From a virus (Duplodnaviria > Heunggongvirae > Uroviricota > Caudoviricetes), in the IMG/VR virus record IMGVR_UViG_3300009678_000054, positions 1 to 35,853 of that record: 35,853 nt of DNA, one strand, 5' to 3'. Each line of letters begins with the position of its first letter. The first letter of the stretch is position 1. Both the position numbers and the translations under genes were made by a program. The notes beneath the pieces are model-generated. The model had not been told where the DNA came from, did not search any database, and saw only the letters and a list, made by a program, of their open reading frames with translations. Of this stretch, positions 1-35,853 are shown in pieces.

Positions 1-99
1 ATTCAGGTTAATCCAAGACGGTTCTTACCTTTCTGAAGGTTTAATTATGAATCCGTTAAAATAAATTGTTAAAACGCAAAATATTTCCCACAAAAAAGT

Positions 100-129
100 T
101 TTGGAAATTCAAAACTTCTCCTACATTTG
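100..129 (+). promoter_or_regulatory. Bacteroidota sigma70-type promoter
   Basis: TTTG (100-103), 18 nt, TACATTTG (122-129) matches the -33 TTTG / -7 TAnnTTTG consensus; 26 nt upstream of ATG 156. Confidence 0.75.
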
Positions 130-155
130 TATTTTCAAAACAAAAATTATATTTT

Positions 156-902
156 ATGTCAATTATGATGTCGGAAGACCTTTTAGTAAAAAGAAGTTCC
201 GAAAGCGCAAAAGCTCTGCTTCTCACGGCTAAAACTCCCCGTGCTACGAAGTCTTACTCCCCCGTGTCGCATAAGGATGTAATAAATTTCACTCTCGAAC
301 AGCTTGATAAAGCGGGAATGGAATTGCATTCAGAAAGATACATGGCGAATAAAGACGGACTGATCGGGATGGGTTTCTACAAGATCAAAGGATTTGGTGA
401 CGATGAGATGGGCATGGAACTTGCCTGGCAGAACAGTTTAAACAAGGCCCTGTCGCTTAAATGGGCGATTGGTGGAAACGTTTTCATCTGCACAAACGGT
501 ATGATGCGTGGAGATATTGGTACGTTCAAACGTAAGCATACGGGGACTGTACTTGATGAATATGCTGAAGCCGTAAAGCGTTACGTTGGGGATGCTGAAT
601 CACATTTCAAAGAACTTATGAGTGACAAAGAAACGCTGAAGAACATTAACGTTAACCCTCGCAAGGTTGCTGAAATGCTCGGTCGCATGTTCATTGAAAA
701 AGACATTCTTAATGCTACTCAGCTTAGCATCGTAAAGCGTGAGCTTACTAATCCTACTTACGATTACAAAGCAGATGGAACAATGTGGCAGCTTTACAAC
801 CACTGTACCGTTGCGTTGAAAGAAGCTCACCCACTTCATCACATGAACCAGCACACTGATCTGCACAAGTTCGTGATGACAGAATCGAAAATATGGGATT
901 AA
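156..902 (+). CDS. DUF932 / TIGR03299-like phage protein
   Basis: Pattern Y.PVSH..VI ... NS.NK..SLKWAIG..VFICTNGM ... RKHTG; start moved from TTG 66 to ATG 156, which lies downstream of the promoter. Confidence 0.7.
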   Translation: MSIMMSEDLLVKRSSESAKALLLTAKTPRATKSYSPVSHKDVINFTLEQLDKAGMELHSERYMANKDGLIGMGFYKIKGFGDDEMGMELAWQNSLNKALSLKWAIGGNVFICTNGMMRGDIGTFKRKHTGTVLDEYAEAVKRYVGDAESHFKELMSDKETLKNINVNPRKVAEMLGRMFIEKDILNATQLSIVKRELTNPTYDYKADGTMWQLYNHCTVALKEAHPLHHMNQHTDLHKFVMTESKIWD

Positions 903-922
903 GATAGCAGCAACCCGTGTTT

Positions 923-1106
923 GCCGAGCGGTATTATCGGCTTTGTTTAACTTTTTAAAATCCTGCTTGAAACGATACACAGTAGGTGGTCTCAAGTTCC
1001 GAGAGATCGGCGATAACAATGTAGCCATAATAAGTATCGGAATGAGTGTAAACCTGGGTGAAGACCAGCAGGTAAACATTCGTAAACAACTAAAACGCTG
1101 GTCTTC
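923..1106 (+). ncRNA. candidate structured RNA / cis-regulatory leader (unassigned)
   Basis: 213-nt gap in an otherwise gapless region; several hairpins and a perfect 10-bp helix GAAGACCAGC (1060-1069)/GCTGGTCTTC (1097-1106). Confidence 0.4.
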
Positions 1107-1115
1107 TTTATATTT

Positions 1116-1316
1116 ATGTCAAAGTGTCAACTTACCAATTATAAATGCCCGACATGCTTAACCGAACAAAAGCATTATGCTTGGGACAACGAATTGAAAA
1201 CAACGAAACAAGATTGCGTCAAAGGATGCAAGAAGAAACTGACTGATAAAAACCTTTTTGTACCTGAGAAGATTGATCTTATCGGTATAAGAACACCAAC
1301 AAAAAACAGAGTATGA
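1116..1316 (+). CDS. small Zn-ribbon-like protein
   Basis: CPTC ... CVKGC; ATGA overlap with next ORF. Confidence 0.55.
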   Translation: MSKCQLTNYKCPTCLTEQKHYAWDNELKTTKQDCVKGCKKKLTDKNLFVPEKIDLIGIRTPTKNRV

Positions 1317-1690
1317 ACTGGCAAGAAGCATATGAATTACCCTTGAAACTTTGGGGAGTAGGTCAAACAAAAGTATTTACTGCTGAAAATAACATGGCTT
1401 TTGATTTCATGTTTGAAATGTTCAGAGATGAATACCCTAAAATGAGATTGATCTCTGATGAGAACAAACTCGATATTGTTGCGCTTATCAACGGTGAAAA
1501 AAAAGGTGCTATTGAAGGCGAAGTTACCTACGACCGGGAGCAACAAACTATCAATGTTGACGGTAATGTTATCCTTATTATTCGTGGATGGGGACATCTC
1601 ACTGGTACATTGAACCTGCAACCTGAGAAGGCTGCGTTCCTGCAAGATGAATTCGCAAAATACATCGTTGAAAAATTATCTGGAAAATGA
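1313..1690 (+). CDS. hypothetical phage protein
   Basis: Coupled ORF (ATGA overlaps on both sides); IRGWGHLTG motif. Confidence 0.7.
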   Translation: MNWQEAYELPLKLWGVGQTKVFTAENNMAFDFMFEMFRDEYPKMRLISDENKLDIVALINGEKKGAIEGEVTYDREQQTINVDGNVILIIRGWGHLTGTLNLQPEKAAFLQDEFAKYIVEKLSGK

Positions 1691-2277
1691 AAATAATAAC
1701 ATTTAACAAGCTATATTCTTATGGTGTCGAAGTTCGTGTTCACGGAAACGGTTTCATACAAGTTGATATACCGGAAACAAATTTACGACTTCATGTGTGG
1801 CCGAGAGAAAGACTAGAAACACAAAAGGTTTATACTGGAATCCACAATCATAAATTCGGTCTTAAAAGCAAAATATTGTGTGGTAAACTAATCCATACCC
1901 AATTTGAAGGTTTGGTTATTGCTGACAACGGTGATTGGCAAATGTATAAAACCGTTCCAAGAGAGAGTGAAGATACAGGATTGGTGTTAGCATCACCTTT
2001 TTATTTTACTCTCACCAATCCTCAAACATTTCAAATGTGCGCTGGTAGCGAATATGAATTTCCTGCTGGTAAATTTCATGAGTCCAGGGGTGAAGGATTG
2101 ACAGCGACATTAATGCAGAAGACCAGCGTTGATGAAAGTATTGAAGTTATTGTCCTTTGTCCAAAAGATAAGAAACCTGATAATGATTTCCATCGTTATC
2201 AGTTTGACCAAAAGGTTCTATGGAATATCATCGACGATGTGTTTAATCAAATCGGTTATATAGAAATACCTGAATAA
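1687..2277 (+). CDS. cupin-like metal-binding protein
   Basis: RLHVW..IHNHKF..S.IL.G and distal FH (H53, H55, H131), a cupin-type His triad. Confidence 0.5.
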   Translation: MKIITFNKLYSYGVEVRVHGNGFIQVDIPETNLRLHVWPRERLETQKVYTGIHNHKFGLKSKILCGKLIHTQFEGLVIADNGDWQMYKTVPRESEDTGLVLASPFYFTLTNPQTFQMCAGSEYEFPAGKFHESRGEGLTATLMQKTSVDESIEVIVLCPKDKKPDNDFHRYQFDQKVLWNIIDDVFNQIGYIEIPE

Positions 2278-2624
2278 TGATTCAATATCACGGAGCTAAA
2301 ATTGAAAAAGGAAAATTGAAGTTCTTCAATCGTGAATCGAAGAATATTATAGGTTCTATGCCCGATGGTGTATACCTTGTTGCCGTAATGAGCATGAATG
2401 AAAAATCAACCCGTGATAACCAGAACCGTTATTACGTAACGTTGGGTGAATGGTCCAACTCAACCGGGTGGACTAAAGAAGACTTGCACGATCTGGTGAA
2501 GGAAGAATTGTTCGAAGAATTGTTCGAAGGGCCTTTATCCACAACGGAACTTGATGCGGAGCAATGGACGATGGTCTTTTTCCAACTTGAGAATTTCTTA
2601 ATGCGTAAATTCAAAAACAAATGA
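2277..2624 (+). CDS. NinB-like recombination protein
   Basis: S...QNRYY.....S..TG.TKEDLH ... STTEL pattern. Confidence 0.5.
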   Translation: MIQYHGAKIEKGKLKFFNRESKNIIGSMPDGVYLVAVMSMNEKSTRDNQNRYYVTLGEWSNSTGWTKEDLHDLVKEELFEELFEGPLSTTELDAEQWTMVFFQLENFLMRKFKNK

Positions 2625-2854
2625 AGCACGAGAACTGGATAATGAAAGAAAATCTCAATGATGCTTTATCTTTAGTAATTAAGGCTAAGGAAAAGCTTGA
2701 TGAGTTGAAAAAAGATGAGCGTATGTATTATCCAACGGCTACAGTGTTTGCAAATGCTCCACTCGCATTGATACAATGTTCAATTGGAGCGCAGATAAAT
2801 ATCCTGGAAAATATACTTGGTTTACCAATGTCAAAATTTCCTTTAATAAAATAA
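2621..2854 (+). CDS. hypothetical protein
   Basis: Coupled ORF. Confidence 0.6.
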   Translation: MKHENWIMKENLNDALSLVIKAKEKLDELKKDERMYYPTATVFANAPLALIQCSIGAQINILENILGLPMSKFPLIK

Positions 2855-2856
2855 TA

Positions 2857-3429
2857 ATGAGTAACAAAATATATTTTTCTGAATATCTACCTGTGGAAGG
2901 AGATATAAAGAGGGGGAGTAATCAACTTATTTGGAAAGAAGGTATATTTTCCCCCGTTAGTATTGATAAAATGCCAAAATCCACCAATGAGATAGCTTAC
3001 CAAAGAGAGGGATACAGGGTTGTTAAACTTTTTCTTTGTAGTAGAGATATACAGGTAGGTGATAAGGTCTGTGATGTAAATGATAATTCTATATTTGCAG
3101 ATGTTGTAGGAGTAAATGGAACTAAAATATATGCAAAATTAGATGGAAAAGCTTGTATTCTTCATAATACAGGCGGAATTATGAAAATAATAGGAGAAAT
3201 ATCACCTGATGCTACTTGGGTTACAAGAGGGATGAAGTTTGATGAAACAGAAATTCAAAAATGTATTTGGAGTGTACCTGATTTTTATACTGATGAAAAA
3301 GAAATGATACCAGTACAAACAGATAAATGGTTTAACTCTAGGTACAATAGAGAGAAGGGCAAATTAGAACCAATACCTCTTGAGAGAAAAGTTATTCAAA
3401 TAAAAGGTCCATGTGGTCATTTTCACTAA
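2857..3429 (+). CDS. hypothetical phage protein
   Basis: Start refined to ATG 2857 (MSNKIYFSEYLPVEGDIK), 2 nt after the previous stop. Confidence 0.65.
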   Translation: MSNKIYFSEYLPVEGDIKRGSNQLIWKEGIFSPVSIDKMPKSTNEIAYQREGYRVVKLFLCSRDIQVGDKVCDVNDNSIFADVVGVNGTKIYAKLDGKACILHNTGGIMKIIGEISPDATWVTRGMKFDETEIQKCIWSVPDFYTDEKEMIPVQTDKWFNSRYNREKGKLEPIPLERKVIQIKGPCGHFH

Positions 3430-3439
3430 AAATAAAACT

Positions 3440-3661
3440 ATGAGTTTAATGTTTTACGATAATCGTATTGATAAGTCTAAAGACGTAGTTGATAGTCTTA
3501 TCGCCATCTCAGATGGACATAAACTTCATGATCGTGATTTCGATTCAGTGTGTGAAGCATACGAATTAGATGAAGAAAAAGTTATGTGGAAAATGATAAG
3601 AAGTGATAAATATAAATTCAACCGGGCTGACACTGGTTGGTACATTGAACCTAAAGAATAA
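3440..3661 (+). CDS. hypothetical protein
   Basis: Start refined to ATG 3440; TAATG coupling to polymerase. Confidence 0.55.
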   Translation: MSLMFYDNRIDKSKDVVDSLIAISDGHKLHDRDFDSVCEAYELDEEKVMWKMIRSDKYKFNRADTGWYIEPKE

Positions 3662-5628
3662 TGAAGGAAAAATACGTTATATATGACATAGAAACGTTAA
3701 GCAACTGCTTTACCATTGCGTTCAAAGATTTCGCAAGCGGTAAAGAGAAGTTCTTTGTCGTTCATGAAAAGCGTAACGACTTCGATTTAATTATCGGGTG
3801 GTTACGTAAGTTCAAACGTGAAGGCTACTGGATGGTAGGTTATAACAATATTGGATTTGACGGACAGATAATTGAATATCTTATTATAAATCGTAAGATG
3901 TTCAAGAATCTTAATCCTAAAATTATTGCAGCCAAGATTTACGAACTGTCCCAGGAAATCATAAACATGCCCGATGAGGAAAAATGGAACAACCTTCTCC
4001 CTGCATGGAAAATGACCATACCTCAGCTTGACCTGATGAAGCAGCGTCACTACGACAGTAAGAACAAGCGTGTATCGCTGAAGTGGTTGGAATTCACAAT
4101 GAGATTTCCAAACATTCAATCAATGCCTATATCGCACGATACGCACATTACTCAAACAATGTTCGGTACGATCAAGCGTTATAACCTGAACGATACCGAT
4201 GCTACATACGAATTTTTCAAACGTGTAATGTTTGAGACCGATCTGCGTTTAAAGCTGAGTCATGAATACGGACTGGATTTGATGAACGCATCCGAGCCTC
4301 GGTTAGCTCGTGAGATATTTGGTCAATTCCTTAGCGAGAAAATGGGTATTCCTTATCGTGATCTAAAAGAACGTAGAACTTATCGTCAAACAATCTTTAC
4401 AAAGCAAATCCTTTTTAAGTACATAAAGTTTGAAGACCCGATTCTCAAGGGAGCGCATGAGTTCTACAAGAAGTTAACCTTTAATCCGTACAACTTCACT
4501 CAGAACAATATGGACCTTACGGAAGTTAATAAAACATTCCGTTATCACAACATCCCTGAAGTAGTAGTAGGTCTTGGCGGTATTCACGGTTGCGTTAATC
4601 CAGGTGTGTACACTTCTAACCCTGAATGGTACATCCATGACATTGATGTGAAATCATATTATCCCAACCTGGGTATTCAAAATCGTTTGTTCCCTGAACA
4701 CCTGTCAGAAGATTTCTGTGACGTGTATGAAGAATTGTACATTAAACGTACTGAGATTCCAAAGGAAAGTCCGATCAACTACATCTTTAAGGTCATTCTT
4801 AATGCAGCATACGGGTTGAGTAAAGAACCGAACAACTATTTCCATGACCCTAAATACACGTTTAGTATCACGATAAATGGTCAGTTGCTTATTCTCATGC
4901 TTGCCGAATACATTAAAAAGCGTGTACCGGATTGTAAATTCTACCAATTGAACACCGATGGTGTGTCAGTAGGTTACCATCCGAAGCACAAGTTGAAAGT
5001 GAAAGAGGCAATGGATGAGTGGATGAAACTAACGAAGCTGGAATTGGAAGAACAGTTTTATACCAAGATGGTCATCAAAGACGTTAACAACTATATTGCG
5101 GTTAACGAGAAAGGTAAAGTAAAACGTAAAGGTGCGGCTTTCGCATATTCAATGAACCCGGAAGATAAGGAGCTTGATTATCACAGAAACCCCTCAGCCC
5201 TCGTCGTTCCAAAAGCGTTGGAACAATACTTTATCAACAACGTTCCTATTGAAAAATATGTGAAAGAATGCAAAGACATTTATGACTTTTGTCTTGGTGT
5301 GAAAGTGAAGCGTGATTTCAACCTGCAACAATACACCATCAAAGATGGTCAGCTAGTTACAGATACTCTACATCAACAAGTTGTTCGGTATTATGTCTCT
5401 CACAGCAATTGTAGCTTGAAGAAGAAGTATAAACAAGGTGCTAAAAAATACGGTCAGAAACCAACTGAAATTCAAAAAGGCTGGAACATGACTTACTTTA
5501 ATCAGTATGAGGAAAAAGATTTTGAAGCGTACAGGGTTGATTATCGTTTCTACCTGGAACGAATTCGTGATATAATCAAACAGATCGACCCGAACATGCA
5601 AAACATGAAACTTGAATTTCCAACATGA
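3661..5628 (+). CDS. polB: family B DNA polymerase with 3'-5' exonuclease (crAss-like type)
   Basis: ExoI YDIET, ExoII GYNNIGFD, ExoIII YNLND; motif A DIDVKSYYP, motif B KVILNAAYG, motif C NTDG; VNNYIA. Confidence 0.95.
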   Translation: MKEKYVIYDIETLSNCFTIAFKDFASGKEKFFVVHEKRNDFDLIIGWLRKFKREGYWMVGYNNIGFDGQIIEYLIINRKMFKNLNPKIIAAKIYELSQEIINMPDEEKWNNLLPAWKMTIPQLDLMKQRHYDSKNKRVSLKWLEFTMRFPNIQSMPISHDTHITQTMFGTIKRYNLNDTDATYEFFKRVMFETDLRLKLSHEYGLDLMNASEPRLAREIFGQFLSEKMGIPYRDLKERRTYRQTIFTKQILFKYIKFEDPILKGAHEFYKKLTFNPYNFTQNNMDLTEVNKTFRYHNIPEVVVGLGGIHGCVNPGVYTSNPEWYIHDIDVKSYYPNLGIQNRLFPEHLSEDFCDVYEELYIKRTEIPKESPINYIFKVILNAAYGLSKEPNNYFHDPKYTFSITINGQLLILMLAEYIKKRVPDCKFYQLNTDGVSVGYHPKHKLKVKEAMDEWMKLTKLELEEQFYTKMVIKDVNNYIAVNEKGKVKRKGAAFAYSMNPEDKELDYHRNPSALVVPKALEQYFINNVPIEKYVKECKDIYDFCLGVKVKRDFNLQQYTIKDGQLVTDTLHQQVVRYYVSHSNCSLKKKYKQGAKKYGQKPTEIQKGWNMTYFNQYEEKDFEAYRVDYRFYLERIRDIIKQIDPNMQNMKLEFPT

Positions 5629-5996
5629 AAACAATAACATATCTTCGCCAAAAACTTGAAAAAGCATGGTCTGCTGAAACTTCATATTATAGAAATTATG
5701 ACGGTAGTATTCCTGCTTTCGGACAATGTTTAGTTACAGCGTTGGTTGTTCAGGATTGGTTTAAAGGTGATATTGTTCGTGGGGATGTCATTGTTAAAGG
5801 TTCAAAGAAACCAGTACGACATTTTTGGAATATTATAAACGGTGTCGAAGTTGATCTTACATGGTCACAATTTCCACATTGTTCAAAGGTGACTAACATA
5901 ACTGTGATAAAGAACTGGAAAACACTTTTGAAAAATGAATCTGTCGGACTCCGATATAGTAAACTTGCAGTTTTAGTAGGACCAATAAAGAAGTAA
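5625..5996 (+). CDS. YunG-like protein (putative Cys-His-Asp papain-like fold)
   Basis: WSAETS, GQCLVTALVVQD, HFWN, DLTWSQF. Confidence 0.65.
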   Translation: MKTITYLRQKLEKAWSAETSYYRNYDGSIPAFGQCLVTALVVQDWFKGDIVRGDVIVKGSKKPVRHFWNIINGVEVDLTWSQFPHCSKVTNITVIKNWKTLLKNESVGLRYSKLAVLVGPIKK

Positions 5997-7126
5997 TGAA
6001 CAACGCACAAATAGCAAGGGAGATAGCGCAAGACGAAGCGATGACTTCAGCAAGAGCGGCTGAATACAATTGTGCATTGATCGCATCTGTGGGTTTTGGT
6101 AAGGGCAAGGTGATGATTGATCTGGCTGAAGAAATAATTGATAAGTATAAAATAAAAAGTATTCTTTATGTTTGCGATAATAAGCGTTTGCGTGATTCTA
6201 ATGAGGAAGGCTTCCCGGAACAAATTGAAAAATGGGGGAGTGCGAGGATAAAAAGGATGACACGTCTTGAGTGTTATCAAACAGCTTGTAAATGGACAGG
6301 TGAGAAGTATGATTTGCTGTTAGCGGATGAGGCTGACTTTGCAATGACCCCGGTTTATTCAAACGTGTTTTTCAAGAACAAGTTTCGTTTTAAGATACTG
6401 GTGACTGGTACACTCTCACCAGCAAAGCGTAAATTGTTAAAGGAAATTGTTCCGATCTCGTTCAAGCTTGATACAGTTGAAGCTGAGAATCGTGGTATCA
6501 TTAATAAGACTCATTACTACGCTTACAATTATCCGATGACCGAAGAAGAATCTGGTGAATACGACCGTTTGACCAGGTTGATTGGTATTAAATTAAATGA
6601 AGATAATGAAGATGCGGCGAGGTATTTTACTGGTAAGAGACGTGAGTTCCTTTTTAATCTGAATAGTTCTTACAAACACTGCCGGAAGCTTATGCGCTGG
6701 TTGTGGGAGAAAGATAAGAAAACTCGTCTGGTGATCTTCTGTCAACGCACGGACCAAGCTGATCGTGTATGTAAATACAGTTATCACGGAAAGAACGAGG
6801 AGGATAATATTCTTTCTCTATTCCAGAAAATGCTGATCTCGGCCATAGCTGTAGTAAGCAAAATCAAAAGAGGTATAAATCTTAAAAATGCTAATACCGC
6901 AATTTTTGAAGCAGTGGATGGTAGTACTACGGAATTCGAGCAGCGTGGTGGCCGTATGAAACGTCTCCCACAATCTGAAATAGCGAAGATAATTTTCATG
7001 ATACCCTGGATTCGCAAAGTTGATAAGCACGGTAAAGTGTTCTATAAGGAAAGTATAGTAGGTGAATGGGTACGTAAATGTACCAGCAACCTCGGTGAAA
7101 TTGAATTCATTGATCTTAAAATATAA
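5996..7126 (+). CDS. superfamily 2 helicase
   Basis: Motif I SVGFGKGK, II DEAD, III VTGT, VI QRGGRMKR. Confidence 0.85.
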   Translation: MNNAQIAREIAQDEAMTSARAAEYNCALIASVGFGKGKVMIDLAEEIIDKYKIKSILYVCDNKRLRDSNEEGFPEQIEKWGSARIKRMTRLECYQTACKWTGEKYDLLLADEADFAMTPVYSNVFFKNKFRFKILVTGTLSPAKRKLLKEIVPISFKLDTVEAENRGIINKTHYYAYNYPMTEEESGEYDRLTRLIGIKLNEDNEDAARYFTGKRREFLFNLNSSYKHCRKLMRWLWEKDKKTRLVIFCQRTDQADRVCKYSYHGKNEEDNILSLFQKMLISAIAVVSKIKRGINLKNANTAIFEAVDGSTTEFEQRGGRMKRLPQSEIAKIIFMIPWIRKVDKHGKVFYKESIVGEWVRKCTSNLGEIEFIDLKI

Positions 7127-7128
7127 TC

Positions 7129-7410
7129 ATGCAACCATTATTTACAGTTGATGACCTGTTATCAAAAGAATCAAAACCACCGTTATATGTTCGCATAATT
7201 GCAAAACTTATTCCGGTTTTAGTATGGGAAGATGAAACAAATTTGGCACAAGGAGAACTTGAAAAGTTCAATTATGTTAAAAGTTGCCGAAATAAACATA
7301 AGTTTAACGATCAGGTTGTAGGTTGTAAAGGCGGTTTTGATTATATTTGGCGACATGTGTCCGATGATTGGTTTAAAGTTGTAGGAAAATCACCAGAAAG
7401 AACCTGTTAA
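7129..7410 (+). CDS. hypothetical protein
   Basis: Tightly packed ORF. Confidence 0.55.
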   Translation: MQPLFTVDDLLSKESKPPLYVRIIAKLIPVLVWEDETNLAQGELEKFNYVKSCRNKHKFNDQVVGCKGGFDYIWRHVSDDWFKVVGKSPERTC

Positions 7411-7421
7411 AAATATAAAAT

Positions 7422-7634
7422 ATGAAAATTTTAAAAATCACAGAAAAAATACCACAACCTGCTGTACTACCTGATGGTTTATACAACGGTGTATTAGGCG
7501 GTAGCATTATACAACTTTCTTATAATGCAAAATATTATGAATTAACCGTAGAAGAAGGTATAAGAGGAAGCGGTGTTAAAGTAGTAGTAACTGTTAAAAA
7601 CGGAGAAGCTACTTATGACGAATTTAAAAATTAA
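7422..7634 (+). CDS. hypothetical protein
   Basis: Tightly packed ORF, A-rich start context. Confidence 0.6.
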   Translation: MKILKITEKIPQPAVLPDGLYNGVLGGSIIQLSYNAKYYELTVEEGIRGSGVKVVVTVKNGEATYDEFKN

Positions 7635-7637
7635 ATC

Positions 7638-7970
7638 ATGCACAAGAAACCAAAAACAGCAATGTTTGAATTGCGTTGCAAAGTTGTACACGCATTCCTG
7701 GCAACAAAAGGTTTTGTAACCAAAGCGGAAATCGCTAAGGAACTAGAATGGGAATGGCCCAAGCATGATCGTCAGATACGGGATATTCTTTCTCATATCT
7801 CGAAAACATATCCAATTATTTCAATGTCGTGTACCGATGGTTACAAGTTGGCTGAAAACTTATCCGACCTGGGTAATGTTAAACACGCTATCGCCGAAAT
7901 AGACAGCCGTATCGAAGAACTTGCAAAGCGTAAACAAACTTTGCAAAATTTCATTATTAAAATACATTAA
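7638..7970 (+). CDS. winged-helix DNA-binding protein with C-terminal coiled coil
   Basis: VTKAEIAKEL...DRQIRDILSHI...PIIS...GYKL pattern. Confidence 0.55.
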   Translation: MHKKPKTAMFELRCKVVHAFLATKGFVTKAEIAKELEWEWPKHDRQIRDILSHISKTYPIISMSCTDGYKLAENLSDLGNVKHAIAEIDSRIEELAKRKQTLQNFIIKIH

Positions 7971-7972
7971 TT

Positions 7973-8191
7973 ATGAGTGACTTTATAAGCAACGGTGAGG
8001 ATTATGTTGACTATATCAAGAATGAAGAAGACTTGAAAAAATTCAATAGGATGAAAGAACTTGAAAAAGAATTACATAAACCTGCAGCCGAATGCCTAGA
8101 CGCAGTGATAGAATATACAAACTTGGAAAGAAGTTTAAGAGGTGTACCACCTGTTACCTTCATCAAACAAGGAAATCCAAAATATAATTAA
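7973..8191 (+). CDS. hypothetical protein
   Basis: Tightly packed ORF. Confidence 0.55.
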   Translation: MSDFISNGEDYVDYIKNEEDLKKFNRMKELEKELHKPAAECLDAVIEYTNLERSLRGVPPVTFIKQGNPKYN

Positions 8192-8192
8192 G

Positions 8193-8885
8193 ATGACAAA
8201 AGAAGCTGCAATAAAATTAATGAAAGGCTACGGTTATACTTTGGTATCCGAAGCCGGAAACGAATCCTGGCTTGGTTTTTCCAAAGAAATAAACGGGATA
8301 TGGATGAGTGCTAAAGTGATCTTGGTCCAGGAATCTGTTACCCTCACTGGTGGTGTGTTGAAAATGATGTGTGAATTGAGTTGTAAAAAATTCGATATTA
8401 ACTCAAACAGATTTGTTGATTTCGAAAACATATTATATCTTTATGCTAAAATCTGCGGTCAGGTTGATAACCTGACTGATTCTGAAGGAATTGTAAAACA
8501 GGCATTCGCCGAAGCATCTGCCCACATCAAACCGGAAGAAATAGTAAATGAAGTAGTTAACGAAAGCACGAAATTGGTTGATCGCATTGAAGCATTTAAA
8601 AAACGTGTAATAGAAGTTGGCAAGGAAAAAGGTCATGGTTCTGAAATGTGTAAAGCTTTCTTTAAATACTGGTCCGAGGTGTCTGATGGTGGAAAGAAAA
8701 TGCGTTGGGAGATTATAAAGAATAAGAAAGGAACATTCAACATCGCTGGTCGTCTTGTTACATGGCGTGATAACGATGCGAAGTTCAACGACAACTTCCG
8801 TGATCGCAAAGAGAAGGTGGCTGATAAACAAAACAAAGAACTGAAAAAGAAACCAACAGTTATTAATACTAAAGAACTATTTTGA
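8193..8885 (+). CDS. protein with C-terminal domain resembling Bacteroidota phage replication initiators
   Basis: FFKYWSE....KKMRWE....TFNI..RL.TW..N; start refined to ATG 8193. Confidence 0.45.
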   Translation: MTKEAAIKLMKGYGYTLVSEAGNESWLGFSKEINGIWMSAKVILVQESVTLTGGVLKMMCELSCKKFDINSNRFVDFENILYLYAKICGQVDNLTDSEGIVKQAFAEASAHIKPEEIVNEVVNESTKLVDRIEAFKKRVIEVGKEKGHGSEMCKAFFKYWSEVSDGGKKMRWEIIKNKKGTFNIAGRLVTWRDNDAKFNDNFRDRKEKVADKQNKELKKKPTVINTKELF

Positions 8886-9232
8886 TGAGCGATAAGTTTT
8901 TTATCTTTATGATTTTAATTCATTTCCTTGCTGATTTTGGATTACAAACTCATGAACAAGCTATCAATAAAAGTTCATCCAACAAGTTTTTGTTTTATCA
9001 CGTTGGTGTTTATTCACTAATATGGTTATTAGCAACTATGAGTCTTGGATGGAAATGTTTAATATTCGCAGGGATTACATTTGTTTTACATTTTATAACT
9101 GATTATATAACAAGTCGAATATCAAAACCATTTTTTGCTAAAAATGATTATCACAATGGTTTTGTAGTAGTAGGTTTCGATCAAGTATTGCACATGTTAC
9201 AATTATTTTATACTATAAAGTTACTTTTCTAA
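8882..9232 (+). CDS. DUF3307-like membrane protein
   Basis: HFLADF.LQT, hydrophobic helices, HFITDY, GFDQVLH. Confidence 0.75.
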   Translation: MMSDKFFIFMILIHFLADFGLQTHEQAINKSSSNKFLFYHVGVYSLIWLLATMSLGWKCLIFAGITFVLHFITDYITSRISKPFFAKNDYHNGFVVVGFDQVLHMLQLFYTIKLLF

Positions 9233-9714
9233 TGGAAAAATTACAACAAATTGCCAAAAAGATTTTGATAGCTAACCCTGACGCAATGTTAAGCGGAAGC
9301 CTGGCTATGCAACTTCGGTTCATTAAAACAAGACGTGAACCAAAAGATATTGATATTTTCCTTCCAGATGGATGCGGATTTATCAAAATTGATGGAATGA
9401 AAGATTCGATTGAACACATTAGTCAATCCAGAGTAGTCTCTGGAACTATTCGTCAATCCTATTCAATAGAAGGGATTCAGGTTGATGTAATGACACCTAC
9501 CGATGAAAATTTCCAAGTTGCTTGGGAGTTTGTCAATGGTTTAAAGTTACTTACCGCCGAACAAATCTTAAAGTTCAAACTGGATTATGCTTTTGATAAC
9601 AATTATCCTGAAGGACAACAGAAGCATATCGAAGATATAATTTTCATTCTGCAGAACAGATTGAAAAACGGCATTGAAGATTATTTTGATAAAAACCCTT
9701 TTGATCTCTTATAA
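9232..9714 (+). CDS. Pol-beta-superfamily nucleotidyltransferase
   Basis: hSGSLA (G22-S23) ... DID (D39, D41) and a third Asp in IQVDV. Confidence 0.65.
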   Translation: MEKLQQIAKKILIANPDAMLSGSLAMQLRFIKTRREPKDIDIFLPDGCGFIKIDGMKDSIEHISQSRVVSGTIRQSYSIEGIQVDVMTPTDENFQVAWEFVNGLKLLTAEQILKFKLDYAFDNNYPEGQQKHIEDIIFILQNRLKNGIEDYFDKNPFDLL

Positions 9715-10700
9715 TGCAAGAAGAAAAACTCTCTTATGAGGAACAGGTAGAAGTACTTCGTGATGAAGGTACAGAAATTCTTACAATGGATGACTGTATC
9801 GAAGACATGCAGTTCGATCTTGAGCATGGCAAGGAAAAAGGTACATCTACATTCATACCCGGATTAGATAATGCCTGGACCTGGCGCATGGGGGAATTTA
9901 ATATATGGACCGGATATTCCAATGAAGGTAAATCTCAGTTCATACGTTATCTTTCCCTTGTAAAGGCATTGGAGCAAAGACATATCGGTGACGAGTGGAA
10001 GTTCGCTTTCTATGCTCCTGAAGATTATCCTGCAAAGGAGTTTTTCGATGACATTATTCACACTGCTGCAGGACGATCAACAGATAAAGATAGTCCACAC
10101 TTCATAGGTCATAAAATGTATATGGAGACGTATGAGAAGATAAAAGATTTCTTCTTCTTCAATTACATTCGCCCACCTCGCAACAGTTTGGTGAAAGTCT
10201 TGAAATCATTTATCCCATTGATTGAAGAAAAAGGCGTTAAAGTTTGTGTGGTTGACCCTATTATTAAAGTAGCAAGACCATCAAAATACTTAAACGCTGA
10301 CGATAAATACGCAGCTTATGTAACAACGTTGGCCACTGATTTCACACGTCAGTATAATGTATCGTTACATTTGGTTATGCACCAGCTAACACCCAGGATT
10401 CAGGAAAACGGTTTATACCCTAAACCAACTATGTACAACATTAAAGGTGGTGGTACATGGGCTGATGGTACGGATAATATCTTGTCAATACAGCGTCCTT
10501 TATACGCTTCTGATAAGAAGGATGAAGAAGTTCTGTTTACATCTCAGAAGATTAAAAAGCAAAAACTGGTCGGTATTCCACAAGAATTCGCAATGCGTTT
10601 TGATCGTAGAACAAATAGGTATATTCATAGTGAAAATGCCGATGATCTTTATGATTTCGAATCAAGATTAGATAATCCTAAAATACGATTACTGTTTTAA
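9714..10700 (+). CDS. SF4 (DnaB/T7 gp4-like) replicative helicase
   Basis: Walker A TGYSNEGKS, Walker B VCVVDP, LHLVMH, IKGGG ... DNIL. Confidence 0.85.
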   Translation: MQEEKLSYEEQVEVLRDEGTEILTMDDCIEDMQFDLEHGKEKGTSTFIPGLDNAWTWRMGEFNIWTGYSNEGKSQFIRYLSLVKALEQRHIGDEWKFAFYAPEDYPAKEFFDDIIHTAAGRSTDKDSPHFIGHKMYMETYEKIKDFFFFNYIRPPRNSLVKVLKSFIPLIEEKGVKVCVVDPIIKVARPSKYLNADDKYAAYVTTLATDFTRQYNVSLHLVMHQLTPRIQENGLYPKPTMYNIKGGGTWADGTDNILSIQRPLYASDKKDEEVLFTSQKIKKQKLVGIPQEFAMRFDRRTNRYIHSENADDLYDFESRLDNPKIRLLF

Positions 10701-10701
10701 T

Positions 10702-10941
10702 ATGGGACGTAAGAAAAAAGGTAAGGTACTGGTTATACTTCAAGCTGAGGTAAACGATAATATTATATCTGAATTAAAGACTGCCCAGGATGGTGACCCT
10801 ATATTAAAGCAATTCATAAACGAATACAAAATAGAGTTAGAAAAAAAGGATAAAGAAGTATTCGAGGTTTTTGATTATTTCTTAGTGTGCGAAGATGGTG
10901 TTTATATTGCGTTGCACGAAGATGAATTTAATAAAATTTAA
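10702..10941 (+). CDS. hypothetical protein
   Basis: Tightly packed ORF. Confidence 0.55.
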   Translation: MGRKKKGKVLVILQAEVNDNIISELKTAQDGDPILKQFINEYKIELEKKDKEVFEVFDYFLVCEDGVYIALHEDEFNKI

Positions 10942-10943
10942 AA

Positions 10944-11342
10944 ATGAGAACATCGCCTAGTAATATTACAACAGTATCTCACGATGAGGTATTTGTTTTC
11001 GGGTCGAATCTTTCAGGAAAACATGGACGTGGAGCAGCCAAGCAAGCATTGAAATGGGGAGCTAAGTGGGGAAAAGGTGTAGGGCTTCAAGGTAGAACTT
11101 ATGGAATACCGACAAAGAATGCGTCGATAAAAACCATGAGTATTGCTGAAATAAAACCATTCGTTTATGAATTTATAAGATTTGCGATAGATAATGATAT
11201 GCTTGATTTTTTGGTAACCGAGATCGGTTGTGGACTTGCTGGTTATGAACCAAAAGATATTGCACCTTTATTTGAAGAAGCATTGGATATTCCAAATATC
11301 TATTTACCCGAAAGGTTTATAAAGGAGTTAACAAAACTCTAA
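10944..11342 (+). CDS. A1S_2505-family phage protein (macrodomain-like)
   Basis: EVFVFGSNL.G.HG.GAA..A...GA..G...GLQG.TY.IPT ... FLVTEIGCGLAG. Confidence 0.75.
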   Translation: MRTSPSNITTVSHDEVFVFGSNLSGKHGRGAAKQALKWGAKWGKGVGLQGRTYGIPTKNASIKTMSIAEIKPFVYEFIRFAIDNDMLDFLVTEIGCGLAGYEPKDIAPLFEEALDIPNIYLPERFIKELTKL

Positions 11343-11351
11343 CAATTAAAA

Positions 11352-11384
11352 TTAGGAAACATTAAAATATTTCCATTACATTTG
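11352..11384 (+). promoter_or_regulatory. Bacteroidota-type promoter
   Basis: TTAG, 21 nt, TACATTTG (11377-11384); 16 nt before ATG 11401. Confidence 0.65.
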
Positions 11385-11400
11385 CATTCAATAAAACAAC

Positions 11401-12090
11401 ATGGCTAAAGTCGCATTAATATTGGGAGAATCAGGTAGCGGTAAAACAACTGCTGCAGAAACCCTTCCACCAAAAAACACATTTATTGTTAACCCGGTTG
11501 GTAAGGACCTGCCTTTCCCCGGTGCTGAATTGAATTACAAGAAATTCAACATTGAAAAAAACACTGGTAACGTATTTTCTTCAAAGAAAACAAGTTCTAT
11601 CGCTAAAGTTCTTCAACACATAAGCGATAACCGTCCTGAGATAAAGATCATCGTTCTTGATGACAATCAATATCTTTCGTTGTTCACGTTTATCAATCGC
11701 ATTAGCGAAAAATCATTTGATAAATTCAACGACATCGCTGTAAACATGGTTGAGCTTGTTGAATTCCTTAAAGGATTGCGCAAAGACCTCGTGATCTTCG
11801 TTCTTCAGCATATCGAAGCTGGTGATAACGTATCCGGTGATACTGTCATCCAGGCTAAGACAATGGGTAAATTCGTGAAAGAGAAAGTTACTTACGAAGG
11901 TTTATTCACTACCGTACTTCTTTGTGATAAAGAAGCTGAAGAAGATGGCGAAGTAAATCATTTCTTCTGGACACGCCGTGCTAATTCAACGGTAAAAACG
12001 CCTAAAGGGATGTTTGCCGATCAAAAAATACCAAATGATCTGCTAACTGTAGCAAAACGTATGGTTGAATATTACAAACAATCTTCATAA
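11401..12090 (+). CDS. Sak4-like P-loop ATPase (ssDNA annealing/recombination)
   Basis: ILGESGSGKT, IIVLDD, EGLFTTVL, KTPKGMF; followed by an SSB-like gene. Confidence 0.75.
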   Translation: MAKVALILGESGSGKTTAAETLPPKNTFIVNPVGKDLPFPGAELNYKKFNIEKNTGNVFSSKKTSSIAKVLQHISDNRPEIKIIVLDDNQYLSLFTFINRISEKSFDKFNDIAVNMVELVEFLKGLRKDLVIFVLQHIEAGDNVSGDTVIQAKTMGKFVKEKVTYEGLFTTVLLCDKEAEEDGEVNHFFWTRRANSTVKTPKGMFADQKIPNDLLTVAKRMVEYYKQSS

Positions 12091-12124
12091 AATCTTTATT
12101 AATTAATAAAAACAAACAAAGTCT

Positions 12125-12817
12125 ATGAGTTTTAATTTTAAAGGCGTGGAAGCCGCCAAAGCAGGTAGTTATCTGAAACCCGGATATTACCGCACAAGAG
12201 TTTCCGAAGTTGAATCTGGTGAATTTGATTCAGGTATCCCCTACATGGCGGTTACGTTTAGTACCCAGGATGGTCTTTCAATCACTGAAAAGTTCACATT
12301 GAAGACTAAAGACCCAAAATCTAAATTTAATCCACTTTCTCGCTTGCAGTATTTGCACGAAGCATGGCTTGGCACAGAGTTGGATGCTGATTTTAAATCA
12401 GTAGAATCTGTTGCTGAGTATTTCAAAAAAGCATTGGTGAGCAAGAAAGCTGGTGCTAAGACAATTGTTGTCGGTGGTGAGATCAATGGTAAAGTGACCT
12501 ACGGTCGTATTCCTCTTACTGATTTCGTTATCGAAGAACAAGTTGACCTGGGAGCATTTGAACAAGGTTCTGAAGAATGGAAGCAATTCGTTAAGCTATC
12601 AACCCGCACAACTGAAGCGTCAGGTAAGAAAGGTGGATTGTTGAACAGCACCGATGATGACGATTTTGGTGGAGATGATGATGAAAAAGATACGCTTCCT
12701 GCAAAAAGTGCTAAGAAAACCTCTGCTCCTGAAAAAAGCAATGGTAAAGCACCTGCAAAGAATGCTAAAAAAACCGAGCCTGTTGAAGAAGAAGGCGGTG
12801 ATGATTTCAACTGGTAA
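12125..12817 (+). CDS. single-stranded DNA-binding protein (DUF669-like)
   Basis: LKPGYY...V..VE N-terminus; acidic low-complexity tail ending EEEGGDDFNW. Confidence 0.65.
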   Translation: MSFNFKGVEAAKAGSYLKPGYYRTRVSEVESGEFDSGIPYMAVTFSTQDGLSITEKFTLKTKDPKSKFNPLSRLQYLHEAWLGTELDADFKSVESVAEYFKKALVSKKAGAKTIVVGGEINGKVTYGRIPLTDFVIEEQVDLGAFEQGSEEWKQFVKLSTRTTEASGKKGGLLNSTDDDDFGGDDDEKDTLPAKSAKKTSAPEKSNGKAPAKNAKKTEPVEEEGGDDFNW

Positions 12818-12838
12818 TCTTTCTTTCTTTCTATCTAT

Positions 12839-12868
12839 AACCCTCGCCACCTGTGGTGGGGGTTTTGT
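12839..12868 (+). terminator. intrinsic terminator
   Basis: 11-bp stem AACCCTCGCCA/TGGTGGGGGTT (two G-U pairs), CCTG loop, short T-run. Confidence 0.6.
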
Positions 12869-12882
12869 ATTAAAATACCTGT

Positions 12883-13890
12883 ATGTTCGATTTTAAACAA
12901 GTTAAAGCTACACACAAACTAAATAAGGATTTCATACTGTCTAAAATAAGTGACAGTATGATCTTCGGGTATTATCATGGGCCTTTTAAGATAGGAGATA
13001 TTTATCCCTGCAAGTTTCGAAAGGATTCTAACCCTTCTGCTGGCTTCTACGTTTCAAAGAGCGGAAAGCTGATATATAACGACCTGGGACGAAATGGCGA
13101 GAAATTTGATGCCTTTGCGTTCGTCCAGCGATTATATAGATTATCTTTCAGTGAAGCGATTAAGAGAATTGCCACTGATTTCGGTCTACTAACTAACCAG
13201 CAATCCGCTGCAGCGAAGAAAATCATGGTTGACATGGCCGACTTCGAAAAGAAGATGAAAATGGAAACAGCCATCCATTTCCATGCTGATAAATGGAATT
13301 CGGAAAACTTCGCCTTCTGGAAAGAATATGGTATTACAGTGGCCGAGTTAAAGGCCAATGACATCTATCCTATTAAAAAGCTCTACATTGCTGAGAAGTT
13401 TATACCTAATAGAGATAACAATTTGCGTTACGCCCTGTGCGTGCGTATTGGCGATGAATTAAAGGTGAAGGTTTATTCACCCGGTGCTGAAGATTTAAAA
13501 TGGGTATCCAACATTCCTAATGATGTTCCGTTCGGTCTGGACCAATTAAAGTTTAAGACAGAAAATGTGTTTGTGGCCAAAGCGCAAAAGGACCGATTGA
13601 TTATACAAAAGTTCTTGGATACAATTGCTTCACAAAACGAATCAGTTCATGCTATAAGCCCACAAGCTGACCGGATAATGAAGTTCAATTATACAAACCA
13701 ATTCTGCGGATGGGATAATGATTATCCTGGGATGAGAGGAATGGTAGGAATGCGCAAAAAAAATTATATTCCAATCTACGTTCCGGTTGAAATGAGAATC
13801 AAGGAAGGCATCAAAGACTTTTCTGATCTGGCAAAGGCCAAAGGATTGAAAGCAGTTGAAAAACTTTTAAAAAAACAGGGGGTTATATGA
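12883..13890 (+). CDS. DNA primase (crAss-like, TOPRIM)
   Basis: FRKDSNPS...FY N-terminal domain, KAQKD, WDND.PG, KDFSD. Confidence 0.75.
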   Translation: MFDFKQVKATHKLNKDFILSKISDSMIFGYYHGPFKIGDIYPCKFRKDSNPSAGFYVSKSGKLIYNDLGRNGEKFDAFAFVQRLYRLSFSEAIKRIATDFGLLTNQQSAAAKKIMVDMADFEKKMKMETAIHFHADKWNSENFAFWKEYGITVAELKANDIYPIKKLYIAEKFIPNRDNNLRYALCVRIGDELKVKVYSPGAEDLKWVSNIPNDVPFGLDQLKFKTENVFVAKAQKDRLIIQKFLDTIASQNESVHAISPQADRIMKFNYTNQFCGWDNDYPGMRGMVGMRKKNYIPIYVPVEMRIKEGIKDFSDLAKAKGLKAVEKLLKKQGVI

Positions 13891-14165
13891 GATTCATTGG
13901 TAAACTTCCGCTAAAGTTACAAGATCACAGAGGTAAAGAATACACCATTAAGCTACCGATTCAATCTGGTGGCAAGGCTGGTAAAGGATATAACAAAACC
14001 TCAACCATACAAGTGATGTATGAATATTTCCTGGTTAAACAAATTCGTTATACCGTTGCCGATCATAATTCAAAAATGGAAGCACTTAAAAAAGCTATAT
14101 CATACGCAATCGGTGAGAAAAAAGCTTCTTTGTATTTTAGTGATACCGATTTTCAGAATTCATGA
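13887..14165 (+). CDS. hypothetical protein
   Basis: ATGA-coupled ORF. Confidence 0.55.
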   Translation: MRFIGKLPLKLQDHRGKEYTIKLPIQSGGKAGKGYNKTSTIQVMYEYFLVKQIRYTVADHNSKMEALKKAISYAIGEKKASLYFSDTDFQNS

Positions 14166-14170
14166 AATAA

Positions 14171-14201
14171 TTTGAAAAATTCAAAAATATCTTTATCTTT
14201 A
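14171..14201 (+). promoter_or_regulatory. Bacteroidota-type promoter (variant -7)
   Basis: TTTG, 19 nt, TATCTTTA; spacer starts AAAAATTCAAAAA, like the promoter at 100. Confidence 0.5.
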
Positions 14202-14216
14202 CCACAAACTTACACA

Positions 14217-14828
14217 ATGACTATATACGAATTCTGCAAAGCAAACAGAGTTGAAGTTGTTTTCAACAAGCAAGGTAAACACGAATGTTTCATTAACTTC
14301 CAGGACGGTGATCGCCCATATGCCACCGCCAATAACGCATTGGATGCCATCGACGCTGGTGTAGCCAATTACCTAAATAAAAATAGTGTACCTTATAAAG
14401 CTCCTATTTCTGCAACCGATATTGAGAAAGAAGAAAGTGAAAAATTCCGTGTATTCCTCAGCAAAGAAGCATTATTCATCTGGTACTTCTACGCTAAGAA
14501 ATATGAAAAACAGCGCATTGTTGACTATTACGAGTATTTAGCAGATCAAACCCATCCTGCTTATACAAACATGCTTCGCTACATATATGACAAGGTAAAC
14601 GAAGCAGTGGAAAATCCAACAACAAAAATACACGATAATTACCCGGCTCTCAATAATATCTTTATTCAAGCATTGGTATATCACGAATCACTGGAAAAAG
14701 AGCGATACGAGAATAATAAAATTATTGCAGAAATGCAAAAGTCATTGAAACCTGAAGACAAGGAAGTGTTTATGAGAATACAGAAAACTATCGCCCAGGT
14801 TCAAGAAGAAATTCAAAAAGTTGATTAA
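14217..14828 (+). CDS. hypothetical protein
   Basis: Start refined to ATG 14217, because TTG 14172 lies inside the promoter. Confidence 0.65.
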   Translation: MTIYEFCKANRVEVVFNKQGKHECFINFQDGDRPYATANNALDAIDAGVANYLNKNSVPYKAPISATDIEKEESEKFRVFLSKEALFIWYFYAKKYEKQRIVDYYEYLADQTHPAYTNMLRYIYDKVNEAVENPTTKIHDNYPALNNIFIQALVYHESLEKERYENNKIIAEMQKSLKPEDKEVFMRIQKTIAQVQEEIQKVD

Positions 14829-15547
14829 TGGCTGATTACGCAGAAATAATGGGCTATGATTGGGCCAGAATACTTAAACCGTTTCTTCAATCTGACGAAT
14901 GGAAAAGCATCCGTGCTGAGCTTGTTAAACAAAACAAGAGTTTGGAAAAGATGTATCCTGTCGCTGACGACATCTTCAAAGCATTTCGTTCTTGCCCATA
15001 TGGTGATATGATTACTGTGTTTCTTACAACGAATCCTTATGGGAAAGAGAATGATGGATTAGCATTCAGTTCAAAGACCACTGATTTCATGGTTGACTGG
15101 CCAAAATGTTTGGATTGTATCTTCGACGCAGTGGAGCAAGATGTATCAGATGGTTTATATCTGCATCGTGAACCGGATTTGTGGAGATGGGCAGATCAGG
15201 GAGTATTACTACTAAACTGCGATATTACATCTATACCGGGCAAACCCGGAGCGCATTTGAAATTATGGCATCCGTTTATGAAACATTTGTTCAAGTTCAT
15301 GGGTACACATAATAGTGGTATCATTTATGTTCTAATTGGTCAACACGCTCACAAGTTCGCTCAGTATATCAATCCTGAAGCTAACGACATTTTCAAACTT
15401 GAACATCCGATGGTAGCGTTAAAAGAAAAGCGTCCCTGGAATCATCAAAACATTTTCTCTCGCATTAACGAGATAAGTAATTTTTTAAACAACCGTTCAA
15501 TTAACTGGACACAAATAAAAAACATATGGGAGAAGCCATTGATATAG
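14828..15547 (+). CDS. ung: family-1 uracil-DNA glycosylase homologue with atypical active site
   Basis: YP..DDIFKAF..CP, GLAFS, WADQGVLLLN, W.PF, LEHP, NIFSRIN; GQDPY is replaced by TTNPY. Confidence 0.8.
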   Translation: MADYAEIMGYDWARILKPFLQSDEWKSIRAELVKQNKSLEKMYPVADDIFKAFRSCPYGDMITVFLTTNPYGKENDGLAFSSKTTDFMVDWPKCLDCIFDAVEQDVSDGLYLHREPDLWRWADQGVLLLNCDITSIPGKPGAHLKLWHPFMKHLFKFMGTHNSGIIYVLIGQHAHKFAQYINPEANDIFKLEHPMVALKEKRPWNHQNIFSRINEISNFLNNRSINWTQIKNIWEKPLI

Positions 15548-15756
15548 CAAAAATTGAAAAAAACATGTACGTTATTGCCTCTTGTCCAATTCACAGTACA
15601 ATTCAGCAACTTATACATGTTCTTGAATCAAGACAGAATATGGCTAAAAGATATATGGAAGCGTCTAGTAAACTTCAAAAAGAAACATGTCTTGAATTTA
15701 TAAAAGCACACGAAAAAGGTATTATTTCAATTTTACAAATGCAAAATCATGAATAA
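15526..15756 (+). CDS. hypothetical protein
   Basis: Overlapping ORF filling the gap; start uncertain. Confidence 0.45.
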   Translation: MGEAIDIAKIEKNMYVIASCPIHSTIQQLIHVLESRQNMAKRYMEASSKLQKETCLEFIKAHEKGIISILQMQNHE

Positions 15757-16111
15757 CGCTAAAAAAATAATAGAACTCGTCAAAAAGATAGCTCAACACC
15801 ACCCCGGACAAGAACCGGGTCAGAAACGTGGGTGGTCATGGTATACAGGTGGAATGGCTGATACTGGTGGATGGGATACGTTAAAATTGCTGGACCAGAG
15901 TGAACAGGACCTTGAAAAATGTCTTGCTGAGTTGGAAGAAATTGCTAACCGCCCACCTCATGTCTACACACCTGAAGAACTAGCCAAGATAAACACGCCT
16001 ACTATTCATCATTTATCATGCGGTGGAGTTGTTTATTCCAATGCGTATCAAGATGAATTAATAACAAACAGGGCTAAAAAATTAGAAACAGCATTACTAT
16101 GGGGCAAATAA
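15749..16111 (+). CDS. hypothetical protein
   Basis: Overlapping ORF, plausible composition. Confidence 0.6.
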   Translation: MNNAKKIIELVKKIAQHHPGQEPGQKRGWSWYTGGMADTGGWDTLKLLDQSEQDLEKCLAELEEIANRPPHVYTPEELAKINTPTIHHLSCGGVVYSNAYQDELITNRAKKLETALLWGK

Positions 16112-16734
16112 TAAAGAATAAAACAACGCTGGTATACAAAGGAGTTAAATTCGACTCCGATGAAGAAGTGTTTGTCGCCATGTGGCTGCAGGAGTTGCAA
16201 GATGCAGGATTGGTTATACGCTGGTCCAAAACAGAAATGCCTTTTCCTATGACTTCGGGTTTGAAGCGTGATTATATTAAGCTGACGCAATTAAAAACCA
16301 AGATCAAGCGTGAAAATAAAACACAAACGCTCCTTCGCCGATCTGAATACACGCCTGATTTCATTGTTAATTTCAGTGCTAAAGGGCATCTGTTATTTGT
16401 GTCCTCTTTAGAACCTGAATGTTTATTTGTTCCCGGAATGCTGTTCTACAAGAATACGCCAGGAGTTGTTATAGAAGTGAAACCGACCTTCGATCAGAAT
16501 AACATGGAAAGATTATTCGTTCTCAATCAGAAGTTTTTATGGGATAAGGAAAAAATATTTGTTAATTTAATAGAACCTATTGCGTTATTCAAAAAAACTT
16601 TTATACCTTTAGCCGCCGTGCCATATTTCCAATATAAAGTAGTGACTAAGAAGCTTATCGCTAAGGGTAAGAAGAAGGGTGATTGGAAATTCGATTTCAT
16701 ACCAAAAACTTTAAAACAATATTTAGATGCTTAG
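16099..16734 (+). CDS. PD-(D/E)XK endonuclease (DUF1064 / resolvase-like)
   Basis: GVKFDSDEE, YTPDF, IEVK. Confidence 0.7.
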   Translation: MGQIIKNKTTLVYKGVKFDSDEEVFVAMWLQELQDAGLVIRWSKTEMPFPMTSGLKRDYIKLTQLKTKIKRENKTQTLLRRSEYTPDFIVNFSAKGHLLFVSSLEPECLFVPGMLFYKNTPGVVIEVKPTFDQNNMERLFVLNQKFLWDKEKIFVNLIEPIALFKKTFIPLAAVPYFQYKVVTKKLIAKGKKKGDWKFDFIPKTLKQYLDA

Positions 16735-16993
16735 TTTTTTAAAAAAGTTGTTGGGTATAAAACAAGACCCAAAACCATCCCTGGACTTCCATATACCTTA
16801 TCATATTGAGGAACTGGCCAAGCTCTATCCTGTTGTACATACTGTTCCTTACAATAAATCAACAGGTGAAATAAAACATTTCAGTCTTTCTTATAATCCT
16901 TGTCGTGTAGGTCAGGCATTGATCTTAAATCATGATAGGGAGATATGGATTCATCTCGGAAAAGATTACTTTAAAAACATTGTAAAATTATGA
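16727..16993 (+). CDS. hypothetical protein
   Basis: Coupled ORF. Confidence 0.5.
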   Translation: MLSFLKKLLGIKQDPKPSLDFHIPYHIEELAKLYPVVHTVPYNKSTGEIKHFSLSYNPCRVGQALILNHDREIWIHLGKDYFKNIVKL

Positions 16994-18372
16994 AAATAAT
17001 AGTCTTAGGACGTGCGCTATTCAACGAATATTTGACACGTAAAGGTATAACCAATGATAACGTGGAGCAGCAGGATAAGATATTCTTTATATCTATAAAC
17101 AACCATGACGATAAACAATCGTCTTATTTTTCCAGTAACAAAAAGAATATAATCAGCATGATATTCGGTGATCTGGAACAAGATACAGAAGTTGACATTA
17201 TTGGTGAAAATCGTAAAGAAGTAGTCAAAGCGATGACACAAGAACAGGCTGCAGAGCTTTATGCTTTCATCAAAGCTAATAAGGACAAAGAAGCAGTAAT
17301 TATTCACTGCACTGCTGGTGTTTCACGATCTGGTGCGATTGGTGTATTCATAAACGATTTCATAGGTGGTAATTGGGAAGAACTTAAAAGACTCAATCCA
17401 AACATCCAACCCAACGCACATGTCTATCGTTTGTTACACGATGAGTGGTATAAAGACATTTCTAACAATGACGCTATTACTGGAAAACCACTTACATTTC
17501 GTCCTTACATTCCAGACGAAATAGGCCAGGCTGATTTAAGCCAGGAACAGTTAGTAGCTATGTACAATGCTCGTCATCCTGAACAACACACTTCAATTCA
17601 AAACATGACACCTGAAGAAATTAAACAAAAGTTTCCAGATCAAAATGATTTCATAACTGAAATTATTAATCCAAAATCAACGTACTACCTAGACGAAGTA
17701 GGTAAAATGCCTATAAATAAATACAAAGGTTTTGGATATGAAGCGGGTGAAACAAAACTTGAAGGTATAAGATTTATTCACCCCGATGGTAGTAGTACAT
17801 ATGCTGTAGGAATTGACCCTTACAGCAATGAACCAGAATTTGATAGTTTCTGGCTTGAAACTAATCAGTATTACGGAATGGTGAATGAACAAGAACTGGA
17901 AATTGTAAAAGAACTTCATCCTGATCTACGTGAAATTTATCCTGCAAGAAAGAAGATGCTAAGACCCGGTGAGTTTGAGGCTTTTGCTTCATTCGGGTTT
18001 GGCAATGAATATACTGGAATTGACCTGAGTACATGGCTCAAATTAAAAAACATGACATCGTTTTTTAAAGATTTTGGTACGATAATAACGGATGACCATA
18101 AACCAGATCGCAATGTAATGTATGGAGCGGATGGACAACAATTTCAATTACCTTTGAATAAAAAATTCAAATACCTGGATATATTGGATTGCGGTTTCAA
18201 AGATGTTACACCGCTTTTTGTAACAAATACACCTGTTCAACATGTTGTAAAAGCAACAGAAGAAGGAAATGTTGAATACTGGGTGCATACAGTAGTGTTA
18301 GTTACAAATGAAACTGGTAGATTCTTTCCAGGTAAATATTTAATACCCGGAACTCGTTTCCAAAAATTATAA
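16990..18372 (+). CDS. cysteine-phosphatase (PTP/DSP-like) domain fused to a long unknown C-terminal region
   Basis: Intact CX5R loop HCTAGVSRS (17305-17331) in the first ~155 aa. Confidence 0.75.
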   Translation: MKIIVLGRALFNEYLTRKGITNDNVEQQDKIFFISINNHDDKQSSYFSSNKKNIISMIFGDLEQDTEVDIIGENRKEVVKAMTQEQAAELYAFIKANKDKEAVIIHCTAGVSRSGAIGVFINDFIGGNWEELKRLNPNIQPNAHVYRLLHDEWYKDISNNDAITGKPLTFRPYIPDEIGQADLSQEQLVAMYNARHPEQHTSIQNMTPEEIKQKFPDQNDFITEIINPKSTYYLDEVGKMPINKYKGFGYEAGETKLEGIRFIHPDGSSTYAVGIDPYSNEPEFDSFWLETNQYYGMVNEQELEIVKELHPDLREIYPARKKMLRPGEFEAFASFGFGNEYTGIDLSTWLKLKNMTSFFKDFGTIITDDHKPDRNVMYGADGQQFQLPLNKKFKYLDILDCGFKDVTPLFVTNTPVQHVVKATEEGNVEYWVHTVVLVTNETGRFFPGKYLIPGTRFQKL

Positions 18373-18375
18373 TTC

Positions 18376-19476
18376 ATGAACAAAAATAAACAAGTGGTCA
18401 CCGACTACAACAAGAAATTTGCGATCTCCCAAACTGCGATCAAGGATTGGGAAGATATGTCACCGAAGAAGTGGCAAGAGACATGGATATTAAAATCACG
18501 TCCCCGCCCCTCTGCTGGTGTAGCTGCAGGATTTGGTTCACTACTTGACTGTCTGGTGTTTACTCCAAAGCATTTTGAAAAACGTTTTATAATCGCCGAT
18601 ATTCCACTTCCGTCTGAGAACGTAAGAAAAGTAGTTGGCGGGGTGTATAACCGGGTTAAGGAGCTTAATGCTAACGCTGCTAAGATGAATGAGCTTAATC
18701 CGGGCAAGCAAATTCCTATGAAAGAGCTTAAACTCGATCATGAGGACCTTATTAAGAGTATTGCAAAGGATAATGACTACTTCGCTACTCAGCCTATTCG
18801 TGCTTATAACGAAGTTATAAAGAACGGTAGTGATTACTTTGAGTTTCTGAAGAAGATCGAAGGTAAACAAGCTGTGACCCAAACTGACGTGGACCTGGCA
18901 AAGAAGCTTTGTGAAATTCTGTACACTGATAAATTGGTTAAGGGATTCTTTAAACCTAATAAAGGATGTGAAGTAATATTCCAACAACAAATCTACGCTG
19001 ATCTTGAAATATCAGGTTTCGATAACGTTGACTTTCTTCCTCTCAAAGGTGCGCTGGATGATATTTATTTCAATCACAAAAAGAAAGAAGTAAGAGAGAT
19101 AGACCTGAAGTGGACCAATGATGCGTTCTTGTTCAAAGACGCAGTTAAACGTTTTGGTTACATTAAACAGCACAGCGTCTACGATTATCTACTCCGTGAA
19201 TGGCTTAAAACTTTCCGTGACGGTGAGTACAAAGATTATACTGTTGGAAACCCATTAAACGTGGTAATTGATTCAGATGAACAAGTGCCTTACATCTATC
19301 AATACACGGCTAATGACCTGTATATTGAGCGTTATGGTCACGAAAACATGCACTGGTTTAAGGGATGGGAGCAAACACTTCTTGAGATAGCCTGGCATAT
19401 GGATACACAGCAGTGGGACAGACCTCGTGAACATTACAAAAATGGATTTATAAACGTTCAACAGTTCAAAAGATGA
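18376..19476 (+). CDS. PD-(D/E)XK exonuclease (RecE/ExoVIII/Cas4-like)
   Basis: ISQTAIK, FGSLLDCL, KGALD ... IDLK. Confidence 0.75.
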   Translation: MNKNKQVVTDYNKKFAISQTAIKDWEDMSPKKWQETWILKSRPRPSAGVAAGFGSLLDCLVFTPKHFEKRFIIADIPLPSENVRKVVGGVYNRVKELNANAAKMNELNPGKQIPMKELKLDHEDLIKSIAKDNDYFATQPIRAYNEVIKNGSDYFEFLKKIEGKQAVTQTDVDLAKKLCEILYTDKLVKGFFKPNKGCEVIFQQQIYADLEISGFDNVDFLPLKGALDDIYFNHKKKEVREIDLKWTNDAFLFKDAVKRFGYIKQHSVYDYLLREWLKTFRDGEYKDYTVGNPLNVVIDSDEQVPYIYQYTANDLYIERYGHENMHWFKGWEQTLLEIAWHMDTQQWDRPREHYKNGFINVQQFKR

Positions 19477-19691
19477 TGCCTAAAGATATAAATTTGCCAA
19501 GAATCGTTATCTACCGAGATTTCAATGGGAAAATAAAAAGAGGTTACGCATCGACTTGTTTTACGGCTTTTAGCATGTATCAAACATTACTTGACCCTGG
19601 AATGTTAATACCTACACGTTATGGTGGAGTAAAAATAGTACCTGGTCCTAGACAAGATATTTTGTACATGTTCAAGATTAAAAAACATTAA
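19473..19691 (+). CDS. hypothetical protein
   Basis: Coupled ORF. Confidence 0.45.
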   Translation: MMPKDINLPRIVIYRDFNGKIKRGYASTCFTAFSMYQTLLDPGMLIPTRYGGVKIVPGPRQDILYMFKIKKH

Positions 19692-20048
19692 ATGGAAAAC
19701 TCAAAACACGAAAATAAAAAGGATGCGTTCCTATACGATCAACATGTAAATAGCAAACTTGTAATTGATTCTGTTATGTACGCATGGGGTAAAAAGGAAG
19801 CAACCACCCAAAAACAAAAAGCTATAGCACTAGCTTCTTATCAAGATGGGCATAAAGCAGCACAAAATGATTTAAAAGCATTGCTTGTTTTTATTCAAGG
19901 TAAATATAATCCATCGGCTACACCTGGAATATGGGGTACGGTTGGTAGAAGTGGGTGGGTGAATACTGAAGGTGTGATTGAACATTTTACCCAATATAAC
20001 CATCTTTCACTAGATCAGTATTTCGAAACAATATACAAGCGCAAATAA
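19692..20048 (+). CDS. hypothetical protein
   Basis: Abutting ORF. Confidence 0.55.
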   Translation: MENSKHENKKDAFLYDQHVNSKLVIDSVMYAWGKKEATTQKQKAIALASYQDGHKAAQNDLKALLVFIQGKYNPSATPGIWGTVGRSGWVNTEGVIEHFTQYNHLSLDQYFETIYKRK

Positions 20049-20176
20049 TGAGAAAGATATTTTGTTTCTTCGGTTATCACGCTTGGGGTGCGCCAGAATT
20101 AAAACACGATTGGTTTAACACTGTTAGATTGTTTACTTGTAAACATTGTAACGAACAAAAAATTGTAGCAGAATGA
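20048..20176 (+). CDS. 42-aa Cys/His protein (not in ORF track)
   Basis: TAATG-coupled start, ATGA-coupled end; MRKIFCFFGYHAW...TCKHCNE. Confidence 0.6.
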   Translation: MRKIFCFFGYHAWGAPELKHDWFNTVRLFTCKHCNEQKIVAE

Positions 20177-20490
20177 ACACAGACATGTTTGACGAAATGA
20201 GAGCGGCAGGTAGTCGCCTTCCCTACATCGTAGAAGCTTTGCAAAAAGAAGGTTGGAAAAACAGAAATCATCATGATAACTGGTATCATCCTTCAAAACC
20301 AGATGAAGAATTTGACACGCATGGTGCATATGCTCAACATTGGTGGAGAAGTTTACCAATGCAAGACATTATAGAATGTAAAAACGGATGGGCTAATTTG
20401 GTAATGAAATATTATCCTGAGAAAACAGATTGTAAAGATGTTACTTCGGGTGAAATAATTTACATGTACCGTCAAGAACACAAACAATGA
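20173..20490 (+). CDS. hypothetical protein
   Basis: Coupled ORF. Confidence 0.55.
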   Translation: MNTDMFDEMRAAGSRLPYIVEALQKEGWKNRNHHDNWYHPSKPDEEFDTHGAYAQHWWRSLPMQDIIECKNGWANLVMKYYPEKTDCKDVTSGEIIYMYRQEHKQ

Positions 20491-21392
20491 AAAAAGTAAT
20501 TTTCGATATTGAAACAACTGGTGCAGACAAAGCAAAAGACCGGATTGTTCAGCTTGCTATCCATTGCTTCGATGAGGATGGAAAAGTATTGCTCAGCAAA
20601 TCTAAGCTCTACAATCCCGAAATGCCCATTTCCCAGGCTGCGTTGGACACTCACGGTATTACCGATAAGATGGTGAAAAACGCACCATTATTCTCTGATG
20701 ACGCTAAAAAGCTAAAGAAGATTTTTGAAGATTCAGAACTGATCGGATACAACATTATTCAATTTGATATTCCTATTCTAATGGCCGAATTTGATCGGGT
20801 GGGTGTAGAACTAAATCTGTCCGGTAAGGTTATTGACGTAATGAAATTGGAGACCGCTGTTAATCCCCGGACGTTAGGTGCTGTATATAAGCGATATACT
20901 GGTGAGGAAATGGAGAATGCTCACGATGCGATGTCCGATGTTAAAGCCACTGAGATCATCCTGCAATACCAACTTGAAAAGATTCGTGAAGAAGATTTTG
21001 ACTTCGATAAAGTGATGGAGCAGTGTGGTATTCCACCCGGTGCTGCAGATTTCTTCGGGAAATTGGTGTACGATGATGAAGGTTTCTTGGTTTATAAATT
21101 TGGAAAACATCTCAATAAACGAGTTTTGTTCGATGCTGAAACACGTCAATACGCTGACTGGGTACTTGAACCAAAACAAAACTTCCCGGCTCAGGTTAAG
21201 AAGCTGTTGAAGGACGAACTTAAAAAAGACGTAGCGGCGCAGTTTAAGAGACCGGGTAAAGGTTTTGAAGTAATCACACCAAGTGGGAAATTCAACAAAT
21301 TCAATACTCCTAAAGAAGATAAAATAAGTTTTAAACCCGGTAAGCAAACTGATATGGATTTTGATGAACCTATCGACGACTTACCATTCTAA
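20487..21392 (+). CDS. DEDDh 3'-5' exonuclease (DnaQ/ExoX-like)
   Basis: FDIETTG, GYNIIQFD, AHDAMSDV; C-terminal FGKH module; ends in acidic DDLPF (SSB-like tail). Confidence 0.9.
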   Translation: MKKVIFDIETTGADKAKDRIVQLAIHCFDEDGKVLLSKSKLYNPEMPISQAALDTHGITDKMVKNAPLFSDDAKKLKKIFEDSELIGYNIIQFDIPILMAEFDRVGVELNLSGKVIDVMKLETAVNPRTLGAVYKRYTGEEMENAHDAMSDVKATEIILQYQLEKIREEDFDFDKVMEQCGIPPGAADFFGKLVYDDEGFLVYKFGKHLNKRVLFDAETRQYADWVLEPKQNFPAQVKKLLKDELKKDVAAQFKRPGKGFEVITPSGKFNKFNTPKEDKISFKPGKQTDMDFDEPIDDLPF

Positions 21393-21402
21393 ATCAAACG
21401 TT

Positions 21403-21654
21403 ATGTGGCCTGGTTTTATCTGTATTCTCTGCGGTATTTTTTTAGTGGCGTACATCATTGCTCTGCACATTTCAGATCAACCACGCCGCTTTAAACGCCC
21501 TGGGAGTGAAAAACGGAAGTATTATAGGTATATGCGCAAATTAGGTTATGAAGATTGGCAAATCGACCGGGAATTTATAAACATTAACTCCTATACTCGC
21601 CTATTAGAAATAAATAAGGAATTGAGATCAGCATGTAAACATTACAACCTCTAA
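21403..21654 (+). CDS. small membrane protein
   Basis: N-terminal hydrophobic helix then basic segment; start refined to ATG 21403. Confidence 0.55.
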   Translation: MWPGFICILCGIFLVAYIIALHISDQPRRFKRPGSEKRKYYRYMRKLGYEDWQIDREFININSYTRLLEINKELRSACKHYNL

Positions 21655-21674
21655 CAAAATTTTAACATCCCATA

Positions 21675-21707
21675 ATAGGAAAATTCAAAAACAAAAAACT
21701 ACTTTTG
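21675..21707 (+). promoter_or_regulatory. Bacteroidota-type promoter, probably giving a leaderless mRNA
   Basis: ATAG, 21 nt, TACTTTTG (21700-21707); only 4 nt before ATG 21712. Confidence 0.6.
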
Positions 21708-21711
21708 CGTC

Positions 21712-22668
21712 ATGGAAATTAAAATCAACATTTTCAGAGATACCGATATAGGCGGTTCTGGTAATGGCTTACAAGACATAACAATGAAAATAGGACAAGG
21801 CGGTAGGAAGAACGAAAATAAGACAAAATACGCCCTGCTCGAACCGTTTGCTCAACAACAGAAAGCACAAATTTTCACAAAAGGTGCAAGAAAATACGCA
21901 GTCTACAACTGGCTTCAGGGAATGGCGTGGTCTAAATGCTACGATTCAGCACTTCGCCACCAAGCTGCATGGGCCAAAGGTGAAGATTATGATTATGACC
22001 CACAATGCCCACAATGCCAGGAATCAGTATTAAAAGGTACACCTGAAGAATGGAAATGTACCAACCACACCGGGGAACTGCATTCAGCACTGGCAGCATG
22101 GAATTGGGATGCTATTACTTCCTATTACTATCATTTCCCACAAGGCGATGATCGTTTACACGTATTGCTTCCTAAGTTGAAAATTGGCTTGGATATTGAT
22201 GAAGTATTAGCTGATTTCACTGCGGGGTGGGCTGCGGTACACGGGGTCGATGATCGTCCTGATTGTTGGAATTATCATCGTGGCATGGGTGCTGAATTCA
22301 AGAAAATGAAAGATGCTGGTACGCTCGATGAGTTTTACCTGAACTTGAAACCAAAGATCAGTCCTAATGATTTACCATTCGAACCACATTGTTATGTAAC
22401 CAGTCGTCCAGTCGATACACATATAACTGAAAAGTGGTTAGAACTTCACAAATTCCCAGGTTCAAAAGTTATAACTGTTCCTATTAATACATCAAAAGTA
22501 CAAGCTTTGAAAGATGCTGGTGTAGATGTTTTCGTAGATGATGCTTTTCATAACTATGATGAACTGAATCGTGGTGGCATCTGTTGTTTTCTAATGGATG
22601 CTCCACACAACCAACGATACGATGTTGGATTTAAACGAATCAAATCACTGAAAGAACTTAAATACTAA
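21712..22668 (+). CDS. fusion of a dATP/dGTP diphosphohydrolase-like (DUF5664) domain and a HAD 5'-nucleotidase-like domain
   Basis: K.KY.LL ... FTKGA.KY...NW..GM.WS...DSA.RH ... GED; then IGLDIDEVLADF, YVTSRP, VFVDD. Confidence 0.75.
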   Translation: MEIKINIFRDTDIGGSGNGLQDITMKIGQGGRKNENKTKYALLEPFAQQQKAQIFTKGARKYAVYNWLQGMAWSKCYDSALRHQAAWAKGEDYDYDPQCPQCQESVLKGTPEEWKCTNHTGELHSALAAWNWDAITSYYYHFPQGDDRLHVLLPKLKIGLDIDEVLADFTAGWAAVHGVDDRPDCWNYHRGMGAEFKKMKDAGTLDEFYLNLKPKISPNDLPFEPHCYVTSRPVDTHITEKWLELHKFPGSKVITVPINTSKVQALKDAGVDVFVDDAFHNYDELNRGGICCFLMDAPHNQRYDVGFKRIKSLKELKY

Positions 22669-22826
22669 TGCCTTTCTGGTTTATCATAAGTGTAGTTACA
22701 ATTTTATTTATTTTAAAGTTCCGTCCCTCTATTGATATTACAAGGGAAGGCGATGTACTCTTGTGGTATAACTCAGGCACATGTAGAACTTATAAAAAAC
22801 TGTTCAATATTTTCTTTCGGAAATAA
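22668..22826 (+). CDS. 52-aa small membrane/leader protein (not in ORF track)
   Basis: TAATG-coupled; MPFWFIISVVTILFILKFRPSIDITREGDVLLWYNSGTCRTYKKLFNIFFRK. Confidence 0.6.
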   Translation: MPFWFIISVVTILFILKFRPSIDITREGDVLLWYNSGTCRTYKKLFNIFFRK

Positions 22827-22832
22827 ACCAAC

Positions 22833-22860
22833 GGGGCAGTTTTATTACTGCCCTTTTTTT
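22833..22860 (+). terminator. intrinsic terminator
   Basis: GGGCAGT-TTTATT-ACTGCCC followed by T7. Confidence 0.8.
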
Positions 22861-22879
22861 CACCAAAAAAACACAACAA

Positions 22880-24289
22880 ATGAGCTTAAAAATATTCGAT
22901 CACTCCGCTAATTACACCGCTACGGTGATAAAACTTCCTGTTAAGCAGAAAGTGGAAGGACTTGACAACTTGGTGATGGTTGAAGTCTTCGGTAATAAGT
23001 GCCTTATAGGAAAGGATAGTGATGAATCACTTACGTATCTGTTCTTCCCTTCTGGTACGCAACTATCGTCTGAATTCCTGCACGCTAATAATCTGTATCG
23101 TGAATCACAATTGAATTCTAATGCTGACCCGTTAAAAAAAGGTTTCTTCGAACCAAATGGTCGTGTAAAGGCTATCAAGTTTCGTGGTATCGTTAGTTCA
23201 GGATTCGTTATTCCTATTTCATCTTTATTTTGGGAATCACTTCCTATAAACGGTGGTCATTCCTTCAAAGAAGGTGATGAGTTTAACGAAATTGATGGTG
23301 TTGAAATTTGTCGTAAATATATGCTTTCGCAACCATCTGCCCCAGGTACAAAAGCAGATCGTGCAAGCAAGTTGAATGAAAAGATGAGTGGTTTATTGAT
23401 ACCAAATCAATTCCGTTTTCACACTGATACCGCACACCTGGCCAAACATTTGAAAGATTTGAAACCAAGCGATATTATCCTTATCACTGATAAATGGCAT
23501 GGTTCATCTGCTATCTTAGCAAGAGTTATGATAACGAAAAAGCTTACGTTCTGGCAGAAGTTACTGAATAAAATCGGTGGTCAAATACCAACTAAGGACT
23601 ACGGTTACATTTATTCATCCGGTAAACCAAAGTCCAATCTCCCAAAAGGTATAGAAGGGGAATGGATTAACGATGGACCAGATTTTTATACTTCGAACAT
23701 CTGGAAAGAGGCATTCGAAAAATACAAGCACGCTCTTGAAGATGGTATTTCTATCTATGGAGAAATTGTAGGATACGAGAAAGATAGTGCTTCGTTTATA
23801 CAGAAGGGTTACGATTACGGTTGTTTACCGTTCAGTACAGGTGAAATAATTCATTACACTCGGAACATAGATGGATACGATTTTGACCATTCTGTAAAAG
23901 CTCCACCACAAAACCGCTTCGTTGTGTACCGTGTAACTTACACCAAACCTAATGGTGAGGTAATTGAATTCACATGGCAGCAGATCAAAGATTACTGTAA
24001 GAAGTATGACCTGGAAACTGTGAAAGAGATTTATTTCGGTCGTGCAAGAGACTATCTTGAAGATTGGTATGGCGGTAATGAAAGATTCGGTGAAGCATTT
24101 TTCCAGTATTTACAAATGAGTGTTGAAGGTATAGGTGGTTGTGTGTATTGCGAAAACCGTGTACCTGCAGAAGGTGTAGTAGTGCGTAAGGATGGTGGCC
24201 CGGCTTACAAGCTGAAAGCTTCATCATTCCTTGCAAAAGAATCAACTGATGCTGATAAAGGCGAAACAAATATAGAAGACAATGCGTAG
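22880..24289 (+). CDS. ATP-dependent RNA ligase (Rnl2/Rnl5, DRB0094-like with N-terminal OB-type domain)
   Basis: Motif I DKWHGS, IYGEIVG, FVVYRV, motif IV EGVVVR, motif V YKLK. Confidence 0.8.
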   Translation: MSLKIFDHSANYTATVIKLPVKQKVEGLDNLVMVEVFGNKCLIGKDSDESLTYLFFPSGTQLSSEFLHANNLYRESQLNSNADPLKKGFFEPNGRVKAIKFRGIVSSGFVIPISSLFWESLPINGGHSFKEGDEFNEIDGVEICRKYMLSQPSAPGTKADRASKLNEKMSGLLIPNQFRFHTDTAHLAKHLKDLKPSDIILITDKWHGSSAILARVMITKKLTFWQKLLNKIGGQIPTKDYGYIYSSGKPKSNLPKGIEGEWINDGPDFYTSNIWKEAFEKYKHALEDGISIYGEIVGYEKDSASFIQKGYDYGCLPFSTGEIIHYTRNIDGYDFDHSVKAPPQNRFVVYRVTYTKPNGEVIEFTWQQIKDYCKKYDLETVKEIYFGRARDYLEDWYGGNERFGEAFFQYLQMSVEGIGGCVYCENRVPAEGVVVRKDGGPAYKLKASSFLAKESTDADKGETNIEDNA

Positions 24290-24878
24290 TTATCATAACA
24301 TGGGTCGAGCTATAGATTTGGTTAGTAGAGATCGTTTCATACATATCCATCTGGCCGACCCTTTAACAAACCCAAATATGTATATGGACCACAATGCTTT
24401 TGAAAATCTCTACGGTACAAACGTTCCTACCGTTATAATCATGTGCGGTATTCCAACATCCGGCAAAACAACCTGGATTAAAAAGAATCTGAATTTCTAT
24501 AATCACATATCCAGAGATGACATCCGTAAACATCTTTTTGGTAAAGATTATGTACCTTCTAGTGGTTTAGAGAGATTGGTAACTCTTATGTTTGATAGAA
24601 AGGTATCCAAATCTATTGAAGATGAACGTAATATAGTGTTGGATAACACTCACTGTAAAGTAGCTTACTTAAACGGGGCTATTAAGCGTTTTTCCGGTAC
24701 TGGTTATAAAATAGAGATAGTTTTCTTTGACATTCCGCTTTGGAAAGCTTATCTTCGCAATTACATTCGTAAGTGGAAAACTGGAAAATGGATTCCACTG
24801 AATGTGATAAAATCAATGTACAAAAATTATAAAAAGATCAACAAAAATGACTATGTTTCATACAAACGGGAAGCCTGA
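24282..24878 (+). CDS. polynucleotide 5'-kinase domain (AAA_33 / T4 PseT N-terminal-like)
   Basis: IIMCGIPTSGKTTW, ISRDDIR, IVLDNT. Confidence 0.8.
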   Translation: MRSYHNMGRAIDLVSRDRFIHIHLADPLTNPNMYMDHNAFENLYGTNVPTVIIMCGIPTSGKTTWIKKNLNFYNHISRDDIRKHLFGKDYVPSSGLERLVTLMFDRKVSKSIEDERNIVLDNTHCKVAYLNGAIKRFSGTGYKIEIVFFDIPLWKAYLRNYIRKWKTGKWIPLNVIKSMYKNYKKINKNDYVSYKREA

Positions 24879-25287
24879 TGCTTTCATCTTTGATATTGAC
24901 GGTACGCTTGCAAAACATGTAGGCAGAGGTCCATTCGAAGAACATAAAGTGATTACCGATCATCTTATCGAACCTGTAGCAAAAGTTTTACATTCTCTTA
25001 AACGGGATTATGAAATCATATTTGTATCCGGTAGAACCGATGGATGTAAAGCAGATACGGTTAAATGGATTGCGTCACATATCGGTATTCATAATCCTAC
25101 TTTATTCATGCGTAAAACCGGAGATCATCGTAAAGATAGCATCATTAAGAAAGAGATTTATGACGCTTATATATTTCCTTCTTATAACCTGATAGGTGTG
25201 TTTGATGACCGTCTGCAGGTCTGCAGAATGTTATACGAGAACGAAATATTTTGTTTCAACGTTAACCAGGGTTTAAAAGAATTCTAA
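24847..25287 (+). CDS. polynucleotide 3'-phosphatase HAD domain (T4 PseT C-terminal-like)
   Basis: GKPDAFIFDIDGTLA, VSGR, LFMR..GD.RKD..IK.E, VFDDR.QV. Confidence 0.85.
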   Translation: MTMFHTNGKPDAFIFDIDGTLAKHVGRGPFEEHKVITDHLIEPVAKVLHSLKRDYEIIFVSGRTDGCKADTVKWIASHIGIHNPTLFMRKTGDHRKDSIIKKEIYDAYIFPSYNLIGVFDDRLQVCRMLYENEIFCFNVNQGLKEF

Positions 25288-25574
25288 TGGCTATCATTGT
25301 AAACGATGTTAAAAACCTTCCTGAGACAATCATTGTGTCCGATGTGAAAACATTTCAAAATAATGGTGTACCGGAAGAATTTCTTAAAGAATTACTGAAA
25401 GGTAAAAAGAACGGATTAGGTGCTGAGTTCGAAAAACATTATATGCTTACGACTTCAGCACTTCTACGTTTTGCTTATCCGAAATATGTAAAAGCGTTTA
25501 TGATTCTAAGAAAGGTAATGGACGCTTGCTACATTAGAGGTTATCACCACATAATGATAAAAAAACATGTTTAA
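25287..25574 (+). CDS. hypothetical protein
   Basis: TAATG-coupled ORF. Confidence 0.55.
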   Translation: MAIIVNDVKNLPETIIVSDVKTFQNNGVPEEFLKELLKGKKNGLGAEFEKHYMLTTSALLRFAYPKYVKAFMILRKVMDACYIRGYHHIMIKKHV

Positions 25575-26301
25575 CTTTTATGAAGTTGGCGGGTGCGTTC
25601 GTGATGAGATCATGGGCGTTAAATCAAAAGACATTGACTACACCGTTGTAGCCGACGACGAGTTGTTGGAAAAATCTACTGACCCAGGTGAAATCTTCTA
25701 CGTGTTAGAGAATTATCTTTATAAGAAAGGTTATACGATCTGGCTCAGCACTCCCGATTGCTTTACCATCCGTGCGAAGTTTCCAGTAGGTCACAAAAAT
25801 GAAGGTATAACTGCAGACTTTGTTCTTGCTCGTAAAGAACTTGATTACATACCAGGCACACGTAAACCTCGTGTTGTAGCAGGGACGTTACATGATGATT
25901 TGGAACGTAGAGATTTTACAGTTAACGCAATCGCCAAAGATGCAAACGGTCAATATATTGACCCGTTTCATGGTATAGACGCTATAAAAAATCGTATATT
26001 AATTACACCTCTCTCGCTTGACGTTACATTTGATGATGACCCGCTCAGGATTCTAAGAGCAATTCGTTTTGCTATAACAAAAGGTTTCAGCATGACCGGA
26101 GATATGTGGACAAAGATAGCAAAATACGACTACGATATTAAGATGAGAGTTGTATCTGAAGAACGTATCCGTGAAGAATTGTACAAAGCATTTAAACATG
26201 ATTCATTGAAGACAATAGCCATGCTTTGCGATTTTCCCAAACTGGCTCAATATATATTTGATAACACTAACCTCTGGTTAAAACCCACAAACGAACAATG
26301 A
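25567..26301 (+). CDS. class II tRNA nucleotidyltransferase / poly(A) polymerase family (compact, CCA-adding-like)
   Basis: VGGCVRD, DIDY, DLERRDFTVNA, DDPLRILRAIRF, SEERIREEL. Confidence 0.9.
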   Translation: MFNFYEVGGCVRDEIMGVKSKDIDYTVVADDELLEKSTDPGEIFYVLENYLYKKGYTIWLSTPDCFTIRAKFPVGHKNEGITADFVLARKELDYIPGTRKPRVVAGTLHDDLERRDFTVNAIAKDANGQYIDPFHGIDAIKNRILITPLSLDVTFDDDPLRILRAIRFAITKGFSMTGDMWTKIAKYDYDIKMRVVSEERIREELYKAFKHDSLKTIAMLCDFPKLAQYIFDNTNLWLKPTNEQ

Positions 26302-26912
26302 TTAACAATTTCAAAATACTTGAACCACTTATCCAATTCACCAACCCCGGTGATTGTTATTTCATTCAATTCCTGAAGCGTCACAAGGATAATCCTGAGA
26401 TGACCCGTAATATGGTGAACGTGGATAACCTATTCATCTACTCCCTGGAAGAATACAGGGAAATGGAATCTCGTATTATTGAGATCGCTACGATTCATAA
26501 TGCCCGTGCTTATATTCGTGTAAACAGAAGGAATGCGGAGAAACTAGCTTTGACTACACTGGTACAAGTATCAAATCTTATCCTTAGTAAGGATTATAAG
26601 AGCGTGAAGAATGCCTACCTGAAGGCTGCGGGTCAAACAAGCTCTGAACCTGTCAGACGTTGGATTGTGGATATTGATAATCCTAAAGATGGACCAGAGG
26701 CGAAAAAATACATTATACATATCATTGAAGAATTACATCGTCAATGTAATCGTAATGGTAATCAATGTGAATATAAGATTTTATCGGAAATACCTACAAA
26801 GAACGGTGTTCATATAATCACTAATCCTTTCAACCTTCAAGAATTTAGAAATCGTTATAGTTTTGCTTTGGACATTCACAAAGATAACCCTACAATTCTT
26901 TTTCAACCATGA
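26298..26912 (+). CDS. conserved phage protein with AEP (primase-polymerase)-like motifs
   Basis: WIVDID (D125, D127) and TKNGVH (H172). Confidence 0.45.
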   Translation: MINNFKILEPLIQFTNPGDCYFIQFLKRHKDNPEMTRNMVNVDNLFIYSLEEYREMESRIIEIATIHNARAYIRVNRRNAEKLALTTLVQVSNLILSKDYKSVKNAYLKAAGQTSSEPVRRWIVDIDNPKDGPEAKKYIIHIIEELHRQCNRNGNQCEYKILSEIPTKNGVHIITNPFNLQEFRNRYSFALDIHKDNPTILFQP

Positions 26913-27103
26913 AAGTAAAACTCGCATATCAACCACCTTATCCGAAAGAGATTGATGTAACACCTGAAGATTTTGCTAAAAGATTGGCTACTGCTATTGA
27001 TGATTTGAAATCTTCTCATTGTTATTTTATAATGCAGCAAGCATACGGAGAAATAAGTTGGGAAGAAGTTCAAAAAATCTTGGATATAATACTTAAAAAA
27101 TGA
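26909..27103 (+). CDS. hypothetical protein
   Basis: ATGA-coupled ORF. Confidence 0.55.
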   Translation: MKVKLAYQPPYPKEIDVTPEDFAKRLATAIDDLKSSHCYFIMQQAYGEISWEEVQKILDIILKK

Positions 27104-27216
27104 AACCAGGGTACAATGAAATATGTTTAACACTATGGGGATGTATTCCTATAGATGTTCAGTGGGCCAAAAATACAAATCTGTATAAAGAATATATCGC
27201 ATGTCATTCAAAGTAA
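27100..27216 (+). CDS. 38-aa ORF (not in ORF track)
   Basis: ATGA-coupled, fills the gap: MKPGYNEICLTLWGCIPIDVQWAKNTNLYKEYIACHSK. Confidence 0.4.
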   Translation: MKPGYNEICLTLWGCIPIDVQWAKNTNLYKEYIACHSK

Positions 27217-27599
27217 TTGTTGCTGGTGGAAGAAACTTCACCGATTACGAATTTGTAAAAGAACGCCTGGACTATCTTTTAGCAAGACGAAAAAACGTAG
27301 TCATCGTTTCCGGTGCATGTAATACTGGTAAGGTTACCTATATCAGACCCGATGGAACAAAAGTTTGCGGTGCTGATGGGCTTGGTGAACGCTACGCTGC
27401 TGAAAGAAATATTCCTACTGAAGTATATCCTGCTGAATGGGAGAAGTACGGTAAATCTGCTGGATACAGACGAAATGAAGTTATGGCGAAGATCGCAAAC
27501 GCTGCAGCTTGCTTTTGGGATGGTAAAAGCCGAGGTACAGGACACATGATTGATCTCGCTCGTCAATACAAACTTATAGTCAGAGAAATTCGTTATTGA
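27201..27599 (+). CDS. DUF2493 / YspA-like SLOG protein
   Basis: KVIVAGGRNF.DY, GADGLGE.YA, W.KYGKSAG..RN..M, FWDGKSRGT.HMI. Confidence 0.85.
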   Translation: MSFKVIVAGGRNFTDYEFVKERLDYLLARRKNVVIVSGACNTGKVTYIRPDGTKVCGADGLGERYAAERNIPTEVYPAEWEKYGKSAGYRRNEVMAKIANAAACFWDGKSRGTGHMIDLARQYKLIVREIRY

Positions 27600-27609
27600 T
27601 TTTAGTCAA

Positions 27610-27660
27610 ATCTTGATTGTGGTCAAGATATTAAGTATTAATACTTAGCTATTTATAAGC
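27610..27660. repeat. three adjacent palindromes
   Basis: ATCTTGA-N6-TCAAGAT (27610-27629); perfect 16-bp TAAGTATTAATACTTA (27632-27647); GCT-N7-AGC (27648-27660). Confidence 0.7.
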
Positions 27661-27663
27661 ACA

Positions 27664-27695
27664 TTTGGTAATTCGGGAAAATTATCGTACTTTTG
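27664..27695 (+). promoter_or_regulatory. Bacteroidota-type promoter
   Basis: TTTG, 20 nt, TACTTTTG: full consensus. Confidence 0.8.
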
Positions 27696-27714
27696 TTCCC
27701 AAATGTAGAAAATA

Positions 27715-27984
27715 ATGCCATTTGTGGACGATAATATGTGGAATGAAATATTGTGTATATTGAATAAATCTACAATTTCTTTCCCTGTTTATAAAACCAC
27801 TCTCCCTAATGTTACATCGCACACTATTTTTCAGAACATTCATAAATTAACAATTATTCACGGATACCTTTTCTTATCACCAACTGGTGAAGAAACAGGT
27901 ATCCATTTTACCTTACTGCCCGATAAGAGTATAAAATTGCAATCATTAACAAGTATGCTTAACTATATTATCATATTGTTTTAA
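27715..27984 (+). CDS. hypothetical protein, first gene of the fibre-like cassette
   Basis: 19 nt after the promoter; TAATG-coupled to the next ORF. Confidence 0.5.
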   Translation: MPFVDDNMWNEILCILNKSTISFPVYKTTLPNVTSHTIFQNIHKLTIIHGYLFLSPTGEETGIHFTLLPDKSIKLQSLTSMLNYIIILF

Positions 27985-28484
27985 TGGCTATCAAACAGTT
28001 ACTATATGATATAGATGGAGTTAAATTGGGTAAGCTTATAAATTGGCGAAACAATCCACTTACAACTATTCAACGTATTACTCTTGGTTTGTCGTTATCA
28101 GCTATTCATTCGGGCCTGGAATGTTGGGATACTGATGAAAATATAAAATATGTTTGGAATGGAAGTGTATGGATTCCAATTAACGAAGTTAACATTACAA
28201 TTGTCAATGTATTAACAACTACGCACAACGCTACTCAAACAAGTGGTCACGTTGTGTTGCTAGTTGATGCGGCTGCTGCTGGTGGTAATGTGACAGTTAA
28301 TTTACCAACAGCTATTGGTAATACAGCTATGTTTACAATTAAAAAAATTGACAACGGACCTAATACTGTCACAGCAGATGGGTTTAATGCAGAAACAATA
28401 GATGGTTCTCTTATTGCCCCTATAAGTGTTCCAAATCTATCCATCTCTTTAGTCAATAACAATGCAAATTGGTTTGTAATATAA
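27984..28484 (+). CDS. virion fibre/appendage-type beta-rich protein
   Basis: WDTD....YVWNG..W module, then VTVNLP.A...TIKK.D...NTVT....ETIDG. Confidence 0.55.
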   Translation: MAIKQLLYDIDGVKLGKLINWRNNPLTTIQRITLGLSLSAIHSGLECWDTDENIKYVWNGSVWIPINEVNITIVNVLTTTHNATQTSGHVVLLVDAAAAGGNVTVNLPTAIGNTAMFTIKKIDNGPNTVTADGFNAETIDGSLIAPISVPNLSISLVNNNANWFVI

Positions 28485-28492
28485 TTTAAAAT

Positions 28493-29635
28493 ATGTCATA
28501 TAATCCACAAATAGCAACCGTTTTTACTCTAGCTAATTCAGACCCTATGGCTGTCGCTATGGTAGATGGTAATGGAGATCAAATACCTACACCATTACCT
28601 GTTACTATTGTTTCATCAGGATTATTAAGTATATCTGGTCTTGATTTAGATATTCGTGATCTTGTTTTTGCATCAGACAAAGTGGATGTAAGCGGAAGTA
28701 CGATAGCGATTGGTGCATCCGTATTACCTACTGGTGCATCAACAGCAGCAAATCAGGCAACAGAAATAGCAGCATTAGCGTCTATTGACGCAGGTATTCC
28801 GGCAGCGTTGGGACAAGCAGCAATGGCAGCAAGTATGCCTGTTGTTTTTGCATCAGATCAATCGCCTCTTAGTGTTGAAGATATTATCCCAACTATACAA
28901 TTAACAGGTCAATATCTTGGTAAAATAGCTCATGTATTTAATTTAATGGGTCAAAGAAATGGTTTTACATCTATCACTGTTCACAATGCAATTAAAGAAT
29001 ATGATAACGCTGTTGCTGATATAGCTGATACAAATAATTCAACATTAGATATTATATCTTCTAGTGTGAACGATGCTGCTGCTGGTACTGGTGTTAGAAC
29101 TGTTAAAGTCACATATATCAATAATCTAAATAATTTAGTAGAAAGCGCAGCCATTACACTAAACGGAACAACATTAGTAACGTCTGTTCTTACCGGAGTT
29201 AATCAAGTATTATGGATGGAATCAGCAACAGTTGGAAGTGTGGGAAGTGCTGTTGGTAATATTCGTTTAAGAATAAATGGTGGAACAGTTGAAGTAGAAC
29301 AAATATCTATAGGTAATAATAAATCACGTTCAGCAGTATTTATGATTCCAACAGGTTATACCGGATACCTTGTTAATTGGAACGCATCAGCAATAAACAA
29401 CGATCAAGCCACAGTTGTTGTAGCTCAAGTAAATACATTAGATAGAACTTTTTCAACAGTTTACCATGCACAATCAACAAAATATGCTGCCTTAAATACT
29501 AATGTAATAGCTGTTCCTGATTTATGGTTAAAACTTCCTGCTCTTGCACGAATTAAGGCATTAACTGTTTCAGGGGGAACGGCGGCAGCAGTTAGATGTA
29601 ATGTGAATATAAAAATCGTATTAATAGAAAACTAA
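28493..29635 (+). CDS. fibre-like protein (repeat shaft + beta-sandwich head)
   Basis: Ala/Thr/Ser/Gly-rich; shares shaft modules with the next gene; head contains SSS.ND...GTG.RTV and ITLNGTT.V. Confidence 0.6.
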   Translation: MSYNPQIATVFTLANSDPMAVAMVDGNGDQIPTPLPVTIVSSGLLSISGLDLDIRDLVFASDKVDVSGSTIAIGASVLPTGASTAANQATEIAALASIDAGIPAALGQAAMAASMPVVFASDQSPLSVEDIIPTIQLTGQYLGKIAHVFNLMGQRNGFTSITVHNAIKEYDNAVADIADTNNSTLDIISSSVNDAAAGTGVRTVKVTYINNLNNLVESAAITLNGTTLVTSVLTGVNQVLWMESATVGSVGSAVGNIRLRINGGTVEVEQISIGNNKSRSAVFMIPTGYTGYLVNWNASAINNDQATVVVAQVNTLDRTFSTVYHAQSTKYAALNTNVIAVPDLWLKLPALARIKALTVSGGTAAAVRCNVNIKIVLIEN

Positions 29636-30528
29636 TGAAAATAAGCAACGGTAACGATATAATTCCCGCACTACCTCTTTATATTGCTATAGCAGATGAT
29701 GATATTAATTATAATTATTTAATATTAAAAAAGGCTGTTGTAAATGTTTCAACTGATATATCAACCTTAACTACAAGAATTATTATATCTATAGAATTTG
29801 ATAATTCAGTAAGAGAAATAAATCTTGCTGAAGTAACAAATCAACCAACATGGACAAATGACGAAGATGGTTCAATTACAGCTAAAATAGATATTGATTT
29901 GTGGGTTAATGATAATTCAACATCAAATTCTACTTCAATTACAGACGGTACAACTACAGCAGATGTTTTTGATTTAACCAACTCTAATCCTTTAGCGGTA
30001 GCCATTGTAGATAACAATGGTAATCAAATTAATTCATTTGGTGGTGGAACGCAGTATTCAGATGGTGATGCAAATGCTAACCCAACTGGAACTGTAGCTA
30101 TGGGTACTGACGGTTCAAATGTTTTTGCTTTACACACAGATACAGCAGGTGATTTACAAGTTGATGTAGTTACAATGCCAGTCGTAGATGTACAGGCGAC
30201 AAACTTAGATATACGTGATTTGGCTTTTAGCTCAGATAAAGTAGATGTAACCGGAAGTACAGTAGGTATTGGTGCATCTGTATTACCAACGGGTGCTGCA
30301 ACTGCAGCTAATCAACAAACAAATGCTTTAACCGATACAGAATTAAGAGCAACACCTGTCCCGGTATCTTCAACAAATTTAGATGTAAGAGATTTAGTAT
30401 TTGCAACAGATAAAGTTGATGCAAGTGGTACTGTATTAGGAGCAGGAAATAATAATATCGGAGATGTTGACATAGCATCAGCTTTACCAGCAGGTAACAA
30501 TAACATTGGAGATGTAGATGTAGCTTCT
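28643..30528 (+). repeat. dispersed coding repeats between and within the two fibre-like genes
   Basis: 38-codon module at 28643-28756 and 30202-30315, partial copy at 30376-30429; 15-codon tandem at 30436-30480 and 30484-30528. Confidence 0.85.
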
Positions 30529-31269
30529 ATTATTCCTGGTACAGGAGCAACAAATTTAGGAAAAGCAGAAGACGCTGCTCACACAACAGGCGATACAGGG
30601 GTAATGTTATTAGGAGTTTCTAACGAAGGGGGTAGTGCATTAGTAAATGCAAATGGTGATTATACGCCTATAGCAACGGATAAAATGGGGCAGATATATG
30701 TCAATCCTGAAAATAATAAAGTATTATTTAGAGGAAGATCATCTTCGTTCAGAACATTAGGAAGGGCAGGTACATCAGGACAAAAAATATTAGCTATTCA
30801 CAATGCAACTGGGTCATTAATTGCTGTAAAAGTTAAGAAGATAACAGTTGATATGTTTTGCACGGTGATAAAAGCAATTACAGTTGCGCCACCTATTGTA
30901 AGAATATGGAAATTTACAGCCCTTCCTACAAATGGAACAACACTAACAAAAAATAAAATAGGGGGAACAACAACATCAGATGCTTCTGCAACGGTTAGAG
31001 GGGATTCGTCTGCTGATGGTACTGGTAGTGGAACAACATTAACCGTAACACTTCCTGTAGGTACTATACTAGATCAAAAAGTAGCACCAAGAGTAATTAC
31101 AGGAGCAGGTGAAATTAGTACATCAGCATTAGAATTTGATTATCCAGATGGAATACAGCTTGGACCATTAGAAGGAGTGTGTGTGTTTTTAGATTACACC
31201 ACAGCAACACAAAACCCAACAACGGATATGTGGACAGCATCAATACAATGGGAAGAATTTATACCATAA
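29635..31269 (+). CDS. fibre-like protein with internal repeats
   Basis: LDIRDL.F..DKVD repeats; tandem AGNNNIGDVD repeats; LGKAEDAAH..GD.GV. Confidence 0.65.
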   Translation: MKISNGNDIIPALPLYIAIADDDINYNYLILKKAVVNVSTDISTLTTRIIISIEFDNSVREINLAEVTNQPTWTNDEDGSITAKIDIDLWVNDNSTSNSTSITDGTTTADVFDLTNSNPLAVAIVDNNGNQINSFGGGTQYSDGDANANPTGTVAMGTDGSNVFALHTDTAGDLQVDVVTMPVVDVQATNLDIRDLAFSSDKVDVTGSTVGIGASVLPTGAATAANQQTNALTDTELRATPVPVSSTNLDVRDLVFATDKVDASGTVLGAGNNNIGDVDIASALPAGNNNIGDVDVASIIPGTGATNLGKAEDAAHTTGDTGVMLLGVSNEGGSALVNANGDYTPIATDKMGQIYVNPENNKVLFRGRSSSFRTLGRAGTSGQKILAIHNATGSLIAVKVKKITVDMFCTVIKAITVAPPIVRIWKFTALPTNGTTLTKNKIGGTTTSDASATVRGDSSADGTGSGTTLTVTLPVGTILDQKVAPRVITGAGEISTSALEFDYPDGIQLGPLEGVCVFLDYTTATQNPTTDMWTASIQWEEFIP

Positions 31270-31296
31270 CGCTAATTAACCTTATTCAGCAATAAT

Positions 31297-31331
31297 AAAA
31301 AAGCCCCGGAGAAATCCAGGGCTTTGTTTTT
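31297..31331. terminator. bidirectional intrinsic terminator
   Basis: AAAGCCCCGGA-GAAA-TCCAGGGCTTT, fully paired on the minus strand (G-U), A-tract on the left, T-rich on the right; lies between convergent genes. Confidence 0.8.
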
Positions 31332-31347
31332 AACACTTCAGACAACA

Positions 31348-31875
31348 CTATCCGGCTGATTCATTCTCCGAATCATTCTCCGTTTGTTCATCTGAGGTCT
31401 CATCATTATCTTCTTCCAGGTCTTGTGTCGTTCCTATCGGCTGTCCATCTACTCCAACGAGTCCGGTCTTAGCCGCATTCTGATCTTGCTTAATCTGGTT
31501 TTGCAAATCCAGTGCTTGTTTGGTTCTTTCTTCCTGCAATTTCTTCAACTGTTCTTTAAACGTTTCAACTTCTGCTTCGGTAGCAGCTTCACCATTATTC
31601 CAAACATAATTTAAAGTGATCTTCTTAGATGCAACGTTCATTTGCATGACGTACTGAGCTACCTGGCCGCATTTCTGAACTGCATCCATAGCCGCCATCA
31701 AATTCTGCTCAAGTGCTTCGAGTAAATCACCACGAATATCAAGGTTATCGGTTGACTGCCAGGTTGGGACTGGTACTAAATGTGTACGAGGAATAGCTTG
31801 CTGAGCAGCTTTTTGCTTTTCCGCTTGTTTGAACTTTTCTTTCTTAGCTTTTTCTTTCTGTTTTTTAGTTGCCAT
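31348..31875 (-). CDS. hypothetical protein (basic N-terminus, coiled coil, acidic tail)
   Basis: Only credible minus-strand gene; own promoter and terminator; start refined to ATG 31875 (MATKKQKEK). Confidence 0.75.
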   Translation of the reverse strand: MATKKQKEKAKKEKFKQAEKQKAAQQAIPRTHLVPVPTWQSTDNLDIRGDLLEALEQNLMAAMDAVQKCGQVAQYVMQMNVASKKITLNYVWNNGEAATEAEVETFKEQLKKLQEERTKQALDLQNQIKQDQNAAKTGLVGVDGQPIGTTQDLEEDNDETSDEQTENDSENESAG

Positions 31876-31919
31876 CTGTTGTGTTTTTGTAATTAATTTT
31901 GATGATAAAAATAATACCA

Positions 31920-31951
31920 CAAAAATATGTGATATTTTTCGTAATTCCAAA
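31920..31951 (-). promoter_or_regulatory. Bacteroidota-type promoter (minus strand)
   Basis: TTTG (31951-31948), 20 nt, TATTTTTG (31927-31920). Confidence 0.75.
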
Positions 31952-31968
31952 TTTATTCATTAGGTTTG
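31938..31968 (+). promoter_or_regulatory. Bacteroidota-type promoter for nrdJ
   Basis: TTCG, 19 nt, TAGGTTTG (31961-31968). Confidence 0.65.
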
Positions 31969-32025
31969 CAACCCTTTTCTCTTATTAAAATTGATTTTAA
32001 CACTTTTTAAACATTTCAGGCATCA

Positions 32026-33759
32026 ATGAGCTTTAGAACAGACTTTTCAGAAACTATTTTTAATCAAAAGTACAAACACGAAAACGCAGAAACATGGCAA
32101 CAATTATCCGAGACCCTGATCGAAGACGTATGTAAAGGTTACGTTACCCGACTGGAAAAAGATGAAATGATAAAGATGCACACCGACATGCAATTTATAG
32201 CTGGTGGTCGCTATCTTTATTATGCTGGTAAATCAGTTAAATACTTTAATAACTGTTATCTTCTTCGTTCCCTGGAAGACACTCGTGAAGACTGGGCTGA
32301 TCTTAGCTGGAAGGCTGAATCTTGCCTAATCACCGGAGGTGGGATAGGTAACGATTACAGCGTTTACCGGGCTGAAGGTTCGCCTCTTTCCCGCACAGGC
32401 GGTGTTGCATCCGGTCCACTTAGTAAGGCTAAAATGCTTAACGAAATTGGCCGTGAAGTGCAGCAAGGTGGCAGTCGCAGGTCAGCTATATACGGTTCTA
32501 TAAATTGGAAACATAAAGATGCGGTAAAATGGCTGTATGCGAAAGATTGGTATAACATGCCAGTGGCCGGGGCGATGACCGACGATGGTCTACCAGCTAC
32601 TATCGGTTATTTGAAGGAAAAAGACTTCAACTACCCCGCACCCCTCGATATGACCAATATATCGCTGAACTACGATAACGAATTCCTTGAACAAATCTAT
32701 GCACTACCGATTCAAACCCTTAAACAAATATACGCCAAAGGCGGAAAACATGCTATCTATAATCTTCCTATTGTGGCTATACCGGAAACTTTTCTTAAAA
32801 ACTGTTCCCAGGCCCTTAGAACCGGAGAACCCGGTTTCAGTTTTAACTTCTTTGAGAAAGTATTTGAAACGCTGAGAAATGCCTGTACCGAGGTGAGCAG
32901 CGAAGACGATTCCGATGTATGTAACTTAGGGTCTGTAAACATGGCTAAAATAGACTCAATAGACCAGTTTAGGAAAGTAGTCCGGGCAGCGATCAAGTTC
33001 TTGTTATGCGGTACTCTAGTGGCACAGTTGCCTTATAAGAAGGTTTACGATGTCCGAGAGAAGAACCGCAGACTTGGTTTAGGGTTGATGGGAGTACATG
33101 AATGGTTGCTGAAACGTGGATACCGTTATGAGGTCGTACCAGAGCTTCACCAGTGGCTTGTAGTTTACCGTGAGGAATCGGAAGCTGCGGCAAACGATCT
33201 GGCCAGCAAGCTCGGTATTTCACGTCCTATTGCATATAGAGCCATCGCCCCAACCGGGACGATAGGAATTATGGCCGGGACGACTACCGGAATTGAACCA
33301 TTGCTGGCAGTTGCCTACAAACGCCGTTACCTTGTTGGAAATAAAATCTGGCAATATCAATACGTTGTTGACGGTACAGCTAAGATACTTATTGACCAGT
33401 TCGGGATTAAACCGGAAAACATTGAAACCGCCCTCAGCCTGGCTTCGGATTATGAACACCGTATCAAATTCCAGGCAGACATCCAAGATTACGTAGACAT
33501 GAGTATAAGTAGCACGATCAACATGCCAGCTTGGGGTAGTGAACATAATGGACCAGAACAAGTAGAAAAGTTTGCTAAAACCCTGGCAAAATACGCTGTG
33601 CGTCTTCGTGGATTTACCTGCTACCCGGATGGAGCAAGAGGTGGCCAACCACTCACCCCGGTTGATTACGAAGAAGCTAAAGTTCTCGAAGGACAAGTTT
33701 TTACAGAAGAATTCTTCGACGTATGCGATTTTACCAAAGCTGGAACATGCGGAGTATAG
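32026..33759 (+). CDS. nrdJ: class II (adenosylcobalamin-dependent) ribonucleotide reductase
   Basis: FNNCY, NACTE, CNLGS, LGLGLMG, IAPTGT, TTGIEP, ISSTIN, TCYPDGAR, C-terminal Cys pair; no ATP cone and no adjacent beta subunit. Confidence 0.85.
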   Translation: MSFRTDFSETIFNQKYKHENAETWQQLSETLIEDVCKGYVTRLEKDEMIKMHTDMQFIAGGRYLYYAGKSVKYFNNCYLLRSLEDTREDWADLSWKAESCLITGGGIGNDYSVYRAEGSPLSRTGGVASGPLSKAKMLNEIGREVQQGGSRRSAIYGSINWKHKDAVKWLYAKDWYNMPVAGAMTDDGLPATIGYLKEKDFNYPAPLDMTNISLNYDNEFLEQIYALPIQTLKQIYAKGGKHAIYNLPIVAIPETFLKNCSQALRTGEPGFSFNFFEKVFETLRNACTEVSSEDDSDVCNLGSVNMAKIDSIDQFRKVVRAAIKFLLCGTLVAQLPYKKVYDVREKNRRLGLGLMGVHEWLLKRGYRYEVVPELHQWLVVYREESEAAANDLASKLGISRPIAYRAIAPTGTIGIMAGTTTGIEPLLAVAYKRRYLVGNKIWQYQYVVDGTAKILIDQFGIKPENIETALSLASDYEHRIKFQADIQDYVDMSISSTINMPAWGSEHNGPEQVEKFAKTLAKYAVRLRGFTCYPDGARGGQPLTPVDYEEAKVLEGQVFTEEFFDVCDFTKAGTCGV

Positions 33760-33782
33760 GTTAACAACATTTTAACAGACAT

Positions 33783-33814
33783 GAAGCACCGAGTATTTGG
33801 TGCTTTCTTTTTTT
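33783..33814 (+). terminator. intrinsic terminator overlapping the next promoter
   Basis: AAGCACC-N8-GGTGCTT followed by TCTTTTTTT. Confidence 0.75.
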
Positions 33815-33826
33815 ATAGTATCTTTG
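33796..33826 (+). promoter_or_regulatory. Bacteroidota-type promoter
   Basis: TTTG, 19 nt, TATCTTTG: full consensus. Confidence 0.75.
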
Positions 33827-33841
33827 CATAAATATTTTGAC

Positions 33842-34309
33842 ATGGATGGAGAGTACAAGCCAGGTCAATTAACACTTCAAACACTTGAGGACGTTATTGG
33901 AAAATTGTTCAATTTAAGCGAACGATTAATTCACTGGGGGGAAAAGGATTGTAAATATGTTTATCATAAGACAGTTGGTTTTCCAAAAGATATTGTTATT
34001 CCTGATAGGATTTTCGATTTGGGCTACACTACCCACGCAAGAGGTAGAGCAAGGCAGCGGGTTAACGGACTTATGGTTCTTCCGACATTTGTTCGGATAA
34101 CTAAAGAGAATCTTATAGAGATTCACACCGATGATAATAAATTCATCAAAAAAGCTGTAGTTAAATTAAACTACGATAAGAAACGTGATATTGTGTTGGT
34201 GATGGAAATACAATACTCTAAGAAAAAAGCGGTAGTCATAACTCTTTATTACAATAATAAGAACCATTCCTTCGATACTTTGGATAAAACAAAATATAAC
34301 AAACCATAA
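33842..34309 (+). CDS. hypothetical protein, DUF4258/RelE-like fold suspected
   Basis: YTTHARGRARQR ... DIVLV ... VITLY; start refined to ATG 33842. Confidence 0.5.
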   Translation: MDGEYKPGQLTLQTLEDVIGKLFNLSERLIHWGEKDCKYVYHKTVGFPKDIVIPDRIFDLGYTTHARGRARQRVNGLMVLPTFVRITKENLIEIHTDDNKFIKKAVVKLNYDKKRDIVLVMEIQYSKKKAVVITLYYNNKNHSFDTLDKTKYNKP

Positions 34310-34318
34310 AACTTAACA

Positions 34319-34717
34319 ATGTCCCTCACTTTAAACAAGTATCAAGAACAAACAAGAGAAACAGCAATTTATCAAACCGCTATTGACACCTTTGTAAATG
34401 AATTGGAGATTCCAAACAACGGTAAAGCACAAAAGCTAAAAAACCTTCTTGGTTTTACGTATGTAGTTCTCGGTATGGTCGGTGAAGCTGGTGAACTGGC
34501 TAATAAACTGAAAAAAGTTATACGTGATTCCAATGGTGAAATCAATCTCAGTGATATGCTACAACTAGCAAAAGAAAATGGAGATATGACCTGGTACAAT
34601 GCTCGTGCCTTCGAACATCTCGGATTCACATTTCAGGAAGGTGCTGAAATGAATCTAAAGAAACTATTCGAGCGTAAACTGTCCAACTCCCTGCAAGGTA
34701 GTGGCGATAATCGTTAA
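34319..34717 (+). CDS. MazG-like NTP pyrophosphohydrolase
   Basis: LNKYQ..T.ETA, GMVGEAGELANKLKK, KENGDM.WY, N..KL..R ... GSGDNR. Confidence 0.85.
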   Translation: MSLTLNKYQEQTRETAIYQTAIDTFVNELEIPNNGKAQKLKNLLGFTYVVLGMVGEAGELANKLKKVIRDSNGEINLSDMLQLAKENGDMTWYNARAFEHLGFTFQEGAEMNLKKLFERKLSNSLQGSGDNR

Positions 34718-34719
34718 TC

Positions 34720-35046
34720 ATGGATTTAAAACTAAACCATCAAGAAGCTTTACTATTCGATGATTGTGTAAAGTTCAACAGTATCACATCTCAAATGCGT
34801 CAATACTTCGAAGAACTTGGTGAAGCTACAGTTGCTCTCGCTAAATATCAACGTGCGCTAGAATGGGGAACACCTGAAGAAATCGAACAAACTCTTAAAG
34901 AGTGGAAAAGTGAGATGGCCGATAACATTATCATGAATCTTCAAATGGCACACATCTTTGGCATGAGCGATGTTTTAGCAATAATCCATCGCAAACTAGA
35001 CCATCAACAAGAACGTATCAACAAGAAAAAACAACAGCATGTCTGA
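34720..35046 (+). CDS. second MazG-like NTP pyrophosphohydrolase
   Basis: EELGE...AL.K ... EMAD..IM..Q ... KL..Q.ERI. Confidence 0.7.
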   Translation: MDLKLNHQEALLFDDCVKFNSITSQMRQYFEELGEATVALAKYQRALEWGTPEEIEQTLKEWKSEMADNIIMNLQMAHIFGMSDVLAIIHRKLDHQQERINKKKQQHV

Positions 35047-35260
35047 TATAGTATATAACCCGGTTGTCGGCATTAATCTACCTGTAATTCTTACTCAGGA
35101 AGACCTTTTACGACAAGTTATGGATACTTTCAATAAGATCATGGACATTACTGATGAAACTCCTAATGACCAGGAACTCGGTGAAAAACTAAGAGAACTT
35201 ATGAAACCTTACATTATTATGAAACGAATCGTTGAAAAACAAATACAAAATGGCCAATAA
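35039..35260 (+). CDS. hypothetical protein
   Basis: Overlapping ORF. Confidence 0.55.
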   Translation: MSDIVYNPVVGINLPVILTQEDLLRQVMDTFNKIMDITDETPNDQELGEKLRELMKPYIIMKRIVEKQIQNGQ

Positions 35261-35525
35261 AGAAAAGTTCCTATTCATTTGCCAGGATGATGACGACCCA
35301 TCCGGCATATCAGTAACAACAAAAGACGGTGTGGACTCCCGCATCCGTTCATCCGAAAACATGGATGAAGACATTGACTTCAAAGTAATCGGTCGCATCC
35401 CCACAGCAAACTTAACGCTCGATTTCAGTCCCAATCTGATCCAATGGTATGAAGAAGGTGAAAAAGAAAAACAGCTTGTGGATAACGCAGTAATCAAAAT
35501 TATTCAAATTTTAACCGGATATTAA
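35250..35525 (+). CDS. hypothetical protein
   Basis: Start refined to ATG 35250; TAATG-coupled to recA. Confidence 0.55.
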
Positions 35526-35853
35526 TGCCAGTAAAGAAAACAACAAAAAAAGAAGAAGAATCAAAACAGACCATCGAAGATTTGAAAACCATCAAACTCA
35601 CTATTGACAAAATCGAAAAAGACTTTGGTAAAGGTTCAGTCATGATGCTTGGTGATAAACCAAAGAAAACTAACCAGGCTGTAAGCACTGGGTCAATTGG
35701 TCTGGACTACGCCCTGGGAATTGGCGGATTGCCGAAAGGAAGGGTAATTGAAATCTACGGACCTGAATCAAGCGGTAAGACTACAATAGCTATGCACCTG
35801 ATTGCAGAAGCACAAAAAATCGGTGGACGTTGCGTTATCATTGACGCAGAACA
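35525..35853 (+). CDS. recA: RecA, 5' part (truncated by window end)
   Basis: My translation: ...[18 protein letters not shown]...[34 protein letters not shown]...IIDAE. Confidence 0.95.

Follow-up and report, generated by a model that had tools for sequence, protein, structure and literature searches.

The Rho-independent terminators and attenuators of early phage genes, such as lambda tR1 downstream of cro, consist of a G+C-rich hairpin followed by a U-rich run, and the lambda nut site is built from a linear motif, boxA, and a hairpin, boxB, whose loop is conserved. Start-codon-sequestering operators, such as the MS2 replicase operator, act through pairing of the next gene's AUG. In the Cellulophaga phage phi14:2, abundant early non-coding RNAs derive from the g004-g006 intergenic regions, and the early promoters share no common motif (bioRxiv 10.1101/2020.03.07.982082).

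Like those phi14:2 regions, the locus described here is non-coding, belongs to the rightward strand and lies close to the left, early end of the genome of a crAss-like phage; it differs from them in size, the phi14:2 regions being ~1.7 kb long. phi14:2 has no DUF932 gene, and neither sequence comparison nor the covariance model of our hairpin gave a match to the gap in its first 12 kb. The window, by which we mean the whole stretch of 35,853 nucleotides that was analysed, covers the first 35.8 kb of an IMG/VR virus contig that is 99.9 kb long and has 37.5% G+C; Bacteroidota-type promoters and relatives of ~120 kb are consistent with a crAss-like assignment of this genome. A gap of 213 nt separates a DUF932-family gene from a zinc-ribbon open reading frame (ORF) and is the largest within the first 5.6 kb, where the other ORFs abut or overlap. 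A preliminary description had correctly picked it out as the largest non-coding stretch in the vicinity, and had interpreted it as a single structured RNA of 193 nt with two pseudoknots, in the leader of the early replication operon. We propose instead that the gap is a composite of two unrelated cis-elements, a hairpin element at 904-949 and an insertion at 950-1110, and we regard this explanation, together with the modes of action suggested for its two parts, as on balance probable. Its features, in window coordinates, are as follows.

100-129, + strand: promoter of Bacteroidota-type consensus (TTTG, spacer, TAnnTTTG) just 5' of the DUF932 gene, from a whole-genome pattern scan
156-902, + strand: DUF932-family gene P0001 (Pfam PF06067, E 1.4e-11; 94 homologues found)
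906-920, + strand: conserved single-stranded motif ending in an invariant CGTGT, 2-5 nt 5' of the hairpin, from alignments
923-941, + strand: conserved hairpin with a 5-bp stem (5-11 bp in relatives) and a near-invariant 9-nt loop, from covariation
942-949, + strand: conserved T-rich tail (TTGTTT-type), which in relatives is followed at once by the next ATG
950-1110, + strand: insertion of ~161 nt relative to L007 and L049, with TTTA at both flanks, single-copy and without terminal inverted repeats
1042-1083, + strand: predicted local hairpin, corresponding to the stacked helices (1040-1081) of the preliminary description; the fold of 1036-1096 has -17.5 kcal/mol, z -3.69
1060-1069/1097-1106, + strand: perfect 10-bp inverted repeat with a 27-nt spacer; predicted fold -21.3 kcal/mol, z -2.4 to -3.5
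1116-1316, + strand: zinc-ribbon gene P0002 of 66 codons, with conserved start and C-terminal motif and a 76% identical homologue, P0101

The placing of the gap in an operon leader found no support. The promoter at 100-129 is one of only three full consensus matches on the + strand in the whole-genome scan (100-129, 27664-27695 and 33796-33826), and it precedes the DUF932 gene in the same arrangement in L004 and L007. The pattern scan found no full match on the + strand from 130 to 27664 and no match in the interior of the gap. Because the sole nearby consensus promoter lies upstream of the DUF932 gene, the gap is probably an internal junction of a long transcription unit rather than the 5' leader of an operon. 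The 904-949 element heads a replication operon of ~27 kb for which no separate consensus promoter was found. The ~27 kb without a full consensus match (130-27664, + strand) is occupied by genes of replication and nucleotide metabolism, all in the same direction.

Relatives were reached through DUF932 homologues to contigs from Logan, ENA and JGI assemblies, and one, L038, was added through a scan of metagenomes for the hairpin motif, which returned this true relative and seven chance matches. Two contigs, L002 and L003, are identical to the window; in seven others (L004, L006, L007, L009, L038, L044 and L049) the DUF932 protein is 55-80% identical to that of the window. Eight distinct versions of the hairpin element are found at this range of identity, and the layout of linear motif, 2-5 nt, hairpin and T-rich tail is kept across the clade. 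The 923-941 hairpin is conserved and its stem covaries. Its four loop-proximal pairs are invariant, as is almost the whole of the 9-nt loop; the two pairs that come next on the outer side change in a compensatory manner, one being G-C in five sequences and A-U in three, the other C-G, A-U, G-C or U-A. In the stem alignment the share of paired cells is 91.9%; shuffles give 81.3 +/- 3.3, and none of 500 matched either this share or the covariation score of the real alignment. Pairing falls to 18-53% when the partner is slid by 1-3 columns, and RNAalifold recovers the same 923-941 helix.

The element is single-copy in the 100-kb genome and always stands 3-20 nt after a stop codon, whatever the flanking genes. 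The next start follows the hairpin at 8-15 nt in seven of eight cases, the exception being the window, and in the relatives nothing but an element of this type separates the promoter-proximal DUF932 cassette from the gene with which the replication module opens. A search with a covariance model built on the hairpin returned no copy from 80 IMG/VR loci whose DUF932 proteins are ~40% identical. An exact scan of IMG/VR for the hairpin-loop motif gave 25 matches in unrelated high-GC sequences, which we attribute to chance. We describe as new this clade-specific, covarying hairpin, whose type is that of a terminator or regulatory element. Ten consecutive bases of the hairpin also occur in the D-arm of type II tRNAs; a tRNA reading was dropped because no tRNA can be built, and ARAGORN called neither tRNA nor tmRNA in the window.

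The covarying stem and the U-tail speak for a terminator- or attenuator-type hairpin in RNA, and the fixed loop and linear motif suggest recognition by something; most likely, then, 904-949 is such an RNA hairpin and is recognised by a factor. The stem has -6.3 kcal/mol in the window and -6 to -13 in the relatives, and 5-8 U are found among the 10 nt after it. As in intrinsic terminators, a G+C-rich stem of 5-11 bp with a U-rich tract directly behind it lies shortly after a stop codon, and, like lambda tR1, the element is placed between the promoter-proximal first gene and the genes for replication and appears weak enough for read-through. Unlike such terminators, it has a near-invariant loop of 9-11 nt and a conserved linear motif on its 5' side, and its conservation goes far beyond the needs of termination. 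Intrinsic terminators have short loops of 3-8 nt, and a terminator scan did not call the window hairpin, whose 9-nt loop exceeds the length that the scan accepts.

The element also recalls a lambda nut site, in that a single-stranded motif, a short spacer and a short hairpin with covarying stem and fixed loop occur once per early operon, downstream of the early promoter and of the first gene. The likeness is one of layout only and not of membership: the sequences are not similar, neither an N-like protein nor another candidate antiterminator was found, and the host belongs to the Bacteroidota. The genes flanking the element have no assigned functions. We consider it quite unlikely that 904-949 is an RNA-polymerase control site of a sort undescribed for crAss-like phages, be it a nut/put-like antitermination signal or an entry site for a virion RNA polymerase. 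A hairpin promoter for an N4-type virion RNA polymerase was rejected, as such promoters occur in several copies with a 5-7 bp stem and a 3-nt loop, against a single copy and a 9-nt loop here.

We propose that, in the transcript, 904-949 would serve as a 3'-end hairpin or would terminate or attenuate transcription weakly, in the intrinsic manner, and would so set the share of transcription from the DUF932 promoter that continues into the replication genes; the conserved loop and the upstream motif would probably be read by a protein or by RNA polymerase. Against this, the window hairpin is weak (5 bp, -6.3 kcal/mol) and its loop too long for the terminator scan. Efficient termination would leave the replication genes of L007 and L049 without a promoter, and plain termination requires neither the conserved loop nor the linear motif.

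What occupies the slot 3' of the hairpin is unrelated from one relative to the next and includes zinc-ribbon genes, HNH endonucleases and small membrane ORFs; the gene 5' of the element is either DUF932 or an extra one of 170-180 aa. HNH/NUMOD4-type homing-endonuclease ORFs, probably with a TTG start, come right after the conserved hairpin at L004:2925-3322 and L044:3277-3772, and gene callers either overlooked these ORFs or reported their C-terminal part alone; in the contig of P0010 this slot is taken by a NUMOD4 gene. Further along in the window, a 196-aa gene at 1687-2277 (phrog_4784, function unknown) is missing from L004 and L006, in which a 125-aa gene is directly followed by a 115-aa gene, and the interval between the hairpin and ~2277 forms a hot spot at which genes are gained and lost. 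In L051, two tRNA-like genes were recognised by eye in the slot after the DUF932 cassette (L051:3664-3830 and L051:4290-4400), neither of them called by ARAGORN or Rfam; one has ~90 nt inserted at the anticodon-loop position, and the other a long variable arm and what may be a UCA anticodon, which would read TGA. The phage clade also carries a tmRNA gene (Rfam RF00023, 83-92 bits; tag peptides from ARAGORN), located as follows.

L002:2219-2683: tmRNA, RF00023 and ARAGORN
L006:653-1078: tmRNA, RF00023 and ARAGORN
L007:1036-1438: tmRNA, RF00023 and ARAGORN
L009:255-625: tmRNA, RF00023 and ARAGORN
L051:600-1003: tmRNA, RF00023 and ARAGORN

In L002, which represents the same phage as the window, the tmRNA lies ~1.3 kb upstream of the DUF932 gene, beyond the start of the window, and a tRNA lies at 354-423.

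The second part of the gap, 950-1110, is a lineage-specific insertion. By alignment the zinc-ribbon ORF that follows it is a real gene, which agrees with its homologues in L007 and L049 in its start, in the CPxC...C..GC pattern and in a C-terminal motif. In these two relatives the gene begins 10-12 nt after the hairpin, so the window carries ~161 extra bases; in other IMG/VR phages the zinc-ribbon homologues abut the upstream gene and have no leader. The insertion is missing from the seven closer relatives and from the 80 IMG/VR loci, and, L254 apart, it shows no similarity to other relatives, to the rest of the genome, to INPHARED or to IMG/VR. A MITE-like mobile element was rejected, as the sequence is single-copy in the genome and in the collections and has no terminal repeats, only TTTA at its flanks. 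A 72-aa ORF (943-1158) was likewise rejected as a protein: its three matches among 1.84 billion representatives are artefacts, namely long tandem-repeat proteins in which weak similarity over 24-40 residues is summed over 5-12 repeats.

Only one other contig contains the last ~90 nt of the insert. This is L254, an ENA contig of 725 nt that encodes a zinc-ribbon protein 76% identical to that of the window and holds the last 92 nt before the ATG. Over window positions 1036-1083 the two are ~90% identical, with 23 of 23 bases shared across the top of the local hairpin; all helix-forming bases of that hairpin are the same, as are 11 of 11 bases of the right repeat arm. The 3' half of the spacer is scrambled in L254, a 1-nt indel shifts the overlapping 1042 frame, and the 3' insert block is better conserved than the coding sequence next to it. 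This pattern of kept arms, diverged spacer and shifted frame argues against a protein and for constraint on the arms, and the protein alternative for the 943/1042-1161 frame, which has no true homologue among the representatives searched, falls with it. The helices show no compensatory change between these two sequences. The conservation in L254 could also reflect DNA-level binding or recent common descent, and the 5' half of the insert has no detectable constraint.

Fold prediction, with dinucleotide shuffles as the reference for z-scores, extends the helix of the 10-bp repeat through 1042-1052/1107-1117, where it pairs the A and U of ATG 1116, and a U-rich run follows this long-range helix. 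In the predicted folds it and the local hairpin at 1042-1083 are mutually exclusive. In L254, 9 of the 10 repeat pairs are kept and the best fold again pairs the AUG in the outer helix. A perfect inverted repeat of at least 10 bp arises in 0.75% of dinucleotide shuffles of the 193-nt region; ~7 of at least this length are expected per 100 kb, and this genome has 13 distinct ones. The repeat is therefore notable locally and not after a whole-window search. Scanning IMG/VR for it gave one match, L052, and the genome_contigs scan gave more than 120 chance matches in unrelated bacteria, which are uninformative. Positions 1094-1107 also have a 14-base perfect inverted match at 2117-2130, 1 kb away and inside an ORF; as a third binding site it was dropped, being consistent with chance, and an unrelated 14-mer of the insert recurs at 50154-50167.

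On these predicted folds, the 3' end of the insert probably forms a hairpin over the next start codon. We propose that the 3' 75 nt can adopt either the local hairpin or the long-range start-codon helix, and that the latter, by pairing the start codon of the zinc-ribbon gene, would damp or gate translation of that gene, or read-through. Such an arrangement would resemble MS2-type operators in that a long-range helix pairs the AUG of the next gene, which a competing upstream hairpin could release, and it would differ from them in its 27-nt loop and in having no known binding protein and two sequences only. Weighing against this part of the explanation, the two sequences share the helices without compensatory change, the L254 folds over the full stretch have z -0.7, which is not significant on its own, and an outer A/U helix is cheap in AT-rich sequence. 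For the gap itself, our data establish conservation, covariation in the 923-941 hairpin, the inserted nature of 950-1110, the absence of a protein or Rfam explanation and the presence of predicted alternative folds; action at the RNA level, termination and start-codon occlusion are what we infer from them.

Every helix listed in the preliminary description is present in the sequence at the following positions, the last segment ending 9 nt 5' of ATG 1116.

923-927/937-941: complementary segments, the stem of the conserved hairpin
962-967/981-986: complementary segments with one G-U pair
973-978 and 1034-1039: complementary segments, the claimed pseudoknot 1
999-1002/1007-1010: complementary segments
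1040-1044/1077-1081: complementary segments
1052-1056/1069-1073: complementary segments
1060-1069/1097-1106: complementary segments, the claimed pseudoknot 2

The observation was accurate base by base and was over-assembled into one RNA. Selected nucleic-acid structure does exist in the gap, in the 923-941 hairpin and in 1036-1110, and covariation was found in the stem of the former and not in the insert arms; a single 193-nt RNA does not survive, as the pseudoknot-bearing 950-1110 is an insertion missing from relatives. Folding of the whole gap (903-1130) yields -54 kcal/mol, where shuffles yield -49.6 +/- 4.0 (z -1.09), and the minus strand of the gap has z -1.11, neither being significant; for 950-1050, the 5' part of the insert that holds pseudoknot 1, z is -0.49. 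Rfam gave no match in the window at gathering thresholds, and at E up to 10 returned only Lnt, on the minus strand (18 bits against a cut-off of 55, E 2.9); nothing was found on the element in L002, L006, L051 or L254. Both claimed pseudoknots are unsupported. In pseudoknot 1, two of the six bases of the downstream arm differ in L254, a contig that ends before the partner arm. An H-type pseudoknot 2 was rejected on the modelled folds, which treat its two helices as alternatives: C1069 would sit in both, and the pseudoknot would use up all but two of the 12 bases in the loop of the hairpin on which it depends. A riboswitch or ribozyme identity is likewise not borne out, 950-1110 being present only in part, in one other contig, and without compensatory change.

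Other readings account for parts of the same evidence. One that we hold unlikely is that ~1036-1118 constitutes a regulatory RNA switch with two states, set by translation, a protein or a ligand, which would control entry into the replication operon by toggling between the local hairpin and a start-codon/terminator helix. The two exclusive and individually stable folds, the U-rich run after the long helix, and the retention in L254 of both sets of arms around a variable loop and spacer, with the overlapping frame broken, are all in keeping with such a switch; yet it has only two sequences without compensatory changes behind it, matches no Rfam family, would be dispensable given its absence from most relatives, and has a 27-nt loop atypical of an expression platform. 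Conserved arms around a variable spacer suit a DNA operator as well, and the 10-bp repeat could then bind a dimeric phage regulator, possibly the adjacent zinc-ribbon protein, with the hairpin serving as a cruciform or single-strand site, either origin-related or for entry of a virion RNA polymerase. The position at the head of the replication module and the single copy of each element would fit, and in phi14:2 the virion RNA polymerase was assayed on denatured DNA and the early promoters have no known motif (bioRxiv 10.1101/2020.03.07.982082). We nevertheless rate action at the DNA level as rather improbable: L004 and L006 have outer stem pairs that are G-T on one strand alone, the + strand, as would suit RNA or a single-stranded + strand better, the third repeat copy at 2117-2130 can be put down to chance, operators seldom have a spacer as long as 27 bp, and GC skew merely tracks transcription direction and gives no local signal at the gap.

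That 950-1110 is functionless, decayed or recombined DNA in a hypervariable slot, with incidental hairpins, has low probability in our view. It would agree with the unrelated cargo of the post-hairpin slot in each relative, with the z of -0.49 in the 5' half and with the z of -1.1 for the whole gap, but it sits poorly with a 3' block that L254 conserves better than the neighbouring coding sequence and whose helix arms contain unbroken matches of 23 and 11 bases, and with a 10-bp repeat at p ~0.008 per region. The original model of one ~190-nt RNA with two H-type pseudoknots, of riboswitch or ribozyme type, is largely refuted and we regard it as extremely improbable. All its complementary segments exist and the region has 14 complementarities between 6-mers against 4.9 in shuffles, yet its first hairpin is part of another element, one that also occurs where the remainder is missing, the region as a whole has z -1.1 and no Rfam match, and each pseudoknot meets the difficulties given above, the shared C1069 and the used-up loop in one and the altered downstream arm in the other.

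Under our preferred explanation of a hairpin element joined to an unrelated insertion, the gap is an ordinary to moderately interesting cis-element and not a riboswitch or ribozyme candidate, and it adds no new class of either. The rest of the gap illustrates that a variable cargo slot can acquire a private start-codon hairpin. Control of early transcription in crAss-like phages is poorly understood, and a covarying, single-copy hairpin between a gene with a host-type promoter and the replication genes offers a concrete, mutable site for tests of termination and antitermination.
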